Shown: positions 1 through 45,862 of the stretch, in pieces
Layout of the letters: every line of letters begins with the position of its first letter
How positions within the stretch are numbered: position 1 is the first letter of the stretch
Source of the DNA: a virus
Lineage: Duplodnaviria > Caudoviricetes
Virus record (IMG/VR): IMGVR_UViG_3300049019_000034
Location: 1 to 45,862 of that record
DNA length: 45,862 nucleotides
Reading direction: 5' to 3' (one strand)
Position numbers and translations under genes: made by a program
The notes under the pieces: generated by a model
Told to the model about the DNA's origin: nothing
Databases searched by the model: none
Seen by the model: only the letters and a program-made list of their open reading frames with translations

Positions 1-33
1 CGCGGAGCCAGGTAGCAAACGCGAGCGCCAAAG

Positions 34-68
34 AAAAATCCCCTATGAGAACCAGTCTTCATAGGGGA
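34..68 (-). terminator. Host rho-independent terminator originally downstream of tRNA-His
   Basis: Inverted repeat TCCCCTATGA (39-48) / TCATAGGGGA (59-68) followed by a T-run on the minus strand (AAAAA at 34-38), immediately 3' of the displaced tRNA fragment. Confidence 0.75.
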
Positions 69-78
69 CTTCGAATTA

Positions 79-127
79 CTTGGGGTGGCTGATGGGACTC
101 GAACCCACGACGACAGGAATCACAATC
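79..127. repeat. Prophage attachment site (left copy): duplicated 3' part of tRNA-His from the anticodon arm to CCA
   Basis: 49-bp exact direct repeat with 45436-45484 (CTTGGGGTGGCTGATGGGACTCGAACCCACGACGACAGGAATCACAATC). Confidence 0.97.
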
Positions 128-168
128 TAGGGGCGCAACGCAGTATCCATGCGGGTTTGCGGCCGGTC

Positions 169-178
169 TTGGGAATTC
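169..178. promoter_or_regulatory. Putative integrase arm-type site
   Basis: TTGGGAATTC is the reverse complement of GAATTCCCAA at 45360-45369; GAATTCCCA also at 45382-45390; all lie just inside the att cores. Confidence 0.55.
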
Positions 179-298
179 CTCCCAACTTTACAACCGAGCG
201 GCGGCGCGGCCTGGCGGGCATCGTTTCCCACGATATTGAACGCCACCGCGGGCAGCCGCTCAGCGAGTGCGGACCGCCACAAAGGGGGCAGCCGGCCA

Positions 299-817
299 TC
301 ACTTCGACAGGTTGCTGATCGTCACGTCCTTCGCAGCGCTGCTGCGCGTCGTGCCGAACTCAAAGCTGAACACCTGCTCCACCCAGCCCAGCGCGCGGCC
401 GAGGATCAGGGTGATGGTGGCCTTCACGAAGTCGTTGGTGTCGGCGTGCCAGACCATGATGGCCATGCACAGCAGCACCAGGAACACCGCCATCGCCACC
501 AGCATCGAGGCGCGCCAGTTCTTCACCCCCACCTTGGCCAGCTCCAGATCCCGGCTGCGGGCGCTCTGCACGTCGGCCAGGAACGACTTGATCAGGTCGG
601 TCTCGTTCGCCATCACGGCCTGCTGGAATTGAACCTGCAGCTGCTTGTCGGCCTGCAGGGCAGCCAGCGCTGCCACGGGGTCCGACTTGCCGGTCACCGC
701 GCCCGCGATGTCCACGACCTTCTGGGCGCCGGCTGCCGCGTCGTCGCTGCCGGTGATCCACTTCACCAGCTGCGGCGCGAACTGGGCCAGGCCCATTGCG
801 ATGGTGATGGGGTCCAT
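299..817 (-). CDS. Holin-like lysis membrane protein (3TM/GTA-holin-like)
   Basis: Directly follows the endolysin with TGATG overlap; DxQSAR motif, two C-terminal hydrophobic helices and FEFGTT end typical of this family. Confidence 0.7.
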   Translation of the reverse strand: MDPITIAMGLAQFAPQLVKWITGSDDAAAGAQKVVDIAGAVTGKSDPVAALAALQADKQLQVQFQQAVMANETDLIKSFLADVQSARSRDLELAKVGVKNWRASMLVAMAVFLVLLCMAIMVWHADTNDFVKATITLILGRALGWVEQVFSFEFGTTRSSAAKDVTISNLSK

Positions 818-1299
818 CAGTTGTCTCCAGCGGCGTGCCGCAGGTTGCCGGCCACGCGGTTGATCCAGCCGCGGCCGAACACATCAAACGTGGAGAGCTT
901 TGTGTAGAAGGCCAGGCGCTCGGCGTTGAACAACAGCACGAGGTCAGCGGGATCTGCCCGGCCTACGGCGGCGAGGGTCAGCGGCCCGACGACCCCGTCA
1001 TCAGCAACACCGGCGGCGCGCTGCATCCAGCGCACGGCGTTGCCGATGCCGTGATTCACCGCGGCGTCCAGCGCCTGAAAGGCGAAGGCTCGCGGCAGCT
1101 TGTCGCCCTGCACTCGGTCCCAGAAGTCGTGCCGGTAGATCGCAACGGCCGATTCCCGGGACAGGTTCCGAATGTCGATGTGCGGATAGCTGCGCTTGCT
1201 GATGCCGAACTTCGTCTCGCCACCCGGGTCTTGCAGGTCGTTGACGTAGCCGCCCTCGCTCGAAAGCACGCGGCCGATGAAGTCGTCGAAGGCACTCAT
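817..1299 (-). CDS. Endolysin, glycosyl hydrolase family 108 with C-terminal peptidoglycan-binding domain
   Basis: EGGYVND..DPGGETKFGIS, DAAVNHG, ADDGVVGPLTL and FGRGWINRV motifs. Confidence 0.93.
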   Translation of the reverse strand: MSAFDDFIGRVLSSEGGYVNDLQDPGGETKFGISKRSYPHIDIRNLSRESAVAIYRHDFWDRVQGDKLPRAFAFQALDAAVNHGIGNAVRWMQRAAGVADDGVVGPLTLAAVGRADPADLVLLFNAERLAFYTKLSTFDVFGRGWINRVAGNLRHAAGDN

Positions 1300-1619
1300 C
1301 GCCGCGGCCCGTACTGTCGCTCACCCTCAAGCAGCAGCAGGCGCCGGCTGTACTCGTTGAGTCGCAGATCCTGCTCGTTGTCTTTGCTGGCCTTGGCGCT
1401 GAGCTGGCCATTCAGCTCTTTGACTTCGACCGTAAGGGCGACGATCTTCTGGCCGTACTCGTCGAGGCGCGCTGCCTGCAGCTGCTGGCCGTTCCAGAGC
1501 AGGATCGCCTGCACGACGATGGCGCCGGCAACGCCCAGCATTCCCCAGAGCGGAATCTTGCGGTCGATGGTCACCCGGGCGGGCTCAAGTCCCATGCGGT
1601 CGGTTTCGCGGTAAGGCAT
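1296..1619 (-). CDS. Single-TM coiled-coil membrane protein, putative holin or lysis accessory (start may be 1595)
   Basis: IDRKIPLWGMLGV.. hydrophobic helix followed by a coiled coil; first gene of the lysis cassette, overlaps the endolysin start. Confidence 0.6.
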   Translation of the reverse strand: MPYRETDRMGLEPARVTIDRKIPLWGMLGVAGAIVVQAILLWNGQQLQAARLDEYGQKIVALTVEVKELNGQLSAKASKDNEQDLRLNEYSRRLLLLEGERQYGPRR

Positions 1620-1621
1620 GG

Positions 1622-3847
1622 TCAGCCCAAGATGAACCAGGAGCTGCCAGCAATGGCGCTGTACTGGATTTGCACGGTCCCCTGCACCGGCACGACGTAG
1701 TTAACCGAACTGGGGCAGGAGAAGCGATTGCCGGCTGTGCTGCCTGCGTCCTGATGGTTCAGCGTCATGGCGAAGCCGGTGTAGTTGTAGAGCGTGAGGA
1801 TTCGCCCCGCGTGGCCGCCAGCGATGCCGCCGATGCTGTAGGCGCCGGTCGGCACGTTGCTGATGAGCGTCCCGGCGTTGGTGGGCAGCGCGACGTTCTG
1901 GTTTACGCCGTTGGCGAGCGCGAGCTGCTGCTCGTCGATGGTCAGGCCGCCGCCGATGTGCAGGGTGTTCAGCGGCAGGGCCTTGGCGACGCCCGTGTTT
2001 CGCCCGGTGCGCCCACTGACTCGGGTATTGGCCCCGACCATCGAATACAGGGCCGTCAGAGCGCCAGAGACGGTCACGCCGGACAGGTCGTTGAAGTCGC
2101 TGGCACCGTCCTCAAGCACCGCGTATTTCTGCAGCGGCGTCTCGTCGTAGATGACCGAGCCGGCCGAGACGGTCGAGTAGGTCGACGCGCTGAGGTGCAG
2201 GCCTGCGCCGTTGGCGGCTGCGCTGCGGTTGCTGCGGCGGATTTCGATAGGGCCGATGACGATCTGCGAGCAGAGGGTGAGCAGCAGGCCATCGGTGCCC
2301 GAGTCGCTGACGTTGAACCCCGGCAGCGAACCATCGACGCAGGACGTGACGACGACGCCCTGCGCCACCGATGCCTTGGACACGTTTCCCGAGCCGCTGA
2401 CCTTCTTGACGTTCGCAATCTCGTAGTTGACGTAGTTGCCATCGCAAATATTGCCGGTGAGCGTGATCGCGTCCTGATCGGTCGTCGCGACCGCGTTGGC
2501 GATGTAGATGCCGCCGCCGCTCGACGGCGTGAGGCCAGAGGTCCGCACGACGTTGCCAGAGATGACCACGTTCACCACCGTGCCCGGACTGGCGCTGTAG
2601 GTCGTGATGCCCTTGCGGTAGGCACTGACGACGAGGTTGCCGCGCGCCTCGATTTCACGCAGCGCTGTCGCGCCAGTGCTGAAGAGCATCAGCCCATGGT
2701 TGTCTGTCGCTGCGCCACCGGTCACGCTGGTCGCCCGGCCGCAGCTCAGGAGGGAGCAATCAAGCACATCGGTGCCGTTCTCAGACTCGATGGCAATGCC
2801 GGCCTGGCGGGTGTCGTGGACGTACACGCGCTCGATGACGTTGTACGAACCGCCCGTGATCCACACGCCGTAGTTCGCGCCGTTGTTGTCGCCGTTGGCG
2901 TCAAGCTCCAGATCGCGGATCGTCACGCGGCTGACGGCAGTAGCAGCGCGGAACATGGCGCCCGTGATGGCCGCCGCGTTGATGGCTCTGATCTTGGCCT
3001 TGCCGCTGTAGGTGGCGCCACTCACGGGCACGAGGGCAGCGCTGATGTTCCATCGCCATCCGGCCGGCCCGAAGTCCAGGCCGCGAGTGCCTGCCGTCGT
3101 GATGGCCGCGGCGATGGTGCTGGTGTGGTCCGTCGTGCTGGTGCCGGCCTTGATCGCGGCGCGCTCCACCTCGGAGGTGACGAACCACATCATCTGCGCC
3201 TGTTGATCGTTCAGCGCGGCGCCGATGGTGGCTGCGGCGTAGTTCAGGGCGGCCCCGTGTCCAACGAGCGCGGGGCCCTTTACGACGCTCGCCGTGCTTG
3301 CAAGATCAATCGCCAGCGCCGCAGCGCTGCCGCTGACCGGTGCCACGACCGCCACCCGGCCGGCCGAATCGAACCCCAGCAGCCTATCCGCTCGATTCGC
3401 CGCCGGGGGCAAGGTGGACCCTTCGACGTCAGTCGGTGAGAACACCAGCGCTCGCCCGAGCACCTCCTGCTGCTGCTGGATCTGCACCGCCAGCGCATCA
3501 AGCCCCTGCTCCACGACCTCGGCGCGGTAGTTGCCTCCGCTGGGCAGCTGGGTGGCCTGCTTGTATTCCACCGCTGTCAGGATGGTCAGGCTGTAACCGC
3601 TTGGCAGCGCGGTCGCCACGCCCGCCACCGCGTACTGGACGGTGCCGCCTGGCAGCGCCACCTGATCCGGGTTGGCTGTCACCAGCACGTTGGAGTCCAG
3701 CGTCAGCAGGGTCTCGTTGCCGTCCGTATCGGCAATCGTCACCGCCACATCAGCGCGGTCAAAGATCTTGAAGCCGAAGGAATAGCTGACGAGCGCACCG
3801 GTGCCCAGATAGGGGCCGGCGCGGCGCGGCGTGCTGGGGATGGTCAT
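1622..3847 (-). CDS. Tailspike/tail fibre with right-handed beta-helix (putative polysaccharide depolymerase)
   Basis: N-terminal podovirus tail-fibre adaptor (GPYLGTG..YSFGFKIF..QATQLPSGGNYRAEVVEQGLD); central pectate-lyase-like repeats (IRDLELDAN, NVIERVYVHD, VISGNVV); own promoter motif upstream. Confidence 0.85.
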   Translation of the reverse strand: MTIPSTPRRAGPYLGTGALVSYSFGFKIFDRADVAVTIADTDGNETLLTLDSNVLVTANPDQVALPGGTVQYAVAGVATALPSGYSLTILTAVEYKQATQLPSGGNYRAEVVEQGLDALAVQIQQQQEVLGRALVFSPTDVEGSTLPPAANRADRLLGFDSAGRVAVVAPVSGSAAALAIDLASTASVVKGPALVGHGAALNYAAATIGAALNDQQAQMMWFVTSEVERAAIKAGTSTTDHTSTIAAAITTAGTRGLDFGPAGWRWNISAALVPVSGATYSGKAKIRAINAAAITGAMFRAATAVSRVTIRDLELDANGDNNGANYGVWITGGSYNVIERVYVHDTRQAGIAIESENGTDVLDCSLLSCGRATSVTGGAATDNHGLMLFSTGATALREIEARGNLVVSAYRKGITTYSASPGTVVNVVISGNVVRTSGLTPSSGGGIYIANAVATTDQDAITLTGNICDGNYVNYEIANVKKVSGSGNVSKASVAQGVVVTSCVDGSLPGFNVSDSGTDGLLLTLCSQIVIGPIEIRRSNRSAAANGAGLHLSASTYSTVSAGSVIYDETPLQKYAVLEDGASDFNDLSGVTVSGALTALYSMVGANTRVSGRTGRNTGVAKALPLNTLHIGGGLTIDEQQLALANGVNQNVALPTNAGTLISNVPTGAYSIGGIAGGHAGRILTLYNYTGFAMTLNHQDAGSTAGNRFSCPSSVNYVVPVQGTVQIQYSAIAGSSWFILG

Positions 3848-3877
3848 CGAGTGGGCCGCTCCTGGGAGATGCCCGGA

Positions 3878-3910
3878 ATTCTTGGGGCGGGTGTCCCGGT
3901 TAACCGCACC
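3878..3910 (-). promoter_or_regulatory. Putative late promoter for tailspike and lysis genes
   Basis: GGTGCGGTTAAC (3899-3910), 15 bp, then AAGAAT (3878-3883). Confidence 0.7.
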
Positions 3911-6900
3911 CTAGCGGGTCTTGCTCTCCGGGCTGGCCACCCCTGTGACCAGCCCGCGCGCCGCGTCCGCGGTGCTCGTGGGGCTGATCGTGCCCTGGTC
4001 CACGCCGGCCAGGTAGCCCAGCGGCCTGGCCACAGCCGTGGCGGGCAAACCGGTCGCGATGCTCACCAAGCTGGCCACGTCGCGGATGGCGTTCTTCTGG
4101 TTGATCTCGTCGCCCTTGGCCAGCTTGTACGCGTCGACCGGCACGCCGGCCGCAGCCTCGAGCATGCTGACTGCCGGGCTGGCGCTGACGCGGTCGTCGG
4201 CCGGGTTGCCGTTGAACCGGTTGATGCCGGCCATGGCGAGCTGCCCGACGAAGGGCACCATGGCGAACGCGCCCTTAATGGTGCCCATGCCGAAGACGGC
4301 GGCGATCCAATCGTCCAGGTAGCCGTCGCCCTCGGGATCGTCCGGGCCGCCCTTCATTGCCACCGCGATGGACTCGGCCACCCAAAGCGGCACCATCAGG
4401 CCGAGCATCACCACGCCGAAGGCGCGCCCGGCGCCGACGCGCAGGCCCACGTCCTGGCGGATCTGCTTCAGCGCGGTGGCGTTGGTGTTCGCCATCATGT
4501 TGAAGTAGCCGATGAACTGGGTGAACAGCCGCGCATAGGCCGGGCCGGTCTCGATGCGGCTCACATCCTCGGGCAGCGTGCTGCCCTGGGTCTGGCGGAT
4601 CACGCCATCGGCGTAGTGCACGGCCTCGGCGGCAGCCAGGCCCTTCGCCAGCGCGCCGTTGTAGGCGCTGGTCCAGATGATCGGGCCCATCGTGTTGTCG
4701 AGCGCCGACTGCAGGAAGTAGGCGTGTTTCGACGTCCAGGCCTGCGCCTTCTCCAGCAGGCCGGGGTCCAGCAGGATGTCGTTCATCTGCTGGTTGATTG
4801 CGGCGATCTCGTTGTCCATGCGGTTGGCCATGAAGGGGCTCAGCGCCGCCACGTCGCGCGCCATCTTCTTGGGGCCGCTCGACACCATCTGCGCGGCCGC
4901 GCGCAGCATGCTGGACTCCAGGCCGTCGGCCTTGATCTTGGAGAAGGCGTTGGAGAACCCGGTCAGCTGCTGGATGGCGTTGCTGACGTTGCCGAACATC
5001 AGCGCCATGCCGGCGCGCGCTCGCGCGGCCGACAGCACCCGGCTGATCCGGCCGTCGCCCATCACCGGCGTCTCGACGATCTGCTTCGCGCTGCGGTTCA
5101 GCCAGGGGGTGAGCATGCCCGCGTAGATCGTCGGGTCCAGGTGGTTCAGCGGCGAGCTGACGGCCGGCCGCGACAGCAGGCGCTGCACGTCGCGCACCGC
5201 CGGCTCCATGTGCGCGAACAGCAGCACCTTGTCGATGTGCTGGCCGATAGTGCGCAGGTCCAGGATGAGCGGGCGGTTGTAGTCCACTCGGGCCTTGGTG
5301 AAGCCCTTGCTGGTGGTCGGGAACGAATAGGCCATCGCCTCGTTCTCGGTGTTCTGCAGCGCGCGCAGGTCGGCGTCGGGCACGATGCGCGTGTCGGCCA
5401 TCGCCGGCACATAGCCGCCGCGGTAGGTGCCAAACGGCGTCACGAAGCCGTCCGCCGTTACCTCGTCGAAGTACCGGCCGAACACGTCGCGGTGCGCCTT
5501 CTGCGCCAGCGGCTTGGTCTGCTCCAACAGATCCCAGACGCCCTGGGCAAAGTCATAGTGCACCTTGCCGAGCACACCCTCGTCGTGCATGCGCTTGACG
5601 AAGGCGTCCCACTTGCTGGTGTCCAGCGTGCCGTCGGCGTTTTCGCTGGCCCACTTGCGGCCCAGCAGCAGCTTGCGCTTGTTGCTCTCGTTGCCGGTGT
5701 GCAGGATGGCGTGCAGCAGCTCCGCGTGGCCGATGCCGTTGTGGCCCCGGCCGAAGGTGTAGCCGCGGGGGCCCAGCTCCGGGGCCTGGATCAGACCCTT
5801 GCGCAGGCTGGGCGCCACCGCGTCGACCAGCGCCTGGTACGCCTTGCGATAAGTCAACCGATCGGTGCGGTAGGCCTCTGCCGCGAACTTCACCGGCTGG
5901 AACACCAGGCGCAGGAACGGGCCGCCGAAACTGCCGTCCATTCCCTCAGCCCACTGCTCAGCGCGGCGCAGCAGGCTGCCGGCGTGCTGCAGCCAGCGCG
6001 TGCGGATCTCGCCCGGCGTCAGCGCCCCGGCCTCGCCGGGCAGCGTTGCGGGCACACCCAGCGCGTCCAGGCGCTGCGACAGCTCGGCAGCCGCGTCGTC
6101 GATGTCCAGCAGGTTGCCGCCCACCTCCATCATGCGGCTGCGCTTGGCCAGGTGCCACAGGCTCTGGATCTCCTCGTGCAGGCTCTGCAGCTGCTCGAAG
6201 GTCAGCGCCGTGAGCGGCTGGGCCATGTTCAGCGCGCCCTGCACCGACGGCTGCAGCGCGGCGTGCAGCTGCGGGTCGTGCTTCTCGACGCGGTCGAGGT
6301 AGTCCGCCGCGCCGCGGGTGGCCGGCGTGTCGATGCCGTAGGCGGCCAGGATGGCGCGCGCAGCGTTGACGATGTCCGGGTCGCGACCCTTCTCCACCGT
6401 CTTCTCGTTCGTGCCTTGGGCCACCTTGCCGAAGAAGGTGACGATCTTCCGACCCTCGGCCAGCGCGTCCATCGCGGCGCGCGCGGCGGCGTTGTTCAGC
6501 ACCTGGTCGCGCTTGGCCTGCACGGCTTCCTCGGTCTGGCCCTTGGCGGTTGCCTCCTGCCAGCGGCGCGCGGCGCGGCGCTCGGCCGCCGTGTGCTGCC
6601 AGGCGGTGGCGCGCAGGTCGCGCAGCGATGTCCGCGCCACCACGCGGGCGCCGAACTGGCGCGCGGCCTCGGCCAGCGCGTTGACGGTGATCTTCGCGCC
6701 GGCGGCGTTGGTCTGGCCGGTGTCAGTGCGCTGGCCCAGCAGGTCGGCCTGCGCCTTCAGCTCGGTGGCCAGCGCCTTCGCGCGGGCTTCGTTGTGCACC
6801 GCCTCGTTGGCCGCGTCGGCGATGGCGCGCGGGTCCACCAGATCGCCGTGCTGCTCCAGCATCAACTGATCGGTGCGGCCCTCCACCGCCGACAGCGGCG

Positions 6901-9900
6901 GTTCGGCGGCCAGCAGCGCTTCCACCATGGTCTGGCCATCCGAAAAGCCGAATGCGTCGGCGAGGATGTCGGGGTGGATGCCGCCGCTCTTCAGCGTCAT
7001 GCGCATGGCTTCGATCTTTTCGACCGCGCCCTCGGGCACCCCCAGGCCCTTCAGGTCCACTAGGTCGAAGCGGCCGGCGTTGAGCTCGTGCACGTCGACG
7101 CCCTCCCCGCCACGCTCGGACTCGAGGAAATACTGCTTGGCAATCGAGTATTGCGCCTCGCCCCGGATCTCCGCCTGCACCAGCTCTTCCAACTCGGCCA
7201 GGTCGTAGCGCCCATCTGCACTGGGCAGCAGGTAGCCGGTCTCGGCCAGCGCTTCGCCCATCGCGTCGGCGCTCATGCCGCCTTCCACGCGGAAGACGGG
7301 TTTGCCGAAGACGCCCGACGGATGGTTGAAGTCGTCCACCGACACGCCCAGGTGCTGGGCCGCGCTGCCTCGCTGGATGCCGCCCATCTTGGCGATGGCC
7401 ACCAGCAGCGAATCCTTGGACGGATCCAGAGTGGCGGGGTCGCTCTTCGCACGCTCGGTGAGCGTCTTGGCCCGGTCCTCGCCGCTCACTTTTGCGGTGA
7501 GGAATGACCAGAGCCGATAGACCGGCTGGCTCATGATCTCGCGCCGGGCGTCGATGCGCACTTCGCGCCGCAGCACCTTGGCCTGCGCCTGCAGCGCCTT
7601 CAGCGCCTTGCTGCGGGCGTTGATCGTCCACTTCAGATCCCGAATGGATCGCGCCGTCAGCCGGTCCAGCGCCTCGCCGGTGGCGGTCTCGTCGGGCAGC
7701 ATGCCCGCGATCTCCTCGGCCTGCTCGATCTGGTCCTGGCTGGCCAGCATGCGGTCCAGCACCTGGCGCACCTCGTCGGACAGCTGCGGGCCGTCGGTGT
7801 TGCCGGTGGCGAACTGCTGCAGCGAGCGGTAGACGCTCAGCACCCAGGCCCGGAAACGACGCAGCACCGGCGCTAGCTCGACGCTAGGCGCCTTGCCCTC
7901 GATCAGGTACTGCTCCACGCTCTCGGCGAAGCGCTCGTGATACGGGCGCTGCTCGTCCAGAGTCATGCCCTGCCAGGTGGCGAGGTCCGGCACGCCGAAC
8001 CACTTCAGCAGCACGCCCATGTCCTCGACCACCCCGGCCGGTGCGTCCGGCTGGCTGGCGATGTCGGCCATCACCTCCAGGAAGAAGTGGCCGGTCTCGT
8101 GGAAGAAGGTCGTCAGGTCGGCCGTAGGCGACAGGGCCAGCTCCAGGCTCTGCGGGTTGAAGCTGCCGCGAGCCTGCTGGAAGAACAGCGGATCGAACTG
8201 CTTCACCGCCTTGCCGCGCGCAGCGTCGTCGCCTTTGGCGTAGGTGCGCACATCGGTGACGCCGGCCGCGCGCAGCGCCTCCAGCACCGCAGGCTCGGTG
8301 CCCTCGGGCACCACGGCCCCCTTGAACTCGGACAGGCTGACATCGCGCAGCACCTTGGCCTCAAAGTAGGCGGTGGGCAGGTTGCGCAAACGGGTGAGGA
8401 ACTGCGCCGCCTTCTGCGCGGCGGCCTCGCTGATCTCGAAGCCGTAGGACTTGGCGGCCTTTGCCATGCCCATCTTGGCTGCGTCTTCCAGGATGCTGAT
8501 GGCGGTGTCCGACGACAGGCTCGGGTCGATGGCTTCCATTACCGCGTTGAATTCGGCATCCACCTCCTTCTTGACGACTTCGAACTCATCGGCGCTGACC
8601 AGCCGGCCCTTCTCCTTCTTGATGGCCGCTAGGCTCTTGAACTCGGGTGTGAACTTCGCGCGTAGCGAGCCCACCCCGTAGTTGAAGGACTCGCCGCCGC
8701 GCAGTTCTTTCTTCAGCAGCTTGACCACGTTCTCCAGCGTGTGCGGGAGGTACTTGCGGTTGCCGCTGTTCGTGAAGCCCTGAAAAATACGCTCGGACTT
8801 GGTGGCCCTGGACAGCTCGGCCTGCACCCATTGCTGATAGGCGTCGGCCAGGTTGCCTTCGGCGATCTGCTTCTCCATCGCCTGTTGCGTGGCACTGCGG
8901 TCGGCCTCGGGCCGGGCGCGCAGCTTGGCGCCGTTGACGATCTCGTGGGCGACGTTGCGCGCCCACCCCTCGCTGATCTCGGGATCTAGCGCCCACTTTT
9001 CATAGCGAGCGCGCTTCGCGTCGTTCGCCCCAATCAGCAAGCTGTCCAGCTGCTCAGCGATGGCGGCCCGCGTGAACGTCTCGTTCTCCAGCAGGTCGTA
9101 GATGCTGGTGACGTCCAGGAACGGGCCGAGGCCGAACTCCTCCAGACGCGCCTGGCGCGCGGCATCCATGCCTCCGCGCATCACGACATTCGGCTCCACG
9201 CCCTGCTCCTGCAGGAAGGTGCCCATGACGGCAATGCTGCGCTCCAGCTCACGCTGCCCGTCGCGCTGCAGCTCCGACGCGCCGGGCAGCGTGTCGCCCA
9301 TCTTCTCGGCCATGGGCTTGACGCGCTTAGTCAGCGCCGCCACGGCCTTGTTGTCCAGCTCGCGCTCCACGCTAGGGTAACGCGGGCTGTAGATGTCAGC
9401 CCCGAACACCTTCGTGCCGGCGTAGCCCTTGGGGTCGGCCAGGTTGCTGTCGCCGATCAGCGTGATCTCGCCGAAGTTGGTGAGCGGGTTGTCCTTCTTC
9501 GTGATGGCCAGGCTGGGCACCGGCAAGCCGCCCATCTTGACGGCGTGCATGAGGTTGGCCGCCGTCAGGTTGTGCGTCACCACCAGGTCGCGCTCGGCCG
9601 GCGCCGACTGCGCTAGCCCCGCGCCTGTCTGTTCGACGATCCGCAGCGGGTACTTGGCCGCGAACTCCTCGGGCGTCAGCCCGGTGCGGCCGGCCATGGT
9701 CGTGTAGAAGGCCGCGGCCCAGGTGGCATAGCCCTCGTTCACGGCCTGGCGGAACCGGCCCAGGGTGTTGAGCTGGTCCAGCACCTGCTGGCGCACGCGA
9801 TCGCTGCTCTCCTGCATGGCCTTGACATCTTGAGCCTGGGCCAGCACGCGCTGCGCTTCGGTCTCCAGGTATTGCGCGGCCTGCTCGCCGGCCTGCTTCG

Positions 9901-11398
9901 CCTCGGCCTGGCTCATCTCGTTGTTGCCGATGCGCGCGTGCTGCAACAGCACCTGCTCCAGCGGCGTGCCCGTGGCGCCGGCCAGGAACTCGCCGACGGG
10001 GATTCGCACCTCGGCGCCGGACTCGGTGGCCGCGACGATCTGGTCGGCAACGCTGGGCAGCGCCTGCTTGATGGCCTCGGCATCCATGCCGGATTGCTGC
10101 AGCGTCTCGGACAGCGTGCGCGCGTCGAAGCGGATCTCGTTGTCGCCGGCCATCTCACCCAGCACGGCGCGCAGCTCGTCGGGGCTGCGGTCGCGCAGCT
10201 TGGACTCGCCCGCCGCCTTCAGCGCATCGGCCAGTGCATCCGCGCTGCGCTGCGCCTCGATGCCTTCGAAGCGCATGCCCATCACGCTCTCGGCCACCTT
10301 CTGGATGCCCTTGACCGCACCGATCTGCGTGCCGCCGCCCACCAGCGTGGCGATGACGGTCTGCGCCAGCGCCTCGGGCTGTTCCTTCAGGAACTCGGCC
10401 AGCGACTTCTCGGGGTTCAGGTTCGTCCACTCGTTGAAGTTCTGCCACAGCGTGGCCGCGAGTTCGCCGGGCACTTCCTTGGTGACTTCGTAGATGGCCA
10501 GTTTCGTGGCGGACGCCCCGGCCTTGATGCCCTGCAGCAGCCCGGAGGCGCCGAGGTACTTCTCGGTCAGCACCTCGGCCACCGCATCCTGCGCACCGTA
10601 TGCCGTGGCGCGCAGCGGGCTCAGGCCTGCATCGCGCGCCTTGCCGTAGCTCTGGCCGCCCGTCACCAGGCCCATCGCTGCCAGCATGGCCTTCTCGCCC
10701 AAGGCCATCAGGCCCAGCGGCAGCGTGACCAGGTTCTGGCCGGCCGACTGGAAGCCGGACATGACGGACTTCTCGACCATGCCCGCGCCCGGGTCTTCGC
10801 CGGCCACCGCGGCGGCAGTGGCGTCAGCGCCCGCGCCGAGATAGCGCAGGAACCCCTCGGGGCCGGGACTGCCAACGATCTGCCGGCGCTTGGTGCCGGT
10901 GATCCAGGCCGCCGCGTCGTCCAGCGCCTGCAGGCCCTGGTCGGCCAGGCCGAAGACGGACGCCGTGGCGTTGTAGGCGCCCGCATTGAACTTCGGCGCC
11001 CCCGACGCAATGCTGCGCCCCGCGCGAGCCACGTCTCCCACCAGCCCGCCGCGGTCGGCGCCGGGCGCGCTGACGAGGTAGCGCACGGCGGCGCCGATCT
11101 TGGACAGCGCACCGCTGTCGTCGTGCGCGAGCTTCGCGAAGTCCGCGTCGCTGAACCGATCCTCCAGCACCGGGTGCGTCTCGGCGTCGGCCTGGACCTG
11201 GCGCACCTTGGCCTGAGCCTCCAGCGCGGGCATGGCCTGAACGACTGCCGTGGGGTAGCCGAGATACCCGGCCACGCGGCGCTGGGTGCTGAACTGGTCG
11301 GGGTTGACGGTCACCGCAGTGGTGAGGTTGCCCGCCAGGGCCTGGCGCTTGCGGTCCGTCTCGGCCGCCATCAGGTCGTCGAATACGGAGTCGCTCAT
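3911..11398 (-). CDS. Large internal virion (ejection) polyvalent protein, 2495 aa
   Basis: Last and largest gene of the internal-virion cluster; LPD22-like N-terminus (NPD..G.P..FAKLAHDD); zincin motif HETGH (8087-8101) with downstream HERFAE; inserted modules. Confidence 0.85.
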   Translation of the reverse strand: MSDSVFDDLMAAETDRKRQALAGNLTTAVTVNPDQFSTQRRVAGYLGYPTAVVQAMPALEAQAKVRQVQADAETHPVLEDRFSDADFAKLAHDDSGALSKIGAAVRYLVSAPGADRGGLVGDVARAGRSIASGAPKFNAGAYNATASVFGLADQGLQALDDAAAWITGTKRRQIVGSPGPEGFLRYLGAGADATAAAVAGEDPGAGMVEKSVMSGFQSAGQNLVTLPLGLMALGEKAMLAAMGLVTGGQSYGKARDAGLSPLRATAYGAQDAVAEVLTEKYLGASGLLQGIKAGASATKLAIYEVTKEVPGELAATLWQNFNEWTNLNPEKSLAEFLKEQPEALAQTVIATLVGGGTQIGAVKGIQKVAESVMGMRFEGIEAQRSADALADALKAAGESKLRDRSPDELRAVLGEMAGDNEIRFDARTLSETLQQSGMDAEAIKQALPSVADQIVAATESGAEVRIPVGEFLAGATGTPLEQVLLQHARIGNNEMSQAEAKQAGEQAAQYLETEAQRVLAQAQDVKAMQESSDRVRQQVLDQLNTLGRFRQAVNEGYATWAAAFYTTMAGRTGLTPEEFAAKYPLRIVEQTGAGLAQSAPAERDLVVTHNLTAANLMHAVKMGGLPVPSLAITKKDNPLTNFGEITLIGDSNLADPKGYAGTKVFGADIYSPRYPSVERELDNKAVAALTKRVKPMAEKMGDTLPGASELQRDGQRELERSIAVMGTFLQEQGVEPNVVMRGGMDAARQARLEEFGLGPFLDVTSIYDLLENETFTRAAIAEQLDSLLIGANDAKRARYEKWALDPEISEGWARNVAHEIVNGAKLRARPEADRSATQQAMEKQIAEGNLADAYQQWVQAELSRATKSERIFQGFTNSGNRKYLPHTLENVVKLLKKELRGGESFNYGVGSLRAKFTPEFKSLAAIKKEKGRLVSADEFEVVKKEVDAEFNAVMEAIDPSLSSDTAISILEDAAKMGMAKAAKSYGFEISEAAAQKAAQFLTRLRNLPTAYFEAKVLRDVSLSEFKGAVVPEGTEPAVLEALRAAGVTDVRTYAKGDDAARGKAVKQFDPLFFQQARGSFNPQSLELALSPTADLTTFFHETGHFFLEVMADIASQPDAPAGVVEDMGVLLKWFGVPDLATWQGMTLDEQRPYHERFAESVEQYLIEGKAPSVELAPVLRRFRAWVLSVYRSLQQFATGNTDGPQLSDEVRQVLDRMLASQDQIEQAEEIAGMLPDETATGEALDRLTARSIRDLKWTINARSKALKALQAQAKVLRREVRIDARREIMSQPVYRLWSFLTAKVSGEDRAKTLTERAKSDPATLDPSKDSLLVAIAKMGGIQRGSAAQHLGVSVDDFNHPSGVFGKPVFRVEGGMSADAMGEALAETGYLLPSADGRYDLAELEELVQAEIRGEAQYSIAKQYFLESERGGEGVDVHELNAGRFDLVDLKGLGVPEGAVEKIEAMRMTLKSGGIHPDILADAFGFSDGQTMVEALLAAEPPLSAVEGRTDQLMLEQHGDLVDPRAIADAANEAVHNEARAKALATELKAQADLLGQRTDTGQTNAAGAKITVNALAEAARQFGARVVARTSLRDLRATAWQHTAAERRAARRWQEATAKGQTEEAVQAKRDQVLNNAAARAAMDALAEGRKIVTFFGKVAQGTNEKTVEKGRDPDIVNAARAILAAYGIDTPATRGAADYLDRVEKHDPQLHAALQPSVQGALNMAQPLTALTFEQLQSLHEEIQSLWHLAKRSRMMEVGGNLLDIDDAAAELSQRLDALGVPATLPGEAGALTPGEIRTRWLQHAGSLLRRAEQWAEGMDGSFGGPFLRLVFQPVKFAAEAYRTDRLTYRKAYQALVDAVAPSLRKGLIQAPELGPRGYTFGRGHNGIGHAELLHAILHTGNESNKRKLLLGRKWASENADGTLDTSKWDAFVKRMHDEGVLGKVHYDFAQGVWDLLEQTKPLAQKAHRDVFGRYFDEVTADGFVTPFGTYRGGYVPAMADTRIVPDADLRALQNTENEAMAYSFPTTSKGFTKARVDYNRPLILDLRTIGQHIDKVLLFAHMEPAVRDVQRLLSRPAVSSPLNHLDPTIYAGMLTPWLNRSAKQIVETPVMGDGRISRVLSAARARAGMALMFGNVSNAIQQLTGFSNAFSKIKADGLESSMLRAAAQMVSSGPKKMARDVAALSPFMANRMDNEIAAINQQMNDILLDPGLLEKAQAWTSKHAYFLQSALDNTMGPIIWTSAYNGALAKGLAAAEAVHYADGVIRQTQGSTLPEDVSRIETGPAYARLFTQFIGYFNMMANTNATALKQIRQDVGLRVGAGRAFGVVMLGLMVPLWVAESIAVAMKGGPDDPEGDGYLDDWIAAVFGMGTIKGAFAMVPFVGQLAMAGINRFNGNPADDRVSASPAVSMLEAAAGVPVDAYKLAKGDEINQKNAIRDVASLVSIATGLPATAVARPLGYLAGVDQGTISPTSTADAARGLVTGVASPESKTR

Positions 11399-13143
11399 TT
11401 CTTCTCGATCAGGTCCGCAGCGCGAGACTGCGTGCGCAGGTAGTAGCGTTGGAGATTGGCGGGGGTCGGCGCGTAGTCCGGGTTTTTGCCCACCGCATAC
11501 AGCGCCTGCATCTCACTGGCCAGCGCATCGCGTCGCGCGGCTGGCACCACCACGCGCCCCGCGTCGGCGGGCGACAGCTGGATCACCGGCGTCTGCCGGT
11601 TGGCGCTGAACCAGCCCGGGTTGACGGTCACCTGTCGAGCCAGCTCACCCTGCATCAGCGTCATCTTCTCGTCGCGGGTCAGCGCCTGCTTCTTGGCCTG
11701 CTGTGCGATGTTGATCATCTGCTCGACGCGGAACTGCAGCTCACCGAGCTGCTTCTTCTTTTCGGGCGTCTTGGCGTTGAACGGGTCCAGGCCCATCGTC
11801 TCGGCGATGTGCTCAAAGTCCTGCTTGTCGATGCGGGCCTCGGCAATAGCGCCGGGCTTCTGCAGCGTGTCGTAGCGGGCGAGCAGGTGCTGCGCACCCT
11901 CCATGCCGAAGACGGCGCGGGTGGCCTCCACCTGGGGGCGCGTCATGCGCGCCAGCACCTCGGGATCGCTGTAGCGCAGGTAGGCGTCGCCGTTGCCGAT
12001 CAGCAGCTGGCGATCCTTGCGCTGCTCTGCCGTGAAAGCACGCGACTCGGCGGCAGCTGCACGGCTCTCCCGCGCGGCGGCCTCGCCTTCGCGCTGCAGC
12101 ATGATCTTGTGCTGCTCGGCCGCGGGCAGCGCAAGCCACTGCGGCGCGCGCATCACCTGGGCCATCGGCCGGCCGCCGTCCATCAGCGCGTAGACCGCGT
12201 TCGTGTTGCCGGCGTTGCTCTCTGCCTGGGCGGCGTTGTGCGCGGCAGCGCGCTCCCGAAGCGCAGCAATGGCGGCCTGCCGCCGCGGCGCGTCGTTCGG
12301 GTAGGTCTCGCGGAGCTGGGCCTCCATCTTGTCGAGCGGCACGGGATCGTTGTAGTTCCGCGGCCCGGTGCTGGCCCAGACCTGGCCGGCGGCCTTGTCA
12401 CCGTCGTTGATGGCGCTCGTGGCGTTGATCGTCTTGCCGATCTCGTCGTGGCGGGTGCCGTCGATCTGGCCCTTGTTCGCGGTGAAGTATTCCTGCGCCC
12501 TGGCCGGGTCCGCCTGGATCAGGCCGGCGATGACGTTGGCGTGCAGCGCGGTCGTGTACTTCATCTCCTGCGCGGCGACCCATTCGGTCGGCTTGCCGGT
12601 GGCCGCGGCGAACTCGCGAAGGTTGTTCTGGATGATGCCCACCGATCCGGCCGCCGCGGTCGGGCCGCCGGCGGCGCCGCGGCTGACCTCCGCCTGGAGC
12701 GAGCCGTCCAATGCCTCGGCGCGCGAGCGGTCGAGCTCCTGGTTCTCGTGCCGGCTGGCGCCGTCGAGCGCCGAGACCTGCGCCTGCAGGAGATTGCGCG
12801 ACACCATGCGCTTGGAGATGGGGTTCAGGTCTTTGCCGTAGGTCTCGGCCGCGTCCTTCCACCATTGGCTGACGCGCTCGCTGTAGCCCTTGGCGTTGAC
12901 GCCGCGGCTGGCTTCGGACTCCGTGGCGTTCCACTTCACCCAGGCGGTGTTGATGTCAGCCTGCGTGCGCCACGCCTGGTCCTGCGCGTCGCGCTCGACG
13001 TACTTGTCCACCGCATCGTTGACCTGGCCGAGCGCAGATGCGAGCTGCCGCGACGGCAGGCCGCCATCCACCTGCGGCATGTAGCCGCCGTTCTGCGCCT
13101 GGAGGGTGCCCTGTGGGCCTTGACTGAGGGGTACGCGCGGCAC
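11395..13143 (-). CDS. Internal virion/ejection protein (GTG start, MPRVP...)
   Basis: MPRVP start and helical Ala-rich composition typical of BPP-1-like ejection proteins; starts 2 nt after the upstream stop; overlaps the next gene. Confidence 0.75.
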   Translation of the reverse strand: MPRVPLSQGPQGTLQAQNGGYMPQVDGGLPSRQLASALGQVNDAVDKYVERDAQDQAWRTQADINTAWVKWNATESEASRGVNAKGYSERVSQWWKDAAETYGKDLNPISKRMVSRNLLQAQVSALDGASRHENQELDRSRAEALDGSLQAEVSRGAAGGPTAAAGSVGIIQNNLREFAAATGKPTEWVAAQEMKYTTALHANVIAGLIQADPARAQEYFTANKGQIDGTRHDEIGKTINATSAINDGDKAAGQVWASTGPRNYNDPVPLDKMEAQLRETYPNDAPRRQAAIAALRERAAAHNAAQAESNAGNTNAVYALMDGGRPMAQVMRAPQWLALPAAEQHKIMLQREGEAAARESRAAAAESRAFTAEQRKDRQLLIGNGDAYLRYSDPEVLARMTRPQVEATRAVFGMEGAQHLLARYDTLQKPGAIAEARIDKQDFEHIAETMGLDPFNAKTPEKKKQLGELQFRVEQMINIAQQAKKQALTRDEKMTLMQGELARQVTVNPGWFSANRQTPVIQLSPADAGRVVVPAARRDALASEMQALYAVGKNPDYAPTPANLQRYYLRTQSRAADLIEKK

Positions 13144-13145
13144 GG

Positions 13146-13628
13146 TCAGCCCTTCGCCGGCTTGGCGCCGCCACCGCCGTACCACTTCGACGCGACGGAG
13201 CTGGCGCTGCCGAGCAGCGAGAGGCCGGCGGCCATGCCCGGGCGCGACACCGCGGCCTGGTACTCATATCCGTTCTTCTGCGCCCGGAGGTTCCAGGCCT
13301 GGCGCGCCGCGTTCTGCTTCGCGATGGTCTGATCCACCTGGCCGAAGAAGTCGGTCTGATCCAGCGCGTCGCCGGCTGATCCGTTTTCGAAGTCGATGCC
13401 CTTGGCCGAGAAGCCCGCGCGCTGGGCGGCTGCGAGCTGCGCGTTCTGGCGGCGCACCTTGGCCGCCTCCTCGTCGCCTGCGCGGCGAGCATCCTGCGCG
13501 TTCAGCTCCGACACCTGGGCGTTGTAGTTGGCCTGGTCCTTCGCGGCCCCGGCGGATTGGTAGGCGCTGTATGCCCCGGCCGCGGCGCTTGCCGCGGCGA
13601 CGCCCAAGGCAACGACAGCCCAGGTCAT
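13146..13628 (-). CDS. Small internal virion protein (T7 gp14-like position)
   Basis: MTWAVVALGVAAASAAAGAYSAYQ..QRAGFSAKGID..GSA motif pattern; ATGA coupling with the upstream gene. Confidence 0.75.
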   Translation of the reverse strand: MTWAVVALGVAAASAAAGAYSAYQSAGAAKDQANYNAQVSELNAQDARRAGDEEAAKVRRQNAQLAAAQRAGFSAKGIDFENGSAGDALDQTDFFGQVDQTIAKQNAARQAWNLRAQKNGYEYQAAVSRPGMAAGLSLLGSASSVASKWYGGGGAKPAKG

Positions 13629-14077
13629 TGCAGCACCCCCGAGGCATCCAGCGCGGCGAAGTCGGGGGCGATGAGGATCGCTTCCAGCTTGGCCAGGTCG
13701 CGCTCGTCGGTCGGGTTCGGGTGGAACGTCGTCCACCATGTGTCTTCGTGGGCGTAGACCGCGCGCTTGATGCCGGCCGAGCACTCGAAGGTTTCGCAGC
13801 CGGTGACGCGCTGCAGTCCTTCGAAGGTAGACGCGAAGCTGATGTCGCCCAGGATCACGCTGAAGTGCGCCTTCAGGTGGATCTTGCCGATGGCGAAGGT
13901 GCCCTTGCGCATGAAGATCTCGCGGGCGTACATGCCCGGGATGAATCGGTGCACCAGCGGGCAGTCCAGCCGCGGGAACTCGTCCGGGTCGGACGACAGC
14001 GCGGCGTCCTGCAGGGCCAGGATGCGCTCGCGCGTGACGGCGGGCATGTGGGTGCTGAGCAGCGTGATCAGATCCAC
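13625..14077 (-). CDS. Cupin-fold phage protein
   Basis: HRFIPGMYAREI..GKIH..H..GIKRAVYAHEDT..TFH pattern, recurrent in podovirus tail regions. Confidence 0.7.
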   Translation of the reverse strand: MDLITLLSTHMPAVTRERILALQDAALSSDPDEFPRLDCPLVHRFIPGMYAREIFMRKGTFAIGKIHLKAHFSVILGDISFASTFEGLQRVTGCETFECSAGIKRAVYAHEDTWWTTFHPNPTDERDLAKLEAILIAPDFAALDASGVLQ

Positions 14078-14078
14078 G

Positions 14079-14543
14079 TCAGGCCTCCATCGTGAACTGC
14101 TGGAACGGCTCGCCCGTTACCGGGTGCGGCTCGGGTGCGGCCAGCTTGAAGCCGACGCGCTTGAGCCAGCGCACCGCCTTGTCGTTCTTGGCGTGTACGT
14201 GGTTGATCAGCACCGGGAAAGCCTGCAGCATCAAATCAATGTAGGCCGGGGCCTGGCCGATAACCGCACCCTTGTGCCGCAGCAGTTCCTCGGTGCCCAG
14301 CAGCCAGGGCGCGCCGCAGCCGTCCCACTCGCGCACACCGAACACCATCACCGGCCTGCCGTTCACGGTGGCCGTCCAGCACAGGGCCGAATGGTCGATG
14401 CCCTCCTGGATCACGCCCTCGACGTCGTCCAGGCCGGCAGCGATGATCTCGGCCAGGTCGGCATCGCGCAGGTCCGCGGCCACCGCAGCAGCGTCGCCCG
14501 GCTGCGGCGCGCGGAACTCAACCGCCGCCGGTAGCTGTCTCAT
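14079..14543 (-). CDS. GNAT-like protein (T7 gp13/DUF2833-like)
   Basis: LRDADLAEI, PWLLGT, LINHVHAKNDKAVRWLKRVGF motifs; follows tail tubular B. Confidence 0.8.
   Translation of the reverse strand: MRQLPAAVEFRAPQPGDAAAVAADLRDADLAEIIAAGLDDVEGVIQEGIDHSALCWTATVNGRPVMVFGVREWDGCGAPWLLGTEELLRHKGAVIGQAPAYIDLMLQAFPVLINHVHAKNDKAVRWLKRVGFKLAAPEPHPVTGEPFQQFTMEA
14238..14270 (-). promoter_or_regulatory. Putative intragenic late promoter for the ejection-protein genes
   Basis: GGTGCGGTTATC (14259-14270; 11/12 match to the late motif), 15 bp, then TACATT (14238-14243). Confidence 0.55.
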
Positions 14544-16869
14544 GGGAGATCGCGCAGACGGTCAACGGCAGGGGCTGGTCCTGGCGCACGCAGATGCTGC
14601 CGTCCGTCGTCCAGCTCGGGTCCAGCGTGATGCCCAGCTCGGCCGTGCGCAGCGCCGGCGGCGCACCGTAGGGGTCGCTCACCTCGCGCGCTGGGTACTC
14701 GCGCAGCTTGTCGAAGCGGGGGCCGGCCTTGGCGATGCTGGACGCCTTCACCCGCAGGAAGACCTTGCTGACGTTCTTCATCGTGCCCTGCCCTGACGCC
14801 GGGGCGCCTTCGTAGGACATGGGCAGCGTCATCAGGTCGCTGACGTAGTTCAGGCCAACGTGCACGGTGCTGGCCGGCGAGTCCAGCGTGATGCCGCCAC
14901 CGCTGACGGTCTGGCGCGGCATGACGGCGCCGTCGGCCGCGATGTCCACCTCCAGGCCCTCGAGATGCCACAGCCCCGAGATCCGGCTGACCGGGGCGCC
15001 GGAATACGTCAGGCCGCAGTCGACGAAGAAGGCGTCGCTCTGGTCGATGAAGTGGCGGGTGGTGAGCCGCTCGATGTTCACGCTGTAGTAGCCGCCACCC
15101 AGCTGACGCCGAACGGCCATGTAGAGCACGTCCTCGTTGTTCTCCGGGATGGAGCAGATGGACTCGATGAAGGGCGTGTCGGTCGCGTCGTGGCCGCCGC
15201 TGACGTGGCGGTGCCAGCCATAGACCTGCTGCTCGGGCATGTGCGTCATGCCGAGCAGCACGCCATCGCTGCGCAGCGCCCACAGCACCGGCACCGGTGC
15301 GCGGCAGTAGGCCAGGTCCGTGATCGTGAAGCCGTCGAACAGGTGCGGCGCCATGATCGAGACGTTTTCGCTGGTGAACCGGCCCAGGCCCGAGGGGTCG
15401 AATGCGAGCTCGCGGATGTAGCTGCCCTGGGCCTGGACGTAGAGCGCGCGGTCATTGGCCAGCGCCGGCTGCACGAGGTTGGCGCCGGTGGCGCCCTGCG
15501 GCTTGATGCTGAGCGTCTCCAGGCTGATGACCGGGCCGCCGTCGGCAAAGATGCGGTGCTCGCCGCTGGCGGTCAACGCCACGACGTCCTGCAGCGCCAC
15601 GAGATGGCGGATGTTCTGCTGCTGCTGGCTGGCGATGCGCAGCTCGAGCGCGTCGTCGGACTGGCCGGGGATGCTGCTGCTCAGATTGTTCTCGGTGCCC
15701 GAGCGCGTGAACCAGAAGTTCTGGGGCTTCAGGCCGGTGCCGCCGAACCAGCGGCGGCGCTCGTAGTAGGTCACCGCGGCCGGGTAGTCGCCGGCGCCGG
15801 TGTTCAGGACGATGCTGCTGGTGGGCGGCGTGGTCACGACGTCGGGTGTGATGTTGTCGTCCACCAGGCTGAGGCCTTCCGTCTGGCCGATGAAGCCGTA
15901 GGTGCCGCCGCGTAGCCGATAGACGTAGTAGCGCGACGCGCCCACGACCGACGACCAGCTGATGGTGTTGAAGTTACCGGCGAGCGTCAGGTTGTTGCTG
16001 CACGTCGCCACCGCCGACGCGACCGATTCCGTGACGAGATCCGCGCCCACCGCGGTGACCACGTAGCTCTGGGTCGTCGGGTTGGTGGCCGTCGGGATCG
16101 TGGCTACTGCACCGGGGCCGGTGGGCGCAGCCAGCGTGATGGCGAAGCTGACGGACGCGAACTGCCAGTTCGCCGAGCCCAGCCGCCGCAGCTCGCGCGT
16201 CTGGTAGGCGGTGCTGGTGAGGGTCATGACGTCGTTGGACTGCGCGTAGTTCAGGATGTCGGTGCCGAGGTACGGCGCGGCGAGCGTGTAGACCCGGCGC
16301 ACCTGGCCGCCGCTGAAGGCATCCAGGCCGGCCGTGCTCAGCGCGGTGCCGGCGCCCGCGCCGTAGCTGGGCGGCGCGCGCAGCGTGAAGTGGTCCACGT
16401 CGGGCACCGTGTCCACGATGAAGAAGCGCCCGCTCACCCGGGCCGACAGGGTACTGGTCGGCAGCTGGTCGACGAAGAGCCAGTCGCCCACCGAGTAGCC
16501 GTGCGCGGCGATGTTGAACACCCCGGGGTTGGCGAGCGTCAGACTGGTGATGGCCTTGGCCGCCTCCAGCTCCGTGCCGGCCGCGCTGTGCATGCGCACG
16601 TAGCTGTCGCCGAACTCCAGCACGTAGGCCTGGCCGGCGCTGAAAATGAATGGGCGCAGCTTCACGGGCCGGCTGGTGCCCGGCGTGTACGCGTATCGGC
16701 ACTGGTTGACGAAGTAGCCGCCGGGGCGGCGTGCGGCCGGCCCGTGCGGCAGCGTCAGGAAGTTCTGGCACAGCGCCAGGCCGGTCTGGAACTTCGTCAG
16801 GTCGATGCGCCCGTACATCTCGGGCGTGATCTCACCCCCGGCGAAGCTGCGCTGAATGGACTTGGCCAT
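14518..16869 (-). CDS. Tail tubular protein B (nozzle)
   Basis: QRSFAGGEITP..GRID..RRPG N-terminus, YPAAVTYYERRRWFGG, GLWHLEG..V..ADG, VHVGL motifs. Confidence 0.9.
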   Translation of the reverse strand: MAKSIQRSFAGGEITPEMYGRIDLTKFQTGLALCQNFLTLPHGPAARRPGGYFVNQCRYAYTPGTSRPVKLRPFIFSAGQAYVLEFGDSYVRMHSAAGTELEAAKAITSLTLANPGVFNIAAHGYSVGDWLFVDQLPTSTLSARVSGRFFIVDTVPDVDHFTLRAPPSYGAGAGTALSTAGLDAFSGGQVRRVYTLAAPYLGTDILNYAQSNDVMTLTSTAYQTRELRRLGSANWQFASVSFAITLAAPTGPGAVATIPTATNPTTQSYVVTAVGADLVTESVASAVATCSNNLTLAGNFNTISWSSVVGASRYYVYRLRGGTYGFIGQTEGLSLVDDNITPDVVTTPPTSSIVLNTGAGDYPAAVTYYERRRWFGGTGLKPQNFWFTRSGTENNLSSSIPGQSDDALELRIASQQQQNIRHLVALQDVVALTASGEHRIFADGGPVISLETLSIKPQGATGANLVQPALANDRALYVQAQGSYIRELAFDPSGLGRFTSENVSIMAPHLFDGFTITDLAYCRAPVPVLWALRSDGVLLGMTHMPEQQVYGWHRHVSGGHDATDTPFIESICSIPENNEDVLYMAVRRQLGGGYYSVNIERLTTRHFIDQSDAFFVDCGLTYSGAPVSRISGLWHLEGLEVDIAADGAVMPRQTVSGGGITLDSPASTVHVGLNYVSDLMTLPMSYEGAPASGQGTMKNVSKVFLRVKASSIAKAGPRFDKLREYPAREVSDPYGAPPALRTAELGITLDPSWTTDGSICVRQDQPLPLTVCAISHETATGGG

Positions 16870-17525
16870 CAGCCGCGGGCCCTGATCGAGTCGGGCATGA
16901 AATCCTGGCTCTCGCTGCCGGGCGGCACGTCCTGCACTGCGGCGTCGGTCAACACCGAGCGCGCGGCGTCGCGCAGCTCGCGGCCGGCCGCGGCGCCTTC
17001 CTTGCCCTTGATGATCGGACCAGCGATGTAGCTGGCCAGCAGGTAGCTGAAGCCGCTGATGAACGCCGCGCTGGCGCGGGTCAGGTCGGTGATGTCTCGG
17101 GCGTAGAGCAGCACGGCCTCGGGCTCGTGCGTCAGGATGATGTCGCCCTCGATCTGGAACTCGGCGCCCATCGCCTCGGTCATCGTGCGCAGCTCGTCGG
17201 CCGTGACGATCCGACCGGTGAAGCTGTCCAGCACGCCGCTGTCAAAGATGTTCTTTTGCAGCACGCGCAGCGGGGTGATGCAGTCGCCGGGCAGCTGGTA
17301 GGCGTAGCCCCACACGTCGCTCGGGTTCGTCACGCTGGCCATGGCCGCGCGCTTCTTGGTCCACGAGAACGCCGACATCTCCAGTGCCTGGCGTCGGGCC
17401 AGCGCAAAGAATCGTTTGCAGTGGCCGGCCTCGGCGCTGCCATCGGGCGGGCTCAGGCTCACAACGGCAGCCTCGCTGCCGAGGAGGCTCAGGGCCATGT
17501 TGCAGACGTCGACATCCGAGGCCAT
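16869..17525 (-). CDS. Tail tubular protein A (head-tail adaptor)
   Basis: MASDVDVCNMALSLLG..W.YAYQLPGDC motif; lies upstream of tubular B. Confidence 0.88.
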   Translation of the reverse strand: MASDVDVCNMALSLLGSEAAVVSLSPPDGSAEAGHCKRFFALARRQALEMSAFSWTKKRAAMASVTNPSDVWGYAYQLPGDCITPLRVLQKNIFDSGVLDSFTGRIVTADELRTMTEAMGAEFQIEGDIILTHEPEAVLLYARDITDLTRASAAFISGFSYLLASYIAGPIIKGKEGAAAGRELRDAARSVLTDAAVQDVPPGSESQDFMPDSIRARG

Positions 17526-17528
17526 GGA

Positions 17529-17834
17529 TCAGGGCTCCATGTTGGAGTTCTCGAACAGGCCGCCGCCCCCCGCCTTGATCGCCATGTCGGTGATCTGCAG
17601 CTCGAGCGTGATGTCGGGGCCCTTGTCGTCGCCGTCGGCTTCCATGCGCTGGGTGGCCTCGGTCACCACGGCCCGAGCGGTCACCATGACCGCGGCGCCG
17701 GCCGCCAGCGCGGCCTTGATGCCAAGCGCCTCGCACTGGTCATCGTTGAGCCGCAAGCGCAGGCCATAGCCGTAGGGGTTCGGACTGCAGTCGACTGCGC
17801 AGCTGTCGTCCGTCTTCATGCTCACCAAAGCCAT
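17529..17834 (-). CDS. Small head protein (capsid-staple-like)
   Basis: MALVSMK..YGYGLRLRLNDDQCEALGI..LELQITDM pattern; RBS AGGAG; in the head cluster. Confidence 0.65.
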   Translation of the reverse strand: MALVSMKTDDSCAVDCSPNPYGYGLRLRLNDDQCEALGIKAALAAGAAVMVTARAVVTEATQRMEADGDDKGPDITLELQITDMAIKAGGGGLFENSNMEP

Positions 17835-17850
17835 GCGGGCTCTCCTGATG

Positions 17851-17875
17851 GAAGAACGGGGGCACGAGGCCCCCG
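17851..17875 (-). terminator. Intrinsic terminator after the capsid gene cluster
   Basis: CGGGGGC-CTCGT-GCCCCCG hairpin followed by TTCTTC on the minus strand. Confidence 0.6.
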
Positions 17876-17899
17876 GTCATTGCTTCGATGCGGCGTGGC

Positions 17900-18169
17900 T
17901 CAGGCCAAGTCGCTGCCCGATGCGCCGGCGGCCTTGGCCTTGACCGCCGCCTTCGCATCGGCCGGCTTCGTGTCGCCGTTCAGCGGCTTCGCCTTGACTG
18001 CCGGCTCGGGCTCCGCGGCCAGGGCCGTGTTGCCCGGCAGCTCGTCGCCGGTGAAGCGGAACGTGGCGCCGCCCTTCTCGCCGGGGCCGACCATTCGGCC
18101 GCCGACGAACATGCGGCTCAGCGCGCGCACCTCGACGTTGTCGTACTTGGGGGATTCAGCCTTGTCCAT
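17900..18169 (-). CDS. Hypothetical virion-cluster protein
   Basis: 89-aa ORF with RBS GAGGGG, between the cement and staple genes. Confidence 0.65.
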   Translation of the reverse strand: MDKAESPKYDNVEVRALSRMFVGGRMVGPGEKGGATFRFTGDELPGNTALAAEPEPAVKAKPLNGDTKPADAKAAVKAKAAGASGSDLA

Positions 18170-18184
18170 CGCTGTTCCCCTCGA

Positions 18185-18646
18185 TCAGTTGACGTTGTCA
18201 GCGTAGGCGCGCCAGAGGTTCGGGTCGCTCGTCAGGAACGCGTCGATGGAACCGGACGAGAACGCCGCGCCGCTGGTGATCTGCTGGATGCCCAGGTAGC
18301 GCTCGTAGGCGCCCGAGGGCAGCTTGACCACTGCGATGGTGTAGCCGGCCGCCAGGGTGGCCATCGGGATGGCCGCCGAGGTGTAGTGCACCGTCGCCGT
18401 GGTCGTGCTGGGCGTGGCCGTGTCGTCGGACACGAGGCGCCACTGGCCCACCGCGCTGGCGCCGGCGGCGACCACCGCCACGCGGATGACCAGCCAGATT
18501 TCCGTCAGGCCCAGGTCGCGGGTCAGGTTGGCCTGGCCGATGGCCTGGCCCTGGGTGTCGATCACGTCGCCCACGTTGTAGGTGGCGACGCCACCCGTGT
18601 TCATGGCCAGCGCGTCGGCAAACTCGGTTCGTTCGTCGAGAATCAT
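18185..18646 (-). CDS. Capsid cement/decoration protein (Bbp16-like)
   Basis: MILDERTEFAD start, ERYLG and GSIDAFLT motifs; immediately after the MCP. Confidence 0.85.
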   Translation of the reverse strand: MILDERTEFADALAMNTGGVATYNVGDVIDTQGQAIGQANLTRDLGLTEIWLVIRVAVVAAGASAVGQWRLVSDDTATPSTTTATVHYTSAAIPMATLAAGYTIAVVKLPSGAYERYLGIQQITSGAAFSSGSIDAFLTSDPNLWRAYADNVN

Positions 18647-18678
18647 GATGATGTCCTTTCGGGGTTCGGGCTGGCCGC

Positions 18679-19680
18679 TTAGACGACTTCGGCTTCGGTG
18701 TCCAGCAGCTGGTCCACGCGACGCACCGGGATGCCCCGGAAGGTCTGGATGAACTTGCCCTGCGCGGTCTCCTGCGTGGTGAAGCGCAGCAACGGGTGGT
18801 TGTTGCCCTGCAGGTCGAAGGCGTCCATCGAGTTGCGGTTCATGTAGAACGCAGCGCGACCGGTGGCCAGGTTCGGGATGCGACGCATGGCCTTGGCCAT
18901 CAGGTCACCCAGCACGGCGCCCGTGGTGCCGGCCTTGGTGATCGCCGAGGTGCGGAACTGGATGCGCACGAAGTAGCGCCAGTCACGCACCGCCAGGCCC
19001 ATGTCCTGGCGGTAGTGCGTGCGGTAGGCCTCCATGCGGCCACCGGCGCCATCGACGTTCTCGATGGTCACCTGGCCCTTGTCGCTGGTCTGGACGCCGG
19101 CCTGCGAGCCCTTCGGGTAGAAGCCGAAGCCCGTGACCGGGGACCACACGCACAGCCAGATCGAGGTGAAGTTGTTCGTGCTGGAGCCGGTCGCATCCTT
19201 GAGGATGTTCTCGGCGTTCAGCGCGCTCAGCGAGTTGTAGCGCGGAGACAGGCCCGTGAAGCCTTCGGGCTCGGTCGCTTCGTTGCCGTAGAAGCAGTAG
19301 CGGGCGACCTTCTGCGCGAAGCCTTCCAGCTTGGGCATTTCTTCCGACAGGCGCCAGGCAGCGCTGTTGCCGTTCAGATCGGCCAGAGCCTTGTCGATCT
19401 CGCTGTAGTCCTCCAGCATGCCGCAGCCCTCGCGGACCTTGGCCGAGGTGGACTTGGTCGGCTGCACGCCACCGTACAGCTTGCGCCAGGTGGGTTCGGG
19501 GATGCCGGTGCGCACCGTGGTCTCGATGCCGGTCAGGTCCGTGCCGGGCAGCATCACCAGGTCGTCATAGATCTCGTTGCTCTGGTTCAGAGCCTCGATC
19601 ACCGTGGCGATCTTGTCGTCCGCACCGAGGCGAGCGCGCAGATCCAGCAGGGTCGGGTGGGTATTCGCAAGAGTAGTCAT
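18679..19680 (-). CDS. Major capsid protein (Bbp17-like, HK97 fold)
   Basis: PTLLD..RTGIPEPTWRKLY..GMLEDYSEIDK..GLAVRDWRY..FRGIPVRRVD motifs. Confidence 0.93.
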   Translation of the reverse strand: MTTLANTHPTLLDLRARLGADDKIATVIEALNQSNEIYDDLVMLPGTDLTGIETTVRTGIPEPTWRKLYGGVQPTKSTSAKVREGCGMLEDYSEIDKALADLNGNSAAWRLSEEMPKLEGFAQKVARYCFYGNEATEPEGFTGLSPRYNSLSALNAENILKDATGSSTNNFTSIWLCVWSPVTGFGFYPKGSQAGVQTSDKGQVTIENVDGAGGRMEAYRTHYRQDMGLAVRDWRYFVRIQFRTSAITKAGTTGAVLGDLMAKAMRRIPNLATGRAAFYMNRNSMDAFDLQGNNHPLLRFTTQETAQGKFIQTFRGIPVRRVDQLLDTEAEVV

Positions 19681-19697
19681 GTCTCAAGTTCCTTGAG

Positions 19698-20333
19698 TCA
19701 GGGATTCATGTTGCTGTTGTCGAAAAATCCGCTTGCGCCAATGGCGCCGGGCGACTTGCCACCCGCAACGAACTTGTCTTCACTCAGCGCGGTTCCGACG
19801 GCGTGCAGCAGGCGGACCATCGAGGGATGGTTGCCAAAGCCGGACAGGTCCATCAGGGCCTTGAACTCCGTCGCTTCCTTCTCGGGCAACAGGCTGTAGA
19901 CCTTCTTCGCGGTGGCCAGGGTTTCGTCGAGCTTGTCGCCCCCGAGCACCTTGTCCGCCTTGATTTCGTCGGCCCACTTCGTCTTCAGCGTTTCGTGCTG
20001 CTCGCGCCGCTGGACTTCCACCTCGGTGACGAGATCCACCAGGGTCTGGGCCTTGTCGGCCGGCAGCTTCAGTTCCTTGGCAAGCACGGTGAACTTCTCC
20101 ACCTGGGCCTGGTCAAGGGTCACGCCTTCAGGCGCGGTGAACTCGTAGACGACTTCAGCTTCGGCAGCGGGCTTGGCGGCAGCAGCTGCCTCCAGTTCCG
20201 TTGCGGTCTTGCCTGCGGTCGCTTGCTCGCCCGTCGCGCCTTCGTTGCCCGCATTGGGCGACGTGCCCGCGGCGGCTTGCTGTTCCCCGGCTTCGGTGAT
20301 GACTGCGCCGGTTTCCTGCGATTCAGTGCTCAT
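19698..20333 (-). CDS. Scaffolding protein (Bbp18-like)
   Basis: Low-complexity N-terminus, YEFTAPEG, GFGNHPSMVR..VG..LSED motif; directly upstream of the MCP. Confidence 0.8.
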   Translation of the reverse strand: MSTESQETGAVITEAGEQQAAAGTSPNAGNEGATGEQATAGKTATELEAAAAAKPAAEAEVVYEFTAPEGVTLDQAQVEKFTVLAKELKLPADKAQTLVDLVTEVEVQRREQHETLKTKWADEIKADKVLGGDKLDETLATAKKVYSLLPEKEATEFKALMDLSGFGNHPSMVRLLHAVGTALSEDKFVAGGKSPGAIGASGFFDNSNMNP

Positions 20334-20643
20334 CGGCTTTCGCCTCTTTCTGCATCTTGGTGAACGCATCCGGGGCGTGGGCCATGATCGCCATGAGCAG
20401 CTTGAGTCCCTGCGCGCGCTGGCCCTCGTTGAAGGCCATCACGCTGCCGGAGTGGTTGAACGTGGATCGGAAGACCCCCGCATCACTCATCAAGCGCCAT
20501 GCAATCCGTCGCCCTTGCTGGTGCGCCAGCAGCCACTTGAGGTCTTCGGTTTCCTGTCGCTGCTTGAGGTCGTCGCGTTGCTGTGAATCAGCTGCGTCGG
20601 TCTCTTGCGCGCGGAGGTCTGTGGGATCTCGCATCGCTGCCAT
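20323..20643 (-). CDS. Bbp19-like protein
   Basis: DLKWLL..QGRRIAWRL..AGVFRSTF..MAFNEGQR motif. Confidence 0.85.
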   Translation of the reverse strand: MAAMRDPTDLRAQETDAADSQQRDDLKQRQETEDLKWLLAHQQGRRIAWRLMSDAGVFRSTFNHSGSVMAFNEGQRAQGLKLLMAIMAHAPDAFTKMQKEAKADEH

Positions 20644-20651
20644 GTGCAGGC

Positions 20652-20684
20652 AGTGTGTGAGCGGTGTGCCGCGTTAACCGCACC
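20652..20684 (-). promoter_or_regulatory. Putative late promoter for the head operon
   Basis: GGTGCGGTTAAC (20673-20684), 15 bp, then CACACT (20652-20657). Confidence 0.72.
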
Positions 20685-20845
20685 CCTCAAACCGCGGCGT
20701 CGGCTGTGCACCGGATGGCAGCGAGCGGATCGCCCGCGCTATCGAATCCAGCACGTCGGCAAGGGCATCGGCGGTCATGGTGCGTTGCGTTCAGTCATGT
20801 GATTATTGAATCACTACAATCTAGGGATGGACACCCCTGATTCAT

Positions 20846-21043
20846 GTGATGCAACAATTCGGCATGAGCACCGATGCCAAACCCAAACGCGGCCCCCCGT
20901 TCAAGCCCGAGGAGGAGCTCCGCATACAGCGATCCATCCGCCTGGTGCCGCACCTATGGGCGAAGATCATGTCGGCAGAGAAGGCCGAATTCGAGGCGCT
21001 GATTGAGGCCTGGAAGCCAAAAACGAAAAGGCCCACCGAGTAG
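20846..21043 (+). CDS. Small putative DNA-binding protein (RHH/BrnA-like; start may be 20864), moron
   Basis: KRGPP..EE..QRSIRL..W pattern; AT-rich upstream region; opposite strand to the late operon. Confidence 0.6.
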   Translation: MMQQFGMSTDAKPKRGPPFKPEEELRIQRSIRLVPHLWAKIMSAEKAEFEALIEAWKPKTKRPTE

Positions 21044-21169
21044 GCGGGCCTTGGGTGTCCCCTCGCGGAGGGGATGGGGATCGTTACCGGCAGGGGATGG
21101 GAATCAGGTCAGCTGGAAACATGTAACATTTCGCCAAGGCCCCTAGAACGTGGGCCAGGGAGAAGAGAC

Positions 21170-21364
21170 ATGTTCACGAACAAGCAATTCGAGACGCTTG
21201 AGGCCTGGGTCAGCGCCGCAGCGCGCGCGGCAGCGGAGCCCACACCAGACAACACGGCTGCCGCCGACAAGCGGCTGACGGAAGCCCGCAACCTCTTGAC
21301 GAGGTGCTGCGCTGGCGGTGCGTACTTCGGGCACGCCGACGATTGCCTGCAGCCGCGCATCTGA
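21170..21364 (+). CDS. Hypothetical 64-aa protein (moron)
   Basis: GGGAG RBS before ATG 21170; ends tail-to-tail with the SGNH gene. Confidence 0.5.
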   Translation: MFTNKQFETLEAWVSAAARAAAEPTPDNTAAADKRLTEARNLLTRCCAGGAYFGHADDCLQPRI

Positions 21365-21365
21365 G

Positions 21366-22562
21366 TCAGGCGCTGATGACCTGCGAGATCAGCAGGGCCG
21401 CGTTGGCGTAGCCTGCGGCGCCCGGGTGGACAACGTCATTGGCCGGCAAGAAGTAGCCGCTGGCCACCGCCGTGGTGTAGTCGCACCAGGCCGACGACAC
21501 ATCGACCACAGGGATGTTGAGCGGCTGAGCAAGCAGCCGCGTCGCCACGGTGATGGCATCCTGCGCCGCCTGCGTGGCGCTGGTGATCTTGCTCGGCATG
21601 CCGGTCTGCAGCAGCACGTCGCCCGACAACTGGGCCTGCGTGATGATGGTCTGCATCTGAGACGTGAACGTCGCCGCTGCGGTGCCGGCGATCCAATCGT
21701 TGATGTTGATGTTCAACAGCGTCAGGTCTGGCGCGAACGTGCCAAGCATCGGCAGCGGGTCCCACACGTTGGTGTTTGCGACGAAGTCGCTGGCCTTCTT
21801 GCCAGGGTAGCCGCCGTTGAAGATGTTCACCGACTTGACCTGAGAGTCATAGGCGCAGAAGCCAGCGATGAAGACGTTGCCGTCAGCCACCTTGTTGAAC
21901 TCAAGGACGTGGTTGCTGCCGCGCGTGAAGGTCTTGGTCACCTTCTGCATGCTGATCGCGCCGGCCGCAACGATGTTGGCGCTGGTGGACTGCCCGCCGT
22001 CGATAGACACAGTGAAGGTGCCGTAGCTGGTGTTCTGGAGATACCAGATGTCGACCGTGTCGGTGATGCCGCTGGTCTGAAACTTGGCAGTCGTGTAGTT
22101 GCCAGCGTTGTTGTTGCCGATCAGTGACCCGCCAAAACTCGGGATCGCTCCTACCGTCCAGTTCGTGCCGAGAGATGTCCAGCGGGGGTCGTAGGCCAGA
22201 AAGTCTGAGCTGCCGGCGTTGGAACCCGCGAAGGTGTTCAGATTGATCGGCAGCCCCGTCGCCGTCGCCATCAGGGCGGCCAACTGCGTTGGGTAGCTCA
22301 TCGACCGGGCGCTTGCGACATACCCGTTGCCGGTGGCAAAGGAGCCGGCAGTCGTGCTGTCGCCGAGTGCCATCAGGTTGGCGTTAGCAGTCCCTGCCCT
22401 GACCTTGGCCAGCGCGCGGCGCCACTTGGGGAGCTTCACATTGTTCCCACCCCCTGACACCAGGGGGAACTCTTTGCCGTCCCGTGCCCGGCGGAAACCG
22501 ACGGGGTCACCCGTAACGTCGTCCTCCAGGAACGCAAAACCGCCTGAAACCTTGGTGCCCAT
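21366..22562 (-). CDS. SGNH/GDSL hydrolase (putative O-acetyl esterase)
   Basis: Block I GDSTTAG, block II NGGYPG, block III NININD, block V DVVHP; beta-sandwich-like insert; RBS AGGAG within the portal end. Confidence 0.88.
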   Translation of the reverse strand: MGTKVSGGFAFLEDDVTGDPVGFRRARDGKEFPLVSGGGNNVKLPKWRRALAKVRAGTANANLMALGDSTTAGSFATGNGYVASARSMSYPTQLAALMATATGLPINLNTFAGSNAGSSDFLAYDPRWTSLGTNWTVGAIPSFGGSLIGNNNAGNYTTAKFQTSGITDTVDIWYLQNTSYGTFTVSIDGGQSTSANIVAAGAISMQKVTKTFTRGSNHVLEFNKVADGNVFIAGFCAYDSQVKSVNIFNGGYPGKKASDFVANTNVWDPLPMLGTFAPDLTLLNININDWIAGTAAATFTSQMQTIITQAQLSGDVLLQTGMPSKITSATQAAQDAITVATRLLAQPLNIPVVDVSSAWCDYTTAVASGYFLPANDVVHPGAAGYANAALLISQVISA

Positions 22563-22564
22563 TT

Positions 22565-24241
22565 CTATGCTCCTACTGGTGCGCCGTAGCCCTGGAACAT
22601 GCCCATGACTTCGCGCAGTTGATCGGGGTTGGTGTTGCCGGCTGCCTGGGCAGCCTTAGCCAAGTTCGGTGCGTTCGCCGCGGCCTGCTGTGCGGCCATG
22701 GCCTGACGCTCGGCCTCTGCCGCGGCGCCGGCACTCTCGTCGTCCAGCACCAGCTCGGGGTTGACGCCGTAGACGTCCGCGTAGTCGTCCACCACCTGCA
22801 TGGCGTTGATCTTGTGGCGCACCTCGGGCCACAGCGTGGCCATGCTGTTGACGGTGCCGATCAGGCGATCCATGCCCTGGGCAGCCACGATGCGCTGCGC
22901 CTGGGCCAGGGTGCTGACGAATTCAATGTTCAGATCCAGGCCCTGCAGCTCGGGCGGGGGTTCGGGCAGGATGCCGGCCTCGGCCGCGTAGTCGAAGGCG
23001 ATGTCGATCTTCGGGCTCAACAGCTCGTTGTGCAGACGCTCCAGCACCGGGCCCAGCATGAGCAGCTTCTCCTCGTGCCGCTCGGCCACCTCGGTAGCGG
23101 TGATGCCGCTGCGCGTGTCGTTCGCGAGCATGAGGAACAGGTCCTCGTAGTAGGCGGCGCGGATGCGGCTGCGCACGTCGACGATGTCCTCGCGCAGGGC
23201 ATTCAGGTCGAGGTTGACCTCGTAGGCCGTGCGGATGCCGCCGCCTGGCGTGATCTGGTTGTAGTAGCTGACGCCGCCCGGCAGCCGGGCCTTGACCGAG
23301 TCCTTCAGCTCGACCGGCACCTGCAGGGGCGGGTTGCTCTGGTAGTCGATGGCCTGGCTCTTGCGGAACTGCTGGTGCTGCAGCTGCTTCACGTCACCCA
23401 GGCATTCCATGCCGGGGCTGTGGCCGTAGATGTCGCCGCCCACCGTCTCCCAGCGCGGGGCCAGGACCGGAAAGCGCTTGTAGCCCGCCTCCCGCAGGTA
23501 TCGCTCGGTGTTGTCGTTGGCCTTCTCGAAGTAGCAGGACGCGAACGCCATGTTCTTCGCGTCGCGCTTGCGCGGGTCGCGCTCCTCGCGGGGCTCGACG
23601 AGGTGCACCACCGGCACCCAGGCATTGAGGCGGCCCCGGTCGTAAAGAGTCTTCACAGTCGTGCTGGCGTTGGCCAGGCCGAACTTCTTGACGATCTGGC
23701 CCACCGTCATCTCGTACTCGCGCGACAACGTGTCCACCACGCCCTTGGCGTTGGTGGCCAGCGCGTATTCGCCGATGGTCAGCGGATGGTGGTGCAGGAC
23801 GTCGTCGAAGTCCTCCTCGACCACCGTGGCCCAGGTGCCGAACAGGCCCAGCTCGGCATAGCCCTGCTGCAGCGCGCGATAGGTGTTGCTGCTGGAGAAG
23901 ACCTTGCGCAGTACCAAGCCCGTGCGATGCAGCCAGGTCTTGACCGGGGCGTATTCCATCAGGTCGCTGTCGGCCAGACCCAGGCGGAACCACGGGCGGG
24001 CCGGGCTCGTCATGCCCGACATCAGGCCGGCGGCCAGCGTGCGGTGCGCACCGATGGCGGTGCGGTCATAGATCGACTGGTGGCGTTTCTCGCCGCGGTT
24101 GCGGTCGCTGATCACGAAGCGGCCGGCGCGCGGCTGCTGGTACTCGCTGATTTCGCGCCAATGCGACACCCACGAGGACCGTTCCTGCGTGAGCTCGGAG
24201 ACCCGCAGGCGGTGCAGCTGGAGCGGGGTCAGGTCTGCCAT
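22565..24241 (-). CDS. Portal protein (head-tail connector)
   Basis: LAAGLMSGMTSPARPWF, YGHSPGM, ITATEVAERHEEKLLMLGPVLERL motifs. Confidence 0.95.
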   Translation of the reverse strand: MADLTPLQLHRLRVSELTQERSSWVSHWREISEYQQPRAGRFVISDRNRGEKRHQSIYDRTAIGAHRTLAAGLMSGMTSPARPWFRLGLADSDLMEYAPVKTWLHRTGLVLRKVFSSSNTYRALQQGYAELGLFGTWATVVEEDFDDVLHHHPLTIGEYALATNAKGVVDTLSREYEMTVGQIVKKFGLANASTTVKTLYDRGRLNAWVPVVHLVEPREERDPRKRDAKNMAFASCYFEKANDNTERYLREAGYKRFPVLAPRWETVGGDIYGHSPGMECLGDVKQLQHQQFRKSQAIDYQSNPPLQVPVELKDSVKARLPGGVSYYNQITPGGGIRTAYEVNLDLNALREDIVDVRSRIRAAYYEDLFLMLANDTRSGITATEVAERHEEKLLMLGPVLERLHNELLSPKIDIAFDYAAEAGILPEPPPELQGLDLNIEFVSTLAQAQRIVAAQGMDRLIGTVNSMATLWPEVRHKINAMQVVDDYADVYGVNPELVLDDESAGAAAEAERQAMAAQQAAANAPNLAKAAQAAGNTNPDQLREVMGMFQGYGAPVGA

Positions 24242-24244
24242 CGG

Positions 24245-24433
24245 TCAGCTGCCCAGCAGCGTGGGCTTGGCCGCGTTGCCGGCAGCCAGGTCGATGCCCG
24301 TGGGCCCGGTCAGCAGCGTGCTGCCGCCCTTCATCGCGAGCTTCTTGCGCGCGTCACGCTGCGCAGTGAAGTCGGGCGTCTTGGCCTCTTGGACTGGGTC
24401 GGGCGGCTTGATGTTGGGGCGAGACATGCACAT
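24245..24433 (-). CDS. Small virion/tail-assembly protein upstream of the portal
   Basis: MC start, STLLTG..G and KPTLLG end, typical of T7 gp7.3-position proteins. Confidence 0.75.
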   Translation of the reverse strand: MCMSRPNIKPPDPVQEAKTPDFTAQRDARKKLAMKGGSTLLTGPTGIDLAAGNAAKPTLLGS

Positions 24434-24465
24434 GGCGAGGCACCCGAAGGCATGGGATGCCGGCC

Positions 24466-24498
24466 AGTGTGGAAGCGGGTCAGCGCGTTAACCGCACC
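24466..24498 (-). promoter_or_regulatory. Putative late promoter for the portal operon
   Basis: GGTGCGGTTAAC (24487-24498), 15 bp, then CACACT (24466-24471). Confidence 0.72.
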
Positions 24499-24501
24499 CG
24501 A

Positions 24502-26052
24502 TCAGCCGCGCATGGCCGCCATGGGGTCGTAGCCCAGCGCCTCGCCGCGCGTGTCGCGCTCTTGGCCTGGCGGCAGTGGCAGTTCGGGCACAGGCTGCGC
24601 GAAGGTCAGCGCCAGCGCGTCGCCATCGTCGGGGCTGGCCAGGCCGCGCTTCTTCATCGACTCTTTGCTCTCCAGCAGGATGGTGTCGTCGGGCCTGAAC
24701 CCGTACTCGACCGACGTCAGGTCGGTGGCCAGCGTCTCGTCGTGCGGCAGGCCGCCGATGGGCAGCCAGTCCTTCACCTTGCCCCACATCTCGGCGCGCT
24801 TGTTGGCGTACTTCTGTGGGTCGTCGGGCCGGCCGCCGAACTGCACCTCGATGACGTCGCGATTCAGCTGGCGCAGCCGGTCCACCACGCCGCCACCCAC
24901 GCCGCCGCCATCCACGAACACCACCACGCGTAGCCCCAGCGCCTCGAGCATGCTGATGTGCTCGGACACGCGGGCCGCCATCTGCATCGTGTCCAGGCCC
25001 CTGAAGCGCTTGGGCGGGACCGAGATGCCATCGCGGCCGATGCGCGTGAAGATGACGCTGCTGTCGTCGCCGAACCGCGCCACGTCCACGCCGACGACGG
25101 CGGTGCGCCCGATAGGCCGGTCGATGGCCGTGTTGCGCGCCATCGCGCCGTCGACCAGATCGCGCGGGATGAACTGCGCAGTGCTGGCGCGCGGGAAGAC
25201 GCCGCGGACCCGCACCCGCACGAAGTCGCTGTCTTCGCCGAAGTCGTCCACCCAGCCCTTGAGCAGGGCCTTGTTGGTGATGGCGACGTTGCGGCTGTCG
25301 ATCTGCCGGGTGATCCAGCGGTGCCGCTGCTTGCCGAAGCACTCGGCGAACGCGCCGGTGTTGCGGGTCGGGTTGCCGAAAGCGAAGTGCATCGGCTCGC
25401 CGTCGGTCTTGCCGCCCTCGGCAACCTCCCAGATCTTGGCGGGGATGGCGCTGGCCTCGTCGAAGAGATACCACGGCGTCGAGCTGGCCGCATGCAGGCC
25501 GGCGAAGGATTCGCTGTTCTCCTCGCGGCTGGTCTGCGCATCCACACGCCAGCTCTCCGGGAACTCGTTGTGCACGAGCTTCATGGCGCCCTTGCCCGTC
25601 GTGATCGTGAACCAGTGCTTGTTGACCGCGCGGGATAGCCAGGCAGCGACGCCCGCCCAGGTCTTGCTGCTCAGCTGCTCACCGGTGTTGGCGGTCACCA
25701 CGCCCTTGGAGTGCGGGCGGGTGGACATGATCCACAGCGTCAGCCAGGCGGCCATCGCGGACTTGCCGATGCCGTGGCCTGAGCTGACCGCGAACTGGAT
25801 CGGTGCCACTGGCGTGACGCCGTCGAAGCCGCGGTCGTGCACCTGGCGGCCGATGTCCTCCAGCAGCTCGCAGGCCCAGGCGTCCGGGCCGTATTCGCAG
25901 CCGTAGGCCAGGGACCAGGGCTCGGGCAGCTTGACGATCTGCAGGCTTGCGTCGGTGTCCCACGGGAACGCATAGAGCACGAAGCCCAACGGGTCCGCGT
26001 AGAACCGGCTCAGGTCTTCGGCCAGGGCCAGGTCGAGGCTAGGCGAGGCCAC
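24502..26052 (-). CDS. terL: Terminase large subunit
   Basis: Walker A SGHGIGKS, Walker B YLFDEAS, GNPT coupling motif, nuclease GVDVARFGDD and SPDDGDALA. Confidence 0.95.
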   Translation of the reverse strand: MASPSLDLALAEDLSRFYADPLGFVLYAFPWDTDASLQIVKLPEPWSLAYGCEYGPDAWACELLEDIGRQVHDRGFDGVTPVAPIQFAVSSGHGIGKSAMAAWLTLWIMSTRPHSKGVVTANTGEQLSSKTWAGVAAWLSRAVNKHWFTITTGKGAMKLVHNEFPESWRVDAQTSREENSESFAGLHAASSTPWYLFDEASAIPAKIWEVAEGGKTDGEPMHFAFGNPTRNTGAFAECFGKQRHRWITRQIDSRNVAITNKALLKGWVDDFGEDSDFVRVRVRGVFPRASTAQFIPRDLVDGAMARNTAIDRPIGRTAVVGVDVARFGDDSSVIFTRIGRDGISVPPKRFRGLDTMQMAARVSEHISMLEALGLRVVVFVDGGGVGGGVVDRLRQLNRDVIEVQFGGRPDDPQKYANKRAEMWGKVKDWLPIGGLPHDETLATDLTSVEYGFRPDDTILLESKESMKKRGLASPDDGDALALTFAQPVPELPLPPGQERDTRGEALGYDPMAAMRG

Positions 26053-26569
26053 TGCGCTTTCGTGCCGCCATCAGCGTCTCGGCCACGCTCACCGGGCCGC
26101 CGTCGGCGCCCGTCAGCTCGGTGCGCTCGGCATAGACCTTCTTGCGGCGGCCCTTGAGGATGACGGTCAGCAGCGCGTCGCTGTGCTTGCGCACGGTGAG
26201 CGGGATCGGCCGGCCCTGCTCGTCCAGCACCGGCGCCCATTTCTGGGTGTTGGTCACCTCATCGATGACCGGCAGGCCGGACAGATCGCAGAACACTGGC
26301 GCCATCAGCGGCGCGATGTGGCCCTGGTAGACGACGGGCTCTTCGTAGCCCTGCACCGCGCGCCGGAAGGCCTCGGCCTCGGCTTCGTCGACGCCGCTCT
26401 CCATCGCCTCGTCCCACGCCTTGACGAAGTCCTCGTCGGTGTCGCGTGCTGCATAGGCCGTCGACCGATCGATGCCAGCCACCCTGCAGGCGTGCGAGAC
26501 CACAGGCACCACGCAGAGCGCCTGCAGGAAGATGGGCTTCCAGTCGTAGCCGGGTCGTTTTCGTTCCAC
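26039..26569 (-). CDS. terS: Terminase small subunit
   Basis: N-terminal HTH (VSHACRVAGIDRSTAY), EAFRRAVQG, HSDALL..LKG and TGADGGP; overlaps terL. Confidence 0.88.
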   Translation of the reverse strand: MERKRPGYDWKPIFLQALCVVPVVSHACRVAGIDRSTAYAARDTDEDFVKAWDEAMESGVDEAEAEAFRRAVQGYEEPVVYQGHIAPLMAPVFCDLSGLPVIDEVTNTQKWAPVLDEQGRPIPLTVRKHSDALLTVILKGRRKKVYAERTELTGADGGPVSVAETLMAARKRSGLA

Positions 26570-26575
26570 GCCGCC

Positions 26576-26608
26576 ATCGTGCGGCGGCGCCCCCGGGTTA
26601 ACCGCACC
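26576..26608 (-). promoter_or_regulatory. Putative late promoter for terS (probably leaderless transcript)
   Basis: GGTGCGGTTAAC (26597-26608), 15 bp, CACGAT (26576-26581), 6 bp, then the GTG start at 26569. Confidence 0.7.
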
Positions 26609-26614
26609 GGGGCA

Positions 26615-26812
26615 TCAGACCGCGAAGCCCCGTTCGCGGGCCACGGCTTCAGCCCGCGCCAGCTCGTCCCGCAGCGACTGCTCCAGGCGCGGCCAGCCCA
26701 CCACCTCGATATCGCCCAGGCGGCCGCGCAGCAGGGACAGGATCTGCCGGGCGCGCCTTTCGTTGGAGACCTTGCGCATGGCGTCGGCCATGTCGGTCAT
26801 GAGGTGACCCAC
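26615..26812 (-). CDS. Hypothetical protein (start 26812 or 26800)
   Basis: Short helical ORF starting 2 nt after the HTH gene stop. Confidence 0.55.
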   Translation of the reverse strand: MGHLMTDMADAMRKVSNERRARQILSLLRGRLGDIEVVGWPRLEQSLRDELARAEAVARERGFAV

Positions 26813-26814
26813 GG

Positions 26815-27075
26815 TCAGCCCCGCTTGGTGCGGGCGCACAGCTGGGCCCTGCATTTGCCGATGGCAATGTCCCTGATCGTGCTCTTGCCGACGCCCCCCG
26901 GGATGTCGTCGAACTTCGCCGCGATCCTGGCGTAGCCCATGCCAGCGTCCAGCATGGAATAGATCAGCTCGACGTCCGCGTCGGTGAGCTTGGCGCGGTG
27001 GTGGCCCTCGCCGATGCGCCGGCCGCCCTCGTTCACCCGGATCAACCGGCGGACTCGTGTGGCAATGCTTACCAT
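26815..27075 (-). CDS. Small HTH DNA-binding protein, candidate late activator
   Basis: GEGHHRAKLTDADV..I..GMGYARIAAKF..VGKSTIRDI HTH; strong RBS GAAAGGA. Confidence 0.75.
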   Translation of the reverse strand: MVSIATRVRRLIRVNEGGRRIGEGHHRAKLTDADVELIYSMLDAGMGYARIAAKFDDIPGGVGKSTIRDIAIGKCRAQLCARTKRG

Positions 27076-27099
27076 GGTGGTTCCTTTCAAGGGGTCGGT

Positions 27100-27345
27100 A
27101 TGGATGCGTTCTTTCAGGGACTGGGCATGGCGTTGATCGCCGCCGCGTTGTGCTGGTTCACCCTGCCGAGGGCTGGGCTGTCCAGGCCCACAGGCCGGCT
27201 GCTGTTCGCGAAGCTGGTCGGCGTCTTCCTGGCGCTCCACCTGGTCGGGCTCGCGGCGATGCCTGGCGGTGTCAATCCGCTGGTCACCACCCTGGCCACC
27301 TACGCCGTGGGTCGCTGGGTGCTCTTGCGCCCTCGTTCCACCTGA
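27100..27345 (+). CDS. Small multi-TM membrane protein
   Basis: 81-aa ORF with about three hydrophobic segments, filling the gap between the HTH gene and the repeat region. Confidence 0.5.
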   Translation: MDAFFQGLGMALIAAALCWFTLPRAGLSRPTGRLLFAKLVGVFLALHLVGLAAMPGGVNPLVTTLATYAVGRWVLLRPRST

Positions 27346-27402
27346 ATCTGCGATTTCTTGCGGGTTCCACCTGTCCGCTAAAACTTGCGGATTGGTCCGC
27401 TC

Positions 27403-27525
27403 GACCACATCAGGCCGTCCCACAACTCCCACATCCCTAAAGGGATATGTGGGATTCGTGGGATTGGGAGGGCACACAAGTGGCCCACTTGTGGGAGTGA
27501 TGTGGGATGTGGGCATAAAAAATTG
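27403..27525. repeat. Iteron-like repeat cluster, candidate replication origin
   Basis: Multiple TCCCACA/TGTGGGA units in both orientations, palindrome CACAAGTGG-C-CCACTTGTG (27475-27493), adjacent A-run; just downstream of the primase-helicase. Confidence 0.65.
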
Positions 27526-27554
27526 CACGTTCAACCCCGCAACGATTTGCAGAT

Positions 27555-29549
27555 TCATAAAACCGCCAGTTCGCCGCCGATGAGCGAAATGCGATTTGCG
27601 GCAACCAACGCCTCAACCGCGCGCAGCACGTTGTCCCGCCTGCGGTCCTTTTTGCCGTCGTCAGCCGGCGGCATTTCAGCCACGACAGCCTCGATCAACT
27701 GCGATGCGGTGACCGCGCCTGGCAGGTCCAGCAGGCCCTGAGCGACGCGCAGCACGGTCTGCTGCCAGACGCCCTTCGGCTCGGCCTTGCGTTGAGCCTT
27801 GGGCACGCTGGCCCCGTGCTGGACCACGCAGCTGGTGATGTCCTCGCCGTCGGCGTCCTGGCCCAGGGTGACGGTCTGCAGGCTGAAGGCGAACTCGTCA
27901 CCCTCGCCGGTGCCGTCCTTCATCTTGGTGATGGTGGCGGCCCGGTACTTGTCCGACCGCTCGACCTGGATCTCCACGTCCAGCGCGCCCTTGATGCCGC
28001 TCCAGCCCCGGATGCCGCGGCTCTCGTCCTTACCAGAGTGCGCCACCAGCATCACCATCGCGCCGGTGGCGCGGTGCAGCGTCTTGCAGTGGCCCAGCGC
28101 CCGGCCCATGTCCTCGCCGCTGTTCTCGTTGGCGCCCGGCGTGGTCTGGGCCAGCGTGTCGACGACGATCAGCTTCAGTCCCGGCAGGGTGCGCAGGGCC
28201 GCCACGAGGTCAGTCACGTCCTTCTTCTCCAGCAGGTTGGGCGCCTCGCCCAGGATGTGCAGCGGCAACCCGGCCAGCACCACGCCGCTGTGCTCGCTCA
28301 AGGCTCGCAGGCGCAGCCTGAAGCCCCCGGCGCCTTCGGCGCAGATGTAGGCCACCGCACCCTGCACCACCTGCCGGCCGCGCCATGCGGTGCCCGTGGC
28401 CACCGCCATGGCCAGGTCGGTGACCAGGAACGACTTGCCGGCGCCGGACGGCCCGTACAGGACGCCCACCTCGGCCTGGGGCAGCACGCGCTTGATCATC
28501 CAGGTGACAGGCGCGCCCTGCACGAAGAGCTCGGCCGGCTCGAAGGCGAAGCGCATCGCCTTCTTGACCGCCGGCCCTGCGCCAGGCGTGACAGAAGGTT
28601 TCCCATCTGACTCGCTCACGTCCTCGAAGTCGTCCACCGTGGCCACCTTGCTGGTGGCCCTGCCCTTCGCCTTCTGGCCGTGCTCGGTCCACAGGTACAT
28701 CAGCGCCCGGTCGGCGTCCTGCCGCCGGTGGTCCAGAGCCACCTCCATCGCGTGGGGGCTGGCGGCCAGCACGCTCAGCACTTCGTCGTCGCGCAGGCCG
28801 GCGCCGTACAGCGCCACCGCGGCGGCGAAGAGCTCGCGCGACCGGTCGCCGCGGTGCGTGCCGTCGGCCAGGAAGTCGCGGGCCTGATACGGGATGTCCA
28901 GCTCGGCCAGGTCGGGCAGCGCCAGCTCGTCGACGAGGTCCGGCAGCTGCAGGGTGATCACCGTGGCGGTCGTCTTCACCCGGGCATAGCGGGTGGACAG
29001 CTCGGCCATCGCGTCAGCCGGCGCCTGGCGCATCTCGGCATGGCCTGAAATGACGTCGCCGGTCACGGTGAGGAACCGCGGCTCGTGGCCGGCGTAGACC
29101 TCGATGCCGATCTCGTGGTTCGTCCAGTCCTCGGGCACCTCGCCCGTGGTGAAGATGCGCAGGCCGCGGCCGCTCGGGCTGACCTCCGTGTAGCTGTCCA
29201 GCGCGGCTACGACCTCGGCGGCCCACGGCTCGATGGTGCCGTCGGTGTTCACGCAGCCGTCCAGGTCCGTGCCCACCAGGCCATGCGGCCCGGTCATCAC
29301 GTAGCCGATGCCGGCGAAGGCGTCAGGCCGGGCCTTGAACGCCGCCAGCGCGGCGTCGAAGCCCAACCAGCGCTCTGGCTTGGCGGTGCTCAGGCCGTAG
29401 CCGTTGGCCTGGCAGGGAATCTTGTCCCACTTCTGGCGCTTGTCGTTCCACTGGGCCCGCCAGGGCGCCCAGCGCGACTGCGCGCGCAGCTCGTCGGGGA
29501 TGTTCGCGCCCACGAAGGGACGCAGGGGGTTCTTCGGCTGTGCCATCAC
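27555..29549 (-). CDS. Primase-polymerase (NrS-1-like AEP) fused to an AAA_25/RepA-type helicase
   Basis: GTDLD and YTEVSPSGRGLRIF primpol motifs, DRSRE helical bundle, Walker A GPSGAGKS, Walker B IVVDT, HSGKD..RGWS. Confidence 0.9.
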   Translation of the reverse strand: MMAQPKNPLRPFVGANIPDELRAQSRWAPWRAQWNDKRQKWDKIPCQANGYGLSTAKPERWLGFDAALAAFKARPDAFAGIGYVMTGPHGLVGTDLDGCVNTDGTIEPWAAEVVAALDSYTEVSPSGRGLRIFTTGEVPEDWTNHEIGIEVYAGHEPRFLTVTGDVISGHAEMRQAPADAMAELSTRYARVKTTATVITLQLPDLVDELALPDLAELDIPYQARDFLADGTHRGDRSRELFAAAVALYGAGLRDDEVLSVLAASPHAMEVALDHRRQDADRALMYLWTEHGQKAKGRATSKVATVDDFEDVSESDGKPSVTPGAGPAVKKAMRFAFEPAELFVQGAPVTWMIKRVLPQAEVGVLYGPSGAGKSFLVTDLAMAVATGTAWRGRQVVQGAVAYICAEGAGGFRLRLRALSEHSGVVLAGLPLHILGEAPNLLEKKDVTDLVAALRTLPGLKLIVVDTLAQTTPGANENSGEDMGRALGHCKTLHRATGAMVMLVAHSGKDESRGIRGWSGIKGALDVEIQVERSDKYRAATITKMKDGTGEGDEFAFSLQTVTLGQDADGEDITSCVVQHGASVPKAQRKAEPKGVWQQTVLRVAQGLLDLPGAVTASQLIEAVVAEMPPADDGKKDRRRDNVLRAVEALVAANRISLIGGELAVL

Positions 29550-29559
29550 GACCAGCCCC

Positions 29560-29787
29560 TCAGACGCCGCTGGTGTCGAGCAGGCTTGCGAGTTGCGGCT
29601 TCACCAGGCGGTCACGGGGCACGCCGGTGAGCTGCTCCACCTCGACGACACGGCCCACCGGCACCCAGCCCTTGCGGACCCACTTTGCGACGGCCTGCTG
29701 CGAGGCGCCGACCAGCTGGCCCAGCGCCCGCTGGCCGCCTGCCTTGCGAATGGCCTCGCGGACCCCTGTCTCTGCTGCTGTGCTCAT
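29560..29787 (-). CDS. cro: Cro-like HTH regulator (YdaS-like)
   Basis: AIRKAGGQRALGQLVGASQQAVAKW..VP..VEQLTGV..L motif; divergent from the repressor. Confidence 0.85.
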   Translation of the reverse strand: MSTAAETGVREAIRKAGGQRALGQLVGASQQAVAKWVRKGWVPVGRVVEVEQLTGVPRDRLVKPQLASLLDTSGV

Positions 29788-29814
29788 GGTGAATATCCAC
29801 AACCAAATAGGCAC

Positions 29815-29843
29815 ATCCTAAGCCTTACGGATGAATAAAACAA
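29815..29843 (-). promoter_or_regulatory. Sigma70-type lytic promoter for cro
   Basis: TTGTTT (29843-29838), 17 bp, TAGGAT (29820-29815); its -35 overlaps the ACAACCTAGGGATGTTG operator-like site. Confidence 0.6.
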
Positions 29844-29909
29844 CCTAGGGATGTTGATACAGCGCGCCGCGTTCAAAACTAAAATCAATCCACAACCCGA
29901 GGTAGTAAC

Positions 29910-30821
29910 ATGTCCTTAAAAGCCGCTTTGCAGGCTGATCTGGCCGAGAAACAGATGAACCTTGGCGACCTGGCCGAGAAGCTCGAGATCAAACAACAGT
30001 CGGTGTCCAAATGGATCGCGAAGGACGAGATCCCGCAGGACCGTCTGGAGCAGGTGCTGTCCATCGTTGGTGGCCCGGACTCGCGCACGGCCCAGTACAT
30101 CGTCCAGCAGACGACAAGCCGCTTGCGCGGCGCCATGGGTGCGAAAGCGGCGCTCAAGTCGCCGCCACAGCCCGGCGATGAGGACGAGGAGCCCGTGCAG
30201 TTTCAGTACGCCGCGCACATCGACCTGCGGCCGTCGTCCGTCCGAGAGGCTGAGCCCCAGACCAACGTCATCGAGAGCGAGCTGGACGGGAAGAGAGTCG
30301 GCTATCCGAACTCGCCGCTATTTCGTCGCCACCGAACGGAATCCTGGGCGCGACTGCTGCCTGGGGAGTTGAAGGCGAACGTCCTCGTTCGAATCCAGAT
30401 CAACGGCGGGTTTCGCGAGTTCGACTACCTGTCGGACAAGCTGGCGCTGATGGTCCGCCCGGTCCCAGTGGGCGACCCGACCAGGCTCGTGCACACAGCG
30501 ATGCCGCTCTTGCTGCTGCGGGCCCAAACCCCAGGCGTCCGGTGCACGCTGGTGCTTCTGCCGCCCGAGAAGCTCCGCATGCCAACGCCACACGTTCGGA
30601 TTTCTGACGGCGCGGCGCGGGTGTTCGCCAGCCGAATGGAGCTGGTGAAACAGGACCTGCGCGCACTCGGTGTCAACGTGGTGAAGTTCGACGAGCCGAT
30701 GGAGCTGGCGCTCATGATCGGCGCTGCAGAAGATCCGATGCGGGATGAAGAAGTGTTCTCCTACGAAGACTGGCCGGAAGACACGTTGACGCCCGCCGAC
30801 CGGGAGTCCGGCACCGACTAG
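29910..30821 (+). CDS. cI: Prophage repressor, N-terminal XRE HTH with non-peptidase C-terminal domain
   Basis: LAEKLEIKQQSVSKW..IP HTH; divergent from cro; followed by a strong terminator. Confidence 0.75.
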   Translation: MSLKAALQADLAEKQMNLGDLAEKLEIKQQSVSKWIAKDEIPQDRLEQVLSIVGGPDSRTAQYIVQQTTSRLRGAMGAKAALKSPPQPGDEDEEPVQFQYAAHIDLRPSSVREAEPQTNVIESELDGKRVGYPNSPLFRRHRTESWARLLPGELKANVLVRIQINGGFREFDYLSDKLALMVRPVPVGDPTRLVHTAMPLLLLRAQTPGVRCTLVLLPPEKLRMPTPHVRISDGAARVFASRMELVKQDLRALGVNVVKFDEPMELALMIGAAEDPMRDEEVFSYEDWPEDTLTPADRESGTD

Positions 30822-30842
30822 TCCCACCCTCCCCCTGAAACG

Positions 30843-30872
30843 AAGCGCGCCTACCCAGCGCGCTTTTTTTTT
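30843..30872 (+). terminator. Rho-independent terminator after the repressor
   Basis: AAGCGCGC..AGCGCGCTT hairpin followed by T9. Confidence 0.85.
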
Positions 30873-30893
30873 CGCCCGTCTGGTTGATTTCAC

Positions 30894-30922
30894 TTGCGAA
30901 CAGCCGTTTGGTTGTATAGAGT
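30894..30922 (+). promoter_or_regulatory. Sigma70 early promoter with operator-like site in the spacer
   Basis: TTGCGA, 17 bp, TAGAGT; spacer contains the imperfect palindrome ACAGCC-GTTT-GGTTGT. Confidence 0.7.
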
Positions 30923-30959
30923 CTGGCTTAACAACTTGACTCCAACCCGAGGACGCAAC

Positions 30960-31061
30960 GTGAACCGCCAAACCACCGCCCAGCGCATCGCCTTCGCGGC
31001 GACCTACGCGGCGGCCCTCATCGCAACGGCCCTGGACGTCTTCGTCTGGCGCCCGTTCTGA
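30960..31061 (+). CDS. 33-aa membrane peptide (not in the ORF track)
   Basis: GAGGA RBS, GTG start, MNRQTTAQRIAFAATYAAALIATALDVFVWRPF; its stop overlaps the next RBS. Confidence 0.65.
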   Translation: MNRQTTAQRIAFAATYAAALIATALDVFVWRPF

Positions 31062-31071
31062 GGAGCCCGCC

Positions 31072-31470
31072 ATGCACCTCCCCGCCCTCACAGACCGCGA
31101 GCTCGCGCACCACGCCGACCTCGAATTCGATCCGCTGACCGCGACCGACCTGCAGGTCGAACTGGCCCGCCGATTCACCGCCCTGCTGGATCGCATCGAG
31201 CCGTTCGACACCCTCGCCGACAAGCTGCACGACCTGGATATCGACACCGACAGCGCCACCGACGTGGCCCGGGTCGAGCGGCTAGTGGCCGCGGACAACG
31301 AATTCAGCGGCTGGCCCCTGCGCGAGTTGCTGGAACTGCTTCAACGCTTTGACGTCGAGACCGTCGACGCCCTCGAGCAAATCCTGAACCGCGACGCCAA
31401 GGTCGCGGACGCGATGAACGATCTGGCCGAACCCCTGGCCAGCCTCCAAGCCCTTGTGACCCCCGCCTGA
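31072..31470 (+). CDS. Hypothetical early protein
   Basis: GAGGAG RBS; acidic helical ORF in the early operon. Confidence 0.75.
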   Translation: MHLPALTDRELAHHADLEFDPLTATDLQVELARRFTALLDRIEPFDTLADKLHDLDIDTDSATDVARVERLVAADNEFSGWPLRELLELLQRFDVETVDALEQILNRDAKVADAMNDLAEPLASLQALVTPA

Positions 31471-31481
31471 AAGGACCCCGC

Positions 31482-31958
31482 ATGTTCCCGATGACCATCA
31501 CCCTGCAGAACCCCGCCCAGCTCAACGCTGTGCTGGCGGCTCTGAACCTCGGCACCGCCGAGCCCACCACCGCGGAGATGGGCCGCATGGCCGTCGCCCA
31601 GGGCGCCAAGCTGCGCGCCGAGGCCGACGCGCCCAAGGAGGTGGCCACCAGCACCGCGGGAAAGTCTGCGAAGGCCGACCCTGCCCGTACCTCGCCTACT
31701 GCCAAGGCGGCGGAGGCCGGTGCGCCCGAGAAGACGGCCGACGCGTCCGCCCAGTCTGCCGACAGTGCGGCAGCCGAACCCCAAGCCTCGACTGCTGCGA
31801 CTGAAGCCGTCACCTATGACCAGGTGGGCAAGGCCATCACCGAGCGCGCCAAGACCGACCGCGCGCACGTCATCGCCACGCTGAAGAGCTTCAACGTGGC
31901 CAAGGGCCCCGAGCTGAAGCCCGCCCAGTACGCCGACTTCATGAAGGCACTGGGCTGA
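31482..31958 (+). CDS. Conserved phage protein preceding DUF2800
   Basis: Ala/Pro-rich linker and small C-terminal helical domain (LKSFNVAKGPELKPAQY); standard position. Confidence 0.75.
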   Translation: MFPMTITLQNPAQLNAVLAALNLGTAEPTTAEMGRMAVAQGAKLRAEADAPKEVATSTAGKSAKADPARTSPTAKAAEAGAPEKTADASAQSADSAAAEPQASTAATEAVTYDQVGKAITERAKTDRAHVIATLKSFNVAKGPELKPAQYADFMKALG

Positions 31959-31961
31959 GCC

Positions 31962-33221
31962 ATGAGCGCGCATGCGGAACTCTCCCCGTCCAGCGCCGTG
32001 CGCTGGATGTCGTGCCCCGGCTCTGTGGCGCTGACGCGCGACCTGCCCGACACCAGCAGCGGCCATGCCGAGGAAGGCACCGCCGCCCACTGGCTGGCCG
32101 AGCAGTCCCTGCGCAATGACCACCCCGCCGCGCAGCTGGTCGGCGAGGTGGCCGAGAACGGCGTGCCCATCACTGCCGACATGGCCCGCGACGTTCAGAC
32201 CTACGTCGACTATGTCCGTGACGTGGTGCGCAGCACCCAGGGCGAGCTGCTGATCGAGCAGCGCCTGCCCATCGGCCACCTCACCGGCGAGCCCGGCGCC
32301 CACGGCACCGCCGATGCGGTGGTGCTCGCCGGCGACGAGCTGATCGTGATCGATCTGAAGTTCGGCCGCGGCGTCGCGGTGCAGGCCGACGACAACCCGC
32401 AGCTGCAGATCTACGCGCTGGCCGCGCTGGAAGAGTTCGGCATCGCGCAGGACTTCCAGCGCGCCCGCCTGGTGATCCACCAGCCCCGACTGAACACCGT
32501 CAGCGAATGGGCGCAACCGGTGACCGACCTGCAGGCCTTCGGCGAGGAAGTGGCCGAGGCCGCCGAGTTCACCCGCCGCGAGGCCGCGCCGCTGATCCCG
32601 ACCGAGAAGGGCTGCCGCTGGTGCAAGGCCAAGGCCACCTGCACTGGTCTGGCCCGCAAGGTCCAGGACGAGATCGGCGCCGACTTCGACGACCTGACGG
32701 CGCTGACGACACCCGAAATCAAGGCCGATGTCGTGGTCCGCGACGCTCAGCCCCTGGCCAGCGCGCTCAAGGCGGCAGACCTGATCGAGGTCTGGCTCAA
32801 GGCCGTGCGTGCGGAGGCCGAGGCGCGCCTGCTCGCCGGCCAGGCCGTACCCGGTTTCAAGCTGGTGCGGGGCAAGAAGGGCAACCGCGCCTGGAGCGAC
32901 GCCGAGGCGGCCGAGGAGCTGCTCAAAGACACCTTCCGCCTGAAGGTGGAAGAGATGTACGAGCTGTCGCTCATCACGCCCACGGTCGCAGAGAAGCTGG
33001 CGCCGAAGCTGGACAAGAGCGGCAAGCCAGCGCCTCGCGTGGAAGGCCAGCCCAAGCCACGTATTGGCCCCCGCCAGTGGGACAAGTTGGCCGCCCTGAT
33101 CACCCAGTCCGACGGCAAGCCCAGCGTGGCCCCCGAATCCGACAAGCGCCCGGCATTGGTCATGTCTGCCGTCGCTGATGACTTCTCCGATGTGACCGCC
33201 ACCGATTGCGACCTCGCCTAA
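31962..33221 (+). CDS. DUF2800 Cas4-like PD-(D/E)xK nuclease
   Basis: HAELSPSS..RW..CPGS, EEGTAAH, GTAD, IDLKFG, NPQL..YAL, CRWCKAKATC motifs. Confidence 0.92.
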   Translation: MSAHAELSPSSAVRWMSCPGSVALTRDLPDTSSGHAEEGTAAHWLAEQSLRNDHPAAQLVGEVAENGVPITADMARDVQTYVDYVRDVVRSTQGELLIEQRLPIGHLTGEPGAHGTADAVVLAGDELIVIDLKFGRGVAVQADDNPQLQIYALAALEEFGIAQDFQRARLVIHQPRLNTVSEWAQPVTDLQAFGEEVAEAAEFTRREAAPLIPTEKGCRWCKAKATCTGLARKVQDEIGADFDDLTALTTPEIKADVVVRDAQPLASALKAADLIEVWLKAVRAEAEARLLAGQAVPGFKLVRGKKGNRAWSDAEAAEELLKDTFRLKVEEMYELSLITPTVAEKLAPKLDKSGKPAPRVEGQPKPRIGPRQWDKLAALITQSDGKPSVAPESDKRPALVMSAVADDFSDVTATDCDLA

Positions 33222-33238
33222 AGAAAGGGCCCCGCACC

Positions 33239-33787
33239 ATGAAGATCAAACTCACCAACGTCCGCCTGGCCTTTCCGACTCTGTTCGAGGCCAAGACCGT
33301 CAACGGCGAAGGCAAGCCGGCGTTCAGCGCCAGCTTTCTCATCGACCCGGCTGACCCGCAGGTCAAGGCGATCAACGCCGCCATCGACGCCACCGCGCAG
33401 GAGAAGTGGGGCGCCAAGGCCGCCGCGCAGCTCGTGCAGATGCGCAAGGCCGACAAGGTTTGCCTGCACGACGGCGACCTGAAGGCCACCTACGACGGCT
33501 TCCCCGGCAACCTCTACATCTCGGCGCGCAACCCCATGCGCCCCACGGTGGTGGACGCCGACAAGACGCCACTCGTCGAGGCCGACGGCAAGCCCTACGC
33601 CGGCTGCTACGTGCACGCCGTGCTGGAGCTCTGGGCGCAGGACAACCAATTCGGCAAGCGCGTCAACGCCACGCTGATGGGAGTCCAGTTCTTCCGCGAC
33701 GGTGACAGCTTCACCGGCGGCGGCGTGGCCAGCGACGACGACTTCGACGACGTCACCAGCGGCGCGACCGCTGACGACCTCGCCTAA
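33239..33787 (+). CDS. DUF2815 single-stranded DNA-binding protein
   Basis: NVRLAFP.LF, LHDGD, YAGCYV, GVQFFRDGD motifs; acidic tail. Confidence 0.92.
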   Translation: MKIKLTNVRLAFPTLFEAKTVNGEGKPAFSASFLIDPADPQVKAINAAIDATAQEKWGAKAAAQLVQMRKADKVCLHDGDLKATYDGFPGNLYISARNPMRPTVVDADKTPLVEADGKPYAGCYVHAVLELWAQDNQFGKRVNATLMGVQFFRDGDSFTGGGVASDDDFDDVTSGATADDLA

Positions 33788-33798
33788 CAGAGAACGCC

Positions 33799-34041
33799 AT
33801 GCGAGTTCGCTCCATCGAAGGCCAGCCCTTCAACACAGCCGACGGGACCATCAACTTCACGGCTGAGGAGCTTGTCTCCAAGGCCATTCACGAGGCGTCG
33901 TTTGGCAGCCGGGGGCAGATCGAAGCCTTGAAGGCGCAGGTGGATTGCCTGGCAGAGATCGTCGGCCGCCTCGTCGAGTGGGTTCCCGAGAAAGACCGCC
34001 TCGCGGTCACGGGCTTGTCTCACCGCCTCGAACGCATCTGA
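33799..34041 (+). CDS. Hypothetical protein
   Basis: 80-aa ORF 11 nt after the SSB gene. Confidence 0.6.
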   Translation: MRVRSIEGQPFNTADGTINFTAEELVSKAIHEASFGSRGQIEALKAQVDCLAEIVGRLVEWVPEKDRLAVTGLSHRLERI

Positions 34042-34327
34042 CACGACGGGCCGGGGCTTCGGCCCCGGTGCTTGTGGGTCTTGCCCACATCCTCCCCGCG
34101 ACCGGCCCAGCGCGGGACAGAGCCACCTCATCGGCCGCGCGCCAGCCCCAAGACCTTGACGGCGCGAGGCCTAGCACCCGGCGGGCAAGAGGCAACGCGA
34201 TTGGCCGGGATGTCGTGGCCTGGGCCATGTCTCCGAATTGCTGAATCACAAAAAAGATTCCACAACCTGTATTTGTTGAATCACAATAAATAGACGCTTC
34301 GCCCATCAACCCACAGGACGCAGATAC

Positions 34328-34606
34328 GTGAGCACCACTTGCAAACCCAGCGAAGTCACCCGGCTCTGGTTCGACGGCGAACAGGGATTGACCCGCGCCT
34401 ACGGCGTCTCGGCAGACCTCGTCGCGATGCCGCGCATCGCCGGCATGCCGGAACACCTGCGCGCCATCGACTTCGCGCCGGCCATGCGCGTGTTCATGCT
34501 CCGCGAGAGCGGCCAGGCGTGGCGCGAGATGACGTCAACCGAACGCGCCCTGTCGCTGGAGTTCCTGGCCAAGATCGCCGAGGCGGTTCGCGGGGTGGTG
34601 GCATGA
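34328..34606 (+). CDS. Hypothetical protein
   Basis: AGGA RBS; follows an AT-rich promoter-like island at 34235-34295. Confidence 0.6.
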   Translation: MSTTCKPSEVTRLWFDGEQGLTRAYGVSADLVAMPRIAGMPEHLRAIDFAPAMRVFMLRESGQAWREMTSTERALSLEFLAKIAEAVRGVVA

Positions 34607-35083
34607 CCCCGCAGGAGGCATTCGCGGCCCTGCCGACCTGGCTGCGCACACGGGCAGACATGCAGGCGCTGGGCGAGGCTTGCGCAATGAGCGCCGGTGC
34701 CCGCGCAGGGGGCGGGCCTGACGGATGAGCAGTTGACCGACATCATCGCGGCCGGGCTGAGCGGCACCTATCACTGCACCCGAGTGTGGGAGGCGTGGAG
34801 CGTCGGCACCATGAGCCAGGATGACTTTGAGCCGGTGGACGAATCCGACACGCCCGGCGAGATCGCCCAAGCCATCCGCGCCGCCATCACCCAGGCGCCG
34901 GCCGCCGAACACATGCAGGCCCATAGGGCGGCTGCGCTGGAGGAGGCCGCGAAGGTGTGCGAGGACTGGGAGAAAGGCTTTCGGCAGACCGCCGACGGCG
35001 CGTCCGATGGCCGCTATGACTGGAAGGCGGACGGCGCTGGCGAGTGCGCTGCTGCCATCCGTGAACTGTCCAAGATGGACTGA
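34603..35083 (+). CDS. Modular Ead/Ea22-type accessory protein, split into two frames (34603-34728 and 34697-35083)
   Basis: ATGA-coupled start at 34603; the downstream frame begins at the linker PAQGAGLTDEQ without a clear RBS; ends with the common ALEEAAKVCE..CAAAIR module. Confidence 0.5.
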
Positions 35084-35112
35084 CCCACGATTCCTCTACT
35101 TGGAACTGACCC

Positions 35113-35745
35113 ATGACAAAACTCTCCGACCGCGAGCGCATCCTGACCACCCTGGTGGATCGCCTTTCCACAACGATGCTGCTGCGCCCCAACGGCCGTG
35201 TGCATGACGCCGACTCGTTCAGCGACGGCAACGGCGGCCACTACGTGCACTTCGCCTACTACCGCAAGCCCGTCAAGGGCGATCTGGTCATCGGCAAGAC
35301 GGGCCGCATCGATCAATGGAAGGTGGGCTTCTACGAGGAGCACAAAGACCCGTCGATGGGCCTGCACGTCATCCGTGACATCAACACCGGCCAGCTCTGC
35401 GACTACGGCAACGAGGAGTTTGTGCCCATCGTGGGCCTGCACTACACCGACATGCTGGTGGGCGATGAGCGCGGCCTGTACGACAAGGTGCTGGGCGCCT
35501 TCCACGAGGGCGACGAGTACATGTACCGCTACGGCGGCTTCAAGGTTGACGGCAGCCGGGCCGTCATCCGAGTGCGCGAAGCGTTCGGCGGCATGGGCGG
35601 CAAGCAGAGCGTGCCGTTTGAGATCGCCATCGACTGGACGCCAGAGACGACCGTCGTGGAAATCCTGGCTGCGATGCGCGCGGGTGGCTACGGCACCAAG
35701 AGCTTCCGCCCCGAACCGGCCGACGACGACGAAGCCAATACCTAA
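35113..35745 (+). CDS. Hypothetical protein
   Basis: 210-aa ORF with phage-like codon usage in the accessory array. Confidence 0.75.
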   Translation: MTKLSDRERILTTLVDRLSTTMLLRPNGRVHDADSFSDGNGGHYVHFAYYRKPVKGDLVIGKTGRIDQWKVGFYEEHKDPSMGLHVIRDINTGQLCDYGNEEFVPIVGLHYTDMLVGDERGLYDKVLGAFHEGDEYMYRYGGFKVDGSRAVIRVREAFGGMGGKQSVPFEIAIDWTPETTVVEILAAMRAGGYGTKSFRPEPADDDEANT

Positions 35746-35754
35746 GCCTCGACC

Positions 35755-36018
35755 ATGAACCACACCAACATGCCAATCATGCGGGCCACGCTGCTCGCCA
35801 ACATCCCGATGGCCGTCCTGGCGCCGCACGAGAAGCAGGCGCTTCAGAACCACGGCCAGACGCTGGAGAAGCTGGCCAGCCGGGGCGGGCTCTCCGCGTC
35901 CGAAGCGCTGGCGGTGCTGGAGGACCGTCCCTGGCGTCAGCCGGTCAGCCAGCAAGAGACCGAGATTGCGGTCATCAACAAGGTGCGCGAGTGGCGAGCC
36001 GCCCAGCGCACCGCCTGA
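35755..36018 (+). CDS. Conserved phage hypothetical protein
   Basis: PHEKQALQNHGQTLEKLASRGGL..E motif recurrent in phage accessory genes. Confidence 0.75.
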   Translation: MNHTNMPIMRATLLANIPMAVLAPHEKQALQNHGQTLEKLASRGGLSASEALAVLEDRPWRQPVSQQETEIAVINKVREWRAAQRTA

Positions 36019-36085
36019 AGCCAAGCCCCCGACTGTGGGGCGCCGTCTCCACACCACATTCCCCAACCGCCCAGAAAGGCAAATC

Positions 36086-36493
36086 ATGATGAGCATCGGC
36101 TCCGGTATCCGCGACGAATGGAAGTTCACATACACCGCCGTCAAGCTGGCTGAAGGCGCCCGCGCGCAAAAGGCTTTCCGCGAGTCGCGCGCGGCCTGGT
36201 GGAGCGAGCAGAAGGCCAAGGTCATGGCTGACATTCGCGAGTCTGGCGTCAGCGTGAGCGAGAGCGTCGCCTCCTCGATCAGCAACTACGCCACCCAGTC
36301 TGTCGGCCACGGCCCCCAGGTCACGATCAACGCCGACTTGCAACGCAAGCTGGCCGAGTGCCACTCCAAGATCGGCACGCATACCCAGGCCGTCGCGGAG
36401 TACGACGGCTGGATTCAGGTGCTGGAGGCCAACCCGGAGCAGCGCCTGGAGCTGACCCAGGCCGACTGGCTCTACTTCTTCGGCAAGGCCTGA
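36086..36493 (+). CDS. Conserved phage hypothetical protein
   Basis: GAAAGG RBS; RDEWKFTY..DWLYFFG pattern. Confidence 0.75.
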   Translation: MMSIGSGIRDEWKFTYTAVKLAEGARAQKAFRESRAAWWSEQKAKVMADIRESGVSVSESVASSISNYATQSVGHGPQVTINADLQRKLAECHSKIGTHTQAVAEYDGWIQVLEANPEQRLELTQADWLYFFGKA

Positions 36494-36562
36494 CGAACTG
36501 CGGGCCGGCTCGCGCTGGCCCGTCCTTCCCATCCCCCGAACTCACACCCACAGGAGCACACC

Positions 36563-36823
36563 ATGCATGACCGCATCGGAAACATCGGCCAGCCAGTCGG
36601 CATCGAAGAGGCTGCGCGACGCATGGGCCTGATGTTGAACCCGTCCAAGCCAGACCTTCGCAAGAGCGTCGAAGACCTGCTTCGACATCACGGCGGCCAC
36701 GAGGTCATCAAGACCGTGCTCGCGCTGCTGAAGGCAGAGGCCAAGGCCGCTGACGCCCAGCAAGCGAAGGCCAAGGAGGCGCTTGATCTGGCGACCCAGG
36801 CCGCCGCCGAGTCCCTTACTTGA
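36563..36823 (+). CDS. Hypothetical protein
   Basis: AGGAG RBS; 86-aa helical ORF. Confidence 0.7.
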   Translation: MHDRIGNIGQPVGIEEAARRMGLMLNPSKPDLRKSVEDLLRHHGGHEVIKTVLALLKAEAKAADAQQAKAKEALDLATQAAAESLT

Positions 36824-36832
36824 AGCCTACCC

Positions 36833-37462
36833 ATGAACACACCCAATCTCTTTGAGGCCCGCCGTTTGTCTTGCCTGCACGCAGCAATGGCGCAGAACTA
36901 CTCCAGCGGGCACCGGTGGGACCACCTGGACGGCAAGGCCAGCACGGAGGCCGCCGCCATGCTCCTCGCCCTGGCCGACGAGAACGAGCGGCTTCGCGCC
37001 CGGGCGGGGCCGGCTGGCTGGAAGCTGGTGCCGGTGGATGCGACGCCTGAGATGCTGGACGCGGCATCAGCATCTCAGGACCGAGGGGACTGGATAGGTG
37101 GCGCCTACTTCAAGCGAGCATGGCCGGCAATGCTCGCCGCCTCCCCCGCCGCCCCGGCGCAGCAGGCCGCGCCGGTTTGCCCCGCTTGCAAAGGCTCAGG
37201 CGAAGGCGGCAGCTACCACGTACCTGGCACGGAGGCCGACTCCGTGGATGGGCCGTGCCACGATTGCGGCGGCTCCGGAGAACCGCCACAGCAGGCCGAG
37301 CCGCTGACGGATGAGCGAGTGAGCGCAATCTACAGGGCGCTCGGAATCACCTTCCTGGTGCCGGGCGACTACGACCGCAACCTGTTCACCCGCACCGATG
37401 ACGTGACGCTGAAGCAGTTGATTCGCGCCGTCGAGCGCGCCCACGGCATCAAGGCCGCCTGA
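36833..37462 (+). CDS. Modular Ead/Ea22-like protein with CxxCxGxG zinc finger
   Basis: LADENERLR, GWKLVP..TPEML..AMLAASP, CPACKGSG..CHDCGGSG, EPLTDE..RAVERAHGI modules. Confidence 0.75.
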   Translation: MNTPNLFEARRLSCLHAAMAQNYSSGHRWDHLDGKASTEAAAMLLALADENERLRARAGPAGWKLVPVDATPEMLDAASASQDRGDWIGGAYFKRAWPAMLAASPAAPAQQAAPVCPACKGSGEGGSYHVPGTEADSVDGPCHDCGGSGEPPQQAEPLTDERVSAIYRALGITFLVPGDYDRNLFTRTDDVTLKQLIRAVERAHGIKAA

Positions 37463-37528
37463 AATTCCCACCCTTTGGAACTGGGCATTGCCCAGCAACC
37501 TTTTCCCCACCAGCCAGAAAGGCACCCC

Positions 37529-38035
37529 ATGAACGACCAACAGATCGAAGCCGCAGTCCAGGCCAAGGGTCTGACCGCCCCGCGCGTGCGCCTCGCCGAC
37601 ATCGAGGACGCTATCGAGCGCATCGACATCGTGAAGCACGTCTCCACGTCAGGCCAGGTGCTGCGCTGGGCCGTACTGAACATGCGCAACGGCTTCGCCA
37701 TCACCGGCCGCCCGTCCTGTTCCGTCTCGCCCGAGAACGACGACGAAGACCTGGGCAAGAAGATCGCCACCGACAACGCCATCAGCGAGGCGTGGCCGCT
37801 GCTGGGCTACGCCCTGAAGGAGCGCCTGGCCGCCGTGCCTGCCGACTTCCGTGACCGCGTGCGCCTGGAGCTGCGCGAGCTGGATGCCAAGATCGACGCG
37901 CTGGCGAAGTTCCTGCCCACCGATCGGTTCGCCAGCTTGCCGCCCGAGGAGCAGGAGCGCATGACCTCGCAACTCGCCGCCATGCAGGACTACAGCGGCT
38001 GCCTGACCGAGCGCGTCGCCGCGTTCACGGCCTGA
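37529..38035 (+). CDS. Gp49 (N4 gp49/Sf6 gp66)-family domain fused to a crAss001_48/T4 DenB.1-like helical domain; putative anti-defence nucleotide sponge
   Basis: TAPRV..NGFAITG..SVSPENDDE.LG.KIA..NA...WPLLGY.L, then FRDRV..E..ELD.K..AL.KF..F..L...EQ.....Q..AM..Y...L.ER. Confidence 0.82.
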   Translation: MNDQQIEAAVQAKGLTAPRVRLADIEDAIERIDIVKHVSTSGQVLRWAVLNMRNGFAITGRPSCSVSPENDDEDLGKKIATDNAISEAWPLLGYALKERLAAVPADFRDRVRLELRELDAKIDALAKFLPTDRFASLPPEEQERMTSQLAAMQDYSGCLTERVAAFTA

Positions 38036-38101
38036 CCGAGCGCTGACCGTGCCCGGCGTGCCGGGCATCAGTGAACGCTTTCCCATCCCCCGAACTCATC
38101 C

Positions 38102-38377
38102 ATGAACACGCAACATACGCCGGGCCAGTGGCTGGCGAGCGCCGGCCAAGTCCACGATGCGCATGGCTCGCTCATCGCCGTGGTGATGGCCCATGACACG
38201 CCCGTCGGCGCTGCCAACGCGCGCCTGATCGCGGCGGCGCCCGAGCTGCTGGAGGCGCTGCTGGCCTTCGATGCAGTGGACCGCTTCTCCCTCTGGCACC
38301 AGAACTACGCGCCGGCCATCGAAAAGGCGCGAGCTGCCATGGCCAAAGCCATCGGCGCCGATCCGACCCACCCTTGA
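38102..38377 (+). CDS. Conserved phage protein (HTPG.W / ANARLIAAAPELLEAL family)
   Basis: Diagnostic motifs present. Confidence 0.8.
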   Translation: MNTQHTPGQWLASAGQVHDAHGSLIAVVMAHDTPVGAANARLIAAAPELLEALLAFDAVDRFSLWHQNYAPAIEKARAAMAKAIGADPTHP

Positions 38378-38386
38378 AGCCTGCCC

Positions 38387-38653
38387 ATGACCGAAGCTGA
38401 CCGCACCGTGACACGCCTCAAGGCGAAGCTGGCTCGCCGCGACCGCAAGATCGCTGGCCTGCAGCGCAAGCTGGAGATGACGCAGCGCACCCTCGCCATG
38501 CAGAGCATGCTGGTGCAGCGGCTGCCCATCGACGTGGAGCGCGCCGTTCAGCGAGCCCTGTGCAACGTCCGCATGATCCCCGTGCTGGGCATTGCAGGGT
38601 CCGACCGGATCGTCGAAGTCCGGGCCGCCGACAAAAGCCAATCCCCCGCTTGA
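38387..38653 (+). CDS. Hypothetical coiled-coil protein
   Basis: 88-aa basic ORF flanked by conserved junction motifs. Confidence 0.65.
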   Translation: MTEADRTVTRLKAKLARRDRKIAGLQRKLEMTQRTLAMQSMLVQRLPIDVERAVQRALCNVRMIPVLGIAGSDRIVEVRAADKSQSPA

Positions 38654-38664
38654 AAGTCTCCACC

Positions 38665-39846
38665 ATGACAGAACAGATCACCCCCGGCTCCGTCTACGTC
38701 AAGCTCACCCGTCCCGAAGGCTATGAAGACGTGGCGCCCGAGCTGGTGCTGGAAGACGCCGGCATGCACCCCGCGTTCTCGCCCGAGGACGTGACGGCCG
38801 AGATCGAGCGGCTGCGCGCCCAGGTGGCGCCGGCTGTGGCCCTCCTTGCAGACGTGCTCGATGAGCTCTTGGACGGGGCCGACCCTTTCTTGCCGTTGAC
38901 CCGCAAGGCCGCCGACGCCCTCGCCGCCTATCGCGCCGCTCCGGCACAGCAGGCCGAGCCGACGCCCGACTTCCTGGCGGGCACCTTCATCCAGCACGTC
39001 CAGAACGTGGCCGGCGTACCTGGCCACTGGCCCGACGAGTTCCTGGCTTGGTACAAGCCGGCCGACTGGCTGACCGAGGAGCGCGCCGTGGCCGTGTTCC
39101 TGGGGCAGAAGCTAGCTGCCCCATCCCTGACGGTTGGGGAGGGGCCGGCGGCCAGTGTCATCGCGACGGCGCCCAAGCGCATCTGGCTCAACGTGTTCGA
39201 CGCACCCGAGAACACGGACGGCGACAAGCTGTTCCCCAGCGACCACGAGGGCATCACCTGGGCCGAGGACGAGGTGGGCGACTATGACGTGCAGTACATC
39301 CGCGCCGACTTGGTTCAGCCTGCCGCGCAGGCAGAGCCGGTGGCGTGGTGCGAACTCACGCCGGCCGGGAAGATCGCCTACTTCGACGGCAGGCCGATGG
39401 TGATGCCTGGGCCGGTCGGCAACGACTGCCACACCACGCCCCTCTATGCCCATCATCCCGCGCAGGGGGTGGGGGGCGAACGGTCGGCGTTTGAGACGTG
39501 GATCACCGAGACGCTGAACTACGGCTATGACCTGGAGCGCGACGCTGGGCTGGGCGAGGGCTACACGCACGACGCCACGGACACCGCGTGGCTCGCGTGG
39601 CAAGCCCGCGCCGCCCTTGCCCAGGCGCCGGCCGCCGAGCCGACCGACGCTGACGTTGACAAGGCATGGCACCGCTTTGAAGCCGAGTTGCAGCGGGGAG
39701 CAGAGGCGCGGGATGCAATGCGGTATCGGTTCCTGCGGGATGCTGACCGCAGCGACCCGGCCATCGACTTTGAGTTGCTGCTCAGCCTTGCGATGGACAG
39801 CCTGGACGATGCCGTTGACGCCGCCATGGCCGCCGAGAAGCCCTGA
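38665..39846 (+). CDS. Large modular Ead/Ea22-like accessory protein
   Basis: String of short modules (AEIERLR; TAPKRIWL..ITW..DVQYIRADL; EPVAW..TPLY; ERSAFE.W..WLAWQARA; DAMRYRFLR..LDDAVDAAM) joined by Pro/Ala/Gln linkers. Confidence 0.8.
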   Translation: MTEQITPGSVYVKLTRPEGYEDVAPELVLEDAGMHPAFSPEDVTAEIERLRAQVAPAVALLADVLDELLDGADPFLPLTRKAADALAAYRAAPAQQAEPTPDFLAGTFIQHVQNVAGVPGHWPDEFLAWYKPADWLTEERAVAVFLGQKLAAPSLTVGEGPAASVIATAPKRIWLNVFDAPENTDGDKLFPSDHEGITWAEDEVGDYDVQYIRADLVQPAAQAEPVAWCELTPAGKIAYFDGRPMVMPGPVGNDCHTTPLYAHHPAQGVGGERSAFETWITETLNYGYDLERDAGLGEGYTHDATDTAWLAWQARAALAQAPAAEPTDADVDKAWHRFEAELQRGAEARDAMRYRFLRDADRSDPAIDFELLLSLAMDSLDDAVDAAMAAEKP

Positions 39847-39870
39847 CTTTCGAATCCCCGAGAACTATCC

Positions 39871-41955
39871 ATGACGAAGCTCTGGCTCGACCTCGAGACC
39901 TACAGCGAGGTGCCGATCACCAACGGCACGCACGCATATGCGGCCGGCGCCGAGATCATGCTGATGGCATGGGCGCTGGCCGATGGCCCGGTGGGCGTGT
40001 GGGACTGCACGCTGGCGCGCGCCATGCCCGATGCGCTGGAGGCTGCGCTGCAAGATCCGGCCGTCGAGATTTGGGCGCATAACAGCCACTTCGACCGCAC
40101 CGTCCTGCGCCATTGCTACGACGCTTACCGCGACGAGTGGATCAGCTACCCGGGCGACGCCAGCCGCTGGCGCGACACCCTCGTCCAGGCCCTGAGCCAC
40201 GGCCTGCCGGCCGGCCTGGCCGCGCTGTGCGACGTGCTGAAGGTGCCGACCGACAAGGCGAAGGACAAGGCCGGCAAGCAGCTGATCCAACTGTTCTGCA
40301 AGCCGCGCCCAGCCACCAGCAAGATCCGCCGCGCGACGCGCCAGACGCACCCTGTCGAGTGGGCGCGGTTCGTGGAGTACGCCGGCCTGGACATCGAGGC
40401 GATGCGCGAGTGCCACAAGCGCATGCCGATGTGGAACTACCGGGGCGGCGAGCTGGGGCTGTGGCACCTCGACCAGCGCATCAATGACCGCGGCATGTGC
40501 ATGGACGTGCCCCTCGCGCACGCTGCCGTGCAGGCCGTCGACATGGCGCAGACGGCGCTGGCCAAGCGCACGATGGAGCTGACCGAGGGCCAGGTGGCCA
40601 GTGCCACGAAGCGCGACCAGCTGCTGCGCCACATCCTCGAGGCCTTCGGCGTCGACCTGCCCGACATGCAGATGTCCACCCTGGAGCGGCGCATCGCCGA
40701 CCCGGACCTGCCTGTCGCGCTGCGCGAGCTGCTCGGCATCCGCCTGCAGGCCAGCACCAGCAGCACCAGCAAGTACAAGACCCTGATCAAGGCCACCAGC
40801 GCCGACGGCCGCCTGCGCGGCACGAAGCAGTTCAACGGCGCCGGTCGCACCGGTCGCTGGGCCGGCCGGCTGTTCCAGCCCGACAACATGCCCCGGCCCG
40901 CGCTCAAGGCCGAGCAGATCGACGCCGGCATCGACGCGCTGATGGCGGGCTGCGCGGATCTCGTGGTGGACAACGTGATGGAGCTGACCAGCAGCGCCAT
41001 CCGCGGCACCATCATCGCGCCCGAGGGCAAGAAGCTGGTGGTCGCCGACCTGTCCAACATCGAGGGCCGGGATCAGGCCTGGCTGACTGGCGAGACCTGG
41101 AAGCTCAAGGCCTTCCGCGCGTTCGACGGCGGTACCGGCCACGACCTCTACAAGATGTCCTACGGCAAGTCCTTCGGCGTGGCGCCCGAGGACGTGACGA
41201 AGGACCAGCGCCAGGTGGGCAAGGTGCAGGAGCTGGCCCTGGGCTACGAGGGTGGCGTGGGCGCGTTCGTCACCTTCGCCGCGGCCTACAACATCGACCT
41301 GGAGCAGCTGCCGTCGAAGGTGCTGCCGCTGGCGCCAGAGTGGGCGCGCAACGAGGCCAACAGCTTCTATGCCTGGACCGTCAAGGAGCGCCGGCCCACC
41401 TTCGGCCTGAGCCAGGACGCATTCATCGCCTGCGACGTGCTCAAGCGCGTCTGGCGCAATGCCCACGCCAACATCGCCGCGCACTGGGCCGAGCTCAAGG
41501 GCGTCGTGATGCAGGCTATCGAGATGCCCGGCAACACCTTCCCGTGCGGCAAGGTCAAGGTGCGCCGCGATGGCAACTGGCTGCGCATCGGCCTGCCCAG
41601 CGGCCGCGCGCTCTGCTACCCGTCGCCCCAGATCGTGGACGGCGCCATCACCTACATGGGCCTGAACCAGTACAGCCGGAAGTGGTGCCGCCTGAAGACC
41701 TACGGCGGCAAGCTCTTCGAGAACATCTGCCAGGCCGTCGCGCGCGACGTGATGGCCCACAACATGCCCGGCATCGAGGCCGCGGGCTACGAGATCGTGC
41801 TCACAGTGCACGACGAGGTGATCTGCGAGGCGCCTGACTCGGACGAGTTCAACCCCGAACACCTGGCCGGCCTGCTGGCCGCCAACCCACCCTGGGCCGC
41901 GGACATGCCGCTGGCCGCCGCGGGCTTCGAAACCTACCGCTACCGGAAGGACTGA
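39871..41955 (+). CDS. Family A DNA polymerase with 3'-5' exonuclease
   Basis: Exo motifs LDLET, HNSHFD, YAGLD; TGRW; motif A DLSNIE; motif B RQVGKVQELALGY; motif C VHDE. Confidence 0.95.
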   Translation: MTKLWLDLETYSEVPITNGTHAYAAGAEIMLMAWALADGPVGVWDCTLARAMPDALEAALQDPAVEIWAHNSHFDRTVLRHCYDAYRDEWISYPGDASRWRDTLVQALSHGLPAGLAALCDVLKVPTDKAKDKAGKQLIQLFCKPRPATSKIRRATRQTHPVEWARFVEYAGLDIEAMRECHKRMPMWNYRGGELGLWHLDQRINDRGMCMDVPLAHAAVQAVDMAQTALAKRTMELTEGQVASATKRDQLLRHILEAFGVDLPDMQMSTLERRIADPDLPVALRELLGIRLQASTSSTSKYKTLIKATSADGRLRGTKQFNGAGRTGRWAGRLFQPDNMPRPALKAEQIDAGIDALMAGCADLVVDNVMELTSSAIRGTIIAPEGKKLVVADLSNIEGRDQAWLTGETWKLKAFRAFDGGTGHDLYKMSYGKSFGVAPEDVTKDQRQVGKVQELALGYEGGVGAFVTFAAAYNIDLEQLPSKVLPLAPEWARNEANSFYAWTVKERRPTFGLSQDAFIACDVLKRVWRNAHANIAAHWAELKGVVMQAIEMPGNTFPCGKVKVRRDGNWLRIGLPSGRALCYPSPQIVDGAITYMGLNQYSRKWCRLKTYGGKLFENICQAVARDVMAHNMPGIEAAGYEIVLTVHDEVICEAPDSDEFNPEHLAGLLAANPPWAADMPLAAAGFETYRYRKD

Positions 41956-41957
41956 CC

Positions 41958-42062
41958 ATGATCGCCCGCATCCGCCGCGCGCTGCGCGTCTACGGCTACT
42001 ACCGCCGCATCGGCTTTCACCGGGCCGCGTCCGTCCGCATCGCCTGGAGGGCCGCGGAATGA
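41958..42062 (+). CDS. 34-aa Arg-rich peptide (not in the ORF track)
   Basis: AAGGA RBS; MIARIRRALRVYGYYRRIGFHRAASVRIAWRAAE; ATGA-coupled to the next ORF. Confidence 0.55.
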   Translation: MIARIRRALRVYGYYRRIGFHRAASVRIAWRAAE

Positions 42063-42220
42063 TCTGGCTGCTCATCTACGTGGTGCTCGTGGCGGTGCTG
42101 GCTTCGCTGATGAAGTGGTACATCGACCGCCCACTGAAGGGCGGCGCGCCCAGCGCCTGCTCGGGGAATTGCCGGCAGGGTCGCGACTGCACTTGCCGCC
42201 GGGAGTCTCGCAATGCGTGA
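42059..42220 (+). CDS. 53-aa membrane-anchored Cys-rich peptide (not in the ORF track)
   Basis: GGAGG RBS; N-terminal TM helix then CSGNCRQGRDCTC; overlaps the VRR-NUC start. Confidence 0.6.
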   Translation: MIWLLIYVVLVAVLASLMKWYIDRPLKGGAPSACSGNCRQGRDCTCRRESRNA

Positions 42221-42521
42221 ACGCGACATCGAAGCCCACCTGGTCAAGTGCGTCAAGGCGCTCGGCGGCGAGGTGCGCAAGGTCCAGTGGATCGGCCGCC
42301 GCGGCGCGCCTGACCGCCTGGTGATGCTGCCGGCGAAAACGCACACGGCCTGGAATGGCGCCCGCTTCCTGCTGGCGCCTTGCCCCATCTGGGTCGAGCT
42401 CAAGGCACCGGGCGTCAAAGCCGAGGCCTACCAGCTGCGCGAGCACGCTCGGATGCGCGCCATGGGTCAGGTCGTCATGGTGATCGACAGCATCGAAGGC
42501 GTCGAGGAGTTGCTTCGATGA
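42213..42521 (+). CDS. VRR-NUC domain nuclease (resolvase-like)
   Basis: MRERDIE, GAPDR, VELKAPG, QLREH motifs. Confidence 0.9.
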   Translation: MRERDIEAHLVKCVKALGGEVRKVQWIGRRGAPDRLVMLPAKTHTAWNGARFLLAPCPIWVELKAPGVKAEAYQLREHARMRAMGQVVMVIDSIEGVEELLR

Positions 42522-42736
42522 AGTGCCCCCGCTGCGGCGGCCTTTCCCGCCAGCTCAAGACCGAAGGGAATCGGCGCGCCCGGAAGTGCGGCAGCTGCGG
42601 CATTCGCTTCTTCACCGTTGAGATGCCCGAGAGCGATTTCGAGCGCGAAGCCGTCAAGGTGATGCGCCAGCTGCTGGATCAGTTCAGCGTCAAGCGCGCC
42701 CGCGCCACGCTGCGCGAGAAGGGCTATCTGCGATGA
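42518..42736 (+). CDS. Zinc-ribbon protein (NrdR-N/Ogr-like C4)
   Basis: MKCPRCG..RRARKCGSCGIRFFTVE; ATGA-coupled on both sides. Confidence 0.75.
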   Translation: MKCPRCGGLSRQLKTEGNRRARKCGSCGIRFFTVEMPESDFEREAVKVMRQLLDQFSVKRARATLREKGYLR

Positions 42737-44106
42737 CCCGCCCCTTCACCGCTCGTCCCTACCAGACCATGATCAGGGATCACATCCTGGACCACCCGCG
42801 CTGCGCCATCTGGGCCGGCATGGGCATGGGCAAGACCACCAGCACGCTCAATGCCGTCGACACGGTGACGCTGATCGACGACGCGCCCGTGCTGGTGCTG
42901 GCCCCGCTACGCGTGGCGCGCAGCACCTGGCCCGAGGAGGCCCAGAAGTGGGAGCACCTGGCCGGCCTGGGTGTCATGCCCATCGTCGGCGACGAGCGCG
43001 AGCGGCGCGCCGCCATGCGCATGCCCTCCCAGGTCTACGCCACCAACTACGAGCAGCTGCCGTGGCTGGTGGAGCACTGGGGCGACCGCTGGCCCTACCG
43101 CACGGTGATCGCCGACGAGTCCACCAAGCTGAAGAGCTTCCGCCTGCGCCAGGGCGGGTCGCGCGCGCAGGCCCTGGGCAAGGTGGCGCACACCAAGATC
43201 AAGCGCTTCGTCGAGCTGACCGGCACGCCCAGCCCGAACGGACTGGCGGACCTGTGGGGCCAGGCGTGGTTCCTGGACGCCGGCCAGCGCCTCGGCCGCA
43301 CCTACCAGGCCTTCAGTGATCGGTGGTTCCGCACGCACCCCAGCGGCTACGGCACGGTGGCCCTGCCCCACGCCCAGGCCGAGATCCAGGACAAGCTGCG
43401 CGACCTGTGCCTGACCATCGACGCGAAGGACTGGTTCGACCTGCGCGAGCCCATCGTGAACAACATCTACGTCGAGCTGCCGATCAAGGCGCGCAAGCAC
43501 TACGCCGAGATGGAGAAGGAGATGTTCACCCAGCTCGACGAGCACGAGGTCGAGGCCTTCGGTGCGGCGGCCCGCACGATCAAGTGCCTGCAGATCGCCA
43601 ACGGCGCGGCCTACGTGGGCGAGGGCAACACCGAATGGAAAGACCTGCACGACGGCAAGCTCGACGCGCTGGAGTCCATCGTCGAGGAGTCGGCCGGCGC
43701 GCCGGTGTTGGTGGCCTACCACTTCAAGTCCGACCTGGCCCGGCTACTGCGCGCCTTCCCGAAGGGTCGCCAACTCGACCAGGACCCGCAGACGATCCGC
43801 GATTGGAACGCCGGCAAGATCCCCGTGCTCTTCGCCCACCCGGCCAGCGCCGGCCACGGCCTGAACCTGCAGGACGGCGGCAACACCCTGGTGTATTTCG
43901 GCCACTGGTGGAACCTGGAAGAGCGCATGCAGATCCTGGAGCGCATCGGCCCCACCCGCCAGATGCAGGCCGGCCATGACCGCCCCGTCTTCGTCCACAA
44001 CATCATCGCCCGCGACACCGTCGACGAGATGGTGATGGAGCGAGTCGAGTCCAAGCGCGAGGTGCAGGACATCCTGCTGGCCGCGATGAAAAGGAAGCGC
44101 CCATGA
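42733..44106 (+). CDS. SNF2-family (SF2) helicase
   Basis: MGMGKT, ADES, LTGTP, SAGHGLNLQ, QILERI..RQ motifs. Confidence 0.93.
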   Translation: MTRPFTARPYQTMIRDHILDHPRCAIWAGMGMGKTTSTLNAVDTVTLIDDAPVLVLAPLRVARSTWPEEAQKWEHLAGLGVMPIVGDERERRAAMRMPSQVYATNYEQLPWLVEHWGDRWPYRTVIADESTKLKSFRLRQGGSRAQALGKVAHTKIKRFVELTGTPSPNGLADLWGQAWFLDAGQRLGRTYQAFSDRWFRTHPSGYGTVALPHAQAEIQDKLRDLCLTIDAKDWFDLREPIVNNIYVELPIKARKHYAEMEKEMFTQLDEHEVEAFGAAARTIKCLQIANGAAYVGEGNTEWKDLHDGKLDALESIVEESAGAPVLVAYHFKSDLARLLRAFPKGRQLDQDPQTIRDWNAGKIPVLFAHPASAGHGLNLQDGGNTLVYFGHWWNLEERMQILERIGPTRQMQAGHDRPVFVHNIIARDTVDEMVMERVESKREVQDILLAAMKRKRP

Positions 44107-44324
44107 CATCACCTATCCTCACCGACGCTGAGATCGCCGAGATCTGCGAACCGCTGGTTCAGGGACACGCGCAGATCCGCTACCTCCGCGAAGTCGTCCG
44201 CGTGCCGGTCGAGCGCAAGCCCAACGGACGGCCGCTGGTGCGGCGGGTGGACTGGGAACGGCGAAACGGGCAGGCGCAGAATGAAAGCCCGGCCGTCGGA
44301 CCGAGGTGGAGTCGCGCAGCATGA
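44103..44324 (+). CDS. Excisionase-like protein (DUF4224-like)
   Basis: LTDAEIAE..Q.RYL..V..KPNGRPLV.R pattern; ATGA-coupled to the integrase. Confidence 0.75.
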   Translation: MTSPILTDAEIAEICEPLVQGHAQIRYLREVVRVPVERKPNGRPLVRRVDWERRNGQAQNESPAVGPRWSRAA

Positions 44325-45361
44325 GATCCCGTGACCGCGAAAGCCAGAAGGGGCTGCTGCCCCGCATGGAGGCGCGCATCGGCAAGAAGGCCACCACCTA
44401 CCGATACCACGTCATCGGCGGCAAGCCGATCAACCTCGGCCAGGACCGCGACGCCGCCATCCGCAAGGTGCTGGACCTGAACGGCACCGCTCCCGACAGC
44501 GGCACGTTGGCCTGGGTCTGGGGCAAGTACAAGGAGAGCCGGCGCTACCTGCGCCTGGCCGAAGCCACCCGGGCCGACTACACGCAATGCTGGGGCGCCA
44601 TCGAGCCGGCACTGGGCGCCATGCAGATCGCTCGCATCACTGCGCCCATCGTCGCGCGCTACGTGCGCATCGAGAGGCAGGACGCGCCCGTCAGGGCCAA
44701 CCGGGAGAAGGCGCTACTGTCCAACCTCTTCGCCCACGGCATCGACCTGGGCGCGTGCGAGTCCAATCCCGCCAAGCAGGTGCGGCCGAACGAGGAAGAG
44801 CCGCGCACCGAGGCGCCGGCGCCGGCCGTGCTGCAGGCCTTCCTGGAGTGGGTGGCCTGCCAAACCCCGCAGCGCCGCATCATCGGCCTGGCCGCCGAGT
44901 ACGCCAGCCTGGCCGGCAACCGCAAGGCCGAGTTCCTGGACCTGTCATGGCCGCAGGTGGACGAGGCCGCGGGCGTGGTTCGGGTGAAGCGAGCAAAGCA
45001 GCGCGGCCGGAACCGCGGCGAGGTCATCGAGGAGATCACCATCACGCCGGCCCTGCGCGCATGCCTGGAAAAGCTCAAGGCTATCCGGCCGGCCCGGGAA
45101 TGCCTCTACGTCTTCCCGACGCGCGACAACAACGCTTACAGCGCCCGGGGCTTCAAGACACTATGGCAGCGCATCGTGCTGGCCGCCATCAAGGCAAACA
45201 TCATTGGCGCCGCCGACCGCTTCACCTTCCACGATCTGCGCGCGTTCTACGCCACCCAGCACAAGGCAGAGACCGGCCGGCTGCCGGACATGCACAAGAA
45301 CGCAGAGACCACCGCGCGGGTCTACGACCGGACCAAGATCGTGCGCCGCTCAGCCCGTTGA
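44321..45361 (+). CDS. int: Tyrosine integrase
   Basis: GNRKAE (Arg), FHDLR, H..TTARVY (Tyr) catalytic motifs; adjacent to att. Confidence 0.95.
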   Translation: MRSRDRESQKGLLPRMEARIGKKATTYRYHVIGGKPINLGQDRDAAIRKVLDLNGTAPDSGTLAWVWGKYKESRRYLRLAEATRADYTQCWGAIEPALGAMQIARITAPIVARYVRIERQDAPVRANREKALLSNLFAHGIDLGACESNPAKQVRPNEEEPRTEAPAPAVLQAFLEWVACQTPQRRIIGLAAEYASLAGNRKAEFLDLSWPQVDEAAGVVRVKRAKQRGRNRGEVIEEITITPALRACLEKLKAIRPARECLYVFPTRDNNAYSARGFKTLWQRIVLAAIKANIIGAADRFTFHDLRAFYATQHKAETGRLPDMHKNAETTARVYDRTKIVRRSAR

Positions 45362-45400
45362 ATTCCCAAAATGGGGTTTTGGAATTCCCAGAAACGACAA

Positions 45401-45421
45401 AGCCCGGTCGGAAACCGGGCT
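45401..45421. terminator. Hairpin between int and tRNA-His (phage-supplied terminator)
   Basis: AGCCCGGT-CGGAA-ACCGGGCT; followed by TTGT on the minus strand. Confidence 0.6.
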
Positions 45422-45433
45422 AAGTAGTTGATT
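45421..45433 (-). promoter_or_regulatory. IHF-binding site
   Basis: Minus strand AATCAACTACTTA is an exact match to WATCAANNNNTTR, next to the att core. Confidence 0.7.
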
Positions 45434-45435
45434 TT

Positions 45436-45484
45436 CTTGGGGTGGCTGATGGGACTCGAACCCACGACGACAGGAATCACAATC
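45436..45484. repeat. Prophage attachment site (right copy, within the intact tRNA)
   Basis: Exact 49-bp match to 79-127. Confidence 0.97.
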
Positions 45485-45514
45485 CTGGACTCTACCAACT
45501 GAGCTACAGCCACC
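45438..45514 (-). tRNA. tRNA-His (GTG), intact, with G-1 and encoded CCA
   Basis: GGTGGCTGTAGCTCAGTTGGTAGAGTCCAGGATTGTGATTCCTGTCGTCGTGGGTTCGAGTCCCATCAGCCACCCCA; anticodon arm CAGGA-TTGTGAT-TCCTG. Confidence 0.97.
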
Positions 45515-45541
45515 GCAGAGCCAAAGAGTATAGCCGAGAAA

Positions 45542-45862
45542 TCAGGGCGTGCTTGCGGCGGATGCCGGTGCATCGACCTTGATGCTGGCCTTGTACTGCG
45601 ACTTCAGCGCAGCCAGATAGGCCTGGCCTTCGGCACGGGCCCATGCGCTTGCATATTGCTGGGCGGCACGCTTGTCGTCGATGATGGCGGCATCGCGCGG
45701 CTGGAGTTGGTTGATGCGGGCGACGACAAAACTGCCGTCTTCGGCCGGCACGCCAACGACGGCGGGCAGCTTGGAAGCATCAGTGCCGAGCACGGCTTCG
45801 AGTTGGGCGCGTGTCAGGCCTTGAGGCTTGGCGCGCGACACCGTGACAGCTGCGCCCAGACC
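45542..45862 (-). CDS. Host gene C-terminus, probably PpiD/SurA-like peptidyl-prolyl isomerase (partial)
   Basis: C-terminal AEGQAYLAALKSQYKASI helix typical of PpiD-like proteins; truncated by the window edge. Confidence 0.6.
   Translation of the reverse strand, partial: GLGAAVTVSRAKPQGLTRAQLEAVLGTDASKLPAVVGVPAEDGSFVVARINQLQPRDAAIIDDKRAAQQYASAWARAEGQAYLAALKSQYKASIKVDAPASAASTP

Follow-up and report, generated by a model that had tools for sequence, protein, structure and literature searches.

The gene at the centre of this study joins an Acb4-family domain to a Sequestin domain in a single reading frame (Table 1), and taken as a whole the encoded protein is best explained as a non-catalytic double sponge, which, by analogy with a tested homologue, likely withdraws the alarm nucleotides of both Thoeris and CBASS immunity. 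The window that we analysed, i.e. the whole stretch of DNA of 45,862 bases, is an entire virus record that is estimated to be complete. Its genes for terminase, head, tail and internal virion proteins, primase, a family A polymerase, an SNF2 helicase, an excisionase and an integrase indicate that the virus is a temperate podophage, and the fusion gene is located in the early/replication region of its genome. We take this phage to resemble Bordetella phage BPP-1. Among named carriers of the Acb4 half, Roseateles aquatilis is the closest (71% over residues 1-101), and the full-length relatives among the matches listed bear the labels Leptothrix and Rubrivivax, which together point to a host that probably belongs to the Burkholderiales. 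Amid the internal virion genes, the minus strand (3911-11398) encodes a 2,495-aa protein with a full-length match to phrog_9880, a family of unknown function.

Table 1. Positions in the window of the fusion gene, its parts and its surroundings
Feature	Position	Strand	Basis or remark
Acb4-Sequestin fusion gene, 168 aa (P0001)	37529..38035	+	ATG at 37529, stop to 38035
Acb4-family domain, residues 1-100 (PF13876 match 25-100)	37529..37828	+	Pfam, profile search, Foldseek, VIA-align
R46-W47 and D71, subtype marks of the Acb4 domain	37664-37669; 37739-37741	+	Alignment
Five-residue linker	37829..37843	+	Junction where relatives differ in tail
Sequestin (PF21825) helical hairpin, residues 106-164, with R110/E114/Q148/R162	37844..38020	+	Pfam, AlphaFold2 model, alignment
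AAGG, likely ribosome-binding site (inferred)	37519..37522	+	6 nt upstream of ATG
Variable accessory slot, ssDNA-binding protein gene to DNA polymerase gene	33788..39870	+	Fusion and 11 function-unknown ORFs
19-nt exact direct repeat	copy 1 36526-36544; copy 2 38080-38098	+	Sequence search

Gene and domain architecture

Both halves of the protein match their families in Pfam above the cut-off: PF13876 at residues 25-100 (E = 4.6e-14, 53.1 bits against a cut-off of 27) and PF21825, or crAss001_48, at residues 106-164 (E = 2.3e-16, 59.9 bits against a cut-off of 24.8). A first-pass annotation of this DNA had seen a Gp49/Sf6 gp66-type domain fused to a helical domain of about 60 residues that resembles crAss001_48/T4 DenB.1, and had taken the first family to include Acb4 and the second to be that of Sequestin. 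The HMM comparison of the two domains bears out this architecture, and the family names agree with two preprints, in which PF13876 defines Acb4, a tetramer that binds 3'3'-cGAMP (Chang et al., bioRxiv 10.1101/2024.12.30.630793), and PF21825 is Sequestin, with a T4 member named Y16O (Tal et al., bioRxiv 10.1101/2025.07.12.664507). The AlphaFold2 model of the fusion, built on an alignment of 60 sequences, has a mean pLDDT of 91.8 and begins with an alpha/beta domain, behind which a helical hairpin occupies residues 107-166.

The junction between the two halves is spanned by a single contig with zero mismatches in all four of the sequencing runs that were compared, from four studies (one run is flagged as a possible source), and these identical contigs rule out an assembly chimera. 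An alternative TTG start at 37475, upstream of the ATG, was rejected because the closest relatives share the start Met at 37529. Acb4 followed by Sequestin is a common architecture among homologues: the best 120 of 1,861 comprise 69 Acb4-Sequestin proteins, 2 with the domains in the reverse order, 40 Acb4 proteins that lack a recognised tail of either kind, and 9 in which Acb4 is joined to an unnamed region, here called domain X. One Acb4-family homologue in a Pseudomonas phage (H16, BK061477.1, 23060-23413) is annotated as 'Anti-CRISPR protein', possibly a mislabel.

A tested homologue and the proposed function

The fusion design is not new, as it has already been published and tested in a homologue. 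Tal et al. (10.1101/2025.07.12.664507) present PF21825 as the commonest fusion partner of Acb4, this being the route to its discovery, with 91 Pfam fusions, and include a model of the PF21825/Acb4 fusion of phage YH6. The tested Acb4-Sequestin fusion is gp59 of Pseudomonas phage vB_PaeP_C2-10_Ab09 (bioRxiv 10.64898/2026.06.04.730250). According to that preprint, gp59 is a tetramer that binds gcADPR tightly, 3'3'-cGAMP less so, and 2'3'-cAA as well; it is a strong inhibitor of type I Thoeris and a partial one of type II-A CBASS, it triggers Panoptes, and its deletion alone caused no change in Ab09 because of redundancy. The first-pass idea of one polypeptide directed against both CBASS and Thoeris is therefore not new, and it stands only in part for the protein described here: the mechanism has been demonstrated for Ab09 gp59, but nine of ten contact positions in the Acb4 pocket are changed here, one of them to Asp71.

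The two proteins are 36% identical over 112 aligned residues (pairwise alignment, E = 7e-19). They have identical Pfam domains in identical order within a single reading frame, both possess the R/E/Q/R residues of Sequestin, and both are encoded in an accessory region that follows the gene for an ssDNA-binding protein. The protein studied here differs from gp59 in an N-terminal extension that is longer by about 20 residues, and its host genome is that of a temperate podophage with an integrase, whereas Ab09 is lytic and N4-like. With this protein, a counter-defence design that was tested in lytic N4-like phages is found in a temperate podophage as well, one whose host is probably a member of the Burkholderiales.

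The domains, the predicted fold, the residues and the spread of the protein come directly from the present analysis; for the oligomer, the ligands, the timing of expression and the effect on defence we infer the following from gp59 and the family papers. The fusion protein would act early in infection and would soak up the Thoeris and CBASS signals without catalysis. The Acb4 halves would assemble into a tetramer, and the Sequestin hairpins into antiparallel dimers. Trapping of 3'cADPR (1''-3' gcADPR) in the Sequestin pockets is very probable and would keep type I Thoeris ThsA off, and the Acb4 pockets likely trap a cyclic dinucleotide. For the Acb4 half we slightly favour 3'3'-cGAMP over any other ligand, with binding that is probably weaker. 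Such binding of signals would likely make the phage vulnerable to decoy systems, e.g. Panoptes or PanDA.

The Acb4 domain and its pocket

In the predicted model the N-terminal half has the Acb4 fold, with the dsRBD-like alpha-beta-beta-beta-alpha arrangement of PDB 9E4W. Because a single-sequence PDB search with the whole protein gave nothing significant (best E 0.46), a profile was needed, and a profile of 60 fusions returned SPO1 Acb4 (9e4w, E = 7.4e-05) as the sole PDB match with E < 0.4. Chains of 9e4w take all of ranks 1-10 in Foldseek, at modest E values (6.7e-3 to 2.1e-2), and the best match in VIA-align is 9e4w_N (Z 9.4, rmsd 2.4 Å over 74 residues), a Z score that lies less than 1 above those of unrelated helical-hairpin rows, which match the Sequestin half instead. 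The protein resembles SPO1 Acb4 in family, predicted fold, F48 and the pocket-loop frame N-x-x-x-x-I/L-G, but the two are about 19-24% identical in structural alignments, nine of the ten contact residues that are named are not identical, and the protein here carries the fused Sequestin.

These contacts of SPO1 Acb4 with 3'3'-cGAMP are K36, F48, E49, V56, Y57, F62, N63, I66, T70 and K81, with the position of K36 placed through a two-residue extension of the alignment. One is identical here (F48 = F56), one is similar (I66 = L75), and E49, F62 and K81 are replaced by A57, D71 and P90. Ab09 gp59, in contrast, retains the equivalents of F62, I66 and K81, where the protein here has D71, L75 and P90 together with R46-W47. 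The R46-W47 pair always occurs with D71 (118 of 118 rows), while the remaining 68 of 68 rows carry Phe at that position; these counts are based on 186 of 198 aligned rows, after the removal of 12 partial ones, and on a set of rows biased to the query. All three positions are invariant among the former rows, and by their sequences the R46-W47/D71 Acb4s are a subtype with a fixed, variant pocket. The VLRWA motif is present in 16 rows of the table of 1,331 from Chang et al. (10.1101/2024.12.30.630793), and neither an Asp at the F62 position nor a member of the subtype occurs among the six tested Acb4 sequences that could be compared from the available material (SPO1 and 5 of 8 homologues). Neither the R-W/D subtype nor domain X is described in the passages of open papers and preprints that we searched.

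Most of these changes carry little weight, because tested binders vary at the same positions too. Chang et al. (10.1101/2024.12.30.630793) report binding of 3'3'-cGAMP by all 8 Acb4 homologues tested, and in a by-eye alignment of those binders available to us there are changes with respect to SPO1 at F48, E49, V56, F62 and K81, such as Pro at K81 in PA15, Ala at F48 plus Gln at F62 in the Variovorax protein, and Thr at E49 in N4. The same preprint reports lower binding for pocket mutants of SPO1 Acb4, F62A being one of those made. Because 9 of 10 contacts differ, and because the change from Phe62 to Asp71 is absent from the tested homologues compared, anti-CBASS activity is less secure in this protein than anti-Thoeris activity.

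This raises the question of whether the Sequestin half is normal while the pocket of the Acb4 half has been remodelled, through R46, W47, A57, R61-P62, S65 and D71, to prefer a nucleotide other than 3'3'-cGAMP, which we regard as unlikely. A different base preference (e.g. for c-di-GMP or a pyrimidine-containing signal) would be conceivable because an acid has been lost at the guanine pocket of SPO1 and one gained at the adenine pocket. The strict linkage and invariance of the three subtype residues are consistent with such a change, as is the statement by Chang et al. (10.1101/2024.12.30.630793) that F62, V56 and I66 of SPO1 keep guanine out of the adenine pocket. Preference also varies already within the family, since N4 Acb4 binds c-di-AMP (111 nM; 10.64898/2026.08.10.743972) and SPO1 Acb4 does not, as reported in 10.1101/2024.12.30.630793. 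However, shared descent by itself predicts perfect co-occurrence and explains that of R-W with D71, the Variovorax homologue still bound 3'3'-cGAMP despite its substitutions (aligned by eye), and c-di-GMP was bound by none of the homologues in the panel of Chang et al. (10.1101/2024.12.30.630793). The ligand of this subtype could show whether Acb4 proteins reach signals beyond the known ones.

It is more improbable still that the Acb4 half binds no signal and acts as a tetramer scaffold for interchangeable cargo domains, leaving Sequestin as the sole sponge. The charged D71 at a hydrophobic pocket position would fit such a role, as would the different tails borne by Acb4 halves that are alike at 90-96 of 100 residues, and the only partial anti-CBASS effect of Ab09 gp59. 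A scaffold is nevertheless disfavoured because many subtype members stand alone, at about 102-105 aa, and would have no cargo, and the altered positions are invariant rather than drifting. The double sponge, in which both halves would bind signals, remains the reading that we prefer.

The Sequestin domain

Every testable feature of the C-terminal half agrees with membership in Sequestin. The domain aligns without gaps to the active SequestinB, with 26 of 65 residues identical in a hand count, and R110, E114, Q148 and R162 correspond to R7, E11, Q45 and R59 of SequestinB at exactly the same spacing, and also to R8, E12, Q47 and R61 of SequestinA. Tal et al. (bioRxiv 10.1101/2025.07.12.664507) report that E11, Q45 and R59 of SequestinB are required for activity and that R7 was mutated as well, and in 74 aligned Sequestin domains the four residues are conserved in 74, 74, 74 and 73, respectively. 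The predicted model places the hairpin helices at 107-128 and 139-166 (block pLDDT 85-98), and so has the two-helix hairpin of 60-80 aa that characterises Sequestin. A fold search with this half gave generic hairpins only, a Sequestin entry being absent among the matches listed. Alike in the hairpin, the ungapped alignment with SequestinB and the four mutated pocket residues, the domain differs from SequestinA and SequestinB in its location behind Acb4 as part of a fusion rather than as a stand-alone protein.

Tal et al. (10.1101/2025.07.12.664507) found 10 of 13 PF21825 proteins active on type I Thoeris and 3 of 13 without effect, but with all four pocket residues present at the exact SequestinB spacing it is very improbable that the domain here is likewise inactive on Thoeris, or that it binds another ADPR-type signal.

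Exchange of tails and domain X

Acb4 halves that are 82-93% identical to the one described here bear other tails. In near relatives Sequestin is replaced by domain X, a region of about 50-70 aa with the motif RFLxW...GTNLL, which is absent from the window itself. Its carriers (P0023, P0024, P0028, P0031, P0037, P0039, P0040, P0107 and P0118; L007-L027; L148-L210) include proteins in which X is inserted within Acb4 (L012, L014, L019, L022, L169) and others in which it is combined with Sequestin (L027, L150, L160), with Tad2 (L199) or with an Acb2-like domain (P0136, P0173 and, slightly below the cut-off, L020). A quick tree built from 117 domains of the subtype places the fusion in a clade of 18 rows (SH-aLRT 98) with 7 Sequestin tails, 7 domain X tails and 4 others; tail labels change 31 times on this tree in total, but well-supported branches demand only 2-3 changes per label. 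The same Acb4 subtype also occurs with a phrog_872 tail (P0052, P0090), with a phrog_8618 tail (P0070, P0085) and with an N-terminal domain (P0050, P0084, the latter phrog_2293, and P0103), and P0022 has an extra N-terminus of about 100 aa. A phrog_872-type domain is matched in 18 of 80 Acb4 loci.

Domain X also exists alone, as proteins of 63-72 aa in 7 of the 52 clusters from a motif scan; stand-alone members are exemplified by P0123 and L158 (1378-1572). Among the best 120 of 327 longer carriers, a set biased by the query, X lies behind Acb4 in 39, within it in 24 and ahead of it in 3, and accompanies Sequestin in 1, while 2 of the remaining 53 have a member of the Acb2/Tad1 hairpin family. 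Of the 52 motif-selected clusters, 5 have a Pfam partner above the cut-off, 4 of which are sponges (Sequestin 2, Acb4 1, Tad2 1) and the fifth DUF551; the other 47 have no such partner. X is joined also to a MazG-like region (by eye and from one source name) and to many unknown regions, and it was found in 0 of 80 Acb4 loci sampled irrespective of X. GTNLL is present in 31 rows, many of them near-copies, of the Sequestin file of Tal et al. (10.1101/2025.07.12.664507) and in 5 rows of the table of Chang et al. (10.1101/2024.12.30.630793); a single GTNL match in the screen table of Tal et al. is an unrelated protein. X would be missing from the Pfam-based fusion search of Tal et al. because it has no Pfam entry.

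We found no family match for domain X in Pfam, among 40 members searched against PHROGs, in the PDB by sequence, or in an NCBIfam scan that included two carriers near the query. Its model is of middling confidence (pLDDT 71), fold searches with this model were without a match (best Z 3.1, best E 1.7), and the first matches in the ESM Atlas (0.82 and 0.89) are unnamed clusters that serve as leads only. The swappable tail nonetheless points to a domain that joins four sponge families, and like reasoning led to Sequestin; domain X is a candidate new sponge or anti-defence module. Sponge activity of X, if confirmed, would add a sponge to those known and might reveal a new immune signal. Taken jointly, the proposals that the R46-W47/D71 Acb4 binds a different alarm nucleotide, that it forms the centre of a kit of exchangeable sponge domains and that X is a new sponge family are tentative, and we doubt that all of them hold.

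The accessory slot and its neighbouring genes

The slot that holds the fusion gene measures 6.1 kb. Of 37 related loci, 30 possess both flanking genes, and in these the slot spans 24 to 3,684 bases. Within it, the two copies of the 19-nt repeat, of which 0.04 would be expected by chance (with one copy as the query), flank a 1,554-bp block of three genes that ends with the fusion gene. Each copy is located directly behind a GC-rich hairpin and directly ahead of a gene start, and the pair may mark the border of a cassette. The hairpins beside the fusion gene are not significant (z -1.15 to -1.74), and a promoter/terminator scan of 33700-39900 gave nothing exceeding shuffles. The sequencing runs listed as containing this DNA include none of RNA.

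The first-pass annotation had extended its reading to the neighbouring genes as anti-defence candidates, and here the data give it no direct support. Searches of Pfam, PHROGs and NCBIfam assign none of the 11 neighbouring ORFs to an anti-defence family, tblastn against 80 other Acb4 loci gives no match for any of them at 5 kb or less from Acb4, and the window holds no convincing match to Bes1 or Bes2 of Ab09 (best E 0.11 and 0.05) or to Ab09 gp58. Among further known sponges, PF11195 has no match in the window, and neither has PF24729, a result of little weight because the control genomes are blank likewise. The 11 neighbours are best regarded as accessory genes, and the notion that the fusion marks them out is not supported. 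Of the neighbour ORFs, one alone has a counterpart in the related slots, in 1 of 30. A sponge-like gene is found in 2 of the 30, namely an Acb4 in L109 (near 8199) and an Acb2-like gene in L118 (near 8904), which favours the first-pass idea weakly and indirectly. The ORFs at 36833-37462, 38665-39846 and 34697-35083 share short stretches of DNA (42 nt at 86%, 33 nt at 91% and 40 nt at 70%), and this patchwork similarity is as expected for module shuffling via short homology.
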